Origin: a candidate division TM6 bacterium UASB340
Lineage (GTDB): Bacteria > Babelota > Babeliae > Babelales > UASB340
Assembly: GCA_001468925.1 (NCBI GenBank)
Contig: LDIX01000003.1
Coordinates: forward strand, 3,018 to 67,017
Direction: 5' to 3'
DNA: 64,000 nt
Part shown: positions 1-64,000 of the stretch, in pieces
Position numbering within the stretch: position 1 is the stretch's first letter
How the letters are laid out: each line of letters begins with the position of its first letter
Notes under the pieces: model-generated
Database searches by the model: none
The model's input: the letters and a program-made list of their open reading frames with translations, nothing else
Told to the model about the DNA's origin: nothing
Made by a program: the position numbers and the translations under genes

Positions 1-739
1 AAAATTCAGGAACTGCCAATAATTTCGTAATCTTATATTCTTTAAGTAAGTCTTTTATATAAGAATATGAATGAACATATATAATATGAGCGCTATATTT
101 TTGAGCTAAAAAAAATCCTATCGTTTGTTCAAAAATATGCGTTAATGGCAGAATAGATAAGAATCTTTCTTGCCCAAGTTTTAATGGAACTATTTTAGAT
201 ACAGCAACTACATTTGAAAATATATTTTTATGTGTTAGCGCAACTCCCTTTGGATCGCCAGTAGTTCCCGAGGTATACAAAATTTCCACACAATCACTAT
301 CTTGCAAATCTCTTTGAATAAAATTTTTTTTACTTAATTCATCTATATAATCAGATAAAAATTCAATATATAAACTATCTATTTCTTCGGATAAATCTAA
401 ATTTAAAAATTTACTTTTTATAATAAGTTTTGGCTCTGTTTGTTCTATTATTTTTATTACGATTTCAGAACTACTTTGAATGTTAATTGGAACTAAAATT
501 GATCCATTTAATATAGTTCCCCAATAAACTATTCCCCAATAAGGAGAATTCGGTGCAATAATTAAAACTTTATCACCCTTATTAATATTTAAACTTTGTA
601 AAAATACTGCAAATTTTATAGCCTTTTCATATATTTGTGAATAATTAAAACTGCAGATTCTATATCCAATTTTTTGCGAAAATGCAATTTTTGATCCATG
701 TTTTTTCGCATTGGTTTTCAATATTTGAGTAAGAAGCAT
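1..739 (-). CDS. AMP-dependent acyl-CoA synthetase/ligase (FadD-like), N-terminal part; C-terminus lies beyond the window start
   Basis: Absent from the ORF track because it runs off the window. My minus-strand translation from the ATG at 739 is open to position 1: MLLTQILKTNAKKHGSKIAF...EILYTSGTTGDPKGVALTHKNIF...LPLTHIFEQT. YTSGTTGxPKG is the AMP-binding signature. Confidence 0.85.
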   Translation of the reverse strand, partial: MLLTQILKTNAKKHGSKIAFSQKIGYRICSFNYSQIYEKAIKFAVFLQSLNINKGDKVLIIAPNSPYWGIVYWGTILNGSILVPINIQSSSEIVIKIIEQTEPKLIIKSKFLNLDLSEEIDSLYIEFLSDYIDELSKKNFIQRDLQDSDCVEILYTSGTTGDPKGVALTHKNIFSNVVAVSKIVPLKLGQERFLSILPLTHIFEQTIGFFLAQKYSAHIIYVHSYSYIKDLLKEYKITKLLAVPEF

Positions 740-833
740 CTTAATCCTCTTTATAGAATTTAAATTATTTGTAATATTAAAGATCTGGATAGAATAGAAA
801 TTTTTATAATTAAAAATCAATTACGGAGATATA

Positions 834-2219
834 ATGCGTACAAAAATTAGCCAAATAACACAAAAAGATATTGGCAAAGAATTTAAAATTATGGGCTGGA
901 TTAAATCCTCAAGAATTTCAAAAAATTTCTCTTTTATAGAAATAAATGATGGATCTTGTTTTAATAATTTACAGGTAATTTTAAATTCTGATATACCGGA
1001 ATACGAGTTTATTACATCAAAAATAACAACCGGTGCATCCGTAAGCATTATAGGCGATTTAGTAAAAAGCCAAGGAAAAGAGCAAGCCTTTGAGCTTGTT
1101 GCAAAAAAAATTAATATACTCGGAGAATGTGATCCTGAAAAATATCCTTTACAAAAAAAGAGGCACTCTTTTGAATTTTTAAGAGAAATTGCTCATTTAA
1201 GAGCAAGAACCAATACATTTGGTGCTATTGCAAGAGTTCGAAATACTTTGGCATTTGCAACCCATGAATTTTTTCAACAAAAAGGTTTTTTATACATTAA
1301 TACTCCAATAATTACAGCCGCAGATTGCGAAGGCGCAGGAGAAATGTTCAGAGTTTCAACTCTCGATCCCGAAAATTTACCAAAAACAGATAAAAATAAT
1401 ATTGATTATAAAAAAGACTTTTTTGAAAAACCTGCATATTTAACAGTATCAGGACAACTTGAAGGTGAAACTTATGCCTGCGCACTTTCAGACATTTATA
1501 CTTTTGGACCAACATTCAGAGCAGAAAACTCTAATACATCTAGACATTTGGCCGAATTTTGGATGATAGAGCCTGAAATGGCTTTTGCCGATATTAAAGA
1601 TAATATGAATTGTGCTGAAGATTACATAAAACACTGTATTAAATCTGTTTTAGAAAAATGCCCACAGGACATTGAATTTTTTAATAAATTTATAAGTCCC
1701 GGAGTCATAGATAAATTAAAAAATGTTTTAGCTCAACCGTTTGAACGTCTTGAATATACAAAAGCAATAGAAATACTTAAAAATTCTACTAAAAAATTCG
1801 AATATTCTGTTGAATGGGGAACCGATTTACAATCAGAACATGAAAGATATTTAGCTGAAGAACACTTTAAAAAACCAGTAATTTTATACAACTATCCTGC
1901 TCATATAAAAGCATTTTACATGAGACAAAATGATGATGGTAAAACAGTTGCTGCAATGGATATATTAGTTGCCGGAATTGGTGAAATAATTGGAGGATCT
2001 CAAAGAGAAGAAAGACTTGATATTCTTGAAGCAAAAATGGATAAAATGGAACTTGATAAACAAAGCTATTGGTGGTACTTGGAATTAAGAAAATATGGTA
2101 GCGTACCACATGCCGGCTTTGGGCTTGGTTTTGAAAGACTTGTGCAGTTTGTTACCGGAATGGAAAATATAAGAGATGTTATTCCATACCCAAGATATCC
2201 AGGCCATTGCGATTTTTAA
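834..2219 (+). CDS. asnS: asparagine--tRNA ligase
   Basis: 461-aa ORF with class IIb aaRS layout. It contains [21 protein letters not shown] and the C-terminal GFGLGFERL motif typical of AsnRS. A GGAGA RBS lies upstream. Confidence 0.95.
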
Positions 2220-2231
2220 ATTTTGGGTGTC

Positions 2232-2253
2232 ATCCCGGCCACCGAGCCGGGAT
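2232..2253 (+). terminator. GC-rich hairpin after asnS (ATCCCGGC-caccga-GCCGGGAT)
   Basis: Perfect 8-bp GC-rich stem 13 nt after the asnS stop. It is followed by CCAGTCTTATT rather than a clean T-run. Confidence 0.45.
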
Positions 2254-2389
2254 CCAGTCTTATTAAAACTATAACCCAAAGCTTTCGCATTGGGCTACCA
2301 TAATATCGCATTGCATTCGCAACGCTACTCGAATTTTTATAATTTATATATTTTTTACAAATCCAATATTGGCCTGCCAGCCGACCTGT

Positions 2390-2414
2390 CCGTCGAAGCC
2401 TTGTGCGAAGACGG
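2390..2414 (-). repeat. GC-rich trailer hairpin, copy 1 (RNA sense CCGUC-UUC-GC-ACAAG-GC-UUC-GACGG)
   Basis: Lies in the GC-rich block 2369..2434, 3' of tRNA-Ala(CGC). An outer stem CCAGCC (2377-2382)/GGCTGG (2429-2434) includes the tRNA CCA complement. Confidence 0.6.
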
Positions 2415-2431
2415 AAGCCTCGTGCGTAGGC

Positions 2432-2507
2432 TGGTGGAGATGAGCGGAGTCGAACCGCTGGCCTTTCGCGTGCGATGCGAACGCTCTACCAACTGAGCTA
2501 CACCCCC
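2432..2507 (-). tRNA. tRNA-Ala (anticodon CGC)
   Basis: Manual cloverleaf of the reverse complement GGGGGTGTAGCTCAGTTGGTAGAGCGTTCGCATCGCACGCGAAAGGCCAGCGGTTCGACTCCGCTCATCTCCACCA. G3:U70 Ala identity pair, anticodon loop AT-CGC-AC, GTTCGACTC T-arm, encoded CCA. Confidence 0.9.
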
Positions 2508-2522
2508 GGAAATTATACTTAC

Positions 2523-2558
2523 AAAAAAACCACTGCGCTAACAGTGGTTAAATTTTTT
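2523..2558. terminator. Bidirectional intrinsic terminator (AACCACTG-cgctaa-CAGTGGTT, flanked by an A-run and a T-run)
   Basis: 8-bp stem. On the minus strand it reads AACCACUGUUAGCGCAGUGGUUUUUUU, downstream of tRNA-Ala(UGC). Confidence 0.6.
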
Positions 2559-2594
2559 ATTGGCTTATAAATTTTTTATAGATTGCTGGTCCGC

Positions 2595-2618
2595 CACACA
2601 TAGCCTTGGCGAAGTATG
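2595..2618 (-). repeat. GC-rich trailer hairpin, copy 2 (RNA sense CAUAC-UUC-GCC-AA-GGC-UAU-GUGUG)
   Basis: Starts inside the CCA of tRNA-Ala(UGC). Same architecture as the other copies, with a U-G wobble in the outer stem. Confidence 0.55.
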
Positions 2619-2692
2619 GTGGAGGTAAGCGGATTCGAACCGCTGGCCTTCCGCGTGCAAAGCGGACGCTCTACCAACTGAGCTATACCCCC
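2617..2692 (-). tRNA. tRNA-Ala (anticodon UGC)
   Basis: Reverse complement GGGGGTATAGCTCAGTTGGTAGAGCGTCCGCTTTGCACGCGGAAGGCCAGCGGTTCGAATCCGCTTACCTCCACCA. G3:U70 pair, anticodon loop TT-TGC-AC, encoded CCA. Confidence 0.92.
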
Positions 2693-2717
2693 GAAAATTT
2701 CAAATTTTCTGGCCTGT

Positions 2718-2741
2718 CATACGAAGCTTTAGCGAAGTATG
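2718..2741 (-). repeat. GC-rich trailer hairpin, copy 3 (RNA sense CAUAC-UUC-GC-UAAA-GC-UUC-GUAUG)
   Basis: 24-mer identical to 14350..14373. The first two nt are the CA of the tRNA-Ile CCA end. Confidence 0.65.
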
Positions 2742-2816
2742 GTGGGCCTAAGTAGACTCGAACTACTGACCTCTCCGTTATCAGCGGAGTGCTCTAACCA
2801 ACTGAGCTATAGGCCC
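2740..2816 (-). tRNA. tRNA-Ile (anticodon GAU)
   Basis: Reverse complement GGGCCTATAGCTCAGTTGGTTAGAGCACTCCGCTGATAACGGAGAGGTCAGTAGTTCGAGTCTACTTAGGCCCACCA. Perfect 7-bp acceptor stem, anticodon loop CT-GAT-AA, encoded CCA. Confidence 0.92.
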
Positions 2817-2833
2817 TTATTGCATTTTCTGAA

Positions 2834-2862
2834 ATTATATATGTATTTTAAGACTCTTGCAA
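2834..2862 (-). promoter_or_regulatory. Putative sigma70-type promoter for the tRNA Ile-Ala cluster (TTGCAA-17 nt-TATAAT)
   Basis: The minus strand reads TTGCAAgagtcttaaaatacataTATAATttcagaaaatgcaataaGGGCC. The -10 box ends 17 nt before the tRNA-Ile 5' end. AT-rich background lowers specificity. Confidence 0.45.
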
Positions 2863-2985
2863 CAATTTATTTGATACAAATCAACATAATATAATAAAAA
2901 AATGCTTTATTGACCTAGTTAGCAACTTTTAACTATTATATTTTATGCGTAAGTAATGTAAATACAATTTTCAAGGGAGATAAAA

Positions 2986-3165
2986 ATGAATCCAAATAAT
3001 ATGAATAATAACAAAGGCCCAATTCAAGAAAAACAAAATTTTTTTAAAAGATTAAAAAATATGGCTATAACAACTAAAAATAAATTAAAAATTAGATTTA
3101 AAAATCACTTTCCGATGAGAATTTGGGCTAAAGGAAGTGAAAAACATAAAGGTCCAAAAATTTAA
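2986..3165 (+). CDS. Small basic hypothetical protein (59 aa, not in the ORF track)
   Basis: ATG preceded by AGGGAGA. Translation MNPNNMNNNKGPIQEKQNFFKRLKNMAITTKNKLKIRFKNHFPMRIWAKGSEKHKGPKI. An 11-bp-stem hairpin follows. No family recognised. Confidence 0.35.
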   Translation: MNPNNMNNNKGPIQEKQNFFKRLKNMAITTKNKLKIRFKNHFPMRIWAKGSEKHKGPKI

Positions 3166-3171
3166 ATCATA

Positions 3172-3209
3172 TTAAGCAAAGATTAGGCCTTTAAACCCTC
3201 TTTGCTTAA
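3172..3209 (+). terminator. Hairpin TTAAGCAAAGA-16 nt-TCTTTGCTTAA after the 59-aa ORF
   Basis: Perfect 11-bp inverted repeat 7 nt after the stop. No strong T-run. Confidence 0.35.
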
Positions 3210-3277
3210 TTAACCCAATATTCTATAATAAAAAAGATAATAAAATATATTTAAATTAAATAACTCATTGTATAAAA

Positions 3278-4357
3278 ATGTTAATAGATGAATTAAAAGA
3301 AACTCTTAAAAATTTAGAACCCGATATTAATGCCATAAAACTTTTTTGGCAAAATTCCCAAAATAACGAAAAATTCGAATCATTGGAAAAAGAAATTAAT
3401 CAAGAAAATTTTTGGCAAAATACGAAACGAATCGAAATATCAAAGGAACATCAAAATTTAAAAGCATTAAAAGATAATTTTAATGAAATAATAAATTTAT
3501 ATACTGAAACCATAGAGCTTTTGGACTTATTTGCTCAAAATGAAGAAGAACTTTTAAAATTAAAACCGGAAATAAATAGCTTTGTAAAAAAAGTAACCAA
3601 ATTCAAACTAGAATTATTATTAAATAAACCTGATGATTCAAGTAACTGTTTTTTAAATATCAATTCAGGTGCCGGTGGTACAGAGTCTCAAGACTGGGCA
3701 AATATGCTTTTGCGTATGTATGTAAGATTTTGCGAAAGAGAAAATTTTAAAATTGACGTTTTGGATTACCAAGCAGGTGAAGAAGCCGGTATAAAATCTG
3801 CATCTTTATATATAAAAGGCAAAAATGCTTATGGATTTTTAAAGTGCGAAAATGGAATTCACAGATTGGTACGAATTTCACCCTTCGATGCAAATAAAAG
3901 AAGGCACACCTCTTTTGCTGCCATAAATGTAACTCCTGAAGTTGAAGAAGAAGCAATTAAAATAAATGAAGAAGATTTACGAATTGATACTTACAAATCA
4001 GGTGGAGCCGGGGGACAACATGTAAATAAAACAGAATCTGCGATACGAATTACACATATACCATCGGGAATTGTTGTTCAATGCCAAAGTGAACGCTCAC
4101 AAACTCAGAATAAACAAACTGCGCTAAAAATGCTGATGGCAAAACTTGTTGAAAAACAAAAAGAAGAACAAGATGCAAAAGAAAAATCTGTAGAAAAGAA
4201 AAAAATTGAATGGGGTTCTCAGATACGATCTTACGTTTTACATCCATACAAAATGGTTAAAGATCTAAGAACGGATTATGAATGTCCACAACCGGATTTA
4301 ATTTTGGATGGCGATTTAATGCCTATGATAGAAAAATATTTGGTAAAATTTAATTAA
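3278..4357 (+). CDS. prfB: peptide chain release factor 2
   Basis: SPF tripeptide (RISPFDANKRRHTSF) and GGQ (SGGAGGQHVNKTES). 359 aa in one uninterrupted frame. Confidence 0.93.
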   Translation: MLIDELKETLKNLEPDINAIKLFWQNSQNNEKFESLEKEINQENFWQNTKRIEISKEHQNLKALKDNFNEIINLYTETIELLDLFAQNEEELLKLKPEINSFVKKVTKFKLELLLNKPDDSSNCFLNINSGAGGTESQDWANMLLRMYVRFCERENFKIDVLDYQAGEEAGIKSASLYIKGKNAYGFLKCENGIHRLVRISPFDANKRRHTSFAAINVTPEVEEEAIKINEEDLRIDTYKSGGAGGQHVNKTESAIRITHIPSGIVVQCQSERSQTQNKQTALKMLMAKLVEKQKEEQDAKEKSVEKKKIEWGSQIRSYVLHPYKMVKDLRTDYECPQPDLILDGDLMPMIEKYLVKFN

Positions 4358-4362
4358 ATTAG

Positions 4363-5337
4363 ATGCTAATGCTTTTTAAAAAATTAGAAAACGAATTACA
4401 ATACATTTTCAATAAAAAACCCAAAATTATTTTGGGCCTTTCCGGAGGTCCGGACTCTGTATTTTTGTTTTATTTTCTAAATAAACTACACAAAGAAAAT
4501 AAAATTGAACTAATAGCTGTAAATCTTGATCACGAATGGCGTAAAGAATCAGCACTTGATACTGAATTTTGTAAAAATCTTTGTGAACAAAATAATATAA
4601 AATTTATTGGTAAAAAGGCCAGCGAGCTACAATTAAATTTAAAATTTAACGGATCAATGGAAGATATCGGTCGCAAACTTCGCCAACATCTATTTAAACA
4701 AGTGTTAGTTGAAGAAAATGCACATTATGTAGCACTAGCACATCACATGCAAGATCAGCAAGAAACATTCTTTTGGCGAATTATTAGAGGCACAACATTA
4801 AATGGCCTTACATGCATGAAATATGATGAACCTCCATTTATTAGACCTTTATTAAATATCGAAAAAAAAGATATTTTAGATTATTTAAATAGTAATAATA
4901 TTAAATATTTAATAGATCAAAGTAATAATTCTGATAAATATCTACGTAATAGAATTAGAAAATATGTAATTCCACAGCTTGAACTTGTTGACCCTAGATT
5001 TACACAAAAATTTGCATCTACATTAAAACATCTTCAAGATGAGGAAGATTTTTTAAATAAGCTCACACAAAAAACTTTTGATTTTATTTTCAAATATTCT
5101 GAAGTTCATAAAAAATTTGTGGGCAATTTAAAAGAATTTATCGAGCTTGATTTGGTTTTGCAAAAAAGAGTTTTAATCTATTTATTTAACAAAGAAAAAG
5201 TTAAATTCAATCCAAGTGATAGTTTATTAAACGAAATTTTACGTTTTTTGAAAAATAAAAACGGTGGCAAACATAAAATTAATGAAAATTTTTGTATATT
5301 CAAAAAACAAAATCTATTTGGAACTATAAATAGTTAA
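4363..5337 (+). CDS. tilS: tRNA(Ile)-lysidine synthase
   Basis: N-terminal PP-loop LSGGPDSVFL followed by LDHEWR. Size and layout fit TilS. Confidence 0.85.
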   Translation: MLMLFKKLENELQYIFNKKPKIILGLSGGPDSVFLFYFLNKLHKENKIELIAVNLDHEWRKESALDTEFCKNLCEQNNIKFIGKKASELQLNLKFNGSMEDIGRKLRQHLFKQVLVEENAHYVALAHHMQDQQETFFWRIIRGTTLNGLTCMKYDEPPFIRPLLNIEKKDILDYLNSNNIKYLIDQSNNSDKYLRNRIRKYVIPQLELVDPRFTQKFASTLKHLQDEEDFLNKLTQKTFDFIFKYSEVHKKFVGNLKEFIELDLVLQKRVLIYLFNKEKVKFNPSDSLLNEILRFLKNKNGGKHKINENFCIFKKQNLFGTINS

Positions 5338-5421
5338 TTCAAAATTATATTGATACAAAATTTATATTTCGAATAAACTATTGATCAAAATCAGTTTATC
5401 AAATTTTATAGGGACAAAATT

Positions 5422-6126
5422 ATGTTTAATAATCAAAAAATTATACTATTTTTTTCTTTAAATCTTTATTTAATAACATTAACTGGCACGCCAAAAAATA
5501 TGTTAATTAAACAAAAACCTATATTTGAATTAAAAAGTTTTTATACAGAACTTGAAAAAGATTATTTTAAAGCAAATCCTTGGGATTTTATGGATACTGT
5601 TTTTGTTGATAATTTAGAAAATGCAACAACTTTATATGAAAAACTCCCATTCATAATTGCAAATTTACCATTTATTGCGACACTAACCATATTTGCAGGA
5701 GAAATTATTATCAATGAAACAGCTAATGATACCGCAATGGCTACATTAATATTTGGCTTAATAATATCTATCGCCAGCTCACCATTTTTATCAAAAATAA
5801 CTAAATATTTTACATCAGGTAAAGATTACGAACATAAATTAAACAAAGTTCTTAATTGGTTCATGAAAAATTACAATCCAAATTTGAATTTAAATCCCAA
5901 TAATATAAAACAATTCGTTCCCAAAGAATTGCATAGCTTATTTGACGGTATGTACAAAGAATACTTAACACAGGGAAATAATTTTTTAAAAAGTGAAGCA
6001 ACAGTTTCTATAGTTAGCAGAATTATAGAAAGAATTGTTTATGAAATTAAATCAGAAAAATATAGAACACCACCCAAAATTAAAATAATCAATAGCAACT
6101 ATTTATCATCAACACAGTACTCTTAA
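5422..6126 (+). CDS. Hypothetical membrane protein
   Basis: AGGGA RBS. N-terminal hydrophobic segment and two central TM-like stretches (LPFIIANLPFIATLTIFAG, AMATLIFGLIISIASSPFL). No family recognised. Confidence 0.5.
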   Translation: MFNNQKIILFFSLNLYLITLTGTPKNMLIKQKPIFELKSFYTELEKDYFKANPWDFMDTVFVDNLENATTLYEKLPFIIANLPFIATLTIFAGEIIINETANDTAMATLIFGLIISIASSPFLSKITKYFTSGKDYEHKLNKVLNWFMKNYNPNLNLNPNNIKQFVPKELHSLFDGMYKEYLTQGNNFLKSEATVSIVSRIIERIVYEIKSEKYRTPPKIKIINSNYLSSTQYS

Positions 6127-6223
6127 TATGTATATTAATAATAAAAAACTTAAATAATTTATTTTGCCACTCAAATAAGCTAATATAGAGATTAGTAATA
6201 ATTAATGCTAATTTGGGTAGTAA

Positions 6224-7381
6224 ATGAATAACAATAAAAAAAGTAAATTTAAATTATTTTTATTAATATCTATATTAATTCACTTAATATTGCTACTTAT
6301 TTTATTAACTCATGCATTCAAAAAAACAAGACGAGATTTAACTAAAATATTTTTTGTTAACGATAAAAAAGATTTACCCAAAGAAGAAGAGATTAAAAAA
6401 GCTCTCGAAAAGCTCAAAGAAGAAAAAAATCAAATAAAAAAAGAAGAAGAAAAAAAAGAAATAAAATTAGATGAAAGACCTGCAGCTTTAAAGCCAAGGA
6501 AATCAAACTTTGGAAACACAACATATTTTGATGAAGAGCCACAGTTTGTTCCGCCAATATCTGAAAAAATAGCAGAAAAAGCAGAACAAGAAAAATTCGA
6601 TGTAAAATCCGAAGAAGAAAAAATAATAGAACCTGATAAAATTTTAGAAAAAAAAGAAATAGTCGAAAACAAAGAACAAAAAAAAGAGATAACCCAAACA
6701 GATAAAGAATCTAAGTTTATAGAAAAAAAAGAACAGCAAGCAAAAACAACTCTTGAGCAAGATGCTCAAAAACAGGCTAAGCAAGATATAAAAAAAGAGA
6801 TTCAAGAGATAAAGAAACAAGAAGCAAAGCCAAAAGAAGTTAAAAAACAAGAAATAAAAATCACTCAAAATAAACCAAAAGAATCGCTAGAAAAAAAAGA
6901 AGAACTTAGAAACTTTGGCGTTGCGCTTCAAGATAAAAGCCCTGCACCAAAACCTAAAAAAAGTATATTACAATTAACCAAAGGGTTTTTATACAATAAC
7001 AAAGATGAAGGCCAAGATTGGATTAAACGTGATGGCGATGAAAATAAGCGTCCTGATTTTGAAGATTTAAAGCGCATATCTTATACACAACAAATTGCCT
7101 GGCAATTTCAGCAAGAGTCCGGAATTATTTCTTCACATATGTCATACAGCGAAAGAACGCACTTAATGGACGGATATTGTAATGAACCTAATTTACGCAT
7201 AGTTCTTAACAAAAATGGAAGTATTAAACAACTAGAATTAATAAACAGCTCCGGTTCAGTAAGATATGACGATTATATCGTAAAATGCTTTAAAAATGCC
7301 GCACCATTTCCACCAATACCAAATCATTTTAATAGTGATCAATTTGACCTACCTGTAACAATTATAAATCCATTAAGATAA
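6224..7381 (+). CDS. TonB/TolA-like protein: N-terminal TM anchor, long Lys/Glu-rich linker, TonB-C-like domain
   Basis: TM segment FKLFLLISILIHLILLLILL. The C-terminus LRIVLNKNGSIKQLELINSSGSVRYDDYIVKCFKNAAPFPPIP matches the G-x-V...SSG...D...A...F-P-P pattern of TonB C-terminal domains, judged from memory. Confidence 0.55.
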   Translation: MNNNKKSKFKLFLLISILIHLILLLILLTHAFKKTRRDLTKIFFVNDKKDLPKEEEIKKALEKLKEEKNQIKKEEEKKEIKLDERPAALKPRKSNFGNTTYFDEEPQFVPPISEKIAEKAEQEKFDVKSEEEKIIEPDKILEKKEIVENKEQKKEITQTDKESKFIEKKEQQAKTTLEQDAQKQAKQDIKKEIQEIKKQEAKPKEVKKQEIKITQNKPKESLEKKEELRNFGVALQDKSPAPKPKKSILQLTKGFLYNNKDEGQDWIKRDGDENKRPDFEDLKRISYTQQIAWQFQQESGIISSHMSYSERTHLMDGYCNEPNLRIVLNKNGSIKQLELINSSGSVRYDDYIVKCFKNAAPFPPIPNHFNSDQFDLPVTIINPLR

Positions 7382-7507
7382 TTTCTTTTGACATATGTCT
7401 TTTAGTCTGTTAAAGTCTTCATTGCTTTTAGGCAAATATTCGATCGAAATATGCATACACAGCAATTTTGTAAACGTCATAACGTATAAACAATACGGAG
7501 AATTTTT

Positions 7508-7750
7508 ATGAAAAAAATAATCGCATTAGCATTTGCATTTTCATTCGTAGGAACAATTTCAAATTTAATGGGCATGCAAAGAGTACTTAACCTAAGTACA
7601 CAGGAATGGGAAAATGTTCTTGTCATTAATGAAGATAAAAATTGTAAGCAAGATACCGCAATTAATTTAAATACGGGACAAGTAGTATTTCTTAATGGTA
7701 CCTATTTAAATGATAGCGGAAATACATACACCGATAAATACAACGATTAA
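7508..7750 (+). CDS. Small secreted hypothetical protein (80 aa)
   Basis: ACGGAGAA RBS, signal-peptide-like MKKIIALAFAFSFVGTISNLMG, and a strong terminator downstream. Confidence 0.5.
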   Translation: MKKIIALAFAFSFVGTISNLMGMQRVLNLSTQEWENVLVINEDKNCKQDTAINLNTGQVVFLNGTYLNDSGNTYTDKYND

Positions 7751-7770
7751 GATCAATTTGTAGGTTTAAC

Positions 7771-7833
7771 AAAAAATCAGACATTTAATGCAATTTAAGA
7801 ATATATATGGTTGCATTAAATGTCTGATTTTTT
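7771..7833. terminator. Strong bidirectional terminator (about 18-bp stem ATCAGACATTTAATGCAA/TTGCATTAAATGTCTGAT, flanked by A6 and T6)
   Basis: Perfect long inverted repeat read directly from the sequence. Confidence 0.7.
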
Positions 7834-7865
7834 ATAAATAAATTTTATAAAGAGCTTCGCATTAA

Positions 7866-7934
7866 GATTCTTTTCTAAACAAACAAATAAATGAATTCGA
7901 TTTGCCGGTAACAATTATAAATCAATCGAGATAA
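7866..7934 (+). pseudogene. Relic of the 3' end of a TonB-like paralogue (...INEFDLPVTIINQSR*)
   Basis: The last 12 codons parallel the end of 6224..7381 (QFDLPVTIINPLR*), with synonymous differences (gac/gat, cta/ttg, cct/ccg). An in-frame stop lies 22 codons upstream. Confidence 0.4.
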
Positions 7935-8028
7935 AATTTAACCAATCAAGCATCTACACACAAATAGATCTTTACAAAAAAAACGATTCAAAGTATTTTT
8001 TAATAAAATACAGGAAAAGGGTTTAAAT

Positions 8029-9405
8029 TTGGCAGATGTGGTAATTCTAGGCGCGGGCCTTACAGGTTTATCTACAGCATATCATTTAGAAAAAAATAAT
8101 TTTTTTAATTTTAAAATATTTGAAAAAGAAAATTTGCCAGGTGGTTTATTAAAATCTTTTAAACAAGATGGTTTTACTTTTGATTATACAGGCCATCTAC
8201 TACACATAAGCGATCAATCTTTTTATGATTTTTTAAATGAAACAGCAGGAATAGAAAATTTTTTTATTCAAAATCGCAAATCTTTTGTTTACACACATGA
8301 AAAATTTGTAAATTATCCATTTCAGGCAAATTTATTTGGATTACCTGAAAATATTATATATGAATCTATTGTAGGTTTTATAAATAGAAAAAAACATATT
8401 AAAAATCCAAAAAATTTTTATGATTGGGTGTTAAAATATTTTGGTTCCGGCTTAGGCAAACACTTCTTTTTTCCATACAACACAAAATTATTATCTTATA
8501 ATTTAAAAGAAATATCCCATAGTTGGACCGGAAGATTTGTTCCTCAAACAAATTTAAAAACTATTATTAATTCAGCCATAAAGCCACAAACAGAATCAAG
8601 GATGGGTTATAATAATAAATTTTATTATCCAACTAACGGTGGAATACAATTTTTAATCGATAAATTAAAAAATAAAATCAAAACAAAAATTAATACTAAT
8701 TTTAAAGTAACAAATATAGATTTGAAAAATAAATTATTAATATTTGATAATGGCCACTCAGAAAAATTTAATATTTTAATTTCAACAGCTCCATTAGATA
8801 ATTTATTAAAATTAATAATCGATAAATCAAGCACTAATTTTTCAAACCAGGCAAAAAATTTATTATGCAATTCTGTGATTAATTTTAATTTAGGTTTTAA
8901 TGAAAATAATATTAAAGATAAGCACTGGCTATATTTTCCTGAAAAAAAATATAGCTTTTATCGAATGGGTTTTTGGCAAAATATATGCAAAAATTCTGCA
9001 CCTAAAAATTACAGTTCAATATATGGTGAAACATCATATATACAAAATAAAATAACGAAAAAACAGGTAGATAATTTAACATATAAATCTATAGAACAAG
9101 CTCTAAATTTTTTAAATTTAAAAAAAGAAAATATAGTTACACAAAAAATATTAAATATTGATCATGCTTATGTCATTTATAATAAATGGCGTGAACAAAA
9201 TTTAAAAAAATTACACAATAATTTAAATACTGAATCTATCTATTCAATAGGACGATATGGAGAATGGAAATACTCAAGCATGCAAGAAGCATTTTTAGAT
9301 GGAAAAACTGCAGCAAAAAACATATTAACTGATTTATTATATTCAAACCCACAAAATATTGTGCAAAGGTTAAAAAGTAATGAACAATATAAAAAACTTT
9401 TATGA
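8029..9405 (+). CDS. FAD/NAD(P)-binding oxidoreductase (UDP-galactopyranose mutase / protoporphyrinogen oxidase-like fold)
   Basis: N-terminal VVILGAGLTGLS (GxGxxG) followed by FEKENLPGG. TTG start with a GGAAAAGGG RBS. Substrate unknown. Confidence 0.7.
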   Translation: MADVVILGAGLTGLSTAYHLEKNNFFNFKIFEKENLPGGLLKSFKQDGFTFDYTGHLLHISDQSFYDFLNETAGIENFFIQNRKSFVYTHEKFVNYPFQANLFGLPENIIYESIVGFINRKKHIKNPKNFYDWVLKYFGSGLGKHFFFPYNTKLLSYNLKEISHSWTGRFVPQTNLKTIINSAIKPQTESRMGYNNKFYYPTNGGIQFLIDKLKNKIKTKINTNFKVTNIDLKNKLLIFDNGHSEKFNILISTAPLDNLLKLIIDKSSTNFSNQAKNLLCNSVINFNLGFNENNIKDKHWLYFPEKKYSFYRMGFWQNICKNSAPKNYSSIYGETSYIQNKITKKQVDNLTYKSIEQALNFLNLKKENIVTQKILNIDHAYVIYNKWREQNLKKLHNNLNTESIYSIGRYGEWKYSSMQEAFLDGKTAAKNILTDLLYSNPQNIVQRLKSNEQYKKLL

Positions 9406-10294
9406 AAATATAGATGTTTTGGTTACCGGTGGCGCAGGATTTATAGGATCGCATATAATAAAACAGCTAATATCACTAAACGCTAAAGTTACAGTTCTTG
9501 ATAATTTTTCAACAGGAAATTTAAATAATCTTAAAGATGTAATTTCTAAAGTAAACATAATTTATGGTGACATTACAAATCCATTTACCTGTAAAAAGGC
9601 AACGGAAAATAAAAAAATAGTTTTTCATTTAGCGGCTTTAACATCAGTTGCTTATTCTGTATTATATCCCGAAACTTGCTACAAAATAAATATAACCGGA
9701 ACAAAAAATATTCTCGATGCTTGCAAAATAAATAAAATTTCAAAATTTATATTTTCTTCTTCTGCATCTGTTTATGGAAATAAAAACACTGAATGTAAAG
9801 AAACTGATGAACCAAATCCGGAATCACCATATGCGAAAAGTAAACTGGAAGGTGAAAAGCTTTGTTTTGAATATAATCAAAAATATAATTTAAATACTGC
9901 TATCTTAAGATATTTTAATGTTTACGGTGAAAATCAAAATCCAAATGGTGAATATGCTGCAGTTGTGGCAAAGTTCAAAAATTGCATACAAAATAATACG
10001 CCAATAACAATTTTTGGAACCGGAAAACAAACAAGAGATTTTATTGATGTAAAAGAAGTTGCAAATGCAAATTTACTTATAGCCACAAAAGATAATTTAA
10101 ATAACAAAATTATTAATATTGCAACAGGAAAAAGCATCAGTTTACTAGAATTGATAAATCTATTGGAAGCTGATTTAAACAAAAAAGCTAAATCAATAGA
10201 ATTTTTGCCGTCACGAGCAGGCGACATAATCCATTCAAGTGCCAATTGCCAAAAATACAAAAATATAATAAAAGATAATGTATCTTCATTTTAA
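9380..10294 (+). CDS. NAD-dependent nucleotide-sugar epimerase/dehydratase (extended SDR)
   Basis: VLVTGGAGFIGSH Rossmann motif and the YAKSK (YxxxK) catalytic motif. Overlaps the upstream gene by 26 nt. Confidence 0.85.
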   Translation: MNNIKNFYENIDVLVTGGAGFIGSHIIKQLISLNAKVTVLDNFSTGNLNNLKDVISKVNIIYGDITNPFTCKKATENKKIVFHLAALTSVAYSVLYPETCYKINITGTKNILDACKINKISKFIFSSSASVYGNKNTECKETDEPNPESPYAKSKLEGEKLCFEYNQKYNLNTAILRYFNVYGENQNPNGEYAAVVAKFKNCIQNNTPITIFGTGKQTRDFIDVKEVANANLLIATKDNLNNKIINIATGKSISLLELINLLEADLNKKAKSIEFLPSRAGDIIHSSANCQKYKNIIKDNVSSF

Positions 10295-10381
10295 GCCGAA
10301 GTGGCGGAATTGGCAGACGCGCTAGATTCAGGGTCTAGTCTTTGAAAAAAGGTAGGGGTTCAACTCCCCTCTTCGGCACCA
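10295..10381 (+). tRNA. tRNA-Leu (anticodon CAG)
   Basis: GCCGAAGTGGCGGAATTGGCAGACGCGCTAGATTCAGGGTCTAGTCTTTGAAAAAAGGTAGGGGTTCAACTCCCCTCTTCGGCACCA. Perfect acceptor stem GCCGAAG/CTTCGGC, long variable arm, encoded CCA. It starts the nucleotide after the epimerase TAA. Confidence 0.92.
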
Positions 10382-10396
10382 GTCTTCGCCCTATAG

Positions 10397-10700
10397 CCCA
10401 GCGCATATCCAGCCTTCGCCGAGGCTACGGCGGACAGGCGCACAGGGCTACCTCAAAATCGCCCGCTCATGCAGGCTCAAAAAACAAAAATTTAATATTA
10501 ATTTGCAAGAATTGTATTTTTGTTTTCAAAAAATTTGATAATAAAGCTTTGCATACAAATAGTTACTTTTTATATAAGATTACACAATTAATGTTTGGTT
10601 TATAGAATATTACTTACATATAAAAATAATTATTCATCATAATGTCTCTGAGCCTGCATAAGCAGGCGGCTTTAGGGTAGCCCTGTGCGTATGCACTGGG
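10397..10700. repeat. MITE-like composite element: GC-rich terminal inverted repeats around a 169-bp AT-rich core
   Basis: Arm 10439..10479 matches the reverse complement of arm 10649..10689 at 34/41 positions by my hand alignment. The outer flanks CCCAGCGCATA (10397-) and the reverse complement of 10690-10700 (CCCAGTGCATA) extend the repeat. The left arm carries an extra 31-nt hairpin module. Confidence 0.55.
10410..10433 (+). repeat. GC-rich hairpin, copy 4 (CAGCC-UUC-GCC-GA-GGC-UAC-GGCGG)
   Basis: Near-identical to the tRNA-Ala(UGC) trailer: CCAGCCUUCGCCGAGGCUACGGCGGACAGG versus CCAUACUUCGCCAAGGCUAUGUGUGGCGGACCAG. Confidence 0.55.
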
Positions 10701-10817
10701 AATAATACAAATATGACATACAGGATGTTTGATTTTCCATATTAAACCATTATAATTTATAATAATCTTAGTCTAAAAGACTAAAAAAATTTAAATAAAA
10801 AATTTAGGGTTAAAAAC

Positions 10818-11951
10818 ATGGCAAAAAGAGATTATTACGAAATTTTGGGCGTTTCAAAAACCGCCAATAAAGAAGAAATTAAAAAAGCTTACAGGCAATT
10901 AGCCATAAAATATCATCCGGATAAAAATCCTGATAATAAAGAAGCTGAAGAAAAATTTAAAGAAGCTAGTGAAGCCTATGAAGTTCTTTCAAATGACGAA
11001 AAAAGAAAAAAATATGATCAATTTGGTCATGCCGGAATGCAAGGTGGATCAGATTTCCATGAATATGGAGGATTTGAAGATATTTTTTCAAATTTTGGAG
11101 ATATATTTTCAGATTTATTTGGTGCAAGCGCCGGTGGACGTAAACAACAACGCAGTAAAACCGGACTTACTCCGCAACGCGGCCATGATTTATCATATAA
11201 TATAGAAATAACTTTAACCGAGTCATATTTGGGAACCAAAAAAGATATTTCCATTTACCATCATACAAGTTGTGAAACTTGTAACGGTTCAGGATGTAAA
11301 GCCGGTACAAAACCGGAAAAATGTTCCCATTGTAACGGTACCGGCGCAGTAAATTTCAGGCAAGGCTTTTTTTCATTCGCTCAGCCATGTAATTATTGCA
11401 AAGGCGAAGGATTTACAATTAAATCGCCATGTCCAACATGTAAGGGCCAATCAAGAGTTCAAAAGCGTGACACCCTAACCATAAATATTCCTGCCGGAAT
11501 TTATAATGGTGCAGAATTAAGAGTTAAAGGTCGCGGTGATGCCGGAGTATTTGGTGGAACATCCGGAGATCTTTATCTTCATGTAACGGTACAAGATGAC
11601 AAAAAATTTTGGCGCAAAAATAACGACTTAATAACTTATTTAAATTTAACATATCCACAATTAGTTTTAGGCTGTCAGGTGGAAGTTGAAACTTTAGATG
11701 GTCAAAAACATTTAATTAAAATACCAAAAGGTTGTGCCGTTGGCCAAGAAATTATGTTACCCGGAAAAGGTTTTCCGGTTCCCGGAAGTTTATCCAGAGG
11801 TAACTTAATAATTATTACGAAATGCCACATTCCAACAAAATTACCAGCCAAAGCCAAAGAATTATTGTTAGAATATGCTGAAAAAATTGGTAATGAAACA
11901 AGTGATTCCAAGTCAGGGATTTCAGGATTTTTTAAAAAATTTTTGGGATAA
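10818..11951 (+). CDS. dnaJ: molecular chaperone DnaJ
   Basis: J-domain (YYEILGV...KYHPDKNP), G/F-rich region, four CxxCxGxG zinc-finger repeats, and a C-terminal substrate-binding domain. Confidence 0.95.
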
Positions 11952-11956
11952 AAGAT

Positions 11957-13225
11957 TTAGTGGATGATTGCTTTAAAAAATTCTTCAAATGAAGTCTGGC
12001 CATTATCGACTTTTTTTAAAGCATCATCTTTCATGAATTTCATATTTTTTTTAATTAAAAAATCTTTAATTTGTTTGGTAGAATTTTTTGCAGAAATTAA
12101 ATCTCTAATTTCATCATCAATTTTAAGAAGCTCAAAAATTCCAATTCTACCTTTATAGCCAAGATCAAAACAGTTATTACAACCACAAGGTCTGTTAATT
12201 TTATTTAATTTAAAATTATTTATATTTATATTTTTAAGATTATTTTCTTCTTGTTCAGTTATTAAATCTTCTTTTTTACAACTATTGCAAAGAGATCTAA
12301 CCAATCGTTGAGAAAGAACTCCTGAAAGTGCCGCATTAATTAAAAAGCTATCAACCCCCATGTCAATTAATCTAGTAACCGCAGATACGGTATCATTTGT
12401 ATGTAAAGTGCTAAAAACAAGATGTCCTGTAAGAGCTGCTTCGATTGCTATTTTTGCAGTTTCTTTATCTCTAATTTCACCAATCATTATAACATCGGGA
12501 TCTTGCCTTAAAATTGATCTAAGACCTGTATGAAAATTAAATCCTGCTTTTTCATTTATTTGACTTTGAACAATTCCATCAAGATTATATTCAACCGGAT
12601 CTTCCATTGTAATAATATTTTTTTCACCATCATTAAGATGCGATAAAATAGAATAAAGGGTTGTTGTTTTACCTGATCCTGTAGGTCCGGTGATTAGAAA
12701 AAAACCATATGGTCTGTCTATTAACTTATAAAACTCAGATAATGTAAATTCGTCCATTCCAAGTTTATTTAATTCAATATTATTTTGCGATTTATCTAAA
12801 ATACGCATTACAAGTTTTTCACCATATATTGTGGGAAAAGTTGAAATACGCATATCTATTAAATTATTATCGTTTTGAATATTTTCTGATTTCTTACAAA
12901 TCCGAACTCTAAACTTACCATCTTGAGGAACTCGCTTTTCTGCAATATCAAGATTAGATAAAATTTTTAATCTAGATAATATTGCAGCGCCCAATTCTTT
13001 TTTTATAGCTGTTTGATCGTATAAAATACCATCAATTCGATATCTAATTCTTAGATCATTTTGGCTTTGTTCAAAATGAATATCTGAAGCGCCATAATTT
13101 ATAGCCATCAATAAAATGGAATCCACAATATCTACAATAGATTCGTTATGAATTCCATTTTTTAATTTTTCATCTTTTGATAAAAGATTATAAACAAGAC
13201 TCTCTTCTCTCTCTTTTTCCGCCAC
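11957..13225 (-). CDS. GspE/PilB-family secretion or type IV pilus ATPase, short form lacking the N-terminal domain
   Basis: Walker A GPTGSGKTTT, the MIGEIRD / STLHTN boxes, and a tetracysteine cluster CNSC...CGCNNC. 422 aa, GTG start. Confidence 0.85.
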   Translation of the reverse strand: MAEKEREESLVYNLLSKDEKLKNGIHNESIVDIVDSILLMAINYGASDIHFEQSQNDLRIRYRIDGILYDQTAIKKELGAAILSRLKILSNLDIAEKRVPQDGKFRVRICKKSENIQNDNNLIDMRISTFPTIYGEKLVMRILDKSQNNIELNKLGMDEFTLSEFYKLIDRPYGFFLITGPTGSGKTTTLYSILSHLNDGEKNIITMEDPVEYNLDGIVQSQINEKAGFNFHTGLRSILRQDPDVIMIGEIRDKETAKIAIEAALTGHLVFSTLHTNDTVSAVTRLIDMGVDSFLINAALSGVLSQRLVRSLCNSCKKEDLITEQEENNLKNININNFKLNKINRPCGCNNCFDLGYKGRIGIFELLKIDDEIRDLISAKNSTKQIKDFLIKKNMKFMKDDALKKVDNGQTSFEEFFKAIIH

Positions 13226-13230
13226 TAAAA

Positions 13231-13638
13231 TTATCCTAATTTATAACCAACCAAAAATCCAACCAAACCTGCAATAAATTTTATCAAGTTTGTTTTTATC
13301 CAATCAAAAATTGAATTTAAAATAACACCAAAATCTGAAGCTGGATCAAAACCCAAAAATACATTTAATGCAAGCCAATCTATTGTCAAAATTTTATTAT
13401 ATTCAAGTATTAAAATAACAGCCATAGCTGTAAGAATTGTAAAAAAAACAAATTTGAAATATTTTTTAAATAAAAAACCAAAAGCAAATCCTATACCAAA
13501 ATAAATAGCACCTTCAATGGCCTGTGCTGAAGATCCACCTATATCTTCCGACCATTTTTTTATATCAATCTTTTCCCAAACAGATTTCAACCAGTTCATG
13601 AAAACTTCAAATTTACCGGGAACAATTTGCTCTTCCAT
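13231..13638 (-). CDS. Small integral membrane protein, possibly FUN14-like
   Basis: GGAGAG RBS. GIGFAFGFLFKKYFKFVFFTILTAMAVILILEYNKILTIDW resembles the FUN14 pattern as I remember it. The family call is tentative. Confidence 0.45.
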   Translation of the reverse strand: MEEQIVPGKFEVFMNWLKSVWEKIDIKKWSEDIGGSSAQAIEGAIYFGIGFAFGFLFKKYFKFVFFTILTAMAVILILEYNKILTIDWLALNVFLGFDPASDFGVILNSIFDWIKTNLIKFIAGLVGFLVGYKLG

Positions 13639-13780
13639 AAATACTCTCCATGCAAAAATTTTTAATTTAAACTACACATAAATTTAAAATTAATGTAACA
13701 AAATTTAATTTAAAAGCACTAGAGAAATAAAAAAAATAAAAAATTGCGTACTTAAAGCCATCTCGATATTAATTTTACAA

Positions 13781-13822
13781 AAAAAAAGTTGCAGGACTTT
13801 TTTAATTTCCTGCAACTTTTTA
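13781..13822 (-). terminator. Intrinsic terminator after hup (GTTGCAGG-13 nt-CCTGCAAC plus a U-run on the minus strand)
   Basis: 8-bp stem about 30 nt downstream of the hup stop, followed by a T-run in the transcribed sense. Confidence 0.65.
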
Positions 13823-13852
13823 ATACACATTTTATTTATGTATATTTAAGAC

Positions 13853-14128
13853 TTAAGCTTTTACTAAATCTTTTAGTTTTTTGCCAGCCTTAAATTTTGG
13901 AACATTCTTTGAAGGAATTTGCATTTTCTTACCTGTTGCTGGATTAATACCTGTTCTTGCTTTTCTCTTCATTACAGAGAATGTACCGAAACCTGTAAGA
14001 ACTACAGATTTCTTTTTCTTAAGTGACTTTTCAATAGCATCAATGAATGCTTCTAAAGCATCCTTACATGATGTTTTCGATAGCTTTGTAGCTTTTGACA
14101 TTGCATCTATCAAAGCGGCTTTATTCAT
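13853..14128 (-). CDS. hup: DNA-binding protein HU
   Basis: 91 aa: MNKAALIDAMSK...GFGTFSVMKRKARTGINPATGKKMQIPSKNVPKFKAGKKLK. This is the canonical HU arm motif. AGGAG RBS. Confidence 0.92.
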   Translation of the reverse strand: MNKAALIDAMSKATKLSKTSCKDALEAFIDAIEKSLKKKKSVVLTGFGTFSVMKRKARTGINPATGKKMQIPSKNVPKFKAGKKLKDLVKA

Positions 14129-14273
14129 ATATGAACTCCTAAAAATTCATTGGAGAATATATCTTACATATCAACACAAAACACACAAAACAACACAAAC
14201 GTTTTTGTAGATATATCTCTGATGTTTATTTATAATTAAAATTTTTGTCAAGATTTTTGTAAAATTTATTTAA

Positions 14274-14302
14274 CCCTACTACGCTATTCGAGCTACAAAG
14301 GG
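14274..14302 (+). repeat. GC-rich hairpin, copy 6, plus-sense (CCCU-AC-UAC-GC-UAUUCGA-GC-UAC-AA-AGGG)
   Basis: Same layout of stem, 3x3 internal loop, GC clamp and loop. It is immediately followed by CATACTTCGCG (14303-), a half-copy of the trailer motif. Confidence 0.4.
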
Positions 14303-14349
14303 CATACTTCGCGCTCAACTTATTTAAATATCACTTTTTCTGGCCATGC

Positions 14350-14373
14350 CATACGAAGCTTTAGCGAAGTATG
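14350..14373 (-). repeat. GC-rich trailer hairpin, copy 5 (identical 24-mer to 2718..2741)
   Basis: CATACGAAGCTTTAGCGAAGTATG abuts and overlaps the CCA of tRNA-Leu(UAA). Confidence 0.65.
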
Positions 14374-14459
14374 GTGCCGAGGGCCGGAGTCGAACCGGCA
14401 CAGGTTTAAAACCCGAGGGATTTTAAGTCCCTTGCGTCTACCAATTCCGCCACCACGGC
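14372..14459 (-). tRNA. tRNA-Leu (anticodon UAA)
   Basis: Reverse complement GCCGTGGTGGCGGAATTGGTAGACGCAAGGGACTTAAAATCCCTCGGGTTTTAAACCTGTGCCGGTTCGACTCCGGCCCTCGGCACCA. Class II long variable arm, anticodon loop CT-TAA-AA. One U-U mismatch in the acceptor stem. Confidence 0.85.
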
Positions 14460-14529
14460 ACACATTAAACACTTAATATTATGTATATTTTTTCAATATT
14501 AGCAACATTTTTTTTAAAAAAGTGAAGAC

Positions 14530-14603
14530 TGGAGGCGGCACCCGGAATTGAACCGGGGATAACGGTTTTGCAGACCGCTGCCTTACCACTTGGCTATGCC
14601 GCC
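14530..14603 (-). tRNA. tRNA-Cys (anticodon GCA)
   Basis: Reverse complement GGCGGCATAGCCAAGTGGTAAGGCAGCGGTCTGCAAAACCGTTATCCCCGGTTCAATTCCGGGTGCCGCCTCCA. Perfect acceptor stem, U73 discriminator (a Cys identity element), encoded CCA. It starts the nucleotide after the miaB TAA. Confidence 0.92.
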
Positions 14604-15971
14604 TTAACACTTATCTATCAAAGATCCGGTTAAATTTGTCGCACCCGCAGTTTCTATGTTAACGTCAACAAAAGAATTTATCAATTCATAGTCGCCATTA
14701 AATAAAACTGTATGATTTCCTGCCGATCTTGCTAAAAGCATACCATTAACTGCCGGTTTTTCAACTAAACATTTTAAAGTATGCCCAATGTAGGCTTCAT
14801 TTTTATTTTTAGCTATATCTATTTGGACTTTCTGTAGATAATCCAGACGTACTTGCTTCTCTTGATAACTAAGATTATCTTGCATTAACGCAGCTTTTGT
14901 ATATTTGCGCGGCGAAAATATATATGAGTAAACATTATCAAAATTAACAGTTTTAATAAGTTCTACAGTTGCAATAAAATCTTGTTCATTTTCACCTGGA
15001 AAGCCCACAATTATATCTGTCGAAATAGTCGCTTTTGGCAAATACTTTTTAATCCAATCTATCTGTTGCAAATATTTTTCTACGGTATAAGATCTATTCA
15101 TAAGCTCTAAAATTTTATTTGATCCCGACTGCACCGGATGGTGTACAAAACCACAAATTTTATCTTGATGTTCAGCCATAACTTTAATTACATCCAATGT
15201 CATATCTTTTGGATTAGGACTCATAAATCGTATCCAAAAGTTTCCAGGCAATATGGCTACTTTTTTTAGTAACCCGGCAAAATTTATTTCTGTTTCAGGA
15301 CATTTGTATGAATTAACATTTTGCCCCAATAAAATAATTTCTTTAGCTCCAATAGAAATATCAAATTTTATTTTTTCTAAAATGTCACTTGCCAAATAAC
15401 TGATTTCTCTACCTCTGGTAAAAGGCACAATACAATATGTACAAAAATTATTACATCCGGTCATTATATTTATAAAAGATTGTATTGAGTGTTTATTTTC
15501 AACTTTAAGACCACCCAATTTTAAATTGAAATTTTTAAATTTAGAAATATTTGTATCTTTATTTAAAACAACAGGTTCAGTTAATTTGTTTATTTGTTTA
15601 CTAGTCTGCATAGACATAATTAGATCTAAAAGCTTTTGTTGTAATAAATTTTTATCATCTCTAGCACCGTTAACAAATGTTATAAATGGAAATCTTGAAT
15701 AAAAATCTTTCTTTTTATAACTTGCTATACAACCAACTATAACTATTTTAAAAAAAATATTTTGTTTTCTAAGCTTTGCAAGCCGACCAATATATGAATA
15801 AATTTTTTGTTCAGCTTTATCTCTAATGGCACATGTATTTATAATAATTATATCTGCAGATTCTTGTGTGAAAACTTGTTCACAATCCAAATCTTTTAAA
15901 AAATTGGCAATTGCTTGAGAATCTGCAACATTTGCTTGGCAACCGTATGTTTGTATAAAAAATTTAATCAT
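14604..15971 (-). CDS. miaB: tRNA methylthiotransferase (MiaB family)
   Basis: N-terminal MTTase domain (FIQTYGCQANVADS), radical-SAM CNNFCTYC, C-terminal TRAM-like domain. Confidence 0.85.
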   Translation of the reverse strand: MIKFFIQTYGCQANVADSQAIANFLKDLDCEQVFTQESADIIIINTCAIRDKAEQKIYSYIGRLAKLRKQNIFFKIVIVGCIASYKKKDFYSRFPFITFVNGARDDKNLLQQKLLDLIMSMQTSKQINKLTEPVVLNKDTNISKFKNFNLKLGGLKVENKHSIQSFINIMTGCNNFCTYCIVPFTRGREISYLASDILEKIKFDISIGAKEIILLGQNVNSYKCPETEINFAGLLKKVAILPGNFWIRFMSPNPKDMTLDVIKVMAEHQDKICGFVHHPVQSGSNKILELMNRSYTVEKYLQQIDWIKKYLPKATISTDIIVGFPGENEQDFIATVELIKTVNFDNVYSYIFSPRKYTKAALMQDNLSYQEKQVRLDYLQKVQIDIAKNKNEAYIGHTLKCLVEKPAVNGMLLARSAGNHTVLFNGDYELINSFVDVNIETAGATNLTGSLIDKC

Positions 15972-16049
15972 AATTATAATTTTAAAATTTAAAATTTAGT
16001 TTTAGTTATTTTAATATTTAATAAACACCCCAAACTCTGTGTTTATTAT

Positions 16050-16083
16050 AGACAAAAGAAAAGAGGCAGTAAAATACTGCCCC
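16050..16083 (-). terminator. Intrinsic terminator after the 16109 gene (GGCAGTA-aaa-TACTGCC plus a U-rich tail)
   Basis: The minus strand reads GGGGCAGUAUUUUACUGCCUCUUUUCUUUUG, 25 nt after the stop. Confidence 0.5.
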
Positions 16084-16108
16084 AATTAACTAACAAAACT
16101 CACTTAAC

Positions 16109-16936
16109 TTAATTTAAATTAAATTCAATATATTGTGCATTTTCAATAATTTCATCTTTACTTAATCCCGACTTTTTTATACGCTCACTTGTGATTAATT
16201 TATTTAAAGATGTTCTAGAAAACAATGCTCTATGAATGTCGTCACCCATAGATATTGCTATTCCTTCTAATTTATAAAAATAATAAAACCAAATCTCATT
16301 TAATGTATTAGTATCGATTATATTTGAATGACAATTTCCAACCATATCTTCGATTATAAAATCAACCAAATCTTCAAGAGAACTATCGTCTTTTTTAAAT
16401 TTTTCATAATTTATTACAAACAACTGACAAAAAGTCACAAATAATGGATCTATAGCTCCAAAACTTGTATATTCTTTTTTAGCAATTTGTAAAACTTTTT
16501 CATTCAACTCTTCTATGTCTGTTCCATAATATTCATCATCTGCAAAAACTTGAGTAAATTCTTCTTTATTAAAATCTATTTTTTCAAAATTTTCATTTTC
16601 AGATTCAGAATTATAATTCTCAGGCTCACCCAAATCTTGGCCATAAAAAGTTTTACTTCTTTGTATTTTCCCAAATTTTGTTTTATTTGTTTGCAAATAA
16701 TCTTTTTCAACATCATCAGAAGATGATTCACTAAATTCATTTTTTTCTTCAGGAAGCTCACAAGATTCTACAAGCAGATTTATTCTTTTTTTATAATCTT
16801 GCGACGGTGTTGATTTCCTACCTGTTTCTGCTTTACGCTTTTCAAGTTTTTTTCTCATCATAGAATAGCTGTCTGTTGAAATAAAAAGACTTACAGCTAC
16901 TGCTAATAAAATTATTTTTTTATTTAAAATATTCAT
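16109..16936 (-). CDS. Secreted hypothetical protein, acidic (275 aa from the second ATG)
   Basis: Signal-peptide-like MNILNKKIILLAVAVSLFISTDSYS. Leader AATAAATGGAGATTTTTATGAA is shared with neighbouring genes. The track start at 16948 is an in-frame alternative. Confidence 0.55.
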   Translation of the reverse strand: MNILNKKIILLAVAVSLFISTDSYSMMRKKLEKRKAETGRKSTPSQDYKKRINLLVESCELPEEKNEFSESSSDDVEKDYLQTNKTKFGKIQRSKTFYGQDLGEPENYNSESENENFEKIDFNKEEFTQVFADDEYYGTDIEELNEKVLQIAKKEYTSFGAIDPLFVTFCQLFVINYEKFKKDDSSLEDLVDFIIEDMVGNCHSNIIDTNTLNEIWFYYFYKLEGIAISMGDDIHRALFSRTSLNKLITSERIKKSGLSKDEIIENAQYIEFNLN

Positions 16937-17057
16937 AAAAATCTCCATTTATTAATTTAATTAATTTTAAAAATTAATCAGAATCACTATCTTTACTAAA
17001 TTTTTTATACTGCTAAAAACCAAATATTAGTATTTTTTCACAGTTGTTTAAAAGAAA

Positions 17058-17450
17058 CTATTGATTTTCAGAATCTTTATTTTCCAATTCTTTATTCATA
17101 TCTTCTTTTATTTTATTAAACATATCCAAAAAATTTTTACATTCTTCAGGACATTCTTCATCATCACTTAATGAAAATTCATTGCCATACTCTGGCCATG
17201 TTTTATTTAAATCTTGTTTATCTGTTTTATAAAAAGTTTTTTTACGATTTTCAATTTCATCAATATCTATACTTTCTTTGAGTCTACTATTTTTAACAAT
17301 TTTACCAATATTACTTATTTTTTTTCTGCGTTCAAAATTTTGATTTTCATTTTCAGAATTGTTCATTGCACAAATTATAGAAAAAGTAAAAAATTCCAAA
17401 AAGATAAATCCAAATATTTTTTTATTAAATTTGATAAAATACCCCACCAA
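17058..17450 (-). CDS. Small secreted Lys/Glu/Asn-rich hypothetical protein, paralogue of 17468..17830
   Basis: Hydrophobic N-terminus KKIFGFIFLEFFTFSIICA. IDEIENRKKTFYK parallels IDEILNRKNRFGK in the neighbour. The start is uncertain: TTG at 17450 or GTG at 17447, and ATC at 17435 occupies the position where the paralogues have ATG. Confidence 0.45.
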   Translation of the reverse strand: MVGYFIKFNKKIFGFIFLEFFTFSIICAMNNSENENQNFERRKKISNIGKIVKNSRLKESIDIDEIENRKKTFYKTDKQDLNKTWPEYGNEFSLSDDEECPEECKNFLDMFNKIKEDMNKELENKDSENQ

Positions 17451-17467
17451 GCTTTAAGTTAATTTTT

Positions 17468-17830
17468 TTAATTTTTCCATTTTTTTACTTTTTTAGGATC
17501 AAGCAGTTCAGGATCAAAAGACTCTTCTTTTTTACCAAATCTATTTTTTCTATTTAAAATCTCATCTATAGTAGTTTTTGGTTTTTGCTCATCTTGAACA
17601 CTTTCAAACCTACTTTTTTTTGTTTTGTTATTTTTTTCATTAGTTTTATCTTCAATAGTTTTTTCTTCAGTTTCAGTATTCAATCTATAAAATGATTCAA
17701 ATTTTTTTTGTTTCTCTTCCCATTTTTTACTTATTTTTAGTAATTCTTTCATACTATCCATAGCAAAAGCATTGCCATAAATAGCTAGCCCAAAGACAAA
17801 AAAAACTATTTTTATATTTAAAATTTTCAT
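17468..17830 (-). CDS. Small secreted Lys/Glu-rich hypothetical protein
   Basis: Leader ATAAATGGGGGTTTTATGAAA. Signal peptide MKILNIKIVFFVFGLAIYGNAFA. Confidence 0.5.
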   Translation of the reverse strand: MKILNIKIVFFVFGLAIYGNAFAMDSMKELLKISKKWEEKQKKFESFYRLNTETEEKTIEDKTNEKNNKTKKSRFESVQDEQKPKTTIDEILNRKNRFGKKEESFDPELLDPKKVKKWKN

Positions 17831-17855
17831 AAAACCCCCATTTATATTTTTTAAT

Positions 17856-18722
17856 TTAATCATTTAATTGAATAATATTTCTTATATTTATTAAACGTGG
17901 CAAAATATTTATTCTCGTATTTGAAATATCTATTCGTCTAACATTCCTTAAATTCCACGGTATAAATTCCAAATTTCTGTTATCTGACAAATCCAAAGAT
18001 TGTAATGTATTAATATTTTCCAACACTTCCAAAGAGTTATCATGCTGCATAAATATTCTATTTCTAAAATTTCTATTAAAATAATATAAATTATTATTAG
18101 ATAAATTTATTCTTATCAATCCGTTTAATTCATCAAAATTTTCAGGTAAATATGTTATTCTATTTCCACTTAAATCAAGATTCTGTAACCCACGTCTAAT
18201 TAAACGCTGAATATACGGAACCAAAATTTCCAGCTGTCTTGAATTTAAATTAAAATTTGAAAGATTTAATAACCTTGCACCCTGATCATATCGCTCTATT
18301 ACCAGAGCTACATTATCTAAATAATCTATATCTAAATTCTGCATAATCCAATTTAAAGATGAATACCAATTACCTTGAAATCTAAACCACCAGGTATTCC
18401 AAGTAAAAGATAATCCACGATTACCCGGCAATACATTTTGTTGATATTCATCTGAGAAAAAAACCAATCTTGCCAAATCTTGATCTGTAAAATTAATGCG
18501 CTCTGGAGCTATAAGCCCAAAGTCGAATAGATCTGGAGTAACATTGATTTGTCCCAAAAAAGCTTGTCTCTGTTCTAAATTAAACGCTCTTTGTTGCTCT
18601 CTTCGCTCTAAAAGTTCTGTTGCAGTTATAAAACCGTTATTAAGATTATTAAGCGCTGATAAATTTAATATGCAAAAAAAGCCTAAAATAAAAAATTTCA
18701 CTTTTTTATCAAAAAATTTCAT
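17856..18722 (-). CDS. Secreted leucine-rich-repeat (LRR) protein
   Basis: Signal peptide MKFFDKKVKFFILGFFCILNLSA. Repeats of the LxxLxLxxNxL type (LQNLDLSGNRITYLPENF, LIRINLSNNNLYYF, LQSLDLSDNRNLEFIP). Confidence 0.8.
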   Translation of the reverse strand: MKFFDKKVKFFILGFFCILNLSALNNLNNGFITATELLERREQQRAFNLEQRQAFLGQINVTPDLFDFGLIAPERINFTDQDLARLVFFSDEYQQNVLPGNRGLSFTWNTWWFRFQGNWYSSLNWIMQNLDIDYLDNVALVIERYDQGARLLNLSNFNLNSRQLEILVPYIQRLIRRGLQNLDLSGNRITYLPENFDELNGLIRINLSNNNLYYFNRNFRNRIFMQHDNSLEVLENINTLQSLDLSDNRNLEFIPWNLRNVRRIDISNTRINILPRLINIRNIIQLND

Positions 18723-18866
18723 AAAATCTCCATTTATATTTATTTATATTTAACTAAATTAAACACTAAGTAAATTATGACACATAAGAAAACATTTACA
18801 AATGGAAATAAGTAATAGCCTAAAAACAGTATTTTTAGGTGAAAAAACACGTTTTTTACTTAAAAA

Positions 18867-19151
18867 TCAATCAAATGATCGCATTAAATCCATTAATTCA
18901 TATGATTCCGATTCAGTTTTTAGACCGGATTGTTTGGATTTTATTTTTTTAAAATTAGGAATAGATAAAGATCTTTTAATTTCATCTAATTCTTTTTTAC
19001 TCATATTTTCGAATATTTTTTTAAGTATTGTGGCTTCATTATCGTCTGGATTATTTATGACACTTTTTGAACGATCCATACAATTTGACCTAAAACCAAC
19101 AAAAATCGCTAAAAATGCATAAAAATATATAGTTTTTATTAAAATTTTCAT
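18867..19151 (-). CDS. Small secreted hypothetical protein (94 aa from the internal ATG)
   Basis: GGAGTTTTATGAAAATT leader. Signal-like MKILIKTIYFYAFLAIFVGFRSNC. The track start at 19235 adds 28 unlikely residues. Confidence 0.45.
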   Translation of the reverse strand: MKILIKTIYFYAFLAIFVGFRSNCMDRSKSVINNPDDNEATILKKIFENMSKKELDEIKRSLSIPNFKKIKSKQSGLKTESESYELMDLMRSFD

Positions 19152-19284
19152 AAAACTCCAAAATTTTTGTGTGTTTATTTTCAAGAAATACCAAAAAACG
19201 AACTTATATGGTACGTTTTTTTGCAAAAAAATCAATATTTTTTATACTTAGAAAATATAAAAAAATTATAAATAAGAGGTAAAA

Positions 19285-20415
19285 ATGGCAATTCAAGCAG
19301 GTTTAGTTGGGCTTCCAAATGTTGGTAAATCAACACTTTTTAATGCACTTACAAAAGCAGGCATTCCTGCAGAAAATTATCCATTTTGTACAATAGACCC
19401 ACACATTGCAATAACAAATGTACCTGATAAAAGATTGGAAAAATTGGCACAAATATTTGGTTCTCAAAAAATCATACCTACCAGTGTGCAATTTTGTGAT
19501 ATTGCAGGACTTGTAAAAGGTGCTGCAACAGGTGAAGGGCTTGGAAACCAGTTTTTATCAAATATTATGGGGGTAGATCTAATAATTCATGTATTGCGTT
19601 GTTTTGAAGATAAAAATGTAATGCATGTTCACGATCACCTTGATCCAATAGATGATTTTGAAGTAATTACTTCCGAATTAATGTTAAAAGATTTAGAATC
19701 GTTAGAAAAAAAAGAAGAAAAATTGAACGCTTTATTAAAAAGTGCAAAAAATAAAAATTTCACACCGGCACAAGTAAAAGAGCTTGAGCAGGAACTTGAG
19801 TTAGTCTTAAAAATTAAAAAATTTATAGGCTCAGGAGATTTTTACGCAGTTCAAAAAACCGTAAAAGAATATGCTCTAAATAATATAAAAACAGTAGATC
19901 TTTTAAGTGCAAAAAATTTTATAATAGTTGCAAATATTTCTGAAGATGATTTACAGAACAAAAACTATCTAAATAATGAATATTATAAAAAATTAGTAGA
20001 AAAATTTGGCGCCGATAAAGTTATAGCAATATCTGCAAAAATTGAATCTGAGCTATCTTTATTATCAGATGAAGATAAAAAAGAAATGCTTGAATCTTTA
20101 GATATTGAAGAATCCGGTCTTGATAAAATTATAAGACTTACTTATAAAAATTTAGGTTTAATTACATTTTTTACATGTGGGCCAAAAGAAGCTCACGCTT
20201 GGAGTTTGCGTCAAAATACAAAAGTCCCTCAAGCTGCCGGAGAAATTCATTCTGATTTGGAAAGAGGCTTTATTTGCGCTGTTGTTTATAATTACACAGA
20301 TATTGTAGAAGCAGGAAGTGAAGCTAAACTTCGAGATACCGGTAAAATGCGTACAGAAGGTAAAGATTATATTGTAAAAGATGGCGACTTGCTTTTAATA
20401 AGATTTAACGTTTAA
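19285..20415 (+). CDS. ychF: ribosome-binding ATPase YchF
   Basis: G1 motif GLPNVGKSTLFNA, a coiled-coil insertion, and a C-terminal TGS-type domain ending DGDLLLIRFNV. Confidence 0.92.
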   Translation: MAIQAGLVGLPNVGKSTLFNALTKAGIPAENYPFCTIDPHIAITNVPDKRLEKLAQIFGSQKIIPTSVQFCDIAGLVKGAATGEGLGNQFLSNIMGVDLIIHVLRCFEDKNVMHVHDHLDPIDDFEVITSELMLKDLESLEKKEEKLNALLKSAKNKNFTPAQVKELEQELELVLKIKKFIGSGDFYAVQKTVKEYALNNIKTVDLLSAKNFIIVANISEDDLQNKNYLNNEYYKKLVEKFGADKVIAISAKIESELSLLSDEDKKEMLESLDIEESGLDKIIRLTYKNLGLITFFTCGPKEAHAWSLRQNTKVPQAAGEIHSDLERGFICAVVYNYTDIVEAGSEAKLRDTGKMRTEGKDYIVKDGDLLLIRFNV

Positions 20416-22301
20416 GAATTTAAACTTTCCCATAGAGCTAAATTTTCGTTTAGCTCTTTTTCTATTTTATTCATGCTATCAAAAGTACTTTTATATTCCT
20501 GAGAACCGTATTCTAAATTTTCAAATTTTTTGGTTAATTCTTCAAGCTCTTTTTCAAGTTTATCTATTTTAGATTCTAAATTTCTAATTTTTTTTCTTTT
20601 TTCATAATCTGCAATACCTGAATTACTGTTTAAATTACGAACTAACAAATTTTGAGAAGCTTTTTTTACTTTAGATTCAATAACTTGAGCGTCATGTAAA
20701 ATCTCTTTTTGAGCATTCTTTTGAACCAAAAAAGCGTCGTAATTTCCTTTATATTTATAGCTGGAATCTTGTTTTAATTCTATTATCGAAGTTGCCAAAT
20801 TATTTAAAAAATCTCGATCATGAGAAACAAATAAAATAGTTCCCGAATAATCTTTTAGAACTTGTAATAAAACTTCTTTGGATTGAATATCCAAGTGGTT
20901 TGTTGGCTCGTCTAAAATTAAAAAATTGGCATCTGCTAATAAAACTTTTACCATTGCCACTCTGTTTTTTTCGCCGCCACTAAGCACAGAAATATATTTT
21001 TCAACATCTTCACCTGAAAACAAAAAGGCTCCGAGATAAGCTCTAACTTTTTGTCTTTGCTCTGTAGTCTTGCAAGCAGACTCGACTTCAGTCAAAATAT
21101 CATTTTTAGGATTTAAAGATTTATTTTGATCTTGTTCAAAAAATGCCGGAAAAGTATTATATCCAAACTCAAATGAACCTGAATCTGCTTTTAATTTTGA
21201 CATAATTACATTTAATAAAGTTGATTTACCTTGTCCATTTGGAGCTACAATTGCAACCTTTTCGCCTCTTTCAATTTCAAATGAAACATTTTCAAATATT
21301 TTTTTCTCACCAAAATATTTTGATAATTTTTTTACAATCAAACCTATTTTTCCGCTTTTTTTTATTTCACCAAAATTTATTCGAACGGTTTTTTGTCCCG
21401 GTTCAAGTTTTATAATTTCAATTTTTTCTAACGCCTTTAACTTGCTTTGCGCCATACTGGATTTTGTGGCACTTGCTCTGAACCGATCGATAACGGCCAT
21501 TTCTTTTTTCAAAAATTTTTGTTGCTCTATATATTTTTTTTCTAAAAGCTCTTCTCTTTCTTTTTTTTGAATCAAGTAGCTTGAATAATTTCCAGTATAT
21601 ATATTAAGTTTTCCAAGTGATAGTTCATAAATTTGTGTACATAATTTATCTAAAAAATATTTATCATGAGAAACGAGCATAAATCCAAAATTTGAATTTT
21701 TTAAGAAGCTTAAAAACCAATCTTTAGCTGTCAAATCCAAATGATTTGTAGGTTCATCAAGTAAATAAAAGTCAGCTTTTTGCAGTAATAGTTTTGCCAA
21801 AACCAAACGCATTTTCCAACCGACAGATAGAGTTGAGACTGAATTTTCAAGATCTTTTTCTAAAAATCCCAAACCTAATAAAATATTTTTGGATTCAAGA
21901 ATCTTTTTTTGATAATCAAATTCATCAAGTTTATGGTGTAACTCGGCATAACGCTCAACTATTTTTGTATCGTTATTTTCAAGTTGTTTTTCTAATTCCC
22001 AAAATTCATAAATTAAATCGCCAAGATTATTATTAAAACTGTTAATACATTCAATTAATATTGATTTTTCAGAAACCAAGACAACGTTTTGTGGCAAATA
22101 TGCAACTTTTTTATCTTTTTGTGTTTCTATAAAACCGGAATCAAAACCTGATTGACCGGATATTATTGAAAGTAATGTCGTTTTACCGGCACCATTTCGT
22201 CCGACAAGGCCTATTCGCTGGTCTGTATTTAATGTAAACGAAATATTATCAAATATTACCTGTGAACCAAAATTTAAATTTAAATCTTTTGCAATAAACA
22301 T
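20412..22301 (-). CDS. ABC-F family ATPase (two ABC cassettes, no TM domain, C-terminal coiled coil)
   Basis: Walker A motifs GRNGAGKTT and APNGQGKST, signatures LSVGW/LSGGE, and a Lys/Glu-rich C-terminal tail as in Uup/YheS-type ABC-F proteins. Shares TTAA with the ychF stop. Confidence 0.88.
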   Translation of the reverse strand: MFIAKDLNLNFGSQVIFDNISFTLNTDQRIGLVGRNGAGKTTLLSIISGQSGFDSGFIETQKDKKVAYLPQNVVLVSEKSILIECINSFNNNLGDLIYEFWELEKQLENNDTKIVERYAELHHKLDEFDYQKKILESKNILLGLGFLEKDLENSVSTLSVGWKMRLVLAKLLLQKADFYLLDEPTNHLDLTAKDWFLSFLKNSNFGFMLVSHDKYFLDKLCTQIYELSLGKLNIYTGNYSSYLIQKKEREELLEKKYIEQQKFLKKEMAVIDRFRASATKSSMAQSKLKALEKIEIIKLEPGQKTVRINFGEIKKSGKIGLIVKKLSKYFGEKKIFENVSFEIERGEKVAIVAPNGQGKSTLLNVIMSKLKADSGSFEFGYNTFPAFFEQDQNKSLNPKNDILTEVESACKTTEQRQKVRAYLGAFLFSGEDVEKYISVLSGGEKNRVAMVKVLLADANFLILDEPTNHLDIQSKEVLLQVLKDYSGTILFVSHDRDFLNNLATSIIELKQDSSYKYKGNYDAFLVQKNAQKEILHDAQVIESKVKKASQNLLVRNLNSNSGIADYEKRKKIRNLESKIDKLEKELEELTKKFENLEYGSQEYKSTFDSMNKIEKELNENLALWESLNS

Positions 22302-22310
22302 TAAAAGCCT

Positions 22311-23456
22311 TTATACAGCAATCCCACGTTTTTTAAGACTCTTTTGAGAATAAAAGATTCTTTTACTTTGTTCAAGCGCCTCTTTTTGCAAAAGATAATA
22401 AAAAAACTCACGATCAGGGCCTTTAACAACTGCAGCTTCATGAGCTTGAGCTAAAACTACCGGATAACCCATCCCCTTTTCAACCTGATCAAGAGCAATA
22501 GATGCAATAAAATCAAGTTTACTACTATCATTTACAATCCATGAAAAAGTTTCAACACGAATAATCTCTTTTTCCGTATTTAAATAAAAAAAACATGGTT
22601 TTAGATGTTCCGGATAAGAATCTACAATTTTAGATTTACTAAAAAAAATAGTTGATCGATAATTTTTTGGTAAAAAAAATTTTGTAACCTGTGAATCTAT
22701 TAAACTATCAACAACTTTACATGGAAAATCGTTATAAATCCTGTGACATGATATGCATTCTGCATAATCGAATCGACACAATCCAAGCTTTATAAGATTT
22801 ACAAGCTCACGACTTTTTGGAAAACTTATAACTCCTGCAATTAGCTTATTTTGTTCATAAAATTTATTTAAAATATTTATATATAAATTCAAAAAAAAAT
22901 TTTTAACTTCATCTACTTTGCCTTCCAACGGCCAAAAAATTACAGTTCCATCAACTAATGATAAATCAATATTGTTTTCTACTGACAACTCAAGTAAACG
23001 CGAAAGCTCTAATTCTTCACGCTTAAAATCTACCAAATCTTGAGAAAAAGAAATTTTCTCATTTTTATCAATAAGCTTTTGTGTTAAAAAAAGTTTAGGT
23101 TCTGAATAAAATTTAACTTCACTTTTGTCAGAATATTTTATACTACACCCACCAATATTTATTAAAAAGCATCCGGCTCCGGATATGTTTCTGTCAGGAT
23201 ATATTTGGGATCCATCGATTGCAATAACAGAATAATCTGTTTCAATTTTATTAACCTTAAAAATATTAGATAAATTATTTTGCCAAGATGGCAACAGAAA
23301 ACTACTTTTTGATAACTCAACCTTTTCTTTAAAATTATCTTGATTGGATATTTTGTCCCAAGTTTTTTGTGCTATATCAGACTCATAAGCCAAATTGGGA
23401 AAAAGCTTTTCTGAAACTTTTTTAAATTCTATTAAAAGACTATTTTTATTAAGCAT
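22311..23456 (-). CDS. NurA-like nuclease domain protein (tentative)
   Basis: VIAIDGSQIYPD and LSLVDGTVIFWP resemble the two Asp-bearing DGS/DGT motifs of NurA. The C-terminal GYPVVLAQAHEAAVV resembles the YP..L..A(D/H) motif. Both judged from memory. Confidence 0.45.
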   Translation of the reverse strand: MLNKNSLLIEFKKVSEKLFPNLAYESDIAQKTWDKISNQDNFKEKVELSKSSFLLPSWQNNLSNIFKVNKIETDYSVIAIDGSQIYPDRNISGAGCFLINIGGCSIKYSDKSEVKFYSEPKLFLTQKLIDKNEKISFSQDLVDFKREELELSRLLELSVENNIDLSLVDGTVIFWPLEGKVDEVKNFFLNLYINILNKFYEQNKLIAGVISFPKSRELVNLIKLGLCRFDYAECISCHRIYNDFPCKVVDSLIDSQVTKFFLPKNYRSTIFFSKSKIVDSYPEHLKPCFFYLNTEKEIIRVETFSWIVNDSSKLDFIASIALDQVEKGMGYPVVLAQAHEAAVVKGPDREFFYYLLQKEALEQSKRIFYSQKSLKKRGIAV

Positions 23457-23469
23457 AAAAACACCTAAA

Positions 23470-23513
23470 ATAATTAAGGGATGTCACAAGTTAATGTAAC
23501 ATCCCTTAATTAT
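23470..23513 (-). terminator. Hairpin ATAATTAAGGGATGT-14 nt-ACATCCCTTAATTAT after the 23542 gene
   Basis: Perfect 15-bp inverted repeat between two co-directional genes. Confidence 0.55.
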
Positions 23514-23541
23514 TTGTCTTTAATAAAATAATTTTTTAGAA

Positions 23542-24078
23542 TTATTCAGATTTATTTTTTAATGAATCAATTTTCTCAGTTAATTCATCAATCTTATCTG
23601 ATAATTTATCAAGTTTATTTTCTATATTTTCAATTTTTTCATTTGTAACGTTAGATTTTCCACCCTCAACAGTAACTTCTTCATACTTAATTGTTGTCTT
23701 TTCATCTTGAGTATTAGAATCTTCTTCTTCAACCTGAGGTATAGTATCTTTCTTTATTAACTCATCAACAGCCTTTTCAGATTCTTTTAAATCTTGAGTT
23801 TTCAACTCTTGAGTTGCTAATTCAGAAGTAGTATCGGGCTGAGCTTCTTTTACATCAGCAAAAACATCCACAGATTTTTGATCAACCGAAACATCACCAA
23901 AATTAATTTCCGGCGCTTTATCTATATCTTGATCTATCTCTTGAGCCAGATCAACTGCACTATTAATCGTAGCAGTCTCATCCGGTTGAGTTATATCTGC
24001 AACTTGTGATTTTGCACTAAAATCAAGAGTGCCAAAAACAAACAGTAACATAAAAATATTTTTACTAATCTTATTCAT
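23542..24078 (-). CDS. Secreted acidic protein with a C-terminal coiled coil
   Basis: GGGGAG RBS, signal peptide MNKISKNIFMLLFVFGTLDFSA, Asp/Glu/Gln/Thr-rich body, and a heptad-like tail NIENKLDKLSDKIDELTEKIDSLK. Confidence 0.55.
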   Translation of the reverse strand: MNKISKNIFMLLFVFGTLDFSAKSQVADITQPDETATINSAVDLAQEIDQDIDKAPEINFGDVSVDQKSVDVFADVKEAQPDTTSELATQELKTQDLKESEKAVDELIKKDTIPQVEEEDSNTQDEKTTIKYEEVTVEGGKSNVTNEKIENIENKLDKLSDKIDELTEKIDSLKNKSE

Positions 24079-24193
24079 AGAATACTCCCCAATAAAATTT
24101 AAAAATAGTATAATATCTAAATACAGTATATTACAAATAGAATTATATTTGCAATATAAATAATAAAAAAACTATATTTTTTAAAAAAAATAG

Positions 24194-24829
24194 CTAATTT
24201 TGATTGTTTCGATAGATAAAAAATTGACCCAAAAACACTAAATTTACCAAAATTCCACGAAAATTGTTCACAATTAGAGGTATTGGTATATTCAAAAGAA
24301 AATTTGCCGAAATTTCACAAAAATTAGCGCTAAGAGATATTAAAATAAAATAAAAACTAAAACCATGTACTGACTTATTTCTGTAAATTTTAAATATTTG
24401 CGGTAATTTTTTCCAAAAGCCAATTCCCACAGGAATCCATCCAATTAAATATGCATAGGAATAAAATTTAAAATATATTAAGTAACCAATAAAAAACAAA
24501 ATAAATATATTTAAAATAAAAATAGAAAAAAATTTTATTTCTTTATCCAAATTATTCTGAGAATATTTAAATCGTTGAAATATAATAAAGCTAACTAAAA
24601 ACGTATAGATTATATTAATTATTTTATAACCAATTGGTAAATTGTTTGCAAAGCTATAAATAAGATAAAAATAACCGGAATTTAGTAATGTCAAAATAAA
24701 AACAGTACTAAGACCATTTGTAGATTTTATTTTATAATTCAATAAAATTTGTGGTATAAGACTCGAAATAAAAAATAAATTAGAAACAATAATTAAAAAA
24801 TTTGCTAAAAATATTTTGTTTAAAAGCAT
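24194..24829 (-). CDS. 7-TM PQ-loop repeat transporter, paralogue 1
   Basis: Two PQ-loop motifs: LIPQILLNYKIKSTNGLS and KLPQIFKIYRNKSVHGFS. About 7 hydrophobic segments. Confidence 0.8.
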   Translation of the reverse strand: MLLNKIFLANFLIIVSNLFFISSLIPQILLNYKIKSTNGLSTVFILTLLNSGYFYLIYSFANNLPIGYKIINIIYTFLVSFIIFQRFKYSQNNLDKEIKFFSIFILNIFILFFIGYLIYFKFYSYAYLIGWIPVGIGFWKKLPQIFKIYRNKSVHGFSFYFILISLSANFCEISANFLLNIPIPLIVNNFRGILVNLVFLGQFFIYRNNQN

Positions 24830-24831
24830 GC

Positions 24832-25524
24832 TTAATCTTGCTTAACTTCCAAAGGTAATAATTCCGGTTTATCTAAAATATAGTTGTGTCTAAATTTATA
24901 ATTCCAAAATTGAAAAATAAATATGAAATATACTAACACACCTCTGGATGCAATCAAGTGCGTTTGCAATGGAAGATTCAATAAATATGCAGCAAACCAA
25001 TCAATCATATTTCCAATTCCTACAAAAGATACTAAAAAAAAGCTAAACCCTTCGACAGATTTAGTCCTTTGTATCTTTAATAACTGAGGAATTTGATAGA
25101 CTGACCATATTATAACCAAAGCCCAACCAATGATATGCCCGGCAATAATTGGGTTTAAATTTAAAATAAAAGATACAAAAATTAAAAATAAAAAATTATA
25201 TAAATACATATTTTTTATTTTAGTATTCAAACTATCGCGACCATATAAAAATCTTTGATAAACCAAAATAGATATTACAAATAATGCCAAAGTCGATCTA
25301 ATTTTATAAGCTAAATGAAAATTTAAAGAGAACATGTATAAAACATTAAAAACATAACCGTCAAAATAAAACATTATATAGAGGTCACTCAAGCCTCTTA
25401 TTGATTTATTTTTGTAATTTAAATAAACCTGAGGCCAAACAGCAAGAACAAAGAAAATATTGACAACCCAGGTGATTATGGTTGTCAATAATGAAGCGTT
25501 AGTCACTTTGGCCCCCCAAGACAA
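24832..25524 (-). CDS. 7-TM PQ-loop repeat transporter, paralogue 2
   Basis: VWPQVYLNYKNKSIRGLS and QIPQLLKIQRTKSVEGFS. TTG start with an AGGGAAG RBS. Its stop is 2 nt before the paralogue 1 ATG. Confidence 0.8.
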   Translation of the reverse strand: MSWGAKVTNASLLTTIITWVVNIFFVLAVWPQVYLNYKNKSIRGLSDLYIMFYFDGYVFNVLYMFSLNFHLAYKIRSTLALFVISILVYQRFLYGRDSLNTKIKNMYLYNFLFLIFVSFILNLNPIIAGHIIGWALVIIWSVYQIPQLLKIQRTKSVEGFSFFLVSFVGIGNMIDWFAAYLLNLPLQTHLIASRGVLVYFIFIFQFWNYKFRHNYILDKPELLPLEVKQD

Positions 25525-25646
25525 CTTTTACTTCCCTAAAAATTTTCCCCCTCACAATGGTAGTATAAAATTTATCCATATTTAAAAACAAGTTTTTTTA
25601 TTTTTTAATATTTTACTTTTAAATAAATGGTTTTTAGTAATTTTAA

Positions 25647-26246
25647 TTATTTAAATTTAATAAACTGTAACAAATAAATCAAATATACAAAAATACCATT
25701 TAAATTATTCAGATAAGTTTGCGGCGGTAACCCCAAAAAAAGAGCTACTATAAATTCAACAAAATTACCAAAACCAATCATAGAAACCAATCCAAAGCTT
25801 AGACCTTTTATAGATCTATTTTGATAATTTTTAAATAATTGAGGAATTTGATAAATTGCCCAAATCAGCATCATTATCCAACCGGAAGCATGTCCAACAA
25901 AAAAACTATTTTTTATAGATAAAAATAATAAAAATATAAAAAACAAAATACTAAATATAAAGAAAATTTTAAAACCTATATCTTTTGATTCAGAATAATA
26001 AAATCTTTGAAAAACTAATGTTAAAACAGCAAAAAATGCAAGCGGCACCATAATCTTATGAGCTAGCGGCAAATTAAGACAAAAAACATAAAACATGTAA
26101 AAACTGTAACCGTAAAAATAGCCTATAAATAAAAAATCGCTCAAACCTTTGGTTGATTTTCGATTAAAATTAAGCCTAATTTGAGGCAAAAGCCCAAAAA
26201 AGAATATGATTTGTGCTATCCATGGAAAAAAATTATTAAAATTCAT
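25647..26246 (-). CDS. 7-TM PQ-loop repeat transporter, paralogue 3
   Basis: LLPQIRLNFNRKSTKGLS and QIPQLFKNYQNRSIKGLS. I mapped seven hydrophobic segments by eye. Confidence 0.8.
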   Translation of the reverse strand: MNFNNFFPWIAQIIFFFGLLPQIRLNFNRKSTKGLSDFLFIGYFYGYSFYMFYVFCLNLPLAHKIMVPLAFFAVLTLVFQRFYYSESKDIGFKIFFIFSILFFIFLLFLSIKNSFFVGHASGWIMMLIWAIYQIPQLFKNYQNRSIKGLSFGLVSMIGFGNFVEFIVALFLGLPPQTYLNNLNGIFVYLIYLLQFIKFK

Positions 26247-26253
26247 AAAGCTC

Positions 26254-26481
26254 TCATACTTTTTCTAAATATTTTTTGTAAATATTTTTCAACAAAATCA
26301 AACTATTTAAATCTACAAACTCTTCGTCACTATGAATACCTCCCCCAATGGGGTCCATTATTATACATGGAAAATTCTTTTGAGTAAAAAATCTTCCATC
26401 TGAAGCCGTATTACAGTTTATAATATCTATATTACTGCGTAAAATATCCGTAATTTTTAGATTAAAATTATCGAGTTTACG
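26254..26481 (-). pseudogene. 3'-terminal remnant of an M20-family (DapE/ArgE-like) peptidase gene
   Basis: Minus-frame translation RKLDNFNLKITDILRSNIDIINCNTASDGRFFTQKNFPCIIMDPIGGGIHSDEEFVDLNSLILLKNIYKKYLEKV*. TSDGRF...GP...IH..(N/D)E.V....L pattern of M20 C-termini, from memory. No start codon or N-terminal part; an in-frame stop lies at 26482-26484. Confidence 0.55.
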
Positions 26482-26591
26482 TTATCTTATCAAATTCAGT
26501 TCAAATTTTAGTTATTAATTACTGCAAAAATTACATCTATCACTTTTTTATTAAATTTTAATCGATTTTTATTACTTTTTAATAAATCCAA

Positions 26592-26632
26592 TTGACAAAT
26601 ACTCTTAATGGGTTATGAATATATATTCATAA
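26592..26632 (+). promoter_or_regulatory. Putative promoter (TTGACA-16 nt-TATGAA) overlapped by the perfect 20-bp palindrome TTATGAATATATATTCATAA (26613..26632)
   Basis: Read directly from the sequence. The palindrome overlaps the -10 region about 50 nt upstream of the DUF5320 start, which is the geometry of a repressor operator. Confidence 0.45.
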
Positions 26633-26680
26633 TAAAAGTAGGTCAATATATTATTAACCAATAATTTAGAAGGTAAAAAT

Positions 26681-26902
26681 ATGCCAAAATTTGATGGAAC
26701 AGGGCCAAGAGGTTTAGGATCAGGAACAGGAAGAGGTCATGGTATGTGCAATAATAATGCCAGAAGAGGTCAAGGTTTCGGATTCGGTAGGGGACGAGGT
26801 CTTGGTCAAGTAGACAATTCAGAAATAGAAGACATTAAACTTAAGAATCAAAAATTAGAACAAGAAATAGAAATTTTGAAAAACATTTTAAGTTCAAAAT
26901 AA
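26681..26902 (+). CDS. DUF5320-family small Gly/Arg-rich protein with a C-terminal coiled coil
   Basis: MPKFDGTGPRGLGSGTGRGHGMCNN...GQGFGFGRGRGLGQ followed by IEDIKLKNQKLEQEIEILKNIL. The N-terminal MPxxDGTGPxGxGxxTGRGxGxC pattern matches DUF5320 as I remember it. Confidence 0.7.
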   Translation: MPKFDGTGPRGLGSGTGRGHGMCNNNARRGQGFGFGRGRGLGQVDNSEIEDIKLKNQKLEQEIEILKNILSSK

Positions 26903-26903
26903 A

Positions 26904-27179
26904 ATGGCAAGACCAAAAAAAATAAGGTTATTAAGGGGTATTCCAAAAGTTAAATATTTCAAACCCAAAGGAATACCTCTTAGCATATTGGAAGAAGTAT
27001 GCTTAACTCATGATGAATTTGAAGCCATAAAACTTTATCACGTAAAAAATTTACAACAAATTCAGGCCGCGCAACAAATGAATATATCACAACCAACATT
27101 TGCCAGAACACTTTGTTATGCCCATAAAAAAATAGCCAATGCGTTAGTTAACGGATTGGCTATTAAAATTGAGATCTAA
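26904..27179 (+). CDS. DUF134 (UPF0251) predicted HTH DNA-binding protein
   Basis: MARPKKIRLLRGIPKVKYFKPKGIPLSILEEVCLTHDEFEAIKLYHVKNLQQIQAAQQMNISQPTFARTLCYAHKKIANALVNG is collinear with the DUF134 consensus (YFKP.GIP...LEEV.LT.DE.EA.RL...). The start lies 1 nt after the upstream stop. Confidence 0.75.
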   Translation: MARPKKIRLLRGIPKVKYFKPKGIPLSILEEVCLTHDEFEAIKLYHVKNLQQIQAAQQMNISQPTFARTLCYAHKKIANALVNGLAIKIEI

Positions 27180-27191
27180 TTGTAAACAAAA

Positions 27192-28148
27192 TTACAATAT
27201 TTTTTTTACAAATTTTAAAGAAATCGCCGCGAATTGAACTTGAATAATAAATGCAACTGATATGATAAGGGCCGAAATACCGGCATTGGGTCCAAAAGTA
27301 GTCATTGCAATAGCAAGAGCAATTGAAAGATTTCTCATAACAGATCCATAAATTAATGCGGAACCATCATATTTATCAAAAAACATTTTTGCCGCAAAAA
27401 AACTTATCATAAAATTAATTATATAAAACAATATTACAGGTACAATAATTTTAATTAATAATTCAGGATGCATATATATAATTTTAGATTTTAAAGCTAT
27501 TGCAACAAAAACAATTCCTAAAACACCCAAGATCGATACCGAAGATATTTTTGGTATAAAATTTTTATTAAATTTTTCTTTATCAAATGATTTAAGTAAA
27601 AAATATTTTGTTAATTGACCTAAAATTAATGGTAAAAATATAACTAAAAAAATCTGTTTAAAAATTATAACAAGAGAAAATTCTACAGCTGTACCCATAA
27701 AAAATTTTATATAAAATGGAGTTGCAATAGAACCTAACAAAAGGCCAATCAATGTCATAATAACTGACGCATTTATATTACCATTGGCAAAACCGGTCCA
27801 TGTTATTGTCATACCGCTTGTTGGCAAAAGTGCAGATAAAAATAATCCCAAGAAAAGCATATTCTGATCTTTAAAAAATAAAAATCCCAAACCATATGCA
27901 ACTATAGGAATTATCAAAAAATTTATAATTTGAGTTATTATATGCAATTTATAATTTTTAATATTTAAAAGTTGCATAAAATCCAAATCTATCATCATTG
28001 GAAATATCATTAAAAAAGTAAACGGCATTATTAAATTCGACAAAAAATTTGATGAAAAAATTAAACCATAAATAAACCCAAGTAACATGCTTACCGTTAT
28101 TGCCATACTTAAGTTTTTCTTAACGCTAAACAAAACTTTTAAAAACAT
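27192..28148 (-). CDS. BART-superfamily membrane transporter (BASS/SBF-like or ACR3-like), about 10 TM
   Basis: LPTSGMTITWTGFANGNINASVIMTLIGLLLG aligns with the BASS motif (P...T..A.G(D/N)(V/I)..SV.MT....LL). ATG at 28148 follows a GGTGGGG RBS. The track TTG start at 28163 is an alternative. Confidence 0.65.
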   Translation of the reverse strand: MFLKVLFSVKKNLSMAITVSMLLGFIYGLIFSSNFLSNLIMPFTFLMIFPMMIDLDFMQLLNIKNYKLHIITQIINFLIIPIVAYGLGFLFFKDQNMLFLGLFLSALLPTSGMTITWTGFANGNINASVIMTLIGLLLGSIATPFYIKFFMGTAVEFSLVIIFKQIFLVIFLPLILGQLTKYFLLKSFDKEKFNKNFIPKISSVSILGVLGIVFVAIALKSKIIYMHPELLIKIIVPVILFYIINFMISFFAAKMFFDKYDGSALIYGSVMRNLSIALAIAMTTFGPNAGISALIISVAFIIQVQFAAISLKFVKKIL

Positions 28149-28169
28149 AACACACCCCACCAAGAAAAT

Positions 28170-28196
28170 TTGGGCCAGGAGTAAATCCTGGCCAAT
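28170..28196 (-). terminator. Intrinsic terminator after pepA (GGCCAGGA-gtaaa-TCCTGGCC)
   Basis: The minus strand reads UUGGCCAGGAUUUACUCCUGGCCCAAAUUUUCUU, about 30 nt after the pepA stop. Confidence 0.6.
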
Positions 28197-28222
28197 ATTA
28201 ATAAATCTTTAAAAAATATCTG

Positions 28223-29758
28223 TTATTTACTTTTATTATAATTTAAAACAAATTCAGAAAGCAGTCTAACGCCTGCACCCGAAGCGCCCTTTCCAATATA
28301 ACTAACACCGGGAACTCCATCTGCAGTTCCTGCAATATCCAAATGGGCCCATTTTGATTTTTCTACAAAATTTTTCAAAAACCAAGAAGCTGTAATTGTT
28401 CCGGCTTTGTAATTTGCAGCACCTGTATTTGCGATATCTGCAACTTCAGATTTGATGGCATCTTTAAAGTCTTCATCCATAGGCAGCGGCCAAACTCTAT
28501 CTCCTGTAACAAGACCAACAGCCTGAAGTTTTGTACCAATATCATCATTTCTAGTCATAAGGCCCGTAAAAAAATGTCCCAAAGCATAAAGACAGGCACC
28601 TGTCAAAGTTGCAATATCTATAATCACTTCCGGATTATAAAATTTTTCTGCATAAGAAAGAGCATCTGCCAAAATTAATCGACCTTCAGCATCAGTATTT
28701 TTTATTTCAGCCGTTTTGCCGTTTAAAAATCTAATAATATCATCTTGCCTGCAAGCTTTACCACTTGGCATATTTTCAACAAGCGGTGTAATTGCAACAA
28801 CATGAACATTCGGTTTTAATTGCGCAATAATTTTCATAGCACCATAAACAGCTGCGGCTCCGGACATATCAAATTTCATTCCGGTCATATAATCCGAAGG
28901 TTTTAAACTTATTCCACCGGAATCAAATGTTACGCCTTTTCCAACAAGTGCAATCGTTGGTATATCTTTTTTATCAGAGTTATATTCTAAAACAACAAAC
29001 TGAGGTTCATTGTCTGACCCTGAGCTTACAGCCAAAAATCCACCCATTGAAAGTTTTTCAGCATCTTTTTTTTCTAAAACTTTACATTCCAAATCGTATT
29101 CATCTGCTAAATTTTTTGCTTCTTGCGCTAAAGCTTTAGGCGTTAAATAATTTGCGGGTAAATCTGCTAAATTTCTTGTAAAATTTGTAGCATTACCAAT
29201 TACAATACCTTCCTGCAATCCAATTGCAAAAGTTTGTTCTTGTTTAGCCCCAACATAAAGTAAAAGTTTTCCTGTAAAGCCTGCTTCATTAATTTTATCG
29301 GATTTAAATTTTATAAATTCATAGTCAGCCATAATTGCCGCAATAACAATTTGTCTTATTAGTCTATCTCGTATGAGACCAAATGGTTTATCATCTTCAG
29401 GCAAACAAATTACCGTATCTTTAATTTCTAACTCTTTTAATTTTAAAACAATCGATCCAATTGCTCGCCTTAGATTTTCAAGTTCATAATTCCAAGCAGT
29501 ATCCAATTTACCTAGACCAACAAAAATTAATTGAATTAATTTATTATCTTTATTTGCAGTCAAAACGAATAAATCGCCTTTTTTTCCGGTAAATTTATGT
29601 TTTTTCAAAATTTCTCTTAAATTTGGATAAAAATCTTTTTCAATACGCTCAAAATCACTTTGCAAATTAATTGAATAAAGACCTTCTTTTAATAAAAAAA
29701 CATAACCTTCAACTTGGTTTTCCCAAAATTTTTTTTCTGTAATTTGAATCTCAAACAT
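28223..29758 (-). CDS. pepA: leucyl aminopeptidase (M17)
   Basis: M17 signature NTDAEGRL (IKNTDAEGRLILADAL), plus VGKGVTFDSGG and DMSGAAAV metal-ligand regions. Confidence 0.93.
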   Translation of the reverse strand: MFEIQITEKKFWENQVEGYVFLLKEGLYSINLQSDFERIEKDFYPNLREILKKHKFTGKKGDLFVLTANKDNKLIQLIFVGLGKLDTAWNYELENLRRAIGSIVLKLKELEIKDTVICLPEDDKPFGLIRDRLIRQIVIAAIMADYEFIKFKSDKINEAGFTGKLLLYVGAKQEQTFAIGLQEGIVIGNATNFTRNLADLPANYLTPKALAQEAKNLADEYDLECKVLEKKDAEKLSMGGFLAVSSGSDNEPQFVVLEYNSDKKDIPTIALVGKGVTFDSGGISLKPSDYMTGMKFDMSGAAAVYGAMKIIAQLKPNVHVVAITPLVENMPSGKACRQDDIIRFLNGKTAEIKNTDAEGRLILADALSYAEKFYNPEVIIDIATLTGACLYALGHFFTGLMTRNDDIGTKLQAVGLVTGDRVWPLPMDEDFKDAIKSEVADIANTGAANYKAGTITASWFLKNFVEKSKWAHLDIAGTADGVPGVSYIGKGASGAGVRLLSEFVLNYNKSK

Positions 29759-29773
29759 ATTTTTTACCCCGTT

Positions 29774-30157
29774 TTAATTTTTTTTAAATGCCGCTTTTAA
29801 AGCCTCTAATGACAGTAAAGCACACTTAATTCTATTTGGTCCCAATGGAATACCAACAAGTTTTACAATATCATCTTTTCCAATATTTAATATTTCTTCA
29901 GGTGTTTTTCCAATGCAACTTTGTAACAACATTGATGCCGATGCCTGGCTCACAACGCATCCTGAACCTGAAAAGCCTAACTCTTTTATTTTTAATTGAT
30001 CTGAATTTTTATTTTCAAATTTTCCCTCAATCAAAATACTATCTCCACAAGATGGATTCTGTTGTCCGCTTGAAAAATCAGGATTTTCAATTGTTTTTCG
30101 ATATTTAGAATTTTTAAAATGCTCCATCAATTTTTCTTGATAAACATTATCACTCAT
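29774..30157 (-). CDS. sufU: Fe-S cluster assembly scaffold, SufU/IscU-type
   Basis: NPSCGDSI, GSGCVVSQASASM and IKCALLSLEAL are the three conserved Cys regions of SufU-type scaffolds. Directly downstream of sufS. Confidence 0.85.
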   Translation of the reverse strand: MSDNVYQEKLMEHFKNSKYRKTIENPDFSSGQQNPSCGDSILIEGKFENKNSDQLKIKELGFSGSGCVVSQASASMLLQSCIGKTPEEILNIGKDDIVKLVGIPLGPNRIKCALLSLEALKAAFKKN

Positions 30158-30160
30158 TTT

Positions 30161-31396
30161 TTACTTTCTAAAAAAATTTACAGTCTCATTTAATTTATCT
30201 AAAAAAATTTCAACATCTTGCACTGTGTTATAAATATAAAAACTTGCTCGCACTGATGATTGTAAATTAAGCATATTTGCCAAAGGTTGTGCACAATGAT
30301 GTCCACTGCGAACTGAAATATTAAGGCCTCCTAAAAAACCACTAATATCATGTGCATGAATATCCGGCAAAGAAAAACTTACCAGATGCCCACTTTTTTT
30401 GATTTGCTCAATATTACCCCAAATTTTCATATCTTTTATTTTTAATAAGCCATCAATTAACATAGAAGATAAATATGCCGTATGTTTTTCAAATTCTTTA
30501 AAATCAACATTTTCATTTAAATATTTCACAGCAGCACCAAGACCTATCGCTTGAGATATTGCCGGAGTTCCGGCTTCAAATTTATATGGAGCTTCCTTCC
30601 AAATTACATCATTAAAAGATGCTGCTTGTACCATTGAGCCACCAACTTTGTATGGTTCTACTTTATTATGCAAACTTTTATTTATATACAAAATACCTAT
30701 ACCTGTAGGGCCTAACATTTTGTGCCCGGATAGTACTAAAAAATCTATATTTAATTTTTTTACGTCTATTTTTTTGTATGGTGCAAGCTGAGAAGCATCA
30801 AGTAGAACCAATGCCCCAATATCATGTGCTGCGGATATAATATTTTCAAGTTGATTTTCTTTCCAGATTTCACCAAGCACATTGGAGCTTGCAGAAATTG
30901 AAACAAGTTTTATTTTATCAGACCAAAAATTAGCTTCCGGTAATTTAATAAAAAAAGTATCTTTATCCAATTCTAAAAACTTTAATTTAGCACCACTATT
31001 TTTACAAATTCTTAACCATGGCAAAAAATTTGCATGATGCTCAACTTGTGTTGTAACAATATAATCGTTTTTTTCTATATTTTGTCTTGCCCATGCATCA
31101 GCAATAAAATTTACACCTTCGGTTGTACCGGATGTAAAAATTATTTCTTCATTTTCTGCATTTAAAAATTTTGCAATTATTTCTCTTGAATTTTCAAAAA
31201 AACAAGTTGAGGTTTCCCCCAACTCATGAATCGATCTATGTACATTTGAATTATAGTTTTCATAAAAATCTACCATAGATTGAATAACAGATCGTGGTTT
31301 TTGAGTTGTTGCTGCATTATCTAAATAAACAAGATTTTTTTTATTTTGAAAAATTGGAAAATCTTTTTTTAGCAATTTTGCATCAAACTTAACCAT
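30161..31396 (-). CDS. sufS: cysteine desulfurase (group II, SufS-like)
   Basis: PLP-lysine motif LSGHKMLGPTGIG and catalytic Cys in RSGHHCAQP. AGGAGA RBS. Confidence 0.9.
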   Translation of the reverse strand: MVKFDAKLLKKDFPIFQNKKNLVYLDNAATTQKPRSVIQSMVDFYENYNSNVHRSIHELGETSTCFFENSREIIAKFLNAENEEIIFTSGTTEGVNFIADAWARQNIEKNDYIVTTQVEHHANFLPWLRICKNSGAKLKFLELDKDTFFIKLPEANFWSDKIKLVSISASSNVLGEIWKENQLENIISAAHDIGALVLLDASQLAPYKKIDVKKLNIDFLVLSGHKMLGPTGIGILYINKSLHNKVEPYKVGGSMVQAASFNDVIWKEAPYKFEAGTPAISQAIGLGAAVKYLNENVDFKEFEKHTAYLSSMLIDGLLKIKDMKIWGNIEQIKKSGHLVSFSLPDIHAHDISGFLGGLNISVRSGHHCAQPLANMLNLQSSVRASFYIYNTVQDVEIFLDKLNETVNFFRK

Positions 31397-31407
31397 CTTT
31401 CTCCTAA

Positions 31408-31596
31408 TTAATTATTAAACATATCGCTAAAATTTTTTCCCAGTTTTCCGGAATTATCTTCAACGAATATTTGGTAGGGCTTTGTTTCTTCAATTTCAGC
31501 ACTAACAAACTCTTCATCCAATAAAAACAAAAACAAAAATAGTGATACTTTTTTAATTTTATATAAAAAAACAAAACTATGATATTCGCGTTCCAT
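31408..31596 (-). CDS. Possible small hypothetical protein (62 aa), doubtful
   Basis: Fills the 180-nt gap between metG and sufS on the same strand. Hydrophobic stretch VSLFLFLFLL then an acidic tail. Its start overlaps the metG 3' end. No RBS or family support. Confidence 0.25.
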   Translation of the reverse strand: MEREYHSFVFLYKIKKVSLFLFLFLLDEEFVSAEIEETKPYQIFVEDNSGKLGKNFSDMFNN

Positions 31597-33520
31597 TTTC
31601 TATTTTCTCCATTACCGTTACCATTTGCATTTTATCACTTTCGTCTTTTGCAAACAGCATCATACCCTGTGATTCCATTCCCATAAGTTTTCTTGGCTTT
31701 AAGTTTTCAACGTATATACCTTGTTTTCCAACAAGATCTTGAGGTTTAAAATATTGTGCAACTCCGGAAAGAACTTGTCTTTTTCCAAATTTGCCCATAT
31801 CGACTAAAAGCTTTAATAGCTTTTCAGAACCACTAACAGGCTCACATTCCAAAATAGTCCCCACAACTAATTTTACTTTTGCAAAGTCATCGATGGTTAT
31901 AAAATCATCTACTACATTTGTCTCCTCTTTTTTCAAAAGATCAGACTTATTGGTATCCACCGTACCCTCCGGTCTTATAAATAACTGTCCATCCAATTTT
32001 TTCAAAACGAATTTTTTATTCCAAATATTTGATCTTAAATCAATTTCATAATTATTATTCAAATCAAAATTATGTCCAATAGAAGTCAAAAGTTCTTCCA
32101 TTTTTTTAGGCATTACAGGCCATAAAAGAATACCTATTGAGTATAAACTATGTAATACGGCATAAATAACTTCTACAAATAATTCCTTATTTTGCTTGAC
32201 TAAAGCCCAAGGCTTTTGATCATGGAAAAAAGCATTAACATCTGAAATAAATTTCCATAGCTCAGAAAGAGCTACATGAAAATTATAATGATTCATTTCA
32301 TCGGAAAATATTCTAAAAGCTTCTTCACATCTAGTTTTTAATGTTATAGTCTTTGCTTCTAAAACATCCGGTGCCATAACTTGAGTAAAATTATTATTTA
32401 AAGCTAATGTTAAAGTTCTATTTAAAAGATTTCCCAGATTATTTGCCAAATCTGAAGCAATTCTATTTTCAAGATCTTTTATGTCAAAATGGCCATCCTG
32501 ATTTATTGGCATCTGACGCAATAAATAATATCTAATTTGTTCAACACCATATAATTTTGCAAGTTCAACAGGATCTGCTGCATTACCCATAGATTTGGAC
32601 ATTTTTGCACCATCGGTCAAAATATAACCATGAACCAAAAGTTTTTTAGGTAAAGCAATATTGGCAGACATCAAAAAAGAAGGCCAATATACTGCATGAA
32701 ATCTAACAATATCTTTTGCCATAACTTGCAAATCTGCAGGCCAAAATTGATTAAATAAATTTTCATCTTCTTTTTTATCGGAGCCAAATCCAATAGCACT
32801 GATATAATTTGTTAATGCATCTGTCCAAACATATGCCGTATGTGTAGAATCCCAAGGTAATTGAATACCCCATTTAATATTTTTTCTTGAAATACTTAAA
32901 TCCTTTAATCCAGATTTAACAAAAGAAATTACTTCGTTTAATTTTTCTTTAGGTGTTATAAAATTAGGATTTTTTTCATAAAATTCCAACAGTCTGTCCT
33001 GATAAGCTGAAAGTCTGAAAAAATAACTTTCTTCTTGAAGCTCTTTTAATTTTCTATTGCATGATGGACAAAGATAACAACCGTCAGAATCTTTTTTTAT
33101 TTCAGGATTTATTGTTACATATGTTTCACACGGAACGCAATACCAGCCGGAATATGTAGATTTATAAATATCACCATTTTCATACATAATATTTAAAATC
33201 TTTATAACGGCTTGTTCATGTTTTTTATCTGTTGTTCTTATGAATTGATCATATTCAAGTTCGAATAATTGCCATACGTTTTTAAACGCAGGGATCATGG
33301 TATCAACAAATTTTTTAGGCTCTAAATTATTTTTTAAAGAGGCTTCTTCTATTTTTTGCCCATGCTCATCGGTCCCTGTAAGAAAATATGTTTTTTTGCC
33401 TAAAATTTTATTCCAACGAGAAACCGTATCCGCAATTAAAGTAGAATACAAAGTTCCAATATGCGGCTTACTATTAACGTAATAAATTGGAGTTGTTACA
33501 TAAAATTTATTTTTATTCAT
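31577..33520 (-). CDS. metG: methionine--tRNA ligase with a C-terminal tRNA-binding (Trbp111/EMAPII-like) domain
   Basis: HIGH-type motif (SKPHIGTLYS), KMSKS (GAKMSKSMGN), zinc-knuckle CVPCETY...CPSCN, and a C-terminal KLVVGTILECEPVSGSEKLLKLLVDMG OB-fold. Confidence 0.95.
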   Translation of the reverse strand: MNKNKFYVTTPIYYVNSKPHIGTLYSTLIADTVSRWNKILGKKTYFLTGTDEHGQKIEEASLKNNLEPKKFVDTMIPAFKNVWQLFELEYDQFIRTTDKKHEQAVIKILNIMYENGDIYKSTYSGWYCVPCETYVTINPEIKKDSDGCYLCPSCNRKLKELQEESYFFRLSAYQDRLLEFYEKNPNFITPKEKLNEVISFVKSGLKDLSISRKNIKWGIQLPWDSTHTAYVWTDALTNYISAIGFGSDKKEDENLFNQFWPADLQVMAKDIVRFHAVYWPSFLMSANIALPKKLLVHGYILTDGAKMSKSMGNAADPVELAKLYGVEQIRYYLLRQMPINQDGHFDIKDLENRIASDLANNLGNLLNRTLTLALNNNFTQVMAPDVLEAKTITLKTRCEEAFRIFSDEMNHYNFHVALSELWKFISDVNAFFHDQKPWALVKQNKELFVEVIYAVLHSLYSIGILLWPVMPKKMEELLTSIGHNFDLNNNYEIDLRSNIWNKKFVLKKLDGQLFIRPEGTVDTNKSDLLKKEETNVVDDFITIDDFAKVKLVVGTILECEPVSGSEKLLKLLVDMGKFGKRQVLSGVAQYFKPQDLVGKQGIYVENLKPRKLMGMESQGMMLFAKDESDKMQMVTVMEKIENGTRIS

Positions 33521-33521
33521 T

Positions 33522-34712
33522 TTATTTTATCCATTTAAAAAATCTGTTTAAACGAACAGATTTTGTCCAAAAATCTATTGGATGTTTTAGCAACTCAAAA
33601 ATCCACAATGCTTCTTCACTATCGACAGAATAGATGATAAAACTTGCTCTGCCATGAATTAATTTTTCATCAAGAAGGCCCCAAAACCTACTATCTCTGC
33701 TATTTTTACGACTATCACCCATAACCCAATAATTACCCTGGGGAATTGTAATTGGTCCAAACTCATCAACACTATGGCCAGACTGATCATACTCATACTC
33801 AGGAGAATATGCATATTTTAAAAATGGAGTATTATCAGCTCGTCTTATTACATTTTTAGAATCCATATTATAAAAAGGCTGATTGGATAAAGATTTAGAT
33901 GGATCATATGTATAATTAACAATTTTAAGAGTCTTTCTTAAAAAACTTGGCACAACAAACGGACCGAATGATTCAAACGGAATTAATCCTGTTGATTTTA
34001 TAAGACGTATCAATGGATATGGATTAACATAAAATGATTCATCAAGTTTTTCACCATTACGATATATTACAGTTTTACCGTCTTCAATTCTACCCTCAAT
34101 TGTATCACCAGGTATTGCTATAACTCTTTTTACCCAATTATCCGGACCGGAACCAAGGCCTAAGAGTGAAATTGGAAATCCTATATATTTTTGCCAAAAA
34201 TAATTAATACTATTTGATTTATCATATATAAATTCAGGATTATCAAAAATTACACAATCTCCACGATTTACTTTATTGAAAAAATAAATCATTTTATTTC
34301 CCCAAATCCTATCACCAACCAAAATTGTTTTTTCAGCAGAACCGGTTGGAACATGATAAAGACCAAAAATATATGTGCGTAATACAAAAACCAACGCCCC
34401 AGCAAAAACTATCGATTCTATCCACTGTCTCCAAATTGGTTTTGTAATATCGTGCAGTTTTTTATATATTTTTTTAAACTCTTTTATTTTTTTCTTTAAT
34501 GTAACCTTTACAGGTTCACCTTCAACTGTTGATACAAATTCTTCATCTATCTCTTTTGATAAAGCCTCAACTTTTTCAAACAAATTTAATGCATTTTTAT
34601 GTAATTCCAAATCACTTTTTAATGCAAATTTTTTAATAACATTTTTATAATAATCTTTTTTTTCTTTAAATTTTATATTAATTTTGTCAAAATTTTCTTT
34701 CAAATTGTTCAT
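33522..34712 (-). CDS. lepB: signal peptidase I (S26) with a long N-terminal extension
   Basis: Boxes GSAEKTILVGD (Ser), VKRVIAIPGDTI (Lys) and GDSRKNSRDSRFWG. I prefer the ATG at 34712 (AGGAA RBS just after the potD TAG). The track GTG start at 34754 would overlap potD. Confidence 0.85.
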   Translation of the reverse strand: MNNLKENFDKINIKFKEKKDYYKNVIKKFALKSDLELHKNALNLFEKVEALSKEIDEEFVSTVEGEPVKVTLKKKIKEFKKIYKKLHDITKPIWRQWIESIVFAGALVFVLRTYIFGLYHVPTGSAEKTILVGDRIWGNKMIYFFNKVNRGDCVIFDNPEFIYDKSNSINYFWQKYIGFPISLLGLGSGPDNWVKRVIAIPGDTIEGRIEDGKTVIYRNGEKLDESFYVNPYPLIRLIKSTGLIPFESFGPFVVPSFLRKTLKIVNYTYDPSKSLSNQPFYNMDSKNVIRRADNTPFLKYAYSPEYEYDQSGHSVDEFGPITIPQGNYWVMGDSRKNSRDSRFWGLLDEKLIHGRASFIIYSVDSEEALWIFELLKHPIDFWTKSVRLNRFFKWIK

Positions 34713-34720
34713 TTCAATTC

Positions 34721-35833
34721 CTATCTTTTTTTTGTAAGCTGAACTTCCAGCCACATATCATCAATTTTTTTCATATCCATCTCATTATCCAATAAATATA
34801 ACTTGGCAAAAGTTTTATCATCCGGATAAAACGAATTATTTTTTAAAAATCTTGGATTTGCTAGCTTGTAAGCTAATTCATTTGATGGATTGTAACCATA
34901 CTTTTCACTATTATAAAAAATAATATCTTTAGATATTAAATAGTCTATAAATTTATGAACCAAATCAATTTTATTACTTTCTTTTGGAATTACCAAATTA
35001 TCAATCAATAAAATAGACCCTTGATCAGGAATCACATAATCATACTTATCACTTAATTCCAAAACTTTTTTTGCAAATGCACTTGACGTAACTGCCAATG
35101 GCACCACATCAGAAAATAAATAATATTGCAAACTTGAGAGCATATAAATTTCAACCCATTCTTTTTGATTTGTAAGAATATTTTTTATTTTTTCCAACTC
35201 CGAATGAGTTAGCTTATCAGTTCGACTAAGTAAATAAATAGCAGCCAACATAAAAGCTTCTTTGGAACTATCTATCATACATATTTTAAATTTCAAATCA
35301 TTTGGCTTATTAAAAATAATGTCCCAATTTATATTAAAATTTCTACACTTTTCTTTATTAAAAACTATACCGTCAGTGGACCAAAAATATGGGATGGAAT
35401 ATGAATTGTTTTTATCAAAATATTTTCCAATTAAACGTTTATCCAAATATTTAAAATTAGATATTTTTTTCGTATCAATTTTTGCTAAAAGATCTTGCTG
35501 AACAAGCAATTCAACCCAACTATCTGAAGGAGTTATTAAATCATAACCCTTTCCACGACTAATTTTAAATTTAGCGTAAAGCTCTTCATTTGTATCAAAA
35601 TATTTTAAATTTATCTTAATACCGGTTTGTTTTTCAAAATCATGTGCCGTTTCAGGCGAAATCATATCGGTAAATGTATATACATTAATTACATTATCTC
35701 TTTTAGAAAACAAATTTAAAAAATTTGGCAAATAAAGAAAAAATGCAAATATAAAAATATATACAAAAATTATTATAAATTTATTTAAATGCTTTAAAAA
35801 AAAATTTTTATTAATATTTTCTTTATTATTCAT
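34721..35833 (-). CDS. potD: spermidine/putrescine ABC transporter substrate-binding protein
   Basis: Fourth gene of the potABCD-order operon. N-terminal anchor, PotD/PotF-like body (YDLITPSDSWV, IPYFWSTDGIVFN). The ATG at 35833 overlaps the potC stop (ATGAATAA). Confidence 0.8.
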   Translation of the reverse strand: MNNKENINKNFFLKHLNKFIIIFVYIFIFAFFLYLPNFLNLFSKRDNVINVYTFTDMISPETAHDFEKQTGIKINLKYFDTNEELYAKFKISRGKGYDLITPSDSWVELLVQQDLLAKIDTKKISNFKYLDKRLIGKYFDKNNSYSIPYFWSTDGIVFNKEKCRNFNINWDIIFNKPNDLKFKICMIDSSKEAFMLAAIYLLSRTDKLTHSELEKIKNILTNQKEWVEIYMLSSLQYYLFSDVVPLAVTSSAFAKKVLELSDKYDYVIPDQGSILLIDNLVIPKESNKIDLVHKFIDYLISKDIIFYNSEKYGYNPSNELAYKLANPRFLKNNSFYPDDKTFAKLYLLDNEMDMKKIDDMWLEVQLTKKR

Positions 35834-36629
35834 TTGATACAACCTTATCAACAACTTTAAAATAAGATAAAAGTAAAATAAGAATGCTACTTACCAAAAG
35901 TAATAAAGTTGATACTGCATTAATCGTTGGATCAACCCAGGTTTTAATCATGGAGTAAACATATACCGATAAAGTTTGCACCGTTGGACTTGAGCAAAAG
36001 AAAGAAATTAAAAAATCATCCAAAGAAAGTGTAAAAACAAGTAAACCTGAAGCAACAAATGCGGGTACCAACAATGGAAAAATAACGTGTAAAAAAGTTT
36101 GAACATAACCTGCACCCAAATCTAAAGAAGCTTCAGTTAGTTCAGGATCCAATTCTTTAAAACGCGCTCTTACAATTGGAACAACAAAACCTAATCCTAT
36201 TATGGTGTGTCCTACAATTAAACTACCAAATCCAAGTGGTATCTTTAGAAACACAAATAAGCTTAAAACACTTACTGCCAAAATTATTTCAGGTAAAATT
36301 ATTCCGGAATTAAAAAGATTACTTAACAAATCTATATTTAACCATCTACCGGATATTACAAAAAAAGTTCCAAGTACCAAACTTAAAATTGTTGCGCAAA
36401 TAGCAACAATTAAAGACACCCCTAAAGCTTGCCAAATCTCCGGAGAATCAAATAATTTTTGGTACCATTTTATAGAAAAACCGGTCCATTCAATTGAAAC
36501 TGAAGAACTATTAAAAGAAAAAAGTATAAGAATAAATATTGGCAAATACAAAAACGAATAAGCCATCACAACTAATAATGGGCTAAAATATCTAGAAATC
36601 TTTCTTTTTCCTAAAACCATATTAACCAA
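35826..36629 (-). CDS. potC: spermidine/putrescine ABC transporter permease
   Basis: Six-TM MetI-like permease with the EAA-type loop TEASLDLGAGYVQTFLHVIFP. Start is TTG at 36629 or ATG at 36620. Confidence 0.85.
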   Translation of the reverse strand: MVNMVLGKRKISRYFSPLLVVMAYSFLYLPIFILILFSFNSSSVSIEWTGFSIKWYQKLFDSPEIWQALGVSLIVAICATILSLVLGTFFVISGRWLNIDLLSNLFNSGIILPEIILAVSVLSLFVFLKIPLGFGSLIVGHTIIGLGFVVPIVRARFKELDPELTEASLDLGAGYVQTFLHVIFPLLVPAFVASGLLVFTLSLDDFLISFFCSSPTVQTLSVYVYSMIKTWVDPTINAVSTLLLLVSSILILLLSYFKVVDKVVSNE

Positions 36630-36632
36630 TCT

Positions 36633-37493
36633 TTATTTATTTTTCATAATTTTTTTTACAATTCGAAGCAATATCAATGAAAAAATTAAAGCACAGGTCA
36701 AAGCAATTACTCCAAAAACAGTAATAGCTGCACCTGACTTCCAATCCCTTGATATCAAAAATTTTTCAACTATTATACTTCCCCAATATATTTTTTTTCC
36801 CCCGCCCAATAAATCCGGTATTGCAAATTCACCAAAAGCCGGAATCAAAACCAATAAAAATCCTGTAAAAACTCCCGGCATAGAAACGGGAAATATGACA
36901 CGCATAAATGTCTGAAATTTATTAGCACCAAGATCGTGCGAAGCTTCTATTAATCTTTTATCCATTTTTTCAAGTACCGTATAAATTGGAAAAATCATAA
37001 ACGGTAAAAAACAATATGCCATACCAACCTGAACGGCAAAATAATTGTTTAATAGATGTGTAGAGTCTTTAAATAATCCAAAAAATTTAAATATTATACT
37101 AAATAAACCATCTTTTTTAAGCAAAAAAAACCATGCATAAACTTGAACAATAAAGCTTGTCCATGCAGGTAATATCAATGAAAATAAAAATAACGATTTA
37201 TATTTTTTTACTTTTAAAGAGATAAAATAGGCAACAGGGTATGCAAATAAAAAAGTTATAAATGCCGTTGAAAAAGCTAAAAATAAAGAATTGAAAATAA
37301 CACTAAAATATAATTGGTTAAAAATCTCTTTATAAGCTAAAAATGACAGTCGTATAATATTATCAAATTCAACAAAACTATTTAAAATTAAAACACTTAA
37401 TGGCAAATATAAAAATAAAATTTGCCATATCAACGCCGGTGTAACAAAAATAAACGGTAAATCTGCAACAGAAAAGTTTTTAAAAATTTTCAT
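36633..37493 (-). CDS. potB: spermidine/putrescine ABC transporter permease
   Basis: MetI-like permease with the EAA loop IEASHDLGANKFQTFMRVIFP. Confidence 0.85.
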   Translation of the reverse strand: MKIFKNFSVADLPFIFVTPALIWQILFLYLPLSVLILNSFVEFDNIIRLSFLAYKEIFNQLYFSVIFNSLFLAFSTAFITFLFAYPVAYFISLKVKKYKSLFLFSLILPAWTSFIVQVYAWFFLLKKDGLFSIIFKFFGLFKDSTHLLNNYFAVQVGMAYCFLPFMIFPIYTVLEKMDKRLIEASHDLGANKFQTFMRVIFPVSMPGVFTGFLLVLIPAFGEFAIPDLLGGGKKIYWGSIIVEKFLISRDWKSGAAITVFGVIALTCALIFSLILLRIVKKIMKNK

Positions 37494-37502
37494 ATTTTCA
37501 AA

Positions 37503-38594
37503 CTATCCCTGTAAAAGAACTATATTTTCTTTTTGAAAGTAAAGATTTACATTATCGTCATAATCAATAACTTCCTGCGGAAAATGTTCTTCATTTTGTT
37601 CAAAAACCATTAATTTTTTACCGTTTTTCAACATAACGCTATATTGAGTAGATCGACCATAATAAATAATATTATCAACTCGGCCAATTAGATGATTTGA
37701 AAATCCATTAATTTCTTTTTTACTTATATATATTTTTTCAGGTCTAATACTTAAAAATAAATTGCATCCCGAAATCATCCAATTTTTTTTAGACGGAGCA
37801 AAAACAAAAATATTTCCAAGACCCTTGACCTCAACCATTTGTTGATTGTCTATTTCTATTAATTTACCGGCAATAATATTTGTATTACCAACAAAATTTG
37901 CAACAAATCTTGATACCGGAAATTCATATATTTGTTTTGGAGTTCCAATTTGTTCAATGTGACCATCATTATTCATAATTGCCATTTTATCGGCAACAGT
38001 TAAAGCTTCCGATTGATCATGCGTTACATAAACAAATGTCGTTTTAAGTTTATCCTGCAATTCTATAAGTTCTATTAATAATTTTTCTTTTAATTTTTGA
38101 TCCAATGCTGCAAGAGGCTCATCCAACAATAAAACCTCAGGTTGACTTATAATTGCTCTAGCCAAAGCTACTCGCTGCTGCTGACCACCTGACAAGCTAT
38201 TTATATTTTTATTATCAAAGCCTAATAAATGAACCATCTTTAAAGCATCATAAACTTTATCTCTTACAAATATTTCTTTTTCTCTTCTTATGCGTAGACT
38301 ATAGGCAACGTTTTCAAAAACAGAAAGATGGGGGAATAAAGCATACTGTTGAAAAACAGTATTTATTCTTCTTTTATAAATTGGCTGATGTGTAATCTCC
38401 TGATCACCCAAATAGATCTTTCCCGAATCAACCGATTCAAGCCCGGCAATCAAACGCAATATTGTAGTTTTACCGCACCCCGAAGGTCCAAGTAAAGCAA
38501 AAAACTTTCCGGTAGGAATTTCCAAACTTAATCCGGAAATTATTTCTTCACCCTCAAATGTCTTACTAACATTTTCCAAACGAATTTGCCTCAT
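37503..38594 (-). CDS. potA: spermidine/putrescine ABC transporter ATP-binding protein
   Basis: Walker A GPSGCGKTT, signature LSGGQQQRVALAR, Walker B LLLDEP, and a C-terminal TOBE-like regulatory domain. AGAGGGA RBS. Confidence 0.9.
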   Translation of the reverse strand: MRQIRLENVSKTFEGEEIISGLSLEIPTGKFFALLGPSGCGKTTILRLIAGLESVDSGKIYLGDQEITHQPIYKRRINTVFQQYALFPHLSVFENVAYSLRIRREKEIFVRDKVYDALKMVHLLGFDNKNINSLSGGQQQRVALARAIISQPEVLLLDEPLAALDQKLKEKLLIELIELQDKLKTTFVYVTHDQSEALTVADKMAIMNNDGHIEQIGTPKQIYEFPVSRFVANFVGNTNIIAGKLIEIDNQQMVEVKGLGNIFVFAPSKKNWMISGCNLFLSIRPEKIYISKKEINGFSNHLIGRVDNIIYYGRSTQYSVMLKNGKKLMVFEQNEEHFPQEVIDYDDNVNLYFQKENIVLLQG

Positions 38595-38729
38595 CCAAAA
38601 GTCCCTCTACAATAATCACAAAACACAAAATAAAGATAAAGCCAAATAGTTTAAACAAATATAACAAATATCATTAAATCACAATTAAGTGCAAGTTTAA
38701 ACTTTTTTAAAAACTTTTTATAAAATAAA

Positions 38730-39410
38730 CTACTTTTTAGTATTTTTGTCTCTTTTGGCAAATATCATTGGAACAACTATGTCAGATAAAGTACATGGAG
38801 CCAAAACCACAAAAATTAATAAAATAAAAACAAATCCTATTTGATTATACCAATTTGAAAATCCAAAACTAACCAAATACAAAATAGATGCCATTGCACT
38901 TACAAATATGTGTAAAAAATGAAACCCCTGAGAATAAAAAAGATGTTTATTTGAATCATGATCAGCCATTAACCATCCATTAAGCATACCGGCAAAAACG
39001 AATGGTAACACTCTTGATAATTTTTTTACAAAACACCAGTGAAAAGACATATCAACACCAAGTAATCTTCCCGAAAAATATGGTAATATCATATCTGAAA
39101 GAGTACAGAAAAATGCCGGTGCTAAAAAACCTATAATTATTGCCAACATTTTATTTTTTGAATAACGTCTGAAAGTTAAAACCGTTCCTGTTGCAGCAAA
39201 TAAAAGATGCAAATAATGAAAATTATGAAATAAACGGTATGCCCCAAGCTTATTTTCTGCAGGATTTACGTAATATAAAAAACTAAGAACAACCATCGAC
39301 ATAGCTACAGAAAAAATTGCTATTGGCAAATGACAAACAATTTCATCTATTATCGTATTATGACGTTCTAATTGACCTTTTTCGCAATTATTTTCTGATT
39401 CACAACACAT
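38730..39410 (-). CDS. Hypothetical His-rich integral membrane protein with a Cys-rich N-terminus (possible metal-related transporter)
   Basis: N-terminus MCCESENNCEKGQLERHN. TM helices carry HNFHYLHLL and HFLHIFVSA. GAGGGG RBS. No family recognised with confidence. Confidence 0.5.
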   Translation of the reverse strand: MCCESENNCEKGQLERHNTIIDEIVCHLPIAIFSVAMSMVVLSFLYYVNPAENKLGAYRLFHNFHYLHLLFAATGTVLTFRRYSKNKMLAIIIGFLAPAFFCTLSDMILPYFSGRLLGVDMSFHWCFVKKLSRVLPFVFAGMLNGWLMADHDSNKHLFYSQGFHFLHIFVSAMASILYLVSFGFSNWYNQIGFVFILLIFVVLAPCTLSDIVVPMIFAKRDKNTKK

Positions 39411-39493
39411 TTTTTACCCCTCAATTTTAAATTTAACAAAAACCAGTAAAAATTTATTATAAACTATTTATTTACAAATTAAAGAAGTTCAGC

Positions 39494-42316
39494 CTAAAAA
39501 ACCTCTCCCAATGTTAGATACCATGAATAATTTGTATCATCAGGTAATAAATGTTTCCATTTAAAGCCCAGATCAAATCTAATTGAACCTATTGGAGTTT
39601 TATATCTTAATCCAAAACCGGTAGATGGATACCATTTTCCCCTAAAACCTGCAAAACCTGTCTGACTTAAAGCGCCAATATCCTGAAAAATTACACCGTG
39701 AAGTAATTTATATACCGGGAATCTTAACTCTAAATTGGCATTAAACATTCCACTACCACCCTGTATTGTATATTTTTTCTTTATTTTTCCATGTTCATCA
39801 ACATACTCTTCAACTCCATACGGCGGAATAGCATCTTTTTCATACCCTCTAACTGTAAAAGGTCCACCCAAAAAAAATCTTTGCGATGGCTGAATTGTAT
39901 TAAATGTAGAATTAAATATATACCCTAAACGAATTCTTAATGCTCCAATAATATCTTTGTAAAACGGCACAAAGAAAGAATGCTCAGTTGTTAATTTACC
40001 AATAGGCTTACCTTCACATTCGGGTATCATAAACCTAAAAGATGCAAAATTAATTGAACCTTTTTTTATATCAAGATGATCATTAATTTTTTCTACCACA
40101 AAACTTGGATTTATAAAAAAATACGGTAAAGTCTGATTTATTAGATGTCTATCCAAATTAATATTGCCACGAACTTTTTCCGTTCTAACCCATTCATTTC
40201 CAATTCCAAATCGCCAAAAATAATCCCTCTTAAACTCGTTATTAATACCAACTAAAATTCCATTTTCAATAGACTGATATGCAGATTGACTATTTTCTAC
40301 TTCAACAGGATTAATACTTTTATTTGAATAAACTTTTAATTTACCAATTACGCGAGAATCATCAAAATTTATTCCAAATGGCGATAACATTTTGTATTCA
40401 AAATCAAACTTTCTTTCAAATCGAGTTAGATCGACATTTAATGTAAATTTATCCAAATTATTTGTAGGATTATTAAAAATTAAGGAAGTTCCTACTCTAT
40501 ATGTTGATGCTTTTTTAAATAAAAAGTTTTTATTTGTTAAAAAATAACCAAATCTAAAAGCCGCTTCTATCGGTTCTTTATCTATTAATGTCAAATTTAT
40601 CGGAACAAATCCGGTGTCTCGACTTAGAGCTATTTCATTTGGTTCTATTTGAACCATTTTAAATAAATCTAATTTTTTTAAATTTTTACGAGTTAAATCC
40701 ATATTAAAAGAATCCCAAATATCACCTTCTTTAAATTTCAATTCTTTTAGAATTTTTTTAAAAGAAACTTTTGAATTTCCACGCAAATATGTAGGTCCAA
40801 ACTTAATTTGTGTGCCAAGATTTATTTTCCAAATCAAATTTATCTTAGTTTTTTTATCAACTAAAACTTCTTGCAATATTGGTTCTACAAGTGCATACCA
40901 ATACCCGAGTTTTTGCATTTTCTTTAAAATAAAATTTTTTTGTTCAAGTAACCAATAATAATCAAATGGCTTTAAATCTTGATCTGACAATTTTTGATAT
41001 TTATCAAAAAATTTTTTTGATAAAAAATTCAAATCCGGAATAATCTTAATATTTCCCAAGAAACGTTGCTCTCCCTTATTAATCGTTATTATAATATTAC
41101 AACTATTTTCTTTTGTATTTTTTTTAAAACTTTTATCTAAAATTTTAAAATCCCAGAATCCATTTTTTAAAAATCGATTTGTTAATTTATTTATAAATTG
41201 ATTTAACAAATTTTCGTCAAAAATTTTATTTTCCAATTCTTTAAAAATATCGGCTTCTTTTATTAAATTGTTTTCTAAATCTTTTACTAAAATATTGTTT
41301 ATAATTATTGGTAAATTTTCATTTATATTAAATAGAAAAGATCCGTCTTTTTGTTTTTTATAAAAAATTACGCTATCCCAATAACCTTTTTTATAATAAT
41401 TATCAAAAAGTTCCTGCGCTATAATTTCAGGTGTAAAAAACCACGATGGGTAATCTGTTCCTAAAAAATTTTGTCGTATATATTTTTCAGAAAAATTTTT
41501 ATTACCGGCAAATTCTAATTTTTGCTTTTTACCTAAATTAATATTAAAAATTAAGTCTAAAAAATTATTTTTTTTATAAATATTTTTTTTTATAATTATT
41601 TTGGGTTTAACAAAACCTAAAAATTTTAAATAATTTAAAAACTTTCTTGTACTCTTGGTTATATTTTCCTTTGTTGCAACCTTTTTGTTTAAATTTTTAA
41701 ATATTTTTGTCTGAAAAAAATTTGTAATTAATATAGTTTCATTCTCTGTACAAATATTTGGTGACAAATCAAAATTTATATTATTAATAAAAAATTTTTT
41801 ATTTCTTTTAATTTTTATATAAACAGATATTGTTTTATCTTTATTATAAACTAATTCGTCTTTTACAATACAATCGTAATACCCTTTAAATTTTAAATAT
41901 TCTATAATTTTATTTATTGCTAAACGATGTAAATCAATATCAAAATAATCGCCGGATTGCATTTTATAAAAGGCAGAATAATCATGTTTACCAAATAAAA
42001 CACCAATAATATAAATCTTTTTAAAAATCCAATTACCTTTTAAAGAAAAATGCACATGTTTACCATTATTCAAATTATCTGTTTTTATAATTATTTTTTC
42101 AAACCTACCTTTGGATTTTAAAATTTTTTTTGCATTTTTTATTTCTAAATCAGAAATAAAAGAATTTTGCTTCAATTTTGTAAGATATAAAAATTCGTAG
42201 TTAGAAAAATTTACATCAGAATCAAATGTTAATTTCTCCAGGAAAAATTTTTTTTCAGAATTACAGAAGAAATAAATTAAAAAATTTAATATAAAAAACT
42301 TAATCTTTAGATGCAT
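39494..42316 (-). CDS. bamA: outer membrane protein assembly factor BamA (Omp85 family), long form of 940 aa
   Basis: Signal sequence, long POTRA-like N-terminal region, and a C-terminal Omp85 barrel (RFFLGGPFTVRGY, GLRYKTPIGSIRFDLG) ending in the aromatic ...TLGEVF. Confidence 0.85.
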   Translation of the reverse strand: MHLKIKFFILNFLIYFFCNSEKKFFLEKLTFDSDVNFSNYEFLYLTKLKQNSFISDLEIKNAKKILKSKGRFEKIIIKTDNLNNGKHVHFSLKGNWIFKKIYIIGVLFGKHDYSAFYKMQSGDYFDIDLHRLAINKIIEYLKFKGYYDCIVKDELVYNKDKTISVYIKIKRNKKFFINNINFDLSPNICTENETILITNFFQTKIFKNLNKKVATKENITKSTRKFLNYLKFLGFVKPKIIIKKNIYKKNNFLDLIFNINLGKKQKLEFAGNKNFSEKYIRQNFLGTDYPSWFFTPEIIAQELFDNYYKKGYWDSVIFYKKQKDGSFLFNINENLPIIINNILVKDLENNLIKEADIFKELENKIFDENLLNQFINKLTNRFLKNGFWDFKILDKSFKKNTKENSCNIIITINKGEQRFLGNIKIIPDLNFLSKKFFDKYQKLSDQDLKPFDYYWLLEQKNFILKKMQKLGYWYALVEPILQEVLVDKKTKINLIWKINLGTQIKFGPTYLRGNSKVSFKKILKELKFKEGDIWDSFNMDLTRKNLKKLDLFKMVQIEPNEIALSRDTGFVPINLTLIDKEPIEAAFRFGYFLTNKNFLFKKASTYRVGTSLIFNNPTNNLDKFTLNVDLTRFERKFDFEYKMLSPFGINFDDSRVIGKLKVYSNKSINPVEVENSQSAYQSIENGILVGINNEFKRDYFWRFGIGNEWVRTEKVRGNINLDRHLINQTLPYFFINPSFVVEKINDHLDIKKGSINFASFRFMIPECEGKPIGKLTTEHSFFVPFYKDIIGALRIRLGYIFNSTFNTIQPSQRFFLGGPFTVRGYEKDAIPPYGVEEYVDEHGKIKKKYTIQGGSGMFNANLELRFPVYKLLHGVIFQDIGALSQTGFAGFRGKWYPSTGFGLRYKTPIGSIRFDLGFKWKHLLPDDTNYSWYLTLGEVF

Positions 42317-42349
42317 ACAATAAACAATAGCTTAAATTTTGAGAAAATA

Positions 42350-42405
42350 AAAAACTCTTGCTCATAATAATATCTTTAAAATTAATGAACAAGAGTAAAT
42401 TTTTT
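42350..42405 (-). terminator. Terminator after acyP (12-bp stem ACTCTTGCTCAT/ATGAACAAGAGT with one mismatch, then a U-run on the minus strand)
   Basis: Inverted repeat read directly from the sequence. It lies between the acyP stop and the bamA start. Confidence 0.5.
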
Positions 42406-42415
42406 TATAAAAAAT

Positions 42416-42718
42416 TTATAAATTATCCCCAATAACCCGAAATACCCCGCGAAAATCTCTTTCAGTTTGCATAGGTTCTATAAGAACATCATCAACTTTT
42501 GACTTGGGACTACCCTGGTAAACAAAATCTAATAAGTCATCTAACTTATCCTGCCCACCACAAACAAATATAATAACAGATCCATCATGCTGATTCTGAA
42601 TGGTTCCTTCAATCATAAGTTTTTCAGCATGGTTTTTTATAAAATGTCTATATCCGACAGCTTGAACCTTACCTATGACTCGTATTTTTACACACCTCTT
42701 CATTTTACAACCTTTCAT
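42416..42718 (-). CDS. acyP: acylphosphatase
   Basis: VIGKVQAVGYRHF matches acylphosphatase signature 1 (V.G.VQGV.FR). About 95-100 aa. The start could be the second ATG at 42703. Confidence 0.85.
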   Translation of the reverse strand: MKGCKMKRCVKIRVIGKVQAVGYRHFIKNHAEKLMIEGTIQNQHDGSVIIFVCGGQDKLDDLLDFVYQGSPKSKVDDVLIEPMQTERDFRGVFRVIGDNL

Positions 42719-42786
42719 ATCTCTTTTTTATCATACGTTTAGTGGGGTAAATTTATCAAATTAAAATTTATAAAGTCAAAATATTT

Positions 42787-43956
42787 TTATAACTGAGAAA
42801 AATCTCTGTACAGATCAAGATGTTTTTCGATCATATAATTTTTATGAAATCCGGATAAATTATCTTTATAATTTGCAGCAGACAAATATTCAGAATTATT
42901 ATTTATATAAAATTTTATTTTTTCACTAAGCAATTTCCAATTTTGAGATTCAACCAAAAAACCATTTTTATTGTCAAATATTACTTCAGGTATTCCTGAA
43001 ATATTATATGATATAACCGGCAATTTTGATAACCTAGCTTCAATTATTGCACATGGTAAACCTTCCCATAGAGAAGTCATAACAAACAAATGCCATTTTT
43101 TTACGATACTTGCAACATTAGATTGCCAACCAAGTAACTTAACGTTCTTTTTCAAATCATTTTGATTTATAAAATTTTCTAATTCAGGGCGTAAAACACC
43201 ATCCCCAACAATTTCTAAAAAGATTTTATCTTTTTTTTCAGGCAAATCTTTTAAAAGTTTTTTAAACGCCCTTAGTAAATCTATTAAATTTTTCTGAGGT
43301 TTAAAGCAAGAAACGGTACCTATAACAAAATTATCGTTTTCGATATTTTTTACAGATTTTGCCGGAATATAAAATGTATCATAATCAACTGCAGCTCGAA
43401 TTATCAAAGTTTTTTTTTTGAAAAATGGTAAATATTTAGAACCAAACTTTAGATCATAATTCGAAACACAAACAAATTTAGTAGTAATAAATGCAGTAAA
43501 AAATTCAGCTAAATAAATAGAAATCCAATATATTTTATTTTGATAATCATGAAAACCAAAGCCATGCACAGTATGAACTATATTTTTTATACCGGCAAAA
43601 AAAGCAGCCCAACGCCCCAAAATTCCGGCTTTTGTACTGTGAGTATGAACTATCAAATCCGAATGATTTTTTCTATTTTTTTTGATTAATTTTATAAGTT
43701 TAAAAAATAAATAAATATCTTTAAAAATATTTTTCAAACCAACTTCACGCTTAAATTCAGGTAGAAGATAAACAGAATCAAAATTTTTAACTTCACTAAC
43801 TAATGGACCATCTTCACCTGAAATCAACCCGGCAAAGCCTCCATTCTTTTTAACTCCATCAAAAAGAGATAAGCAAACCTTTTGCGCACCACCAAGTTCA
43901 AGTTTTGTTATAATAAACAAAACATTTACTTTTTTATCGTACAATATCAAATCCAA
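42787..43956 (-). CDS. GT-B glycosyltransferase (GT4-like)
   Basis: N-terminal KLELGGAQK and HTHSTKAG. C-terminal SLWEGLPCAIIEARLSKLPVISYNISGIPEVI is typical of GT4 enzymes. TTG start 2 nt after the upstream stop. Confidence 0.8.
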   Translation of the reverse strand: MDLILYDKKVNVLFIITKLELGGAQKVCLSLFDGVKKNGGFAGLISGEDGPLVSEVKNFDSVYLLPEFKREVGLKNIFKDIYLFFKLIKLIKKNRKNHSDLIVHTHSTKAGILGRWAAFFAGIKNIVHTVHGFGFHDYQNKIYWISIYLAEFFTAFITTKFVCVSNYDLKFGSKYLPFFKKKTLIIRAAVDYDTFYIPAKSVKNIENDNFVIGTVSCFKPQKNLIDLLRAFKKLLKDLPEKKDKIFLEIVGDGVLRPELENFINQNDLKKNVKLLGWQSNVASIVKKWHLFVMTSLWEGLPCAIIEARLSKLPVISYNISGIPEVIFDNKNGFLVESQNWKLLSEKIKFYINNNSEYLSAANYKDNLSGFHKNYMIEKHLDLYRDFSQL

Positions 43957-43958
43957 TC

Positions 43959-45236
43959 TTAAAAATTTAATCCAACTTGTCCACCAAAAGTATACAAATC
44001 AATTACACGTTTTCCTGCTATTGGTAATTTTGCAAATAAGCTAATTTGAGGTTTTACTTTATAATTACTATCTTGCTTAAATAAATCACAATTTATTTGG
44101 AAAATAACATTTTGATAACTCCATTCTTGATATCTTTGAGCCGTGTTTATAATAGTGTAATCAAAATTATTGGATTTAGCAGTCAAATCATCTGAGTCAT
44201 GTCTAAAAAAATTATATGCCAATTTTGCAGTAAAATAATTTGCAAAACGCTTTTGCATATATAAATTAAATTTCCAAATCATACCCGGACTTCTTGTCGC
44301 TTCACCTTTATACAAAAGTAAAAAATCAGTTTGATTTGAATTGGTTTTTAATCTTCTAATTTTTGTATCATCAAGCGAAAAAAGCATTTCAAATTCCAAT
44401 CCGGCTCTAAATTCACGAATAAAAGTTAAATCTATTCCTGCAGCAAATGGAATTCCCCATGAGCCGTCATTGCCAATTGGCATATCCAAAATTTTATTTT
44501 CATCTGCCTGGTGGCCTGTAGGAATAGTAAGTCCCAATCTAAAATTAAGCCTTACATTTTTTAAATGTTCTTTTGCTTGTTTGTAATCCATGTACCACCA
44601 TAATTGCGCTACCAAATCAGAAAGAACAAAATGTTCAAATCCGGTCAAATCCAGACCATCACCTAAATTTTTTACATTATTAAAAATATCGTCTGTTAAA
44701 TGTTTGTGCACATCTAAATCTGCAGACAGGACTTCTTTAGTTTGATCAGTCCACGATACATTGCTAAGTTTTGCATGCGTAAACGGTACATGAAAATATA
44801 GATCAAAATTTCCGGGTATTGTTTCTATAGGCAATTTATAACGAGTTTGAATATTTATATTTTCTTGAGAATATCTTCCACCCAAATCAAAATGACCACG
44901 AATTCCATCATCTGTTGATGGATTATATGCCGGTATAAGTAAATTTGCCAAATCATAAATATCGGAATCTTTTTCAGCGCCCATAAGCATTGCTAGACTT
45001 GATTCTGTAGAATTATAAATTTTTAACAAATCACGTTTATGTTCATTCAAATCTCTGGATTTGGTAGAATCACCAACCTCAATATTAAATGACAGTTGCA
45101 ATTTTTTATCTTTACAATCTGGCAACCTCCAATTTATATCATATGGTGAATAGAAGTTTGTCGGAGTTATCGTAAAAACAAAATTATTTATACTTAATCC
45201 AAACAATATAAAAAATATAATATTTAAACGTTTCAT
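43959..45236 (-). CDS. Putative outer-membrane beta-barrel protein (425 aa)
   Basis: Signal peptide MKRLNIIFFILFGLSINNFVFT, alternating amphipathic strands, and the C-terminal ...FGGQVGLNF ending in Phe as in OMP barrels. No family assigned. Confidence 0.55.
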   Translation of the reverse strand: MKRLNIIFFILFGLSINNFVFTITPTNFYSPYDINWRLPDCKDKKLQLSFNIEVGDSTKSRDLNEHKRDLLKIYNSTESSLAMLMGAEKDSDIYDLANLLIPAYNPSTDDGIRGHFDLGGRYSQENINIQTRYKLPIETIPGNFDLYFHVPFTHAKLSNVSWTDQTKEVLSADLDVHKHLTDDIFNNVKNLGDGLDLTGFEHFVLSDLVAQLWWYMDYKQAKEHLKNVRLNFRLGLTIPTGHQADENKILDMPIGNDGSWGIPFAAGIDLTFIREFRAGLEFEMLFSLDDTKIRRLKTNSNQTDFLLLYKGEATRSPGMIWKFNLYMQKRFANYFTAKLAYNFFRHDSDDLTAKSNNFDYTIINTAQRYQEWSYQNVIFQINCDLFKQDSNYKVKPQISLFAKLPIAGKRVIDLYTFGGQVGLNF

Positions 45237-45268
45237 TATAATTTTACCTTTATTTTACTATGAAGTTT

Positions 45269-48160
45269 TTATTCATTAACTCTAATACCCCAATCTCCGG
45301 GAACAATCCAAGCACCGGATACCGTATTTAAAACCATTGCACCAGCATTATAAGAAGTACTTTCCAAATTCAAATTAATAGAAGCTTCAAATGCACGAAC
45401 ATTTCTTTGATTAGCTTGCATTCTAATCATTTTTAAATATTCAGTATTACCCAAATGTTTAGGCATTGTTGTAAATCCCATAGCACCATCAGTAATAAAA
45501 TTAGTTCTCAATTCACCTTGCGAATAAAAATAATCGGTTCCGGAATTTTCATTTATAGCTGTTATTACACCATCTTTTACATCAAATCTGTAAATTGTAG
45601 CCAAATTTAAAGAAAGATCTGCTGAAAGCGCATATAAGTTACCATTGGTTGTATATCCACCCTTTTGAATATCAATAAAACTTAAATGCGAAACAGGGGT
45701 AGAAAATAAAGAACCGGAATTTAATGAAACTTTTGTCCATACAGGAGTTTTATTTTCATCGGTATCATTTATAGCATTTGAATAAAATAAACCCTGAGTT
45801 GTTGCAACCAATAATCTTGTATCATTAACCTCACGTTTAAAACAAATCATATCAAGCAAATATCCTGGTGGCGGAGTAAGAGTTTTTTCATCCAAAGAGC
45901 TATTTGCAACATCTTTAAATTTTTCTTTATCCATCACAAATCTATAAATATTATCAAGAGTCATAACATAAAAATATGTACCGTTTGAATCGCCTACAAC
46001 TTTTCTAACCTGCGAAAAATTACCGATTTCTTTAAAGTCCCATGATGCCACTGTAGCCAAATCAACAGCAGCAGATCCAACTTGTCCATCCCAACCAGAA
46101 CCATCACTATTTCTAAGTACTGCCAATCCGTTAAATCCGCCAACAAATAACCAACCCTTTTCATCTTCTTGAGATCTTGAAACATCAGCACAACAAATAG
46201 GTCCCAAGTTATTAAGTGCAGTATCCTCAAACACATAAACATTTGTATCTTTTACAAATTGATCTTGTGTTGGAGTAAAAGCACCTCCGGCTGTTGCAGC
46301 TCCTGTTTTTATTAATACAACTTTTTTATAACCAAGTGCGGCCATAAAAGAAATCTTATCAGCTGCAGCTGTTCGTGCAATACTTTTAGTATTTTCATCA
46401 AAATTAAATATCTGGTGTACTCCGGCATTTGTTTGCAAAAATTCATCATTTAATAATTTTACCAGGCCATTTCCCATAAGGCCTGAATTTGCAGAACCTT
46501 TACCCCATTGGGTAACTTTTACAGTATTTTTATCACCGGACCCATCTTGTGTTAAGTACCAAAAATTGGCATTCATTATATCAAAACCGGATCCATAAAC
46601 TTTGTCTATATTTCCCATTACCCTCTGCCATGGTGTCCAAGCTCTTATGTAACCGTTTAAATCAAATATTGGATTACTTCTAAAAATTCCTGATTCATGA
46701 TTAACTGCAGATCTATCGGAAGCCACGCAAACATAAACAGCGTCATTTACTATAAATAAATCTGTAACATTATCTGTTGTTTGAATTGGCAAATCACCTG
46801 CACCAATGGTTGAAATTACCGCATCGGCACCTGAACTCAACGGCATTCCGGCATTATTTTGAACAATTAAATCTTTATTATTTTTGTCAGCAATTTTACC
46901 AATATTTTGGGCATCAACAGCTGTTCCATCACTTTTTTTAGATCCAAGAATTGGCAAGGCATAAATTTTATTTTTTATTTGAGAAACATCTGAAGAAATA
47001 GAACTATTAACAATTAAATAATTTTTATTGGTACTTGTAACCATAGTTTTTAATTTGTATGTATCAGCATGAACAGCTGTTGCAACAGTACTACTGTAAA
47101 ATCCAAAAATATTATTTGTTAAATCCGCATTAAATAAATTTTTGTCCAAAGTAACAGCTGGCTCAATGGTTAATTTATTACTGTCAAAACGCCCAACCAA
47201 TATTGAAACATCGCCTCCGGAAAGTGCATCATTTTCACGCGTTGCGCCAACAATTCCAATAAATAATCTTTGTAAATTTGAATCAAAATACATATCACCA
47301 AAACTAACAGTATTTCCGGCAGCTTGTTCAATTGCAAAAAGATCATCTGCCGTTATTTTCAATTGAACGGCTTTATTGCCATCGGTTCCATCTTGAGCAT
47401 TAACAGGTTGCAATTTACTATCTTTTTGTATTAATACCGCAAAGCCCCCATCGCCTGAGCCAAAATTAGCTGCATTTTGTTTTACAGCAGCAACTATTTT
47501 ATCCGATGTTGCAGCAAGGCCAACTACACCGGCTGTAGAATTTCCCGCGGCATCGTTTATCTGGTCAGTATTTGTTTTTACAGAACTTCCATCTGCAATA
47601 TTATCTATTAAACAAACAAGTTTTTGTGCATCAAAATTTGTACCATCAACTATAGTTGAATCTTGTAGAGTAACAACCGGATTACGTGATTGCAAAGTTA
47701 AAAGATCCACTCTTTTATCATAAACAGGATTTGTCTTTTTTACTAAAGCATCATTTTCTTTTATTCCATTTAGATATGCAGTACTTGCAGCTAAAGGTAT
47801 AAAACTTAAACTATTTGAATCTTGAATAGAACCTCTAATAAGTTTTACTCGAACAACAGCAGAAGATGACGGCAATGCAGAATCCGCTCCCAAATAAAAA
47901 TAATCAGCCCCGACAAAAGCAGTTTTTGCATAATTAACATCATCATCTATTTTTGCCAAATATCTGGTTATTTTTCCATCTTCGTCAGTTTTTTCCAAAG
48001 ACAGTAATGCTCTATATTCTTTAAATTCTTTAGGTAACTCTATCTTATCTTTTTCTTGATCCGTTATGGTAAACCTATTTATAACTAAATCTAAAGAAGC
48101 AAAAACATGACATGAAAAAATCGTGCTAATAATCAGAATAAATATATTACGCAACTTCAC
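45269..48160 (-). CDS. Large secreted/surface hypothetical protein (963 aa)
   Basis: GTG start with an AAGGAT RBS. Signal peptide MKLRNIFILIISTIFSCHVFA. Gly/Ser/Thr/Asn/Asp-rich beta-type composition. No C-terminal barrel signature and no family recognised. Confidence 0.6.
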   Translation of the reverse strand: MKLRNIFILIISTIFSCHVFASLDLVINRFTITDQEKDKIELPKEFKEYRALLSLEKTDEDGKITRYLAKIDDDVNYAKTAFVGADYFYLGADSALPSSSAVVRVKLIRGSIQDSNSLSFIPLAASTAYLNGIKENDALVKKTNPVYDKRVDLLTLQSRNPVVTLQDSTIVDGTNFDAQKLVCLIDNIADGSSVKTNTDQINDAAGNSTAGVVGLAATSDKIVAAVKQNAANFGSGDGGFAVLIQKDSKLQPVNAQDGTDGNKAVQLKITADDLFAIEQAAGNTVSFGDMYFDSNLQRLFIGIVGATRENDALSGGDVSILVGRFDSNKLTIEPAVTLDKNLFNADLTNNIFGFYSSTVATAVHADTYKLKTMVTSTNKNYLIVNSSISSDVSQIKNKIYALPILGSKKSDGTAVDAQNIGKIADKNNKDLIVQNNAGMPLSSGADAVISTIGAGDLPIQTTDNVTDLFIVNDAVYVCVASDRSAVNHESGIFRSNPIFDLNGYIRAWTPWQRVMGNIDKVYGSGFDIMNANFWYLTQDGSGDKNTVKVTQWGKGSANSGLMGNGLVKLLNDEFLQTNAGVHQIFNFDENTKSIARTAAADKISFMAALGYKKVVLIKTGAATAGGAFTPTQDQFVKDTNVYVFEDTALNNLGPICCADVSRSQEDEKGWLFVGGFNGLAVLRNSDGSGWDGQVGSAAVDLATVASWDFKEIGNFSQVRKVVGDSNGTYFYVMTLDNIYRFVMDKEKFKDVANSSLDEKTLTPPPGYLLDMICFKREVNDTRLLVATTQGLFYSNAINDTDENKTPVWTKVSLNSGSLFSTPVSHLSFIDIQKGGYTTNGNLYALSADLSLNLATIYRFDVKDGVITAINENSGTDYFYSQGELRTNFITDGAMGFTTMPKHLGNTEYLKMIRMQANQRNVRAFEASINLNLESTSYNAGAMVLNTVSGAWIVPGDWGIRVNE

Positions 48161-48252
48161 AGCTAATCCTTTTTTTTAAATTTTATACAAATCAATTTAT
48201 TAAAAAGATATAGTAATATAACTTTTTGTTTAGCTCAATTTAAAATAAAAAA

Positions 48253-49815
48253 TTACTTAGATAAATAGTAAATTTTTATTCCAAATAATTTTTTAGTTTT
48301 ATAAAGTATTACAAATGCAGCTAAAGCAATGGACATTGTAATTATCCAAAACCCCTGAGCATTTCTAAAAAAATCATAATATTTCGTATATTTTAATAAA
48401 TAAAAAAATGTTTTATATAAAATTGAACTAAATATAAAAACTGAAGAAATTTGCAAGCCATATTTAATTAAAAAATTAAAATAATTGGCAAAATAAAATT
48501 TAAATCTATATTTTCTATATAAAAAATAAAAATAAAATAAAGTCAAAGCTATACCGGAAATAGTTGTCGATGCCGCAATACCAAATACTCCAAAATAAAT
48601 CATACCAACAACATTTAATCCAAAGTTTATAAAAGTTGCAATTACAAGTGCAATTGTTGGACTTACAGTATCATGCATAGCATAAAAAACATTAACCAAT
48701 ATTTTATTTAGTGCATAAAAAACTATTCCTACTGAATAAAGTATAAGCAACCATTTTGCTATTAAGGCATTTTCTAAAGATGTAACATTACCAAACATTA
48801 AAATTGTAAAAATTTCTTCAGATACAAATATTAAAAAAATTGTTGCAGGCAATAAAAGCCAAGTAATAATTTTTGTTGTCTCTAAAATATGAAAATTTAA
48901 TCTTTTTGGCGCATAAGAAGCACATCTTGAAAAATGTGGTAACAAAATTGTTGCAAAACTAACTGCAAAAATTCCTATCGGCATATTCATAAATCTTCCG
49001 GCATAATGAAGCATGGAAAGACTTCCTGCATTTAAAAACGATGCAATTGCTGTATCGATAAAAAGATTAATTTCTATAATACTTACACCTAAAAGACTTG
49101 GAATAAATTTAGATAATACGGATTTTAAAGCAGCATAAGATTTATCAGTTATTACACCAAACTTAAAATTATATTTAAAATAAACATATAAGTGCATTAA
49201 AAAAACAATAAGAGATGATAACAAAACACCAAAACATACGGTTGATACAGAAAATTTAAAATATAGTGCACCAAATAAAAATGCTATAAATATAATATTA
49301 TTAACTACGGGACCAAATGCCGGAATAAATACATGATTAACTGAATTTAAAGCTCCTGCAAGTAATGCACTCCCTGAAAAGAAAAAAATCATAGGAAATA
49401 AAATTCTTAAAAACGGTATTGCATACTTAAGTTGCTCTTGTGAAAAACCCGGTGCCGCAAAATATAATACTTGTCTTGGATAAATTGCAACAAGCGCAAT
49501 CATTATAAGTACAATTCCCTCAAAAAATAAAAAGCTTAATGTCATTAAACCATTTGCCTGCTTTTCATCTTTTTCTCTAACTTTTCGCACAAAAACAGGA
49601 ATAAATGCTGCTGAAAGAGATCCTTCTGCAAAAATTCGTCTTAAAAAACTTGGAATTTTTAATGCAGTTAAAAACGCATCTGAAATCGCACCAACACCTA
49701 AAATACGAGCAACCAACATTTCTCGAATAATTCCAAAAATACGACTAAAAAAAGTTAATGTTCCAAACTGTGCAGTTTTTTTCAAAATAGCTTTTTTTGT
49801 TAAATTAAAACTCAT
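48253..49815 (-). CDS. murJ: lipid II flippase MurJ (MviN)
   Basis: N-terminal TLTFFSRIFGIIREMLVARILGVGAISDAFLTALKIPSFLRRIFAEGSLSAAFIPVF is the canonical MurJ motif. About 14 TM. Confidence 0.9.
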   Translation of the reverse strand: MSFNLTKKAILKKTAQFGTLTFFSRIFGIIREMLVARILGVGAISDAFLTALKIPSFLRRIFAEGSLSAAFIPVFVRKVREKDEKQANGLMTLSFLFFEGIVLIMIALVAIYPRQVLYFAAPGFSQEQLKYAIPFLRILFPMIFFFSGSALLAGALNSVNHVFIPAFGPVVNNIIFIAFLFGALYFKFSVSTVCFGVLLSSLIVFLMHLYVYFKYNFKFGVITDKSYAALKSVLSKFIPSLLGVSIIEINLFIDTAIASFLNAGSLSMLHYAGRFMNMPIGIFAVSFATILLPHFSRCASYAPKRLNFHILETTKIITWLLLPATIFLIFVSEEIFTILMFGNVTSLENALIAKWLLILYSVGIVFYALNKILVNVFYAMHDTVSPTIALVIATFINFGLNVVGMIYFGVFGIAASTTISGIALTLFYFYFLYRKYRFKFYFANYFNFLIKYGLQISSVFIFSSILYKTFFYLLKYTKYYDFFRNAQGFWIITMSIALAAFVILYKTKKLFGIKIYYLSK

Positions 49816-50486
49816 TGTAATATTCCATCTTTCAATGTTAAAATTTTATCCATTCTTTCATAAACAGCTTTATCATGGGAACAAATAATTAATCCCATTC
49901 CAAATTCTTTTCGACACAAAAGTAAAAGATCGGTAATGATTTGGGCATTTTTAGCATCCAAGTCACCCGTTGGTTCATCAGCAAGCAAAAATTTCGGTTC
50001 ATTAAAAATAGCTCTTAAGATAGAAACTCTTTGCAGCTGTCCACCGGAGAGTTGCGTTGGATAACTATCAAATTTATCCTCAAGTCCAACTTTATTTAAC
50101 AAGAATTCTGCTTTTTGTACAGATTCTTTTTTTGTTTTACCTGCAATTAATCCTGGTAAAATTATATTTTCAATTACAGAAAGTTCTTTTATTAGATAGT
50201 GAAATTGAAAAACAAAACCAAAATTACTATTTAAAAAAAGCTCTTTTTGTTTTTGATTAAGGTCAAAAATATTTTTTTGTCCCCAAAAAATTTGACCTTT
50301 TGTAGGAAAATCAAGACCACCTAAAATATGTATCAAAGTTGATTTTCCACTACCTGAAGCACCTGTTATTGCATAGGTGTTTCCGGTTTGAAATTCAAAA
50401 TTTATTCCATTCAATACATTTAATTCTTTTTCTCCTGACCAAAAACTTTTAAATATATCTTTAACCTGCAAATTTAAATTTTCCAC
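49812..50486 (-). CDS. ABC transporter ATP-binding protein (LolD/MacB/FtsE-like)
   Basis: Walker A GASGSGKST, signature LSGGQLQRVSILRA, Walker B LLADEPTGDLD. GTG start with an AGAGGAA RBS. ATGA overlap with murJ. No permease gene adjacent. Confidence 0.8.
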   Translation of the reverse strand: MENLNLQVKDIFKSFWSGEKELNVLNGINFEFQTGNTYAITGASGSGKSTLIHILGGLDFPTKGQIFWGQKNIFDLNQKQKELFLNSNFGFVFQFHYLIKELSVIENIILPGLIAGKTKKESVQKAEFLLNKVGLEDKFDSYPTQLSGGQLQRVSILRAIFNEPKFLLADEPTGDLDAKNAQIITDLLLLCRKEFGMGLIICSHDKAVYERMDKILTLKDGILQ

Positions 50487-50590
50487 AACTATTCCTCTCT
50501 ATTTATGTCCTAATTTTAAACAAATTATAAAAGATCAAAAACATTACGAACCTCGATTTTAAAAACTAAATTCGGTTAATATCAATATTA

Positions 50591-50620
50591 TTGAATTATA
50601 CCAAATTTTTTTTTTATAAT
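50591..50620 (+). promoter_or_regulatory. Putative sigma70-type promoter upstream of lon (TTGAAT-18 nt-TATAAT)
   Basis: Read directly from the sequence. AT-rich context makes this weakly specific. Confidence 0.3.
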
Positions 50621-50675
50621 GCATTTGTAAACACAGGGGAAGTTTAGGGGAAAAAAATTGGTGGGAGGGGCACAA

Positions 50676-53024
50676 ATGAAGAAAACAAACAAAAAGCAAC
50701 TACAGGAAAAAATTCCTAATTTAATACCGATCATTCCTACGATCGATGTAGTTGTTTTTCCCAACATGGTCGTACCTCTTTTAATTTTAGATGAAAAAAT
50801 TATAGAGGGAATAAATAAATCTCTTGATGGGGATAAAAAAGTTTTACTTTTGGCTGCAAAACAGCCGGAAAATAGTTCCGGTCCAATAGGCGTTGAAGAC
50901 CTATATAAAGTCGGAACAATTGCAAATATAATGCGTACTATGCAATTACCGGATGGCGGAATAAAAATTCTCGCACAAGGTATTGCAAAAGCGGAAGTTG
51001 AAGAAATAGAACAAGATGAAACCTCTTTATATGCATTAATAAATCCTATAGATATTGATACGGATAAAGAAGATCAAAACAAACTTATAACATTACAAAG
51101 AAAAATAATAGCTCTTGTCGAACAACTTTCTGCAACAGGCAAAATATTTGGCCCAGATTTTCAAATATTACTCTCTCAAATGGAAGAACCTGAACGAGTT
51201 GCCGAATTTATAATTTCACATTTAACAATGACGGTTACTCAAGCTCAAGAACTTTTAGAAAAAAAATCGATGATCGAAACGTTTGAATCTATATATGATC
51301 AATTAACAAATGAAATAGAAATAAGTAAAGTTCAAGATAATATTCAAAATAATACAAGAGAATCAATAAATAAATCTCAAAGAGAATATTTTTTGAGAGA
51401 ACAATTAAAAAGTATTCATAAAGAACTGGGTGATGAAGTTGAATCCGATATAGAAGAAATGAAATCTAAAATTGCAACTCTTCCAATGGAACAAGAAGCA
51501 AAAGAAGAAGCAACAAGACAATTACGAAGATTGGAAAGAACAAGCCCGGATTCGATGGAGTCAACAGTTTTAAGAAATCATATTGAATGGATAATAAATT
51601 TACCTTGGGGTGTTTACACCAAAGACGATATTGATATAGCAAGGGCAAAAAAAATTTTAGATGAAGATCATTACGGACTTGAAGTTATAAAAGATAGATT
51701 GTTAGACTTTTTATCCGTAAGAGCATTAAAAGATGATTGTAATACGCCAATATTATGCTTCTCAGGCCCTCCAGGTGTTGGAAAGACATCTTTAGGAAAA
51801 TCAATAGCCAAAGCACTTGGAAGAAAATTTATAAGATTATCTCTTGGCGGAGTTCATGATGAATCGGAAATTCGCGGACACAGAAGAACCTATGTCGGCG
51901 CATTACCGGGAAGATTTATTCAAGCAATAAAAAAAGCCGGTAGCATGAACCCATTAATAATGATTGATGAAATAGATAAAATTGGTCAATCACAAAAAGG
52001 CGACCCTTCCGCCGCATTACTTGAGGTTCTAGATCCGGAACAGAACAACACCTTTTATGACAATTACATGGGAATACATTTTGACTTATCAAAAACACTT
52101 TTTATAACAACAGCTAATGATCTATCTAATATTCCCGGCCCCCTAAGAGATCGAATGGAAATAATACAACTTCCCGGATACACACATGAAGAAAAGATTG
52201 AGATAGCTAAAAGACATTTAATAAATAAAGCCATAGAAAAATCAGGCTTAATTGATAAAGGTTTTAGTATTGCAGATTCAGTTATTACAGAAATAGTTAT
52301 GGGATACACAAGAGAATCAGGCGTTCGAGAACTTGAACGATTTGTAACAAAATTATGTTCAAAATTCGCCAGAGCTTTGGTTGAAACTAAAAAAGGAATC
52401 ACTTTTGATTCCGAATCTTTAAGAAAATATTTAGGACCAAAAAGAATTTTAGACGAAGATAGTAATCACATAAATAAAATTGGTGTAACTAACGGACTTG
52501 CATGGACTCCATATGGAGGAGAGGTTCTTCAGGTAGAAGCTGTATTAATGCGCGGTAACGGTAGACTGCTACTCACGGGTCAACTTGGTGACGTGATGAA
52601 AGAATCTGCTCAAGCTGCAGTAACATATGCAAAAGCTCATGGAGATATGTTCGGTATAAATATGGAACTTTTTGAAAAATATGATTTACATATACATTTA
52701 CCGGCAGGTGCAATTCCTAAAGACGGACCTTCGGCCGGCATAACTCTTTTATCATCGATACTTTCAGCATACACAGGACAAGCTGTAGATGCAGACTTTG
52801 CTATGACCGGAGAGCTCAATTTACAAGGTAACGTTTTACCTATTGGTGGATTAAAGGAAAAGATACTTGCAGCAAAAAGACGTGGACTTAAAAACATCAT
52901 TTTACCTAAATCAAACAGAAATGATCTGGAAGAAAATGATGAGAAAATATATAACGGTATAAACGTTTTCTGGGTAGATGATGCAAAAGATGTTTTAGAT
53001 AAAGTTTTGGTAAAAAAGATATAG
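50676..53024 (+). CDS. lon: ATP-dependent Lon protease
   Basis: LON N-domain, AAA+ Walker A GPPGVGKTSLGKS, and protease Ser in DGPSAGITLL. The ATG at 50676 follows a GGGAGGGG RBS. The track TTG at 50658 is less likely. Confidence 0.95.
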   Translation: MKKTNKKQLQEKIPNLIPIIPTIDVVVFPNMVVPLLILDEKIIEGINKSLDGDKKVLLLAAKQPENSSGPIGVEDLYKVGTIANIMRTMQLPDGGIKILAQGIAKAEVEEIEQDETSLYALINPIDIDTDKEDQNKLITLQRKIIALVEQLSATGKIFGPDFQILLSQMEEPERVAEFIISHLTMTVTQAQELLEKKSMIETFESIYDQLTNEIEISKVQDNIQNNTRESINKSQREYFLREQLKSIHKELGDEVESDIEEMKSKIATLPMEQEAKEEATRQLRRLERTSPDSMESTVLRNHIEWIINLPWGVYTKDDIDIARAKKILDEDHYGLEVIKDRLLDFLSVRALKDDCNTPILCFSGPPGVGKTSLGKSIAKALGRKFIRLSLGGVHDESEIRGHRRTYVGALPGRFIQAIKKAGSMNPLIMIDEIDKIGQSQKGDPSAALLEVLDPEQNNTFYDNYMGIHFDLSKTLFITTANDLSNIPGPLRDRMEIIQLPGYTHEEKIEIAKRHLINKAIEKSGLIDKGFSIADSVITEIVMGYTRESGVRELERFVTKLCSKFARALVETKKGITFDSESLRKYLGPKRILDEDSNHINKIGVTNGLAWTPYGGEVLQVEAVLMRGNGRLLLTGQLGDVMKESAQAAVTYAKAHGDMFGINMELFEKYDLHIHLPAGAIPKDGPSAGITLLSSILSAYTGQAVDADFAMTGELNLQGNVLPIGGLKEKILAAKRRGLKNIILPKSNRNDLEENDEKIYNGINVFWVDDAKDVLDKVLVKKI

Positions 53025-53047
53025 TAAAACTCCTAATCGACACAAGT

Positions 53048-53080
53048 AAAAGAACCGAGCTATAAACAGCCCGGCTCTTT
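53048..53080. terminator. Bidirectional terminator between lon and the convergent lipase gene
   Basis: AAAGAACCGAGC-tataaaca-GCCCGGCTCTTT, 10 of 12 positions paired, followed by T-rich sequence. Confidence 0.55.
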
Positions 53081-53093
53081 TACTTTATTACAA

Positions 53094-55391
53094 TTATTGT
53101 TCTTTTTGTTTCTCATCTGCTACCGTAGGTAAAACTGGTTGTACTTTTTTAAATACACTTTCTACCTTACGTTTTATAGCAGCAATAATCGCATCTTTAT
53201 TTTGATTAATTGCATACTGCATAATTCCAGATAATAAATTAAAGTTTTCTTTTGTATACGCAAAAATATACGTTGAACAAAATCCAGATTTAGTTTCTTT
53301 TTCAGGATCAAAATTAGAATTAAATTTATCATTTTTTAGTAAACCGCAATAGATTACCGTTGGCACATCTGCATCTTTCAAATTTTCAAGAATAAGAACC
53401 GGATTTTGACGAAGAGCTTCAATATTTTTATTATTTTCTTTTTGTTTATCAATTTCCGGAAATTTAAAATTATGATGTTCACACCATTTTTTTAAATTTC
53501 TAACCGGATTAACATTTCTACTTAAACCTTCAGGATCGGCATCACATAAAAATATTACATGCGGTTTTCGTCTTATATATGGAGATAATGGAAATCCTGA
53601 AATTTCACCTGCATCAACAAGCTGAAAATTTTCTAAATTTTTAACGCTCGAAAGATTTGGATTGTCCATATTTTTTACAGGATTAAAAACTATTGCCGGC
53701 CAAACTCTATTTTCATCCAAACCAGTTGGATCAACAAATTTATTAAATATTTTTTTTGCTTTTTCAGGCCAACCTCTTACACCAAGATTTTTTCTTATTG
53801 TTAATGCAAAGGCGGACCCAAATGTACCCATATAAAAACCAATTCGTTCTTCTCTAGAATAATCAATCGCCTTACCCTTATTAAATTTTCTACCAAATGC
53901 CCAAGTGGGAACATAAAAATCAAGTTTATTCGCTCCAATTTGATAAGGTGTAAATTCAAACCAATAATCTCTATCTCCGGGATTTATAGCGGTTAATATT
54001 GGCATTGGCATTTTACCGTCTTTTAGACTCTCTGCTAAATCTGATAAATATGTATGTTTATCGGCTCTCCAAAATTTATTTTCAAGAACTTCTCCATAAA
54101 AATCAATAAAATTTACTGATTTACCATATAATTTTTTAACAATCAAATTTTCAAGAATTATATTCGGATCAAAAATACCAAGCCATAAATTATGCTCCGT
54201 TTTTTCTTGAACAAACTTTTTCTGTTCTAAAGGATTTTTACCATAATAAATCCATGGACACAGATACCATGTTGATCCAGAAATACCTGAGCTATATGTT
54301 ATTAAATCCAACAACCCGGTCTCTTCCAATCCGGCATAAAAACCCGCATTTGCAATCATAGCTCTATAACCGCCACCGCTACTTGCTACAGTAACAATAA
54401 AATCTTTATCTATGTTTATTGAAGAATCCAATTTTAGTAATTTTTTTATCCCATCTTTAACAATAACCTGTCGTTTTTTTAAAAATTCACTTTCTTCTTT
54501 ACATAATTCCGGACCAACAGAAACTTGTGCCTCCCGAGAATCCATTTTAATCGTTTTTCTTAACGAATCGACCAAACTATTAATTGCACTCGAAATCACA
54601 GTAGCTGCAGCCATAACTTCTTTACTACGATATGAATTTAATTTTCCATTATCATCCACAGCTATATAAAAATCATCACCCATTCCAACGCCAATACCAG
54701 CATTTATAGTATTCTGAACACTTCGTTTATCTAACTCATCCTTTATCTCTTTCTTTGTTTCTGAAAAAAATAATTTTCTTTCAGATAATGGTTTTAATTT
54801 TGGTAGATCAAACATAACATTTTTATTAGGTGCAATCTCTTTGACATCACTAGATCGCTTTGCAGTTGCTCCGGTTTTATAATATGTAGCAGCATAAAGA
54901 GGAGAATCCGTTTCATTGTAAACTATAATTGATTTAGCGTTATCAGCATAAGCACTTTTGCCTAATTTATCTGAAAAATTTTCTGCTAACTTAGTTTCGC
55001 CCTTTTTGTTTGTTGTAAATATTTTTCTGCGTAAATTACCACCTATAAATCCAATTTCTATAGTTGTCACTTTATCATTTTCTATAGAAATATTATCTGA
55101 CCAAATACGTTTTTCTAATAAAGATCCGTCTTTTATATCAAAAGCTTCAACCGAAAGATCTGAGATATCTCTTGCGGCTAAGCCTTTTCTTCCTGTAGAA
55201 ATAACACGACTAGATTCACCGGGTTTATTAAGTGTAATAGATTTCCAGTCTTCACCTGACGGCTTATAATTTATTATTAATTTATAATTATTTGTAACGT
55301 TGTGAAACTTAACACCCTCTTGCGCAAAAATAGTTTGTACAAAAATTGCTGCCCAAATCCAACATAAGATTAATTTATTTTTAAATATCAT
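53094..55391 (-). CDS. Secreted cytosolic-PLA2-type (PLA2_B / group IV-like) phospholipase with novel N-terminal domains
   Basis: Signal peptide MIFKNKLILCWIWAAIFVQTIFA. Catalytic-domain landmarks in order: LCKEESEFLKKRQ, SGGGYRAM (GGGxR), GISGSTWY (GxSGS), WFEFTPYQIG, GTFGSAFA, VDAGEISG (DxG). A GGAGA RBS precedes the ATG at 55391. Confidence 0.8.
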   Translation of the reverse strand: MIFKNKLILCWIWAAIFVQTIFAQEGVKFHNVTNNYKLIINYKPSGEDWKSITLNKPGESSRVISTGRKGLAARDISDLSVEAFDIKDGSLLEKRIWSDNISIENDKVTTIEIGFIGGNLRRKIFTTNKKGETKLAENFSDKLGKSAYADNAKSIIVYNETDSPLYAATYYKTGATAKRSSDVKEIAPNKNVMFDLPKLKPLSERKLFFSETKKEIKDELDKRSVQNTINAGIGVGMGDDFYIAVDDNGKLNSYRSKEVMAAATVISSAINSLVDSLRKTIKMDSREAQVSVGPELCKEESEFLKKRQVIVKDGIKKLLKLDSSINIDKDFIVTVASSGGGYRAMIANAGFYAGLEETGLLDLITYSSGISGSTWYLCPWIYYGKNPLEQKKFVQEKTEHNLWLGIFDPNIILENLIVKKLYGKSVNFIDFYGEVLENKFWRADKHTYLSDLAESLKDGKMPMPILTAINPGDRDYWFEFTPYQIGANKLDFYVPTWAFGRKFNKGKAIDYSREERIGFYMGTFGSAFALTIRKNLGVRGWPEKAKKIFNKFVDPTGLDENRVWPAIVFNPVKNMDNPNLSSVKNLENFQLVDAGEISGFPLSPYIRRKPHVIFLCDADPEGLSRNVNPVRNLKKWCEHHNFKFPEIDKQKENNKNIEALRQNPVLILENLKDADVPTVIYCGLLKNDKFNSNFDPEKETKSGFCSTYIFAYTKENFNLLSGIMQYAINQNKDAIIAAIKRKVESVFKKVQPVLPTVADEKQKEQ

Positions 55392-55408
55392 GAATTTCTC
55401 CAAAATTT

Positions 55409-57169
55409 TTATTTTTTATTCGAATCTTGTTTAAAAAAATCTTTATTTATTCCAAAAAAGCCAGGCCTTCTCGCATCAAAACGACTTTTATTTTCAGAAA
55501 ATTTAAAATCATCAAAATTTATATTTAAATTAGGGTTATGAAATTTTTCTATTGCTGTCGAATTAAGATAATTAATAATTTGCATAGAATTGCCAAGATG
55601 TACTTGATCCAGATTTATCATATTTGGGAATCGACCTTTCATAAATCCGGAACCTTGAAACCCATTTTTGTAAAAATGTTTTATAAGTTTAAACAAAATA
55701 TCTTGATTTATTACTTCATAATCAAGATCAAAATATAATTTTACATTTCTGAATGCTTTAATAAATTCAGATTCTGCATTTCGCCAATTTAATTTACTTA
55801 AATCCGACCAATCTTTTTTAGACCAATCTATTTTTTTTATTCCTTCCGATATAAAATGAGATGCACGTTCCAATAATTCTCCCGGAAATAAATTTATTCC
55901 AAACAAATATCTCATTTCAGGATTTGCCAGTTTTTTTGTTTCAGATCGCTCTGAATAAAGTTTATCTTTCAAATCTATAATGCCATACATATTTGATTTT
56001 TGAATTTTAAACTGATCAAAAGCATAATCAGTTTCATCACCACTGGTCCAAACAACAACTCTTTTACCATTTTCTTTCATCCAATTAATCGTTGGCCATT
56101 CGCCCTTTTTTTCAAAAATATTCCAATCTGATGGTTTTAAAACCATATTGCCAATACCTGAAGCTATAATAGATTTATCTGTTGATTCTTTATCGATATA
56201 ACTTTCAAGTTCTATACATAAAATTTCATTTGGATTTTTATCTAAAAGAGATTTTAATATTCTTAAACTTTCTTGAAATGTCATAGTAACATATTTTTGA
56301 TATTTATCTGTTTTAAAAGTATCATATGCTCTTTTAATAAAATTAATAAGACTAAATTCACCATCAAATCTTAATATCGGACCAAGCTTACATTCACCAT
56401 GGCAAAGTTTTACTTCTACCGGACGCTCACTTCTCTTTATATGAACATTTTTGCCAGGTTCTGTTGGGTAGCAATCAAGCAAAAAACATCTTACACCCAT
56501 ATCAAATTGCTTTTCTAAAGAATAATATTGCTGATTATAAAATCTATAACCATAGGCATAAGAAGAAAAAGAATTATGTGACGCTAAAAGCGTAATTTTA
56601 TCCAAACTTAAACTTGGATCCGGCAACTCCCATTTATCAAGATCAATAGATTTATTAATGTGTTTAAAGCTACCATTAAATAATGAATCTGCCAAAATAT
56701 TTAAATGCGTTAACTTTGAAATAGCTCCATAATGTTGTAAATAATCTTCTTTAACTTTATCTTTAATTACAACCTTTCTTGCTAAAATTAATTTATTGTT
56801 AAGTCGCTTGTCTATTTCTATTTTATCATCGTTTTTCATAGTAAAATAAACTTCTGTTGTTTTTCCATTTTCAATAGAAATATTTGTAGACCAAAGTCCA
56901 ATATCAATAGGCGCATAATCTTGTGCTCCAAATATGGAAACAACCATATCAGCAATATCGGCAGAACCTAAGCCTTTTTTAACAGTTAATATACCTCCAC
57001 TATCTTTTCGTGGATTTAGTTTTACAATTTTCCAATCATCCAGTCCGGATATTTTGTAGCTTATATTTAAGATATAATTATCTGTTTCATTATGAAATCT
57101 AACATTACCGACATCTGCAAAAATATTTATCGAAAAAAAAAGAACTAAAATTAACAATATTTTTTTCAT
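55409..57169 (-). CDS. Secreted PI-PLC X-domain-like phosphodiesterase sharing its N-terminal module with the neighbouring lipase
   Basis: Signal peptide MKKILLILVLFFSINIFA. LLASHNSF, FYNQQ, MGVRCFLLDCY, KLCHGEC and NPNEILCIELESYI resemble plant/protist PI-PLC-X-only proteins, from memory. A TAGGAGAT RBS precedes the ATG at 57169. Confidence 0.65.
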   Translation of the reverse strand: MKKILLILVLFFSINIFADVGNVRFHNETDNYILNISYKISGLDDWKIVKLNPRKDSGGILTVKKGLGSADIADMVVSIFGAQDYAPIDIGLWSTNISIENGKTTEVYFTMKNDDKIEIDKRLNNKLILARKVVIKDKVKEDYLQHYGAISKLTHLNILADSLFNGSFKHINKSIDLDKWELPDPSLSLDKITLLASHNSFSSYAYGYRFYNQQYYSLEKQFDMGVRCFLLDCYPTEPGKNVHIKRSERPVEVKLCHGECKLGPILRFDGEFSLINFIKRAYDTFKTDKYQKYVTMTFQESLRILKSLLDKNPNEILCIELESYIDKESTDKSIIASGIGNMVLKPSDWNIFEKKGEWPTINWMKENGKRVVVWTSGDETDYAFDQFKIQKSNMYGIIDLKDKLYSERSETKKLANPEMRYLFGINLFPGELLERASHFISEGIKKIDWSKKDWSDLSKLNWRNAESEFIKAFRNVKLYFDLDYEVINQDILFKLIKHFYKNGFQGSGFMKGRFPNMINLDQVHLGNSMQIINYLNSTAIEKFHNPNLNINFDDFKFSENKSRFDARRPGFFGINKDFFKQDSNKK

Positions 57170-57366
57170 AAAAACATCTCCTATCAAAAATTTATTAACC
57201 CATTAAAAAAACTTTTGGGGATTTTAAAATATTTAAATAATAAAAAGCAATATATTTTTTAAAAAATAATTTTCATGATTAATATTTTAAAATTTGCATT
57301 TAAATAAAACTCTAATCTAAAATTAAAAGTATAAAAATTTTAAAATATTAAGCTTGGGGAATTTAT

Positions 57367-58485
57367 ATGAAAAAAATATTAACGATAGGCGGTTCAACGC
57401 AAGACATCTATCTTAGATATGATGGTGCCGATTATATGACAATTAACCAAAAATCATGTGAATCAAAATATATTCTTTTAAAATCAGGCGACAAAATAGA
57501 AGTTGATAATATTTTATATTTTACCGGTGGAGGCGCTACCAATTCCGCCGTATCTTTTAAAAGACTGGGTTTTGATGTTTCATGTTTTACAAAAATAGGC
57601 ACCGATCAAGCCGGTCAACAAGTTATAGATGATTTAACAAGTGAAAATATAAATTGCAAAAGTATAATAAAAACAAAAGAAATTCAAACCGGAACATCAT
57701 TTGTCATACATACTACATCAAAAGAAAGAACCATATTTGCTTATCGCGGTGCAAACGGTTTTATAAAAAAAAGTGAAATACCGTTTGATGTTATGAAAAA
57801 ATCTGACCAGATATATATTACATCGCTAAGCCATCATTCTTCGCAAATTTTGCCTGAAATAGTAAAATTCGCACATAAAAATAAAATTAAAGTAGCAATT
57901 AACCCGGGTATAAGCCAATTAGCACATGGAACATTAAAATTAAAAGAATCTTTAAAATATATAAACACTTTGATTATGAACAGCGATGAAGCAAAATCAT
58001 TTATGATCGCGCTAATAGAAAATGATAAAATATATAAAGAAATTTTAAAAGAATCCAAATGTGAAAACGTTTGTATACAAGATAATTTAATTAAACCTGT
58101 GTTACTGGAAAAACCAATATTGCATCAAGATTACTATTTTAGTATTCGAAAATTTTTTAAAGAAACACTAAAAATGGGTCCTGAAATTGTTGTAATCACA
58201 GATGGCGCCAATGGAGTTTACGCTGCATACAAAAATAAAATATATTTTCACCCAAGCATAAAAACTCAAATAACAGATACATTGGGTGCAGGCGATGCTT
58301 TTGGGTCATGTTTTGTAGCAAGTTTACTTTCGGGTAAAAATATAAAGCAAGCTCTGTTTAACGGCATTACAAACAGCTCATCAGTTATAGAAAAAATGGG
58401 AGCAAAACCGGGGCTTTTAACAAAAAAACAACTCAATTCAAAAAAAATAAATTTAAAATTAATTAAAGAGTTCAATCTTGATTAA
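57367..58485 (+). CDS. PfkB-family carbohydrate/nucleoside kinase with an internal insertion
   Basis: FTGGGATNSAV and the PfkB signature-2-like DTLGAGDAFGS. At 372 aa it is about 50-60 aa longer than typical ribokinases. Confidence 0.8.
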   Translation: MKKILTIGGSTQDIYLRYDGADYMTINQKSCESKYILLKSGDKIEVDNILYFTGGGATNSAVSFKRLGFDVSCFTKIGTDQAGQQVIDDLTSENINCKSIIKTKEIQTGTSFVIHTTSKERTIFAYRGANGFIKKSEIPFDVMKKSDQIYITSLSHHSSQILPEIVKFAHKNKIKVAINPGISQLAHGTLKLKESLKYINTLIMNSDEAKSFMIALIENDKIYKEILKESKCENVCIQDNLIKPVLLEKPILHQDYYFSIRKFFKETLKMGPEIVVITDGANGVYAAYKNKIYFHPSIKTQITDTLGAGDAFGSCFVASLLSGKNIKQALFNGITNSSSVIEKMGAKPGLLTKKQLNSKKINLKLIKEFNLD

Positions 58486-59422
58486 AATAAATTTATTTTC
58501 AAAGAAAATATTGCTAATTAAAATACAAGAAAAAACTATAATCATATCGCAATTAATAGATCAAAATGATAAATACAAATTATTTAACACCCAAAAAATA
58601 GCTTTAGATAATTTAGAAACTTTAGATAATAAATTATTTAACTTCTCGCAAATATTTTTAATCGTAAAAACTTACTTAAATTATTTTAAAATAAAAAAAG
58701 CAAAAGCTATAATAACTTTGGAAAAAGCGCCAACAGATTTAATGCTTTTACAAATAGTTTTACTTATATCTAAAACCGGTTTAAAAATTGCAAAAATTAT
58801 AAATTTGAACAATTTAACGAAAGACGATAATATGCTTAACTTTTTAAATAAAAAAGAAATTGATAATAATCTTGATTTTTTCAAACAATTTGAAAAACCA
58901 AATAAAAAAATTAATATTTTTTATTTTTTTATAATTTTATTATTTACGAGCATTGAAATAATTTTTTTTTCAGAGACTTTAAAACAAAAAAATATTTCAA
59001 TTAAAAATCTTGAAACACAAATAAACACTATTTCACTTCAAACGCAAACAATAAAAAAAGAATTAAAAATCAAACAAGATTTAACTGCCAAAAACGAAAT
59101 TTTGGCAAAAAATATAAAAAAAATAGAACTGCATAAAATCAAAAACCAAAAATTATACTCAATTTTATCGAGCTTACCCCAAATACTTCCAAAACAAACT
59201 AAATTAACAAAAATAGCTTTTGATAAAAATGCTAAACATAAAAAACAACTATTGCTTTTAGGCCAAAGCTTAAAACAAGAAGAAATCTCTATTTTTGCCC
59301 AAAATTTGGAAAAAAATATAAATTTTAAAAAAGTAAAACTATTAAATATACAAAAAGAAAAAAAAGCTGCCCTGGAATCAGTTTATAATTTCAAAATCAA
59401 TTGTCTTATAAAAAGTCAATAA
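58478..59422 (+). CDS. Hypothetical bitopic membrane protein with a coiled coil (weak PilN-like flavour)
   Basis: TTG start overlapping the kinase stop by 8 nt. Central TM INIFYFFIILLFTSIEIIFF followed by a Lys/Gln/Ile-rich heptad region. The N-terminal KINLF is only vaguely like the PilN INLLP motif. Confidence 0.4.
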   Translation: MIKINLFSKKILLIKIQEKTIIISQLIDQNDKYKLFNTQKIALDNLETLDNKLFNFSQIFLIVKTYLNYFKIKKAKAIITLEKAPTDLMLLQIVLLISKTGLKIAKIINLNNLTKDDNMLNFLNKKEIDNNLDFFKQFEKPNKKINIFYFFIILLFTSIEIIFFSETLKQKNISIKNLETQINTISLQTQTIKKELKIKQDLTAKNEILAKNIKKIELHKIKNQKLYSILSSLPQILPKQTKLTKIAFDKNAKHKKQLLLLGQSLKQEEISIFAQNLEKNINFKKVKLLNIQKEKKAALESVYNFKINCLIKSQ

Positions 59423-59562
59423 AACACTGCCCGCCATTGCATTAGAAATAATTATCTGGTACAATCTTTTGTATTGTTTTATATATATGTTTAACCCATT
59501 AACCATCAATAAACAGTATCTATAATAAAAAATGTTTTTGATGTTACGTAAGGATCGATTAG

Positions 59563-61377
59563 ATGCAAAATAATTCTAACGAAGAATTAATATCTCCTCT
59601 TCTTAATACAGAGCTTCTTGATGAAACATTTCAATTAAATGAAAAAGAACTTGAAGATCTCTCTGCGCTTTATAAAGAAACTTTACACAATTTTGAAGTT
59701 GGTAAAATAATTAAAGGCAGAATTTTACATAAAGAAAATAACGGTGTAACAATAAGTATTGACTATAAGTCAGACGGTTTTATACCAAGTTATGAATTTT
59801 CTGAAATTGAGCTTAAAAGACTTAATGTCAATGATGAAATAGACGTTATATTGGATCGCGTTGAAGATGAATTCGGAAACGTTGTTCTTTCTTATCAAAA
59901 AGCCAAGGCTATAAAGGCTTGGGAAATTATTGCCAATTTGGCTGAAAAAGACGAACCTGTAACCGGTGTTGTAACACACAAGGTTAAGGGCGGACTTAGC
60001 GTTGACATTGGAATTCCTGCTTTCTTGCCAGGTTCACAGATAGACACACAAAGAATTACAAATTTTGATCAATTTGTAGGTCAAGAAGTTACCGGTAAGA
60101 TCTTAAAAGTAAATAAAAAACGCGGCAATGTCATAATGTCCAGACGTAAATATCTTGAAGAACAAAGACAAGTTGATAAGAAAAAAGCTCTTGAAAATAT
60201 CGAAATTGGCCAAGTTATTCAGGGTATCGTCAAAAACATTACAAGTTATGGTGTATTTGTTGACGTTGGTGGAATTGATGGTCTTTTACACATTACAGAT
60301 ATGTCATGGGGACGAATTACACACCCTAGCGAAATGCTAAAAATTGGCGATGAAGTAACTGTAAAAGTTCTTTCTTTCGATAAAGAATTTGAAAAAATAT
60401 CCCTTGGTATTAAACAATTATTTGATAATCCATGGGCAGAAATCGATAAAAAATATCCAGTTGCAAGTATTATTAAGGGTAGAATTTCAAGTATTACCGA
60501 CTACGGCCTATTTGTAGAAGTAGAAAAAGGCGTTGAAGGTCTTGTACACATATCTGAAATTTCATGGACTGAAAGAATTACAAATCTTTCGAAACATTAC
60601 AATGTTAACGATCAAATAGAAGTTAAAGTTGTAGCTCTTGATAAAGACAATAGAAGAATGTCTTTAAGTATTAAACAATTGAGTCAAGATCCTTGGAAAG
60701 AAGTTGCCGATAAATTCAAAGTTGACGATAAAATTAAGGGCAAAATCACAAACATCACAGATTTTGGTATTTTTGTTCAATTACTTGAAGGTGTTGACGG
60801 ACTTGTTCATATTTCCGATATATCATGGACAAACCATCTAAATCATCCAAGTGAAAAATACAAAAAAGGTGATGAAGTTGAAGCCTTGGTTTTAGCTGTA
60901 GACAGTGAAAATAAAAAAGTATCTTTGGGAATTAAACAACTTGGACAAGATCCTTGGACAAATATAGAAACCAACCATCCTGTCGGAAGTGAAGTTGAAG
61001 GTAGAGTTTCCAAAATCACAAATTTTGGAGCCTTTATAAAACTTGATTCAGGAATTGAAGGTCTTATACATATTTCAGAAATGGCTGATAATGACGTTGA
61101 AAAAGTCGAAGACATATTAAAGGTCGGCGACGTAAAAAAATTCAAAGTTGTTAAAGTCAATGAAGAAGAAAAGAAGCTTGGCTTAAGCTTAAGAACTACA
61201 AGTAAACAACCTAAAGAATCTGCAAAAGGTCATAAGGAAGCTTCAGCTCCAAAAGCAAGACGTAGTGGATCTAAAGTTAGCGAATCAGATGAACAAGTAA
61301 AAACACAAGAAGATACAAAACGACCAAAATCTGCATTACAACAAGCTTTAGAAGCACATATGAATAAAGACAAATAA
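59563..61377 (+). CDS. rpsA: 30S ribosomal protein S1 (six S1/OB repeats plus a basic C-terminal tail)
   Basis: Six repeats of the G.V..I..FG.FV.L..G..GL.HIS pattern (for example GIVKNITSYGVFVDVGGIDGLLHITDMSW). AAGGA RBS. Confidence 0.95.
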   Translation: MQNNSNEELISPLLNTELLDETFQLNEKELEDLSALYKETLHNFEVGKIIKGRILHKENNGVTISIDYKSDGFIPSYEFSEIELKRLNVNDEIDVILDRVEDEFGNVVLSYQKAKAIKAWEIIANLAEKDEPVTGVVTHKVKGGLSVDIGIPAFLPGSQIDTQRITNFDQFVGQEVTGKILKVNKKRGNVIMSRRKYLEEQRQVDKKKALENIEIGQVIQGIVKNITSYGVFVDVGGIDGLLHITDMSWGRITHPSEMLKIGDEVTVKVLSFDKEFEKISLGIKQLFDNPWAEIDKKYPVASIIKGRISSITDYGLFVEVEKGVEGLVHISEISWTERITNLSKHYNVNDQIEVKVVALDKDNRRMSLSIKQLSQDPWKEVADKFKVDDKIKGKITNITDFGIFVQLLEGVDGLVHISDISWTNHLNHPSEKYKKGDEVEALVLAVDSENKKVSLGIKQLGQDPWTNIETNHPVGSEVEGRVSKITNFGAFIKLDSGIEGLIHISEMADNDVEKVEDILKVGDVKKFKVVKVNEEEKKLGLSLRTTSKQPKESAKGHKEASAPKARRSGSKVSESDEQVKTQEDTKRPKSALQQALEAHMNKDK

Positions 61378-61401
61378 AGTAATTATTTAGCATAATTTAT
61401 A

Positions 61402-61440
61402 ATAACCCGCCATAGTATTTTCTACGGCGGGTTATTATTT
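61402..61440 (+). terminator. Intrinsic terminator after rpsA (ATAACCCGCC-14 nt-GGCGGGTTAT plus a T-rich tail)
   Basis: Perfect 10-bp stem 25 nt after the stop. Confidence 0.7.
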
Positions 61441-61461
61441 AAAATTCGAAAGAAAAAAAAT

Positions 61462-61869
61462 ATGGAAAAAACTTTTGCAATTATAAAACCTGATGCAGTA
61501 AAAGCAAAAAATGCAGGTAAAATTATAGATAGAATTGAAAAAGAAGGCTTTTCTATTTTAGGTATGAAAAAAATTCAACTAACCCAAAATCAAGCTGAAG
61601 CATTTTATGCCGTGCATAAAGAAAGAAGTTTTTTTCCGGAACTTGTAAAATTCATGATCTCGGGACCGGTTATTGTTATGGCTCTGCAAAAAGAAAATGC
61701 CATTAAAGCTTGGCGCGATTTAATGGGTGATACTGATCCTGCAAAAGCATCTGAAAACAGTATTAGAAATCTTTATGGTACAAATAAAGGCGAAAATGCA
61801 ACTCACGGTTCCGATGCACCGGAAACTGCTCAAGTTGAAATCAAATTCTTTTTTCCTGAATTAGCTTAG
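61462..61869 (+). CDS. ndk: nucleoside-diphosphate kinase
   Basis: TFAIIKPDAV..., catalytic His in NATHGSD, 135 aa. Confidence 0.95.
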   Translation: MEKTFAIIKPDAVKAKNAGKIIDRIEKEGFSILGMKKIQLTQNQAEAFYAVHKERSFFPELVKFMISGPVIVMALQKENAIKAWRDLMGDTDPAKASENSIRNLYGTNKGENATHGSDAPETAQVEIKFFFPELA

Positions 61870-61882
61870 TTTTTCAAAATTT

Positions 61883-61917
61883 AAAAGGGCCCTAAATAAT
61901 TTTAGGGCCCTTTTTTT
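61883..61917. terminator. Strong bidirectional terminator (AAAAGGGCCCTAAA-taat-TTTAGGGCCCTTTTTTT)
   Basis: Perfect GC-cored stem flanked by A and T runs, between the convergent ndk and the 61950 gene. Confidence 0.8.
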
Positions 61918-61949
61918 GTATTCAAAATTAAAATCTAATTAAACTATTT

Positions 61950-62660
61950 TTAATTTTCATTATCAGTAAAATATGGGGTATCACTTTGTAATTTATTTTT
62001 AAATATTTCATTTGAAGTCGAACTTGAACCCGAATCTGAATATTCAGAGTAATAATCAGACTCTTCACTTAAATCAATAGTCTTGCTGACAGGAAATCCT
62101 AATTTTTCAATTAAAGATATAAATTCCACCATAGCATTATTCTTAGTTTCAGTACCATTTATATAATCAAAATAATCAAAAGTAACCTCTTTTATACAAT
62201 TTTTTTTAATCAAATCATGAAATTCTTTAAAAAAAATTTTTATTTTTCCCCCTAATTCTAAATCATTATCTTCAGTTTCATTAAATTTTTTACCCACTTC
62301 TTGTATATTATTAAATATATTTAAAACCTCTTTTTTAGATAAATAAGCAAAAATAGTTCCTTCTTCGAATATTTTATCTATTCTATCTAAGACATCTGTT
62401 TGTAACTTAATATTTTCGAAAATTTTAACTAAAAAATCCAATTTATTATTCGACGCTTTTTCAAAATATTCATCCCCAAATTTTAATAAAAATTTAGCAG
62501 TTAAATATATTTTAATAGAATCAACAAAAACATCTTTATTTTGGTTTAATAAAAATTTTTTAATACCCAAAGCCTCAATAGCTTCTTGCAAAGGCGACAT
62601 ATTATATAAATCTGAAAATAAAAAAAGAGAAATAAATAAAATAGAAATAAACTTTTTCAT
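61950..62660 (-). CDS. Secreted hypothetical protein with an acidic Ser/Asp/Glu/Tyr-rich tail
   Basis: AAGGAGG RBS, signal peptide MKKFISILFISLFLFSDLYN, and the tail LSEESDYYSEYSDSGSSSTSNE. Confidence 0.55.
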   Translation of the reverse strand: MKKFISILFISLFLFSDLYNMSPLQEAIEALGIKKFLLNQNKDVFVDSIKIYLTAKFLLKFGDEYFEKASNNKLDFLVKIFENIKLQTDVLDRIDKIFEEGTIFAYLSKKEVLNIFNNIQEVGKKFNETEDNDLELGGKIKIFFKEFHDLIKKNCIKEVTFDYFDYINGTETKNNAMVEFISLIEKLGFPVSKTIDLSEESDYYSEYSDSGSSSTSNEIFKNKLQSDTPYFTDNEN

Positions 62661-62765
62661 ATGCCTCCTTTAAAAATAAATAATATAACTTTTGTTAATC
62701 TATAAAAATAAACGTTGTTTTTCAATAAAAGAATTTTTAATTTAATCTAAGTCTTAAATACAAAA

Positions 62766-62790
62766 TAAGCCCGGTGATTTACCGGGCTTA
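62766..62790 (-). terminator. Intrinsic terminator after the 62814 gene (TAAGCCCGG-tgattta-CCGGGCTTA)
   Basis: 9-bp GC-rich stem. The minus strand continues with AUUUUG. Confidence 0.6.
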
Positions 62791-62813
62791 TAGAATAAAA
62801 AAATAACTATTTA

Positions 62814-63428
62814 TTAATCGCTAAAAGATTCGTCTTCAAAAGATGATGAATCTTCAGAAATAGCCTCTTGCAGTGCATTTTCATAAAAATAATTAAACAT
62901 TGTTTTACTATTTAAAATAATTTCAGATAATTTAATTTGATCATCATCTGTTAATTCTAAATCAGGAAAAAGATTAAATATCATTTTTATAAAAGCACTT
63001 GGTAAATTATCAGAAGCAAAATATTTTTCAATTTCAGATTCTGTAAATTCACAATTTAAAAGTTCATTTAATAACTTATGTTTAAAAAATCCAATCTTCT
63101 GATCCTCATTACACAAAATATCAAAGCCAAAACACCAAGCTTTTTCTATTTCAATATCATAATTTTCGTATTTTTTAGCAAAATATTCAATAAAAACGTT
63201 ATCCGAAATTGAACATCCAAAATCGTTAAGAAAACTATTCAAATCTTGAGCACAAATACGAATATAATAAGAATAAATTGTATTCAAATGAAATTCTTTT
63301 GCATTTTTTTCTTTATTTTCATAAAATTCAAGCTTGCTCATAATATCTTGTTCAAGATCTTTTGAATTCATAGCCTGAACCTGATATAAAAAAGTCACCA
63401 ATAAAATAATAGAAAAAAGCTTTTTCAT
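62814..63428 (-). CDS. Secreted hypothetical protein with an acidic Ser/Asp/Glu tail
   Basis: AAAGGA RBS, signal peptide MKKLFSIILLVTFLYQVQA, and the tail AISEDSSSFEDESFSD. Confidence 0.55.
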   Translation of the reverse strand: MKKLFSIILLVTFLYQVQAMNSKDLEQDIMSKLEFYENKEKNAKEFHLNTIYSYYIRICAQDLNSFLNDFGCSISDNVFIEYFAKKYENYDIEIEKAWCFGFDILCNEDQKIGFFKHKLLNELLNCEFTESEIEKYFASDNLPSAFIKMIFNLFPDLELTDDDQIKLSEIILNSKTMFNYFYENALQEAISEDSSSFEDESFSD

Positions 63429-63450
63429 TACAATCCTTTCACAAAAAATT

Positions 63451-64000
63451 TCAACTAATCTCCGGAGTTTTTTTAGACTTCACCCAATAATCAAGATCAA
63501 TAAGATATTTTAATAACTCTTCAAGTTGAGAAAATCTTATAGAGTTTGGACCGTCACAAAGTGCATGCTCAGGATTGTCATGAACTTCCATAAATACACC
63601 CGAAATACCTTGAGCAACAGCCGAAATAGCCAAAGGTGCAGCAAAACGTCTATCGCCACCTGACGAACAACCATTAGCACTAGGCATCTGTACAGAATGG
63701 GTAGCATCAAAGACTACCGGATGCCCAAAACGTTTCATAATTTCAAAATTTCTATAGTCTACAATCAAATTATTGTAGCCAAAAGAATAACCTCGTTCAC
63801 ATGCCCAAATTTTTTTATTTCCGGTCGAAGTAACTTTTTCTAAAACCGATTTCATATTTTCAGGGGCTAAGAATTGTCCCTTTTTTACATTAATAAACTT
63901 ACCGGTTTTTCCGGCAGCCAAAAGTAAATCTGTCTGTCTGCATAAAAATGCAGGAATTTGCAAAACATCCACAACTGATGCCACTTCATTTACTTGACTT
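63451..64000 (-). CDS. kdsA: 2-dehydro-3-deoxyphosphooctonate aldolase (KDO-8-P synthase), C-terminal part; N-terminus lies beyond the window end
   Basis: VVDVLQIPAFLCRQTDLLLAAGKTGKFINVKKGQF...FDATHSVQ...GGDRRF...GVFMEVHDNPEHALCDGPN is collinear with KdsA. The frame stays open to position 64000. TGA stop. Confidence 0.92.
   Translation of the reverse strand, partial: SQVNEVASVVDVLQIPAFLCRQTDLLLAAGKTGKFINVKKGQFLAPENMKSVLEKVTSTGNKKIWACERGYSFGYNNLIVDYRNFEIMKRFGHPVVFDATHSVQMPSANGCSSGGDRRFAAPLAISAVAQGISGVFMEVHDNPEHALCDGPNSIRFSQLEELLKYLIDLDYWVKSKKTPEIS

Follow-up and report, generated by a model that had tools for sequence, protein, structure and literature searches.

tRNA genes and hairpin modules of the window

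The window, i.e. the whole 64-kb stretch of DNA analysed here, contains six tRNA genes, each with an encoded CCA, as identified by ARAGORN and Rfam. Five related hairpin modules were located on the tRNA-sense strand where an earlier note on this DNA had put them, lying 0–60 nt 3′ of five of the six tRNAs, and none was found elsewhere in the 64 kb. The analysis confirmed that, in this AT-rich Dependentiae genome, five tRNA genes have GC-rich hairpins at their CCA ends, and in three of the modules the encoded CCA provides the first stem bases.

On the minus strand, tRNA-Ile(GAU) (2740–2816) bears module 1 on its CCA (2709–2742; covariance model score of 45.9 bits, predicted fold), with the hairpin CATAC-TTC-GC-TAAA-GC-TTC-GTATG (2718–2741) followed by the tail ACAGGCCAG. 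This module occupies most of the 47-nt spacer that leads to tRNA-Ala(UGC) (2617–2692, minus strand), whose CCA in turn carries module 2 (2586–2619; 41.9 bits; predicted fold of −13.5 kcal/mol), composed of the hairpin CATAC-TTC-GCC-AA-GGC-TAT-GTGTG (2595–2618) and the tail GCGGACCAG. A canonical intrinsic terminator, ACCACTG-loop-CAGTGGT followed by T7, is read on the same strand at 2523–2548 and is kept in the relatives L001 and L002.

The trailer of tRNA-Ala(CGC) (2432–2507, minus strand, with a TATAAT box just upstream) is composite. According to the predicted fold and the alignment with L001, it consists of an outer module, CCAGCC-TAC-GC-ACGAG-GC-TTC…GGCTGG (2377–2434, minus strand), whose 3′ strand has been displaced by a nested canonical module, TTCCGTC-TTC-GC-ACAAG-GC-TTC-GACGG-ACAGGTCGG (2381–2415, minus strand; 45 bits), with its hairpin at 2390–2414. 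The nested copy sits at CTTC|GG of the outer one and fits the cross-phylum consensus, including TTCC and ACAGGTCG. The outer helix CCAGCC/GGCTGG reported previously (2429–2434 with 2377–2382) is present in the predicted fold, and the 87-nt stretch 2350–2436 that holds the composite trailer folds at −25.9 kcal/mol. A GC-richer, window-specific block (2219–2345) replaces a bidirectional terminator hairpin of L001; it contains degenerate hairpins CCCAA-TGCGAAAGCT-TTGGG and, on the plus strand, ATCCCGGC…GCCGGGAT, then CCAGTCTT.

The only plus-strand tRNA, tRNA-Leu(CAG) (10295–10381), carries on its CCA a solo 5′ half-module, CCAGTCTTCGCC (10379–10390, plus strand), without a partner strand, where L001 has CCAGCCGTCGCC. 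The complete 31-nt module TCCAGCC-TTC-GCC-GA-GGC-TAC-GGCGG-ACAGG follows at 10408–10438 (plus strand; alignment with L001, predicted fold, and a covariance model match of 37.5 bits at 10409–10442). Its hairpin (10410–10433) contains an A·G mismatch, and the module as a whole lies within the loop closed by TAGCCC (10394–10399) and GGGCTA (10445–10450), the stem of a host hairpin. A repeat search also revealed an inverted-repeat pair, 10439–10504 and 10624–10689, around a 119-nt AT-rich core; this element (10439–10689), found in L001 and missing from L002, represents a second, MITE-like insertion in the spacer flanking tRNA-Leu(CAG).

tRNA-Leu(UAA) (14372–14459, minus strand) bears a module on its CCA (14341–14374, minus strand; 42.9 bits, predicted fold) with the tail GCATGGCCAG. 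As had been claimed, its hairpin (14350–14373) and that of the Ile copy (2718–2741) are the identical 24-mer CATACTTCGCTAAAGCTTCGTATG. An inverted partner lies further downstream (14274–14312, minus strand, read from the sequence), where GCGAAGTATG (14303–14312), the reverse complement of CATACTTCGC, adjoins an antisense-oriented module CCCTTTGTAGC…GCGTAGTAGGG (14274–14302). Such sense and antisense doublets 3′ of tRNAs were found in the window (14274–14374) and in L004, L005, L252, L258, L179, L181 and L224. The remaining gene, tRNA-Cys(GCA) (14530–14603, minus strand), is followed by the solo half-site CCAGTCTTCAC (14522–14532, minus strand; sequence and fold), without a hairpin partner strand, and then by a T/A run.

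Detection and stem variation

A covariance model built from 12 copies, a check that the earlier note had called for, returned exactly the five window sites, also with filters off, with E values from 1e-9 to 2e-7, while the next best match in the window had E>2; since the model was trained on window copies, the informative part of this result is the absence of further sites. A loose hairpin grammar matched six times in the window, as against 0.8 in shuffles. The modules found no Rfam match at the gathering threshold or at E≤10, and only the tRNAs reached gathering.

Conservation runs past the hairpin into the tail (G)RCANG-(G)CCAG. The small window hairpins themselves are thermodynamically unremarkable, with predicted folds of −5 to −13.5 kcal/mol and z values from about 0 to −1.8. 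As to the suggestion that their outer stems differ by compensatory changes, stem pairing reached 94.8% on a hand-picked set of copies, and four pairs are doubly changed. However, the variation amounts to a few recurring variants (TAC/GTA, GCC/GGC and GTC/GAC), which co-exist within one genome, and stems are broken in L001.

Gain, loss and nesting between relatives

The window and L001 are closely similar, with 97% identity in AsnRS and about 99% in intergenic flanks, and their alignments showed that they differ by clean 31–32-nt gains or losses of single modules. The window has the 31-nt module at 10408–10438, which L001 lacks, and L001 alone carries 31–32-nt modules 3′ of both Ala tRNAs, including a 32-nt module inserted after the CTTC of the Ala(UGC) module. 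Additionally, the 3 nt following the CCA toggle among TAC, GTC and GCC between the two genomes, and in L001 the outer strands of both Ala trailers are non-complementary, leaving two broken outer stems. A module inserted into a resident one at CTTC|GC was seen twice in L001, twice in L303 and in the Ala(CGC) trailer of the window. In the comparison with the empty site of L001, the one known empty site, no target-site duplication was found at 10408–10438; the unit itself is a single hairpin and lacks the combination of terminal inverted repeats and target-site duplication that characterizes MITEs.

The Ala(CGC) gene of L002 carries a half-site only. A module is kept at tRNA-Ile across relatives with 73–97% AsnRS identity, and orthologous Ile trailers share the same layout with different stems (CCATAC…GTATGG versus CCAGCC…GGCTGG). 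A layout A-A′-A, in which the 5′ stem strand is repeated in the tail, is frequent only among tRNA-fused copies.

Association with tRNA termini

Among the matches listed, seven of 125 copies are situated no more than 3 nt from the end of a tRNA, where about 0.05 would be expected; four of them adjoin a 3′ end and three a 5′ end. The Dependentiae copies sampled, from the window and from tRNA-centred stretches of relatives, are almost all in tRNA 3′ flanks, where 25 of 34 sense-strand modules begin exactly at C75. The other nine lie farther downstream and comprise second modules nested in or after the first, together with one AT-rich match that is probably due to chance; a first module never departs from the CCA register. 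Modules are likewise fused to tRNAs in L246 and L181, in spacers between tRNA genes of other phyla, and 12 of 16 tRNA-fused copies hold a second CCA in the tail (TGG-N3-8-CCA), so that alternative pairing is possible.

This placement could reflect a dedicated 3′-trailer hairpin that sequesters the encoded CCA and guides or protects maturation, for example by keeping exonucleases or RNase Z away until an endonuclease has cut, in which case the dispersed copies would be spin-offs. Such an interpretation agrees with the inclusion of the CCA in the stem of the copies that start at C75, with the second CCA and the fusions in other phyla, with the layout of the Ile trailer that is kept despite different stems, and with a modest enrichment of CCA-anchored stems in 109 trailers (mean of 4.37, versus 3.87 in shuffles, with a maximum of 4.21 among 200, and 3.49 at genomic CCA). 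However, a trailer element should accompany most tRNAs of its lineage and be missing elsewhere, and among unbiased Dependentiae trailers a module was present in only 6 of 45 for Ile and 9 of 45 for Ala(UGC) (13–20%), the tRNA-Cys of the window and the Ala(CGC) of L002 having a half-site only. The unit is also found in ORFs and other non-tRNA DNA, at tRNA 5′ ends and in antisense orientation. Moreover, the hairpins do not exceed shuffles in stability, both Ala trailers of L001 have lost outer complementarity, and the stem mismatches on the sense strand comprise 17 of G·U type versus 26 of A·C type, i.e. no G·U excess as an RNA function would favour. Given the low occupancy, the broken stems and the mismatch pattern, a conserved, dedicated processing element is not supported in the form envisaged by the earlier note, and copies unrelated to tRNAs, which that note had named as a refutation, were found in relatives and in other phyla; a dedicated trailer hairpin is considered unlikely. 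A general CCA-sequestering hairpin across Dependentiae trailers was also rejected, as the stem enrichment is modest and driven by the module-bearing trailers.

A role in termination, also raised earlier, fared worse. GC-rich hairpins directly 3′ of genes are what intrinsic (Rho-independent) terminators of tRNA transcription units would look like, but no copy is followed by a U tract, the tails (ACAGGCCAG and others) lacking a T run, and the Ile copy lies inside the 47-nt spacer of co-transcribed tRNAs, ahead of the next one. A canonical hairpin with T7 is found about 37–40 nt beyond the Ala(UGC) copy, which indicates that module 2 is not itself the terminator, and in L001 another canonical terminator lies 3′ of the Ala(CGC) block. 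Termination is thus very improbable.

The trailers might also be scars or duplicated att sites from integrative elements targeting tRNA 3′ ends, as would suit their location and the variable DNA downstream (the 2219–2345 block and the inverted-repeat element at 10439–10689). Nevertheless, the tRNA 3′ sequence is not repeated in the trailers beyond the CCA, two unrelated tRNAs are followed by one and the same 24-mer, no integrase was found nearby, and the unit is dispersed in ORFs and other phyla, which makes this origin hardly credible. Retro-insertion at mature RNA ends was likewise unsupported: the Parcubacteria tRNA-Val gene of L181 has no CCA after the discriminator base, and the stem there uses the last two acceptor-stem bases plus the discriminator, which read CCA by coincidence.

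Copies beyond tRNA genes

The unit, 30–31 nt long, has the consensus YCCNCC-TTC-GC-YRAR-GC-TWC-GGNGGR-CARG, with a covarying 6-bp stem (n=118). It was found in Patescibacteria, Verrucomicrobiota, Planctomycetota, Acidobacteriota, Bacteroidota, Bradyrhizobium, Babeliaceae and viral contigs, and its carriers include the isolates Cerasicoccus arenae KCTC 12870 and Bradyrhizobium frederickii CNPSo 3426. Species genomes scanned with a pattern that does not depend on tRNAs gave at least 120 loci in many phyla, against about 17 expected by chance under an assumption of uniform base composition, and most of the cross-phylum copies lie away from tRNAs. About half of the 124 pattern matches in viral contigs are genuine copies. 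Loci that had each been selected on a single hit, 806 kb in all, contained 189 modules, versus 35 in shuffles; the 64-kb window holds five copies.

Many copies are in-frame 10-codon insertions (…SFAKAT..K…) in housekeeping proteins, such as ValRS, LigA, NusA, HsdM, GrpE and a mercuric-reductase homologue; comparison of the last with PDB entries revealed an exact 10-residue gap opposite PAFAKASAGK. In L005, a copy scoring 34 bits with the covariance model is situated in an ORF just 3′ of the signal peptide (…SAKSDFAKASSDKN…), and a second ORF copy falls within a TonB-like linker. No in-frame ORF copy was found within the window. A consensus BLAST search against plasmids and cultured phages returned chance partial matches only. 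Literature searches with the strings SFAKAT, FAKATEDK and CTTCGCCAAGGCT retrieved no papers, and keyword searches led to general work on REP, RPE and GC clusters only.

Conservation of 30 nt across phyla might alternatively mean that a widely conserved protein binds the unit as a structured RNA (or single-strand DNA) motif, the variety of basal stems then being covariation rather than mobility. In 12% of copies, versus 3% in the control, the unit is extended outward by a longer, copy-specific palindrome of at least 7 bp, and the tail offers an alternative hairpin, both in line with this proposal. It is nonetheless improbable, given that no Rfam family matched even at E≤10, both orientations and coding frames are occupied, presence and absence differ between near-identical genomes, and no neighbour gene is conserved.

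A probable mobile repeat at tRNA gene ends

Of the functions and origins put forward by the earlier note, a mobile repeat that targets tRNA ends agrees with the discrete indels, the nesting, the copies in ORFs and multiple phyla and the enrichment at tRNA termini. Due to their turnover between close relatives, their presence in protein genes and their spread over many phyla, the trailer hairpins resemble selfish mobile DNA more than a signal dedicated to tRNA processing, and the trailers are probably copies of a REP/RPE-like mobile palindrome with homing to the ends of tRNA genes. They fall within the broad group of selfish hairpins that takes in REPs, Rickettsia palindromic elements (RPEs) and mitochondrial GC clusters.

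The unit consists of a 5–6-bp stem, a 3×3 pyrimidine-rich internal loop (TTC/TWC), a GC clamp, a YRAR tetraloop and a short RCARG tail, and complete units come and go as DNA. On this reading, units insert flush on tRNA gene termini, where the CCA or the first or last tRNA bases serve as one stem strand; at CTTC|GC of resident copies or in the loops of other hairpins, giving nested, merged blocks; and in protein genes, in frame. In Dependentiae, tRNA-flank copies would be co-transcribed as trailers or inter-tRNA spacers and have to be removed during 3′ processing, and trailer copies may have been co-opted for a secondary RNA role. With low confidence, we infer that a structure-specific enzyme of single-strand DNA (HUH/Y1, RAYT-like) mobilises the unit in trans, or that template switching at hairpins does so. 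Equally low confidence attaches to the idea that the tRNA 3′ end may be preferred because the acceptor stem plus A-CCA mimics the element's own end (stem plus R-CA).

Concerning a possible mobilising enzyme, a Pfam scan of 40 window ORFs found no transposase, RAYT, reverse transcriptase or RNase genes and matched housekeeping functions only. Homologues of the first ten window ORFs follow one another in unchanged order in L001, and Pfam matches there are to housekeeping families or none. All-against-all BLAST of 2,864 ORFs from the 120 listed loci showed no recurrent neighbour family, the maximum being 4 of 120 loci.

Relation to known repeats

REP elements and REPINs are similar to the unit in being imperfect GC-rich palindromes of 20–40 nt whose subfamilies are distinguished by complementary changes in the stem, in occurring as singletons, inverted doublets and clusters, and in lying often downstream of genes and being transcribed; short palindromes and inverted doublets are both present here. 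REPs also have occasional intragenic in-frame copies in tRNA synthetase, ligase and repair genes, including those of Verrucomicrobia (PMC3733652), and the present motif is absent from the text and supplements of that survey. In contrast to REPs, the unit has no conserved GTAG/CGTC tag, the triplet being TAC, TTC or TAT, with CGTC in some copies only, and no RAYT or other transposase was found near copies. It is also fused exactly to tRNA termini, and its sequence is shared by many phyla, whereas a REP family is usually confined to one lineage.

Ogata and co-workers reportedly described, in 2000 and 2002, the RPEs as selfish palindromic repeats placed in frame in housekeeping ORFs and in RNA genes or their flanks. 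The unit shares with them the reduced, AT-rich genome of an intracellular bacterium and in-frame ORF insertion, but it is set apart by length and host range, as the RPE-1 type is 100–150 bp long and Rickettsia-specific, while the unit is about 30 nt and cross-phylum, and by its concentration at tRNA CCA ends in the Dependentiae lineage. RPE-4 and RPE-6 have been equated with CGTC REPs (PMC3733652).

Yeast mitochondrial GC clusters (GC42) turn over rapidly and merge, nest and shuffle (PMC4478555), and in Neurospora mitochondria GC-rich (PstI) palindromes flank tRNA genes (Yin, Heckman & RajBhandary 1981, as cited in PMC4478555). With these the unit has in common GC-rich hairpins in very AT-rich genomes, a functional resemblance and not homology, since GC clusters are organellar and unrelated in sequence. 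The yeast clusters also have short flanking direct repeats (AG/ACT), while none was seen at the one empty site here. A processing role is said to have been proposed for the tRNA-flanking palindromes of Neurospora. PATEs derived from IS200/IS605 (HUH/Y1) are imperfect hairpins with conserved mismatches that insert beside a short specific sequence without target-site duplication, and their choice of target has been suggested to mirror the element's own end. Compared with these, the unit lacks TnpA, is far smaller and shows no distinction between left and right ends; at most a mechanistic analogy may be drawn.

Implications

If the mobile-repeat reading is right, GC-rich islands beside tRNAs in AT-rich uncultured genomes would be repeat insertions and not new RNA genes, and proteins from CPR, PVC and further phyla would owe their 10-residue '…SFAKAT..K…' segments to insertion of the repeat. 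The family would also offer a natural experiment in tRNA 3′ processing, with precursors whose hairpin swallows the CCA end, and, considering the gain and loss of units between near-identical genomes, it could serve as a marker in strain-level comparison. It seems unusual in combining REP size, cross-phylum conservation and a roughly hundred-fold preference for exact tRNA gene ends.

A more far-reaching scenario, to which we give rather little credence, would have one 30-nt hairpin, kept almost unchanged in sequence in Patescibacteria, Verrucomicrobiota, Dependentiae and Bradyrhizobium, homing to exact tRNA termini through an enzyme that recognises tRNA ends, or a structure-specific single-strand DNA/RNA enzyme, and not a classical transposase. 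CCA-pairing copies would then have been domesticated in compact genomes as a switchable trailer, in which UGG pairs with either the tRNA CCA or the decoy CCA of the tail and controls 3′ maturation.

As a counterpoint to mobility, conservation over 30 nt across phyla is unusual for REP-type elements and may point to some constraint besides selfish spread. The strict CCA register and the retention at tRNA-Ile are also compatible with selection for an RNA function.

tRNA trailer hairpins of the window

The window has a G+C content of 28.6%, and its AsnRS shares 97% identity with a protein named 'Candidatus Dependentiae bacterium' and 83% with that of candidate division TM6 GW2011_GWF2_28_16. ARAGORN and Rfam identified six tRNA genes, each of which encodes its CCA: tRNA-Ala(CGC) (2432-2507), tRNA-Ala(UGC) (2617-2692), tRNA-Ile(GAU) (2740-2816), tRNA-Leu(UAA) (14372-14459) and tRNA-Cys (14530-14603) on the minus strand, and tRNA-Leu(CAG) (10295-10381) on the plus strand. 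The five GC-rich hairpins that the earlier note had placed on tRNA CCA ends were confirmed at their coordinates and on the tRNA-sense strand (5/5), including the identical 24-mer CATACTTCGCTAAAGCTTCGTATG 3' of both tRNA-Ile and tRNA-Leu(UAA), the three copies whose stem is opened by C75, the first of the last two bases of CCA, and the CCAGCC/GGCTGG helix, which in the predicted fold surrounds the second module of the tRNA-Ala(CGC) trailer. Covariance model A1/R1 (12 copies) found five sites only in the 64 kb, even with filters off; since the window's five copies were part of its training set, the informative part is the lack of any further site in the window. A loose hairpin grammar gave 6 matches versus 0.8 in shuffles. 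All five hairpins lie on the same strand as, and at most 60 nt downstream of, a tRNA, a zone comprising ~0.3% of window strand positions.

Predicted folding of the small hairpins was not better than that of shuffled sequence (z about 0 to -1.8), and the likeness among copies runs on, beyond the hairpin, through a tail reading (G)RCANG(G)CCAG. In 12 of 16 tRNA-fused copies, the tail repeats the CCA as TGG-N3-8-CCA, so that the trailer UGG could pair with either CCA; this arrangement may represent an insertion footprint or an RNA switch. The proposal that the modules act as terminators was rejected, since no U tract accompanies any of them, the 47-nt inter-tRNA spacer is taken up by the Ile copy, and canonical terminators composed of a hairpin and a T-run are found further downstream.

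Gain, loss and recombination of modules

The stretch L001 (GCA_018896115.1), from a Dependentiae relative, is syntenic with the window, with flanks ~99% identical. The 31-nt module at 10408-10438, which sits in the loop of another hairpin, is present in the window and absent from L001, while only L001 harbors 31-32-nt modules 3' of both Ala tRNAs, each splitting the resident module between CTTC and GC. Additionally, the three bases 3' of CCA vary between the two stretches (TAC, GTC, GCC). Since single modules differ within such similar flanks, they act as separate mobile units of DNA.

The earlier note regarded the differing outer stems as compensatory changes reflecting structural selection. 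Differing paired stems do occur at the orthologous Ile site (CCATAC…GTATGG in the window versus CCAGCC…GGCTGG in the relative L002); however, stem variants found at orthologous sites also co-exist inside one genome, so that they need not represent independent compensatory mutations. Moreover, the outer strands are mismatched in both L001 Ala trailers (CAGTC…GTATG; CATAC…GGCTGG), a state poorly compatible with strict selection on this helix but readily accounted for by recombination between copies.

A GC-richer block of ~120 nt (2219-2345), specific to the window, stands in place of the bidirectional terminator hairpin that L001 carries between AsnRS and tRNA-Ala(CGC). Its plus strand contains the hairpin ATCCCGGC…GCCGGGAT followed by CCAGTCTT, the 8-mer also found 3' of the Cys and Leu(CAG) tRNAs, and therefore resembles a 'stem + CCA + GTCTT' mimic. 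Downstream of tRNA-Leu(CAG), a 66-nt inverted-repeat pair (10439-10504 / 10624-10689; 73% complementary, with a 119-nt AT-rich core) occurs in L001 but not in L002, and thus resembles an independent MITE-like insertion within the spacer that also contains the 10408-10438 module.

Copies in protein genes and across phyla

In the relative L005, a 34-bit covariance-model copy was found in an ORF right behind a signal peptide (…SAKSDFAKASSDKN…), and a second, weaker one in a TonB-like linker (…SSFAKATEYK…). The tRNA-free pattern CTTCGCYRARGCTWYGNNNGRCANG, run on one-genome-per-species contigs, matched at least 120 loci, against ~17 expected by chance under uniform base composition. Among the matches listed were Patescibacteria (Saccharibacteria, Parcubacteria, WWE3 and others), Verrucomicrobiota, Kiritimatiellia, Planctomycetota, Omnitrophota, Acidobacteriota, Bacteroidota, Elusimicrobia, Bradyrhizobium and Cerasicoccus isolates, Babeliaceae and Dependentiae; no recurrent protein family was found beside the copies at these loci. 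About half of the pattern matches in IMG/VR viral contigs (61/124) were genuine, with complementary stems, and therefore the element also rides on putative phage or prophage DNA; in one such contig (L080), a copy is fused to a tRNA 5' end.

The favoured frame of ORF copies is xxC-TTC-GCN, encoding (S/P)FAKA(T/S)xxK. They are located in a mercuric-reductase homologue, ValRS, LigA (NAD-dependent DNA ligase), NusA, HsdM and GrpE, as in-frame 10-residue insertions (…P/S-FAKA-T/S-xx-K…) in the patescibacterial loci L168, L181, L232, L194, L167 and L166. When the mercuric-reductase homologue was aligned to PDB 5x1y, PAFAKASAGK faced a gap of exactly ten residues, equivalent to a 30-nt insertion.

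The 118-copy consensus reads (A/T)-YCCNCC-TTC-GC-YRAR-GC-TWC-GGNGGR-CARG, and its 6-bp stem covaries. Stem mismatches of G·U type (17) do not exceed those of A·C type (26), giving no sign of selection on the sense-strand RNA. A longer copy-specific palindrome surrounds ~12% of copies versus 3% in the control, in agreement with the window module inserted into a hairpin loop. A Babeliaceae MAG carries a head-to-tail tandem array of CATACTTCGCTAAAGCTACGTATGGCAGGCT, one base off the window's 24-mer, with a 31-nt period (L222, 5464-5550), and no ARAGORN tRNA call fell within 60 nt of the array. Copies in ORFs and in many phyla, away from tRNAs, contradict the suggestion of a conserved tRNA-specific element.

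Association with tRNA ends

Of the 125 copies in the cross-phylum sample, 7 are no more than 3 nt away from a tRNA terminus, compared with ~0.05 expected from 41 tRNAs in 806 kb. Four are 3'-end fusions (Opitutus Leu, Sphingomonadales Met, Parcubacteria Val and a tRNA-Tyr/tRNA-Thr spacer consisting wholly of the element) and three are 5'-end fusions, in two of which the first five tRNA bases serve as stem. At Dependentiae loci, 34 sense-strand modules are found 3' of a tRNA, of which 25 start exactly at C75; the other nine, further 3', are second modules nested in or behind the first, plus one AT-rich match that is probably due to chance. In an unbiased sample, anchored on the tRNA-Ile 3' half only, CCA-NNC-TWC-GY was observed in 6/45 distinct Ile trailers and 9/45 Ala(UGC) trailers (chance rate ~4e-4 per trailer), and CCA-anchored hairpins overall were only modestly enriched. 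Most Ala trailers of one clade with 16S-Ile-Ala-23S operons begin CCAAAAA…, and two members carry a module and inverted partner directly 3' of CCA. Thus, the association with tRNA ends is real, and the distribution on Dependentiae trailers is patchy. A few Dependentiae tRNA genes have neither encoded CCA nor module (Ala-CGC in L005, 13238-13312; two Ala in L296).

The interpretation in the earlier note is supported in part: of the roles offered there, the evidence favours a mobile repeat with a liking for tRNA ends, and not a dedicated processing element or terminator. Its mobilising mechanism, and any RNA role for which it might have been co-opted, we can only infer.

Comparison with known elements

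The earlier note did not recognise the element as a described one. It matches no Rfam family, and no description of its sequence was found in the searchable literature, where absence is no proof. Among the closest classes are REP/REPIN elements, to which intragenic REPs of Opitutus and the Rickettsia RPEs also belong (PMC3733652). Sense/antisense module doublets, found again 3' of different tRNAs, are reminiscent of REPINs. The element has no conserved GTAG or CGTC and thus lacks the REP tag. Mitochondrial GC clusters, known for turnover, merging and nesting (PMC4478555), are also among the closest classes, as are the GC-rich palindromes reported beside tRNA genes of Neurospora mitochondria (Yin et al. 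1981). The notable features of the element are its cross-phylum conservation and its precise fusion to tRNA termini.

Other features of the window

The 40 window ORFs scanned with Pfam were housekeeping genes or had no match, with no transposase, RT or RNase among them. The gene at 22311-23456 encodes a NurA nuclease domain, and three PQ-loop membrane protein paralogues stand in a row at 24194-26246. In the two syntenic relatives whose sampled stretch reaches far enough (L001 1-4462, L005 1229-6335), an rRNA operon lies upstream, with acyl-ACP synthetase-like and AsnRS genes between it and tRNA-Ile/Ala; in another Dependentiae clade (L249-L291), tRNA-Ile and tRNA-Ala are located inside the 16S-23S spacer. 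Finally, a 66-nt AT-rich direct repeat occurs four times at 16896-19176 (spacings of 894, 892 and 429 nt), at the ends of a series of small minus-strand ORFs that lack Pfam hits (one gives weak LRR matches); tandem duplication within a gene family that shares an upstream region is the probable explanation.

Follow-up and report, generated by a model that had tools for sequence, protein, structure and literature searches.

A probable decayed REPtron-type unit between tRNA-Leu(CAG) and dnaJ in a candidate division TM6 bacterium

Locus and genomic setting

The window, the whole 64-kb stretch of contig LDIX01000003.1 from the candidate division TM6 bacterium UASB340 that was analyzed here, has a GC content of 28.6%, which climbs to 53% in the block between tRNA-Leu(CAG) and dnaJ. 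An epimerase gene lies upstream of the tRNA gene, and the element under study begins 16 nt past the tRNA end, as a first-pass annotation of the same DNA had placed it. The features of the locus, together with a solo member of the same repeat family nearer the start of the window, are as follows.

2224..2340, plus strand: solo member, in order hairpin X (GTCATCCCGG-N8-CCGGGAT), CCAGTCTT and a decayed subfamily B arm (E = 2.6e-5)
9380-10294: epimerase gene, upstream neighbour of tRNA-Leu(CAG)
10295..10381, plus strand: tRNA-Leu(CAG) (ARAGORN; Rfam tRNA, 53 bits), adjoining the element at its 3' end
10379..10396, plus strand: CCAGTCTTCGCCCTATAG, made up of the 5' half (CCA-GYC-KTCGC) of a tRNA-trailer hairpin and, next to it, the outer flank of the REP arm
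10397-10479: left arm overall, with a 31-nt insert inside
10397..10452, plus strand: left REP; stem CCCAGCGC (10397-10404) pairs with GCACAGGG (10440-10447), foot CTAC(C) at 10448-10452 (nhmmer E = 1.6e-11)
10408..10438, plus strand: TCCAGCCTTCGCCGAGGCTACGGCGGACAGG, a 31-nt hairpin module that is nested in the left REP loop and belongs to the tRNA-trailer family
10461..10476, plus strand: second hairpin of the left arm, on the gene side, GCCCGC-TCAT-GCAGGC
10480..10648, minus strand: core, a putative internally deleted and point-mutated remnant of a Y1 transposase gene
about 10639-10574, minus strand: predicted 5'UTR/promoter region within the core
10573-10517, minus strand: predicted codons 1-19 within the core, with ATG changed to ATA and a Trp codon changed to a stop
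about 10510-10480, minus strand: predicted 3' end of the gene, beside the left arm
10649..10700, minus strand: right arm (nhmmer E = 4.4e-16)
10652-10667: second hairpin of the right arm, GCCTGC-ATAA-GCAGGC
10677-10680, plus strand: GTAG foot of the right-arm REP; stem CCCTGTGC (10681-10688) pairs with GCACTGGG (10693-10700)
10818-11951: dnaJ, downstream neighbour of the element

Structure of the inverted arms

Positions 10439-10479 and the reverse complement of 10649-10689 are identical at 35 of 41 positions, and all six mismatches are transitions. The first-pass annotation had recognized this inverted repeat with a count of 34. The outward continuation that it described is also present, with CCCAGCGCATA (10397-10407) facing reverse-complemented CCCAGTGCATA (10690-10700), and a repeat finder gave the inverted repeat a length of 66 nt at 73% identity. 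The 14-mer CGCACAGGGCTACC occurs in both arms and, with two mismatches, at 2286, against an expectation of 0.00 from 100 shuffles. The whole element folds as a single long hairpin. Prediction for 10379-10710 (332 nt), a check that the first-pass annotation had proposed, gave z = -10.2 on the plus strand and -10.4 on the minus strand.

A REP carries the tetranucleotide GT[AG]G 5' at the foot of its hairpin (PMC6006769), and a second source describes the same foot (PMC3733652). In the right arm, GTAG at 10677-10680 lies directly 5' of the stem CCCTGTGC/GCACTGGG, and its complement CTAC stands at 10448-10451 in the left arm, where the loop of the REP hairpin is broken by the 31-nt module. An alignment of 18 arms showed that CTAC is invariant (18/18) and directly 3' of an imperfect hairpin of 8-9 bp, which has three G-C pairs at its base, a 4-nt loop and conserved mismatches in the stem. 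CTAC is followed by a spacer and then by a second hairpin of 6-7 bp; the small hairpins previously noted in each arm of the element, at 10461-10476 and 10652-10667, occupy this position. The arm hairpin is also a 20-40 nt imperfect GC-rich palindrome, the form that characterizes REPs of the GTAG superfamily. By these features, each arm of about 55 bp is classified as a canonical GTAG-foot REP followed by a second hairpin.

Covariation offers modest backing for the arm hairpins. Of the stem cells, 84% are paired, against 82% in shuffles, with 82% in helix 1 and 87% in helix 2. Covariation is seen at one or two pairs, most clearly at column pair 7-19 (AU 9, GC 7); the arms are too conserved for a stronger signal. 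Fully compensated stem variants of the arm were found at locus L143. Outside the REP, two other arms have the same outer flank, CCAGTCTT..CTAT.GCCC: one at position 2256 of the window and the other at about 10483 of locus L130 in reverse complement.

Intact units in relatives

A genome collection was scanned with a 17-base degenerate arm pattern, and the matches listed came mostly from GC-rich genomes. Among those listed, low-GC copies belonged to 'bacterium CSMAG_1558' (L021, L061 and L110), GW2011_GWF2_28_16 (L123) and locus L060. In the low-GC relatives the arms form inverted pairs, and three such pairs enclose an intact Y1 gene encoding 125-128 aa. At L021, arms at 5850-5914 and 6376-6449 surround a 125-aa gene at 5990-6367. 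At L125 (TM6 GW2011_GWF2_28_16), arms at 9857-9911 and 10394-10450 surround a gene at 10001-10387. At L130, in a metagenome-assembled genome (MAG) of the window species, inverted arms surround a gene at 10001-10369. These genes answer to the cognate IS200/IS605 TnpA or REP-associated tyrosine transposase that the first-pass annotation had suggested seeking. With GTAG-foot REPs as arms and Y1 genes inside the same arms in relatives, its view of a non-autonomous mobile element or REP/BIME-like mosaic is borne out.

Homologs of the L021 protein include P0123, from a TM6 genome, and the P0122/P0242 cluster, from the window species. Cluster P0242, of RAYT proteins, and cluster P0241, of DnaJ proteins, come from the same three assemblies, and each of the three same-species assemblies has one Y1 gene. 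Judged from these clusters, the window species carries an intact Y1 copy (P0122/P0242) elsewhere in its genome.

The core as a transposase gene remnant

The core between the arms (10480-10648) is 169 bp long with 17% GC. The size and AT-richness given in the first-pass annotation were accurate, and the stretch that it had described as lacking a convincing open reading frame (ORF) appears to derive from a transposase gene. In local alignment, the reverse complement of 10639-10488 matched L130 9920-10072 with a score of 71, which none of 500 shuffles reached (16.1±2.2, maximum 24); the opposite orientation scored 20. A tblastn search matched the core translation IKSNYLYAKLYYQIF*KQK to MKNNHVFSKLYYHVIWKTK, and this translation fits the start MK(S/N)NHV(Y/F)SKLYYH(I/V)(V/I)WKTK of the intact genes. 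Global alignment of the element with the L130 unit is colinear at 82% identity over 328 columns, with the middle of the gene missing. On this alignment evidence, the core corresponds to the 5'UTR and about the first 20-29 codons of a Y1 gene on the minus strand, the remainder of which would have been deleted. The catalytic HUH and Tyr codons are absent from the window copy, and tblastn across the 64-kb window detected no intact Y1 gene.

The long terminal inverted repeats and small size of the element would also suit a classical miniature inverted-repeat transposable element (MITE) mobilized by a DDE transposase, for which a target-site duplication is expected. Comparison of the left flank (CTATAG) with the right flank (AATAATAC) shows no direct repeat, so the element is not a DDE-type MITE. 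In addition, the arms of relatives enclose a Y1/HUH gene rather than a DDE gene, and tblastn gave no significant match in the window to a transposase of any kind. Such an origin is thus very improbable. The earlier label "MITE-like" is apt only loosely, for a deletion derivative that is non-autonomous, and the target-site duplications then proposed as a check do not exist at this site.

Orthologous loci and conservation of the site

The 90% DnaJ cluster led to three same-species assemblies, and GCA_018896115.1, GCA_018897535.1 and GCA_022013625.1 belong to the window species. Over about 20 kb, the same-species loci L127 and L128 share 94-97% identity with the window. Both have the element at this site, where it shows six substitutions and lacks exactly 10408-10438. 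The DnaJ protein points to a Dependentiae/Babeliales MAG, and in other species DnaJ is at most 77% identical to that of the window. The synteny of epimerase gene and dnaJ is kept at L001 (DnaJ 74%) and L006 (77%), where tRNA-Leu and the element are both absent. At L007 (69%), tRNA-Leu(CAG) lies between the epimerase gene and dnaJ with its trailer hairpin intact, followed by a palindrome unrelated to the window element. Because this distant relative has the same tRNA there, tRNA-Leu(CAG) is taken as ancestral at the site, and the distribution marks the element as lineage-specific. The comparison with L001 had raised the possibility that the 3' end of the epimerase gene had received an insertion of about 455 bp including tRNA-Leu; this was rejected, as L007 has the tRNA there. 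Loss by deletion in L001 and L006 appears more parsimonious, with the C-terminus of the L001 epimerase reading into former intergenic DNA.

The 87-aa ORF at 10342-10605 is open as a frame, so that a protein product might be supposed. It starts inside tRNA-Leu, however, then crosses a REP arm and reads the transposase relic in antisense, and the 31-nt indel, which is not a multiple of three, destroys the frame in L127 and L128. A genuine protein is scarcely conceivable, and the first-pass annotation was right to call the ORF an artefact.

Positions 10165-10964 are 98.9% identical to L127, against 94-97% for the flanking genes, a comparison too close to prove constraint on the element. Within the core, a single substitution separates the two in 169 nt, although a divergence of 4% predicts about 6-7. 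This hints at something other than pure junk, either constraint through an exapted role or local recombination. These figures bear on the proposal that the inverted repeat is, or has become, a host cis-element (a structured RNA, or a terminator or insulator separating tRNA-Leu from dnaJ), its transposon origin now being incidental. In favor of such a role, the REP-bearing segment 2224-2362 of the window takes the place of an ordinary intrinsic terminator in L127 and L128, and roles of REPs in termination and mRNA stability have been described (PMC3733652). However, only tRNA passed in Rfam searches at both thresholds, the other matches being sub-threshold long-hairpin miRNA models; a terminator scan scored no terminator-like site within the element; and neither arm hairpin precedes a T-run on the plus strand. 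The element is also absent from the relatives with 69-77% DnaJ identity (L001, L006 and L007), and the closeness of L127 and L128 to the window weakens the high identity as an argument. A host cis-element is therefore considered an unlikely explanation.

The 31-nt module and tRNA trailers

The first-pass annotation had read the 31-nt insertion in the left arm as a copy of the tRNA-trailer hairpin. This reading stands: TCCAGCCTTCGCCGAGGCTACGGCGGACAGG (10408..10438) is an exact indel relative to L127 and L128, with no duplication at its edges, and resembles tRNA trailers of the window at 84% over 19 nt (2601-2619) and 71% over 31 nt (2712-2742). Its wider proposal that the element is built from trailer modules applies to this nested module only, as the arms belong to a different REP family. 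In the intact L130 unit, a module identical at 31/31 positions sits in the REP loop of the left arm, and another copy, with one mismatch over 30 nt, lies in the right arm. Because the identical module sits within arms that are only about 80% identical between the window and L130, a recent gain in the window lineage is favored over ancient co-inheritance. The gain could have come about by insertion or by gene conversion (tract ≤41 nt) from the arms of an intact unit. We infer the direction of the event, from absence to presence, from these sequence comparisons.

Across six Dependentiae loci, the encoded CCA of 12 of 19 tRNA genes opens a stem CCA-NNN...N'N'N'-TGG with covarying NNN. Two more modules of the trailer family, present in L127 and L128 and absent from the window, lie in the trailers of tRNA-Ala(CGC) and tRNA-Ala(UGC). 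The trailer of tRNA-Leu(CAG) in the window species retains only its 5' half (CCA-GYC-KTCGC) before the REP arm, which suggests that the unit landed in the trailer hairpin of this tRNA gene.

A broader and speculative idea, to which we give little probability, is that the hairpins of about 31 nt are mobile single-stranded DNA (ssDNA) mini-elements moved by a subclass 1.2 Y1 enzyme. They would insert 5' of (C)GCACnnGGCT in trailer and REP loops, be gained and lost between strains, and form most Dependentiae tRNA 3' trailers, with the stem sequestering CCA. If this were true, a domesticated transposase would continually remodel tRNA 3' trailers and gene ends in reduced genomes, and a subclass thought to lack REPs would run a genuine REP system from Dependentiae to Acidobacteriota. 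The strain-variable 31-nt hairpins provide a concrete handle on whether the system is still active.

Copy number, solo arms and the deletion series

Three REP cores are present in the 64-kb window, two in the arms of the element and the third, at 2275, in the solo arm. Likewise, three occur in about 20 kb of L130, including an extra solo arm 2.1 kb from the Y1 gene, and a further solo arm lies at L123. Together with the inverted pairs at L110, L061 and L060, these copies bear out the expectation, raised in the first-pass annotation, that related arms would occur elsewhere. Classical REPs occur as many dispersed extragenic copies, more than 100 per genome. The density here, three per 64 kb, is far below that of classical REP-rich genomes.

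The solo arm reads CCCAAAGC-TTTC-GCATTGGG-CTACC, with GCATTGC-ATTC-GCAACGC as its second hairpin. The composite of hairpin X, CCAGTCTT and an arm also occurs in L150 and beside the L130 unit. Orthology of the solo arm with L150 was considered and rejected, as L150 has no asnS match. The likeness of hairpin X plus CCAGTCTT to a tRNA-Cys 3' fragment is confined to the T-stem and CCA-GTCTT.

Relatives contain units at different stages of gene loss. L110 is a separate deletion derivative in which amino acids 1-7 are joined to amino acids 89-125 (81% identity, E = 3.5e-16), L061 is a gene-less arm doublet with a spacer of about 55 bp, and L060 is a gene-less inverted arm pair. Ordered by length, the intact units (L021, L125 and L130), the 206-bp core of L110, the 169-bp core of the window and the 55-bp doublet of L061 form a deletion series, which illustrates how REPIN-like doublets could originate from a gene-bearing ancestor.

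Taken together, the element is very probably a decayed REPtron-type unit, in which a Y1 gene lay between inverted REP arms and most of the gene was lost by internal deletion. A small HUH/Y1 ssDNA transposase gene of the IS200/RAYT superfamily would once have stood between two inverted arms of about 55 bp. An internal deletion starting at about codon 20-30 and ending close to the stop would then have removed most of the gene, and point mutations would have killed the rest, leaving the arms and 169 bp of 5'UTR and gene stub. Beyond the homology, architecture, orthologous presence and indel polymorphism observed here, we infer the enzymology and any trans-mobilization of the element by analogy with IS200/IS605 TnpA and E. 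coli TnpA-REP. Like these, the Y1 enzyme would act at the replication fork, where it would bind single-stranded REP hairpins, read the GTAG foot, and cut and rejoin without target duplication. The window copy would be non-autonomous and could be processed only in trans, by the intact copy of the species (P0122/P0242 cluster).

A competing account holds that the element was already gene-less when it arrived in the tRNA-Leu flank and is still copied in trans as an active REPIN/MITE-like miniature. The gene-less inverted doublets of the same arms at L061 and L060 would fit such a history, as would the REPIN-like folding of the element into one long hairpin, and the presence or absence of related modules between strains points to a dynamic system. 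However, neither the window nor about 40 kb of loci from the same species contained a second copy with the deletion junction of the window copy, and no second inverted doublet occurs in the 64-kb window. The deletion endpoints of the window copy and L110 differ, as expected for independent in-place decay. Moreover, identity between the window copy and the intact unit of its species is no more than about 82%, which makes the duplication old, and each of the three genomes compared has the element at this site. An active miniature is accordingly judged improbable. No sign was found that the window copy moved as a miniature unit, and the decayed REPtron-type unit preferred here may have decayed in place.

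Class of the Y1 transposase

The L021 protein matched Pfam Y1_Tnp (E = 1e-27) and NCBIfam transpos_IS200 (NF033573; 83 bits, cutoff 55), and scored 29.4 bits against NCBIfam REP_Tyr_transpos (NF047646), below the cutoff of 80. The closest solved structures are ISDra2 TnpA and IS608 TnpA, and E. coli TnpA-REP was absent among the PDB matches at E ≤ 1. The Dependentiae Y1 proteins carry the motifs [DN]H[VI]H, WQ and Y---Q--HH, not the class 2 signature Y---NP. P0121-P0123 contain NHVH or DHIH together with YILNQ, corresponding to the HUH motif and the catalytic Tyr, and AWQEGYG or SWQQGYG, which includes the WQ motif, occurs in all Dependentiae homologs. W94/Q95 of this motif have been implicated in GTAG recognition (PMC6006769). 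The same study defined TnpAY1 subclass 1.2 by DH[IV]H, WQ, YIxNQxxHH, a short core and low copy number, and described its members as mostly cyanobacterial or Bacteroidetes proteins without REPs and without typical IS200 ends (Quentin et al. 2018, PMC6006769). By their motifs, the Dependentiae enzymes are assigned to this subclass.

Against that REP-less description, REPs flank the Y1 gene in L021, L125, L130, L139 and L156. GC-rich metagenome and Acidobacteriota-like contigs also contain subclass 1.2-type genes between REP doublets, with the same bipartite arm and the same REP core as here, CCCGGCGC-TTCC-GCACCGGG-CTAC, and homologous arms are abundant in a Thermoanaerobaculaceae MAG. The homolog from Cruoricaptor (Bacteroidetes) overlaps the stop of the upstream gene and has no REPs. 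The architecture is thus read as that of a REPtron, with a predicted enzyme from a Y1 subclass not previously tied to REPs. In this study, we treated the element as REP/RAYT-like by analogy and do not place it in the class 2 RAYT family.

These assignments have consequences for annotation and for the known range of such systems. The intergenic block would be better annotated as a transposase pseudogene with REP ends, and the 87-aa ORF as spurious. REP/RAYT-type systems would extend to the AT-rich, reduced, host-associated genomes of Dependentiae (TM6), a phylum for which a full-text literature search returned no relevant report of such a system. Canonical GTAG REPs would now be linked to Y1 subclass 1.2, and distant bacteria of high GC content share the bipartite arm.

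Comparison with known systems

The sequence features indicate that the element is a decayed REPtron and a REPIN/PATE-like, internally deleted relic, and thus a known kind of selfish DNA. It shares with the REPtron of the E. coli yafM type a Y1/HUH gene bracketed by inverted imperfect palindromes with a GT[AG]G foot, three G-C pairs at the bottom of the stem, a low gene copy number, no target duplication, and solo and paired REPs scattered through intergenic DNA. It differs in that the protein is of the Y---Q--HH type (subclass 1.2) rather than class 2 Y---NP and falls below the NCBIfam RAYT cutoff, that each arm has a second hairpin, that REPs number only three per 64 kb, that the host is an AT-rich member of Dependentiae, and that the window copy is a pseudogene.

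The REPIN described in Pseudomonas fluorescens SBW25 is a REP doublet that forms a hairpin (PMC3116915). Here, too, two inverted REPs form one long hairpin, and the element is non-autonomous and presumably dependent on a single-copy Y1 enzyme. In contrast to a REPIN, its spacer is a recognizable gene remnant of 169 bp instead of a short anonymous sequence, and no population of near-identical copies was seen in the 64-kb window. IS200/IS605 elements and gene-less PATEs resemble it in transposase fold and catalytic motifs, in hairpin ends recognized as ssDNA, in internal-deletion derivatives and in the lack of a target-site duplication. In IS200/IS605 the subterminal hairpins on the left and on the right are distinct, copies are numerous and near-identical, and the subclass 1.1 motifs are W[TS] and Y[IV]ENQ. 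The ends here are inverted copies of one another with a GTAG foot, the few copies have diverged (82%), and the motifs are WQ and Y---Q--HH.

The enzyme shares with TnpAY1 subclass 1.2 the motifs DH[IV]H, WQ and YIxNQxxHH, a short core and low copy number (PMC6006769). In the units described here, however, canonical GTAG REPs flank the gene, also in GC-rich Acidobacteriota-like contigs, and the Dependentiae proteins have no C-terminal tail. The RAYT flanks of P. putida and P. fluorescens are composite terminal inverted repeats made of a degenerate GTAG REP and an unrelated stem-loop (PMC3733652); the bipartite arm of REP and stem-loop, inverted around a Y1 gene, is alike, and the sequences, host and Y1 subclass differ. 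Finally, the element resembles the BIMEs of enterobacteria as an intergenic mosaic of GC-rich hairpin modules in nested and alternating orientation, and differs from them in having no regular REP arrays and in including tRNA-trailer-type hairpins among its modules.

tRNA-trailer hairpins and strain-variable modules

Immediately 3′ of 12 of the 19 tRNA genes examined lies a conserved hairpin that begins at the encoded CCA and follows the pattern CCA-NNN-T[TA]CGC..GC-T[TA]CG-N′N′N′-TGG, then CA[GT]GCCAG. The stem triplets NNN and N′N′N′ covary (TAC/GTA, GCC/GGC and TCC/GGA), so that the 3′ CCA would be paired in the tRNA precursor. The hairpin may be a Dependentiae-typical signal for processing or termination. 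Comparison of tRNA genes placed such hairpins in L001, L003, L007, L123 and L146 outside the window, and at the following positions within it.

Trailer hairpins in the window
2361-2431, minus strand, trailer hairpin
2585-2616, minus strand, trailer hairpin
2700-2739, minus strand, trailer hairpin
14330-14371, minus strand, trailer hairpin

Two further trailer-type hairpin modules of ~31 nt (reverse complement CGCCGTCGCATAAAGCTATGGCGGACAAGTC) are present in the same-species MAGs L127 and L128, where they lie in the tRNA-Ala(CGC) and tRNA-Ala(UGC) trailers, and are missing from the window; alignment with L127 2100-2400 places the module-less sites at ~2409 and ~2600. Their insertion point, immediately 5′ of (C)GCACnnGGCT, is shared by the 31-nt module nested in the left REP loop of the element (10408-10438).

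In L060, another low-GC genome, both arms of an inverted pair (1277-1343 and 1493-1550) carry a nested hairpin of ~21 nt (AAAGCCCTATGGGGCATTTTG). This hairpin differs from the window's 31-nt module yet occupies the same place, the REP loop, which suggests that nested insertions recur at this site.

Variation within the species

Downstream of the asnS-like ORF (834-2219), window positions 2224-2362 hold hairpin X (GTCATCCCGG-N8-CCGGGAT) followed by CCAGTCTT and, after it, a solo REP arm that has decayed. L127 and L128 have a canonical intrinsic terminator (AAAAAAGCCCAGAAAATTTTTCTGGGCTTTTTTT) at the corresponding place instead (L127 2032-2082), and the difference is a within-species replacement polymorphism. 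The composite of hairpin X and arm recurs in L150 and next to the intact, REP-flanked Y1 transposase unit of L130, and relatives of hairpin X with covarying stems occur at L021 7270-7310 and L007 5823-5905.

Around the element itself, window positions 10165-10964, including the gutted transposase core, share 98.9% identity with L127, compared with 94-97% for the adjoining coding regions.

In the same-species MAGs, the transposase has ACG in place of its start codon (L130 9986-10003), and the annotated protein consequently begins at a downstream GTG and is 122 aa long, whereas P0122, the Y1 transposase of the window's species, has 127 aa. Even the "intact" copy may be heading toward decay in some strains.

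Flanking epimerase and dnaJ upstream region

The epimerase ORF of L001, a related Dependentiae locus, ends in KNLRFDFPF*, read from DNA homologous to non-coding window positions 10727-10750 (compared over window 10727-10757 and L001 5910-5939). A deletion that removed tRNA-Leu in the L001 lineage probably fused the epimerase to former intergenic DNA, creating a new C-terminus.

Several Dependentiae share a conserved inverted repeat, CTTAGTC-N3-5-GACTAAG, ~35-50 nt 5′ of the dnaJ start; this candidate heat-shock operator does not match the CIRCE consensus. A promoter-like TTGATT-16-TATAAT lies at window 10729-10756.

dnaJ-upstream inverted repeats
Window 10767-10786
L001 ~5945-5967
L003 ~250-272
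L006 ~1648-1670

Related arms in Acidobacteriota-type genomes

A homologous arm occurs in many copies in GC-rich Acidobacteriota-type genomes (L023-L108, Thermoanaerobaculia MAGs; L139; L156). It is bipartite, combining GCCCGGCGC-TTCC-GCACCGGGC-TACC-GAAACGT with a second hairpin that varies. Subclass 1.2-type Y1 genes lie close to the arms in L063, L086, L139 and L156. Between these genomes and Dependentiae, the REP hairpin retains ~75% identity, although the proteins share only 33-38%.

Follow-up and report, generated by a model that had tools for sequence, protein, structure and literature searches.

Three adjacent genes in a 64,000-nucleotide window from a bacterium of the phylum Dependentiae encode fused seven-helix PQ-loop proteins (P1, P2 and P3) and, judged from sequence comparison, arose by ancient duplication within a bacterial family characteristic of that phylum. 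All three proteins belong to the PQ-loop repeat superfamily (PF04193, clan MtN3-like), with matches far beyond chance, and constitute a so far uncharacterised and already annotated branch of this well-known family, NCBI listing these proteins under the name "PQ-loop repeat-containing protein". We consider it somewhat probable (roughly 55%) that the family comprises alternating-access importers of small host metabolites of polar, zwitterionic or cationic character, with amino acids the likeliest substrates and a separate preference for each paralogue.

Fused seven-helix chains with two PQ-loop repeats

The three open reading frames are intact and lie on the minus strand, with the coordinates and lengths that a preliminary description had given (Table 1), and the six repeat-motif strings listed there all occur verbatim in the proteins. 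The PQ dipeptides are encoded at 24749-24754 and 24398-24403 in P1 (residues 26 and 143), at 25429-25434 and 25084-25089 in P2 (residues 31 and 146), and at 26181-26186 and 25839-25844 in P3 (residues 21-22 and 135-136). An alternative in-frame GTG start of P2 at 25506 would give a protein of 224 aa, which fits the 224 aa called by NCBI for a near-identical P2 protein of the same 90% cluster. P1 is the copy closest to the NurA gene; its start lies 2 nt from the P2 stop, as previously described, and 122 nt separate P3 from P2.

Table 1 Features of the PQ-loop array and its surroundings in the window
Feature	Coordinates	Strand	Description	Basis
P3	25647..26246	(-)	199-aa 7-TM double PQ-loop protein, ATG start; orthogroup OG-P3	ORF, PF04193 x2
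P2	24832..25524	(-)	230-aa 7-TM double PQ-loop protein, TTG start; orthogroup OG-P2	ORF, PF04193 x2
P1	24194..24829	(-)	211-aa 7-TM double PQ-loop protein, ATG start; orthogroup OG-P1	ORF, PF04193 x2, AF2
NurA-domain protein	22311..23456	(-)	Follows the PQ array as its conserved neighbour in Dependentiae	
M17 leucyl aminopeptidase	28223..29758	(-)	Directly abuts the PQ array in other Dependentiae	
Candidate terminator of the PQ transcription unit	23468..23515	(-)	20-bp-stem hairpin with T-rich tail	Consensus scan only
M20/DapE-type peptidase C-terminal remnant	26254..26481	(-)	About 75 codons, upstream of P3	

PF04193 matches each protein twice (71-83 bits where the cut-off is 22, with E between 1e-20 and 1e-23; individual E values of 1.2e-23 for P1, 8.4e-20 for P2 and 3.4e-22 for P3), whereas PF03083 (MtN3_slv), the SWEET profile proposed for the same check, has no match in any of them at E<=0.01. 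More specific profiles score below their thresholds: with TIGR00951 for the eukaryotic LCT subfamily, whose cut-off is 192 bits, the three proteins reach 22-34 bits and the gammaproteobacterial relative 47; the NCBIfam SemiSWEET_2 model (NF037968) gives these fused 7-TM chains 21-27 bits against 80; and Pfam ER_lumen_recept produces a weak match for P2 only (E 0.006, under the cut-off). An hhalign comparison places the two internal repeats in register with a probability of 98.7% (E 1.7e-16).

The AlphaFold2 model of P1 (pLDDT 93.7, pTM 0.88) has seven helices in a 3+1+3 layout (5-34, 42-61, 66-89, 94-119, 123-151, 159-179 and 183-210), with two three-helix bundles joined by a linker helix, and helices 1 and 5 kinked at the PQ hinge. 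Half of this model aligns with a SemiSWEET protomer at TM 0.89, and the top Foldseek matches of the whole model are cystinosin (E 2e-5, TM 0.70), OsSWEET2b (TM 0.74), AtSWEET13 and the KDEL receptor, with SWEET and cystinosin structures at TM 0.69-0.75 and KDEL receptor structures at 0.54-0.61. According to this model P1 has the cystinosin/SWEET fold, and P2 and P3, which align with P1 over almost their whole length, probably share its seven-helix layout. The topology check proposed in the preliminary description, carried out here with PF04193, AlphaFold2 and Foldseek, yields full-length double PQ-loop chains; an artefactual fusion of two 3-TM genes was rejected on the basis of the continuous frame, the confidently modelled linker helix and more than 100 full-length homologues. 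Lys and Arg count 9.4 on the side of the PQ loops and the C-terminus versus 0.84 on the opposite side (61/61 family members), and this positive-inside bias predicts an extracytoplasmic N-terminus, with both PQ loops and the C-terminus in the cytoplasm. The PQ dipeptides are conserved in 92-100% of the 61 members.

Orthologue groups and gene neighbourhood in Dependentiae

The extent of the family became apparent only by exhaustive profile search, word-indexed protein searches having returned just 3 and 12 matches. At E<=1e-30 it comprises at least 120 clusters at 50% identity, and at E<=1e-10 492, almost all of them full length at 200-230 aa. A contig scan with two peptide patterns located nine loci, a lower bound and not a census; the taxonomy of loci L012, L013, L015 and L016 is taken from synteny alone. 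Dependentiae loci carry arrays of 2-5 PQ copies, and P1, P2 and P3 each group with their own orthologues in other members of the phylum, with gene order kept; OG-P3, for example, unites P3 with orthologues from loci L005, L001, L004 and L006, the first of which is 70.5% identical to P3. Since each gene has its own orthologue group, the groups follow the same order and the paralogues share only 33-34% pairwise identity, the duplications predate the divergence of these lineages. The same observations contradict the earlier proposal of a local expansion, and recent local duplication was rejected.

A single-copy sister clade is found in Coxiellaceae-like Gammaproteobacteria (L008-L011, L017) and branches next to the family as its nearest outgroup in a distance tree. 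Its proteins have the length and architecture of P1-P3 and show the family signature described below as Y-R in helix 3 and Asp in helix 6, but share only 24-26% identity with them, are encoded beside lipB-lipA, carry a second Asp in place of Y55 and do not conserve the W131 position.

The order IscS-NifU-M17 aminopeptidase-[PQ array]-NurA-ABC-F is present in L012 and L018 and mostly in L001. In L012 the M17 aminopeptidase gene and the first PQ gene of the array overlap, stop on start, whereas in the window inserted genes separate the two. The hairpin listed as a candidate terminator (Table 1) sits downstream of a 178-aa ORF, and a promoter scan of this AT-rich DNA returned 26 sites versus 28 expected from shuffled sequence, without any excess. 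Upstream of P3, the preliminary description had placed a decayed M20 peptidase gene at a distance of 8 nt. The remnant is real: its matches to M20/DapE-type profiles are confined to their C-terminal end (positions 375-442 of the 446 in PRK08554, E 3.7e-9; PF01546, E 8e-4), and it is preceded by in-frame stops, but its TGA stop lies 7 nt ahead of the P3 ATG. Nor is it simply decaying: the L005 relative keeps its last 48 codons as an open frame, and the substitutions between the two copies, 11, 6 and 20 at the three codon positions, are distributed as in coding sequence.

Origin of the seven-helix form

Among known systems, the closest in structure are the eukaryotic PQ-loop/LCT (SLC66) transporters (TCDB 2.A.43). 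Like P1-P3, cystinosin and PQLC2/Ypq1-3 have two PF04193 repeats in 3+1+3 helices, of which the first and the fifth contain the PQ hinge, while helices 3 and 7 each end on the cytoplasmic side in a Q...Y motif; also in common are a non-cytoplasmic N-terminus, predicted in P1-P3, and an acidic helix-6 residue that lines the cavity, as judged by alignment for P1-P3. P1-P3 differ in sharing only 14-18% identity with them, in their much shorter chains (about 200 aa) without a luminal N-terminal domain or sorting motifs, in a signature of their own whose acidic helix-6 residue lies 7 positions from cystinosin D305, and in being encoded in bacterial operon-like tandem arrays. The SemiSWEETs, 3-TM homodimers (4rng, 4qnc, 4x5m), have the PQ hinge and bacterial origin in common with P1-P3, and each half of the family aligns with them over its full length (29-36 bits); however, P1-P3 carry two repeats and a linker helix in one chain.

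The structural literature describes bacterial PQ-loop homologues as 3-TM obligate dimers and the hepta-helical form as eukaryotic (PMC9385667). Seven-TM forms are rare in bacteria, but such bacterial SWEET/PQ-loop proteins have already been published by Jia et al. (2017, PMC5742349; 2018, PMC5972207), who ascribe the seven helices of proteins such as Pseudoalteromonas 'PaSWEET' to duplication and fusion of a 3-TM unit. That set consists of 20 proteins picked by the MtN3_slv motif, with an example from a Pseudoalteromonas strain, and the passages retrieved do not mention Dependentiae; the P1-P3 family, by comparison, is devoid of MtN3_slv matches and occurs phylum-wide in Dependentiae in a conserved syntenic block with arrays of 2-5 paralogues. 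Our literature search for PQ-loop proteins in connection with Dependentiae, Legionella or Coxiella found no description of these proteins.

The preliminary description regarded the genes as eukaryote-like, acquired or retained and then expanded locally. Capture from a host of a lysosomal-type 7-TM gene, followed by local amplification in this genome, would be in keeping with the typically eukaryotic 7-TM layout, with the protist-associated intracellular lineages in which carriers were found (Dependentiae and Coxiellaceae-like bacteria), with fungal cystinosin-like and PQLC2-like proteins as the closest non-bacterial matches (E 1e-14 to 1e-17), and with the Q...Y motif that ends both halves here as in those fungal proteins. 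However, the three orthogroups, their conserved order and the low paralogue identity exclude local or recent amplification, the GC content of the PQ genes is in line with that of the genome, TIGR00951 scores remain far below the cut-off, and Jia et al. argue that fusion is possible inside bacteria (PMC5972207). Half-repeat HMMs of the family score 21-43 bits on the halves of fungal cystinosin-like and PQLC2-like proteins, 29-36 bits on a bacterial SemiSWEET and a median of 30-33 bits on the family's own other half; the family is about equally distant from all of these, and the cross scores, computed with only three fungal sequences, favour neither N-to-N nor C-to-C pairing. We regard host capture followed by local amplification as improbable; the sequence evidence does not separate a eukaryotic from a bacterial origin. 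A tentative scenario, also less likely than not, would be an old, purely bacterial lineage of fused 7-TM PQ-loop carriers restricted to protist-dwelling bacteria, the Dependentiae and the Coxiellaceae-like Gammaproteobacteria. It would have a single fusion ancestor in common with the lysosomal transporters of eukaryotes, one of the two groups having received the 7-TM gene from the other at an early stage of eukaryote-parasite coevolution. Its members would be proton-coupled importers, with 3-5 specialised paralogues per genome, by which these energy and amino-acid parasites draw on the amino-acid pools of the host.

Putative substrates and proposed role in host metabolite uptake

Halfway along helix 6, 95% of the family have an acidic residue, E or D (E172 in P1, an Asp in P2), and 92% have a basic one, K or R, where helix 3 ends on the outer side (K69 in P1). 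The family signature reads Y68-K/R69 plus E/D172. In cystinosin, the TM6 aspartate binds the amino group of the ligand and a proton (PMC9385667). E172 was rejected as the positional homologue of cystinosin D305, and since it aligns seven residues further along the same helix, the analogy between the two residues is functional rather than positional. The Trp/Asn pair that forms the SemiSWEET sugar pocket (PMC4309421) was sought by alignment and is absent: Y55 and E172 stand where the Trp residues would be, and no residue is conserved at the Asn positions. Positions 55, 72 and 188, assigned to the pocket from the alignment to SemiSWEET and not from distances in the model, differ by orthogroup.

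We propose that P1-P3 would act as alternating-access ('binder-clip') secondary carriers moving host metabolites into the bacterial cytoplasm, that E172 and K69 may contact the substrate and/or a coupling proton, in parallel with the cystinosin aspartate, and that each paralogue may have its own substrate preference. The most likely role is predicted to be host amino-acid uptake with a different specificity for each paralogue, because of the N-out/C-in topology, the conserved acidic pocket residue, the peptidase and amino-acid-transporter neighbours, and the known auxotrophy of the phylum, whose members do not synthesise amino acids and rely on import (PMC4776705, PMC6561590). In other lineages a single PQ gene lies among three BrnQ genes, an NhaC-type antiporter, an amino-acid ABC system, an AA_permease and an SDF/GltP-type carrier. 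Gene neighbourhood is circumstantial support for amino-acid substrates, and the Coxiellaceae-like neighbours, lipB-lipA and, in L008, thiamin pyrophosphokinase, speak against them, as these are not amino-acid genes. The bacterium is an obligate intracellular one, and exchange of small metabolites with its host, along the lines suggested earlier, is the most plausible predicted role.

Less likely is the import of other cationic or zwitterionic metabolites that the parasite is unable to make, such as thiamine, other vitamins, polyamines, choline or nucleoside-like compounds, a reading modelled on the PnuC vitamin carriers, which are related in structure. A conserved mid-membrane acidic residue would suit a cation, and in the Coxiellaceae-like clade there is a pair of them (D55 and D172); a PQ gene lies close to thiamin pyrophosphokinase and lipB-lipA in L008, and cofactors and nucleotides, too, are not synthesised by Dependentiae (PMC4776705); but the thiamin pyrophosphokinase neighbour was seen in a single lineage, encoded on the other strand, the genes that recur beside the array in Dependentiae are those of peptidases and amino-acid carriers, and no PnuC structure appears among the Foldseek matches with E<=10. 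It seems unlikely that P1-P3 are SWEET-like sugar uniporters through which hexoses or disaccharides from the host enter the bacterium down to equilibrium, despite a fold that matches OsSWEET2b and AtSWEET13 as well as cystinosin, a SemiSWEET (4rng) among the best PDB sequence matches (E 1.6e-6) and the partial glycolysis retained in Dependentiae (PMC4776705), since the SWEET profile is silent where the PQ-loop profile is strong, the pocket pair is replaced, a buried conserved carboxylate with Lys/Arg would be unusual in a neutral-sugar uniporter, and the neighbours inspected include no carbohydrate genes. Least probable is a role as receptors or lipid-linked-sugar handlers, akin to the KDEL receptor or MPDU1, instead of solute carriers: the fold matches to KDEL receptor structures and the weak ER_lumen_recept match of P2 are outweighed by the PQ motifs, almost invariant in this family and missing from KDEL receptors, by a similarity that is the weakest among matches of this fold, by the lack of a KDEL retrieval pathway in bacteria, and by tandem paralogues whose pocket-specific substitutions fit substrate diversification.

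Against the amino-acid reading, published reconstructions of Dependentiae metabolism assign amino-acid uptake to ABC systems and further permeases, with PQ-loop proteins nowhere mentioned. A whole phylum of obligate intracellular bacterial parasites has fused 7-TM PQ-loop proteins, with conserved paralogues beside peptidase genes. If these are indeed amino-acid importers, they would fill a gap in the reconstructions, provide small (about 200 aa) bacterial stand-ins for the lysosomal PQ-loop transporters, perhaps simpler to produce for biochemical work, and add a data point on how often and where the 3-TM to 7-TM fusion has taken place.

Genes, architecture and family membership

The three minus-strand genes encoding P1, P2 and P3 lie in a window of about 28% GC, and each product matches the Pfam PQ-loop model PF04193 twice, at 71–83 bits against a cut-off of 22. 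The co-directional genes and doubled motif of the preliminary description are thereby borne out, far beyond chance; its six motif strings occur verbatim, and P2 and P1 are indeed 2 nt apart (P3 and P2, 122 nt). The family HMM detected no further PQ-loop genes within the window. A near-identical relative of P2 from the same 90% cluster is 224 aa long in NCBI, which matches an in-frame GTG at 25506.

Features of the PQ-loop array and its surroundings (window coordinates unless a locus is named)
Feature	Position	Strand	Remark
ABC-F	20412-22301		conserved block
NurA	22311-23456		conserved block
Hairpin	23468-23515		terminator-like, 20-bp stem, after 178-aa ORF
178-aa ORF	23542-24078	-	between P1 and NurA
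P1	24194-24829	-	211 aa ORF
P2	24832-25524	-	230 aa ORF, TTG start
P3	25647-26246	-	199 aa ORF
M20 peptidase C-terminus	26254-26400	-	truncated, upstream of P3
DUF5320 gene	26681-26902	+	between M17 aminopeptidase and array
DUF134 gene	26904-27179	+	between M17 aminopeptidase and array
ACR3/SBF-type transporter gene	27192-28163	-	between M17 aminopeptidase and array
M17 leucyl aminopeptidase	28223-29758		conserved block
NifU	29774-30157		conserved block
IscS	30161-31396		conserved block
M20 C-terminus, TM6 genome	L005:4351-4497		just upstream of P3 orthologue
RING-type protein, 474 aa	L012:10480-11904		few genes from array

An AlphaFold2 model of P1 built from a 61-sequence family alignment (pLDDT 93.7, pTM 0.88) predicts seven helices in a 3+1+3 layout (residues 5-34, 42-61, 66-89, 94-119, 123-151 with a break at P143-Q144, 159-179 and 183-210; P1 numbering throughout). 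Foldseek matched this model, always at 12–18% identity, to PDB structures of human cystinosin (E 2e-5, TM 0.70), Arabidopsis cystinosin (E 7e-5, TM 0.67), AtSWEET13 (TM 0.69), OsSWEET2b (TM 0.74) and the KDEL receptor (TM 0.54–0.61). Profile-profile comparison matches the two halves, residues 4-90 and 121-207, to each other in register (probability 98.7%, E 1.7e-16). Since loop Lys+Arg stands at 9.4 on the PQ-loop/C-terminal side versus 0.84 on the N-terminal side across 61 aligned members, with the bias present in all 61, we predict an N-out/C-in topology with cytoplasmic PQ loops, an orientation identical to that of eukaryotic PQ-loop proteins. The artefactual fusion of 3-TM units, which the preliminary description had named as a refuting outcome, is thereby ruled out.

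By domain, fold and topology, P1–P3 belong to the PQ-loop superfamily. Tests of membership in the eukaryotic lysosomal cystine transporter (LCT), SWEET and SemiSWEET families were negative, so we place the proteins outside all three; TIGR00951, the LCT model, and the NCBIfam SemiSWEET model score far under their cut-offs. Already known are a generic NCBI annotation, 'PQ-loop repeat-containing protein [Candidatus Dependentiae bacterium]' for proteins in the same 90% clusters, and bacterial 7-TM forms. Of the latter, Jia et al. have reported about 20 7-TMH proteins of the clan and made a case for fusion within bacteria (PMC5742349, PMC5972207). The literature searched contained no earlier description of a phylum-wide Dependentiae family, its tandem orthogroups or synteny, nor of a Coxiellaceae-like sister clade or a K/R69 + E/D172 signature, and no paper combining 'PQ-loop' with 'Dependentiae'. 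The window proteins represent a bacterial branch, as yet uncharacterised, of a superfamily already known.

Distribution and origin

Close homologues were seen only on a metagenome scaffold (72%) and in a Candidatus Dependentiae MAG (54%). When 1.84 billion cluster representatives were searched exhaustively with a profile, 2308 proteins matched at E<=1e-3; a cut-off of E<=1e-10 left 492 of them, and one of E<=1e-30 left 120. Nearly all of the best 150 are 200–230 aa long and align end to end. A scan of species genomes found at least nine loci, a lower bound because the scan was pattern-limited: four labelled Dependentiae/TM6, three low-GC Gammaproteobacteria, one 'Pseudomonadota' and one 'Verrucomicrobia'. 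The Pseudomonadota label (L007, CAYVQB010000008.1) looks wrong: at 32% GC, the locus carries three tandem PQ-loop genes of Dependentiae type, two within the orthologue groups of P1 and P2 (OG-P1, OG-P2) and the third branching beside OG-P1. The Verrucomicrobia MAG contig (L011, JABDDU010000026.1) is probably mis-binned, as it shares the gene order of the Coxiellaceae-like loci L008 and L017, and its VTT/PAP2/LssY protein (689 aa) matches the L008 counterpart at 62% identity. Seeding the search with a gammaproteobacterial protein returned 103 clusters, the named ones all Gammaproteobacteria or Coxiellaceae. In this clade a single 7-TM gene is always divergent from lipB-lipA (L008:5238-7735, L017:3974-6645), and a neighbouring thiamin pyrophosphokinase gene in L008 could hint at a cofactor-related substrate.

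The proposal of a eukaryote-like, acquired family fared less well, as sequence comparisons do not favour a eukaryotic source. Besides the low TIGR00951 scores, the best PDB sequence matches of the family profile are essentially tied between cystinosin (5.6e-7) and bacterial SemiSWEET (1.6e-6). The nearest eukaryotic proteins found, fungal cystinosin-like and PQLC2/Ypq-like, reach E 1e-14 to 1e-17, and family members in that search 1e-48 to 1e-69. N-half and C-half HMMs score 21–43 bits on the halves of only three eukaryotic (fungal) sequences, without N-to-N or C-to-C preference, 29–36 bits on SemiSWEET 4rng and a median of 30–33 bits when each is run on the other half of the family members themselves. 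Both an ancient transfer, whichever its direction, and an independent fusion within bacteria are possible.

Age and setting of the array

Tandem arrays are the rule among Dependentiae loci, with two (L005), three (L006, L007, L016, L018), four (L001, L012) or five (L004) copies; L012-L016 and L018 are assigned taxonomically from synteny only. L012 and L018 share the order IscS-NifU-M17 leucyl aminopeptidase-[PQ array]-NurA-(one gene)-ABC-F, which the window matches and L001 largely retains. In a neighbour-joining tree of 34 members, a plain distance tree that carries no support values, P1, P2 and P3 fall into three separate groups; each group also draws one or two members per genome from several others (L001, L004, L005, L006, L007) that keep the order P3-P2-P1-NurA; the grouping is consistent with gene order and group-specific residues. 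Taken with the tree, the identity of only 33–34% among the paralogues, compared with 68–70% between P2 or P3 and their L005 orthologues, means that the duplications are older than the divergence of these genomes, and the array is not a local expansion, as had been supposed.

Because the aminopeptidase directly adjoins the array in L012 and L018, the three genes at 26681-28163 appear to have been inserted, splitting a unit in which aminopeptidase and PQ genes were ancestrally joined. At the other end, NurA directly adjoins the last PQ gene in L001, L012 and L018; the window has there a 178-aa ORF without Pfam matches, whose product begins with a segment resembling a signal and has an acidic body resembling a coiled coil. 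Domains of the zf-RING type are typical of eukaryotic E3 ubiquitin ligases, and the L012 protein (zf-rbx1, zf-RING_2), on a Dependentiae-like contig, is a candidate host-manipulation effector.

The M20 peptidase gene described as decayed is indeed a truncated C-terminus, but ends 7 rather than 8 nt before P3; in L005 its TGA overlaps the ATG of the P3 orthologue. The two remnants align over 48 codons without indels at 71% amino-acid identity, and their differences by codon position (11/6/20) resemble those of the P3 gene (40/27/83). The remnant therefore evolves in the manner of a translated ORF, unlike a neutral pseudogene, and may serve P3 as a coupled leader ORF.

Conserved residues and substrate

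N31, W131 and K147 are conserved, as are two glutamines, Q85 and Q202, where helices 3 and 7 end on the cytoplasmic side. Helix 3 bears a conserved Y68-K/R69 at its outer end, where position 69 is basic in 92% of members, opposite to the positive-inside trend; mid-helix 6 carries an acidic residue, E172, which is E or D in 95% of members and Asp in the Coxiellaceae-like clade (this clade also has D55). Cystinosin has a helix-6 aspartate that binds proton and ligand amino group (PMC9385667), but E172 lies seven residues further along that helix, so the parallel is functional, not positional.

By per-half HMM alignment to 4rng, rather than by coordinates, Y55 and E172 occupy the SemiSWEET pocket-Trp position, and the pocket Asn positions, 72 and 188, vary between family members; a SWEET-type sugar site is therefore absent. 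Positions 55/72/188 are orthogroup-specific (Y/N/N in OG-P1, N/A or S/I in OG-P2, Y/V/N in OG-P3), a pattern that fits paralogues with differing substrates.

The neighbouring genes suggest amino acids. In L012 the stop of the aminopeptidase gene and the start of the first PQ gene overlap, and a peptidase remnant precedes P3; in other lineages a lone PQ gene is surrounded by three BrnQ genes, an NhaC-type antiporter and an amino-acid ABC system (L013), or adjoins an NhaC-type carrier, GltX, an SDF/GltP-type carrier and AA_permease (L015). Biosynthesis of amino acids is missing from Dependentiae, which rely on import (PMC4776705, PMC6561590). Other cationic or zwitterionic metabolites rank next as substrates, though we consider them unlikely, and sugars, which we consider improbable, rank below those. 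By analogy with SemiSWEET, the PQ hinge and two-bundle fold would support an alternating-access 'binder-clip' cycle (PMC4309421), and the N-out topology, combined with cystinosin-like transport from lumen to cytosol, would mean uptake into the bacterium. The best explanation, to which we assign a probability of roughly 0.55, is that P1–P3 are importers of host amino acids with paralogue-specific selectivity.
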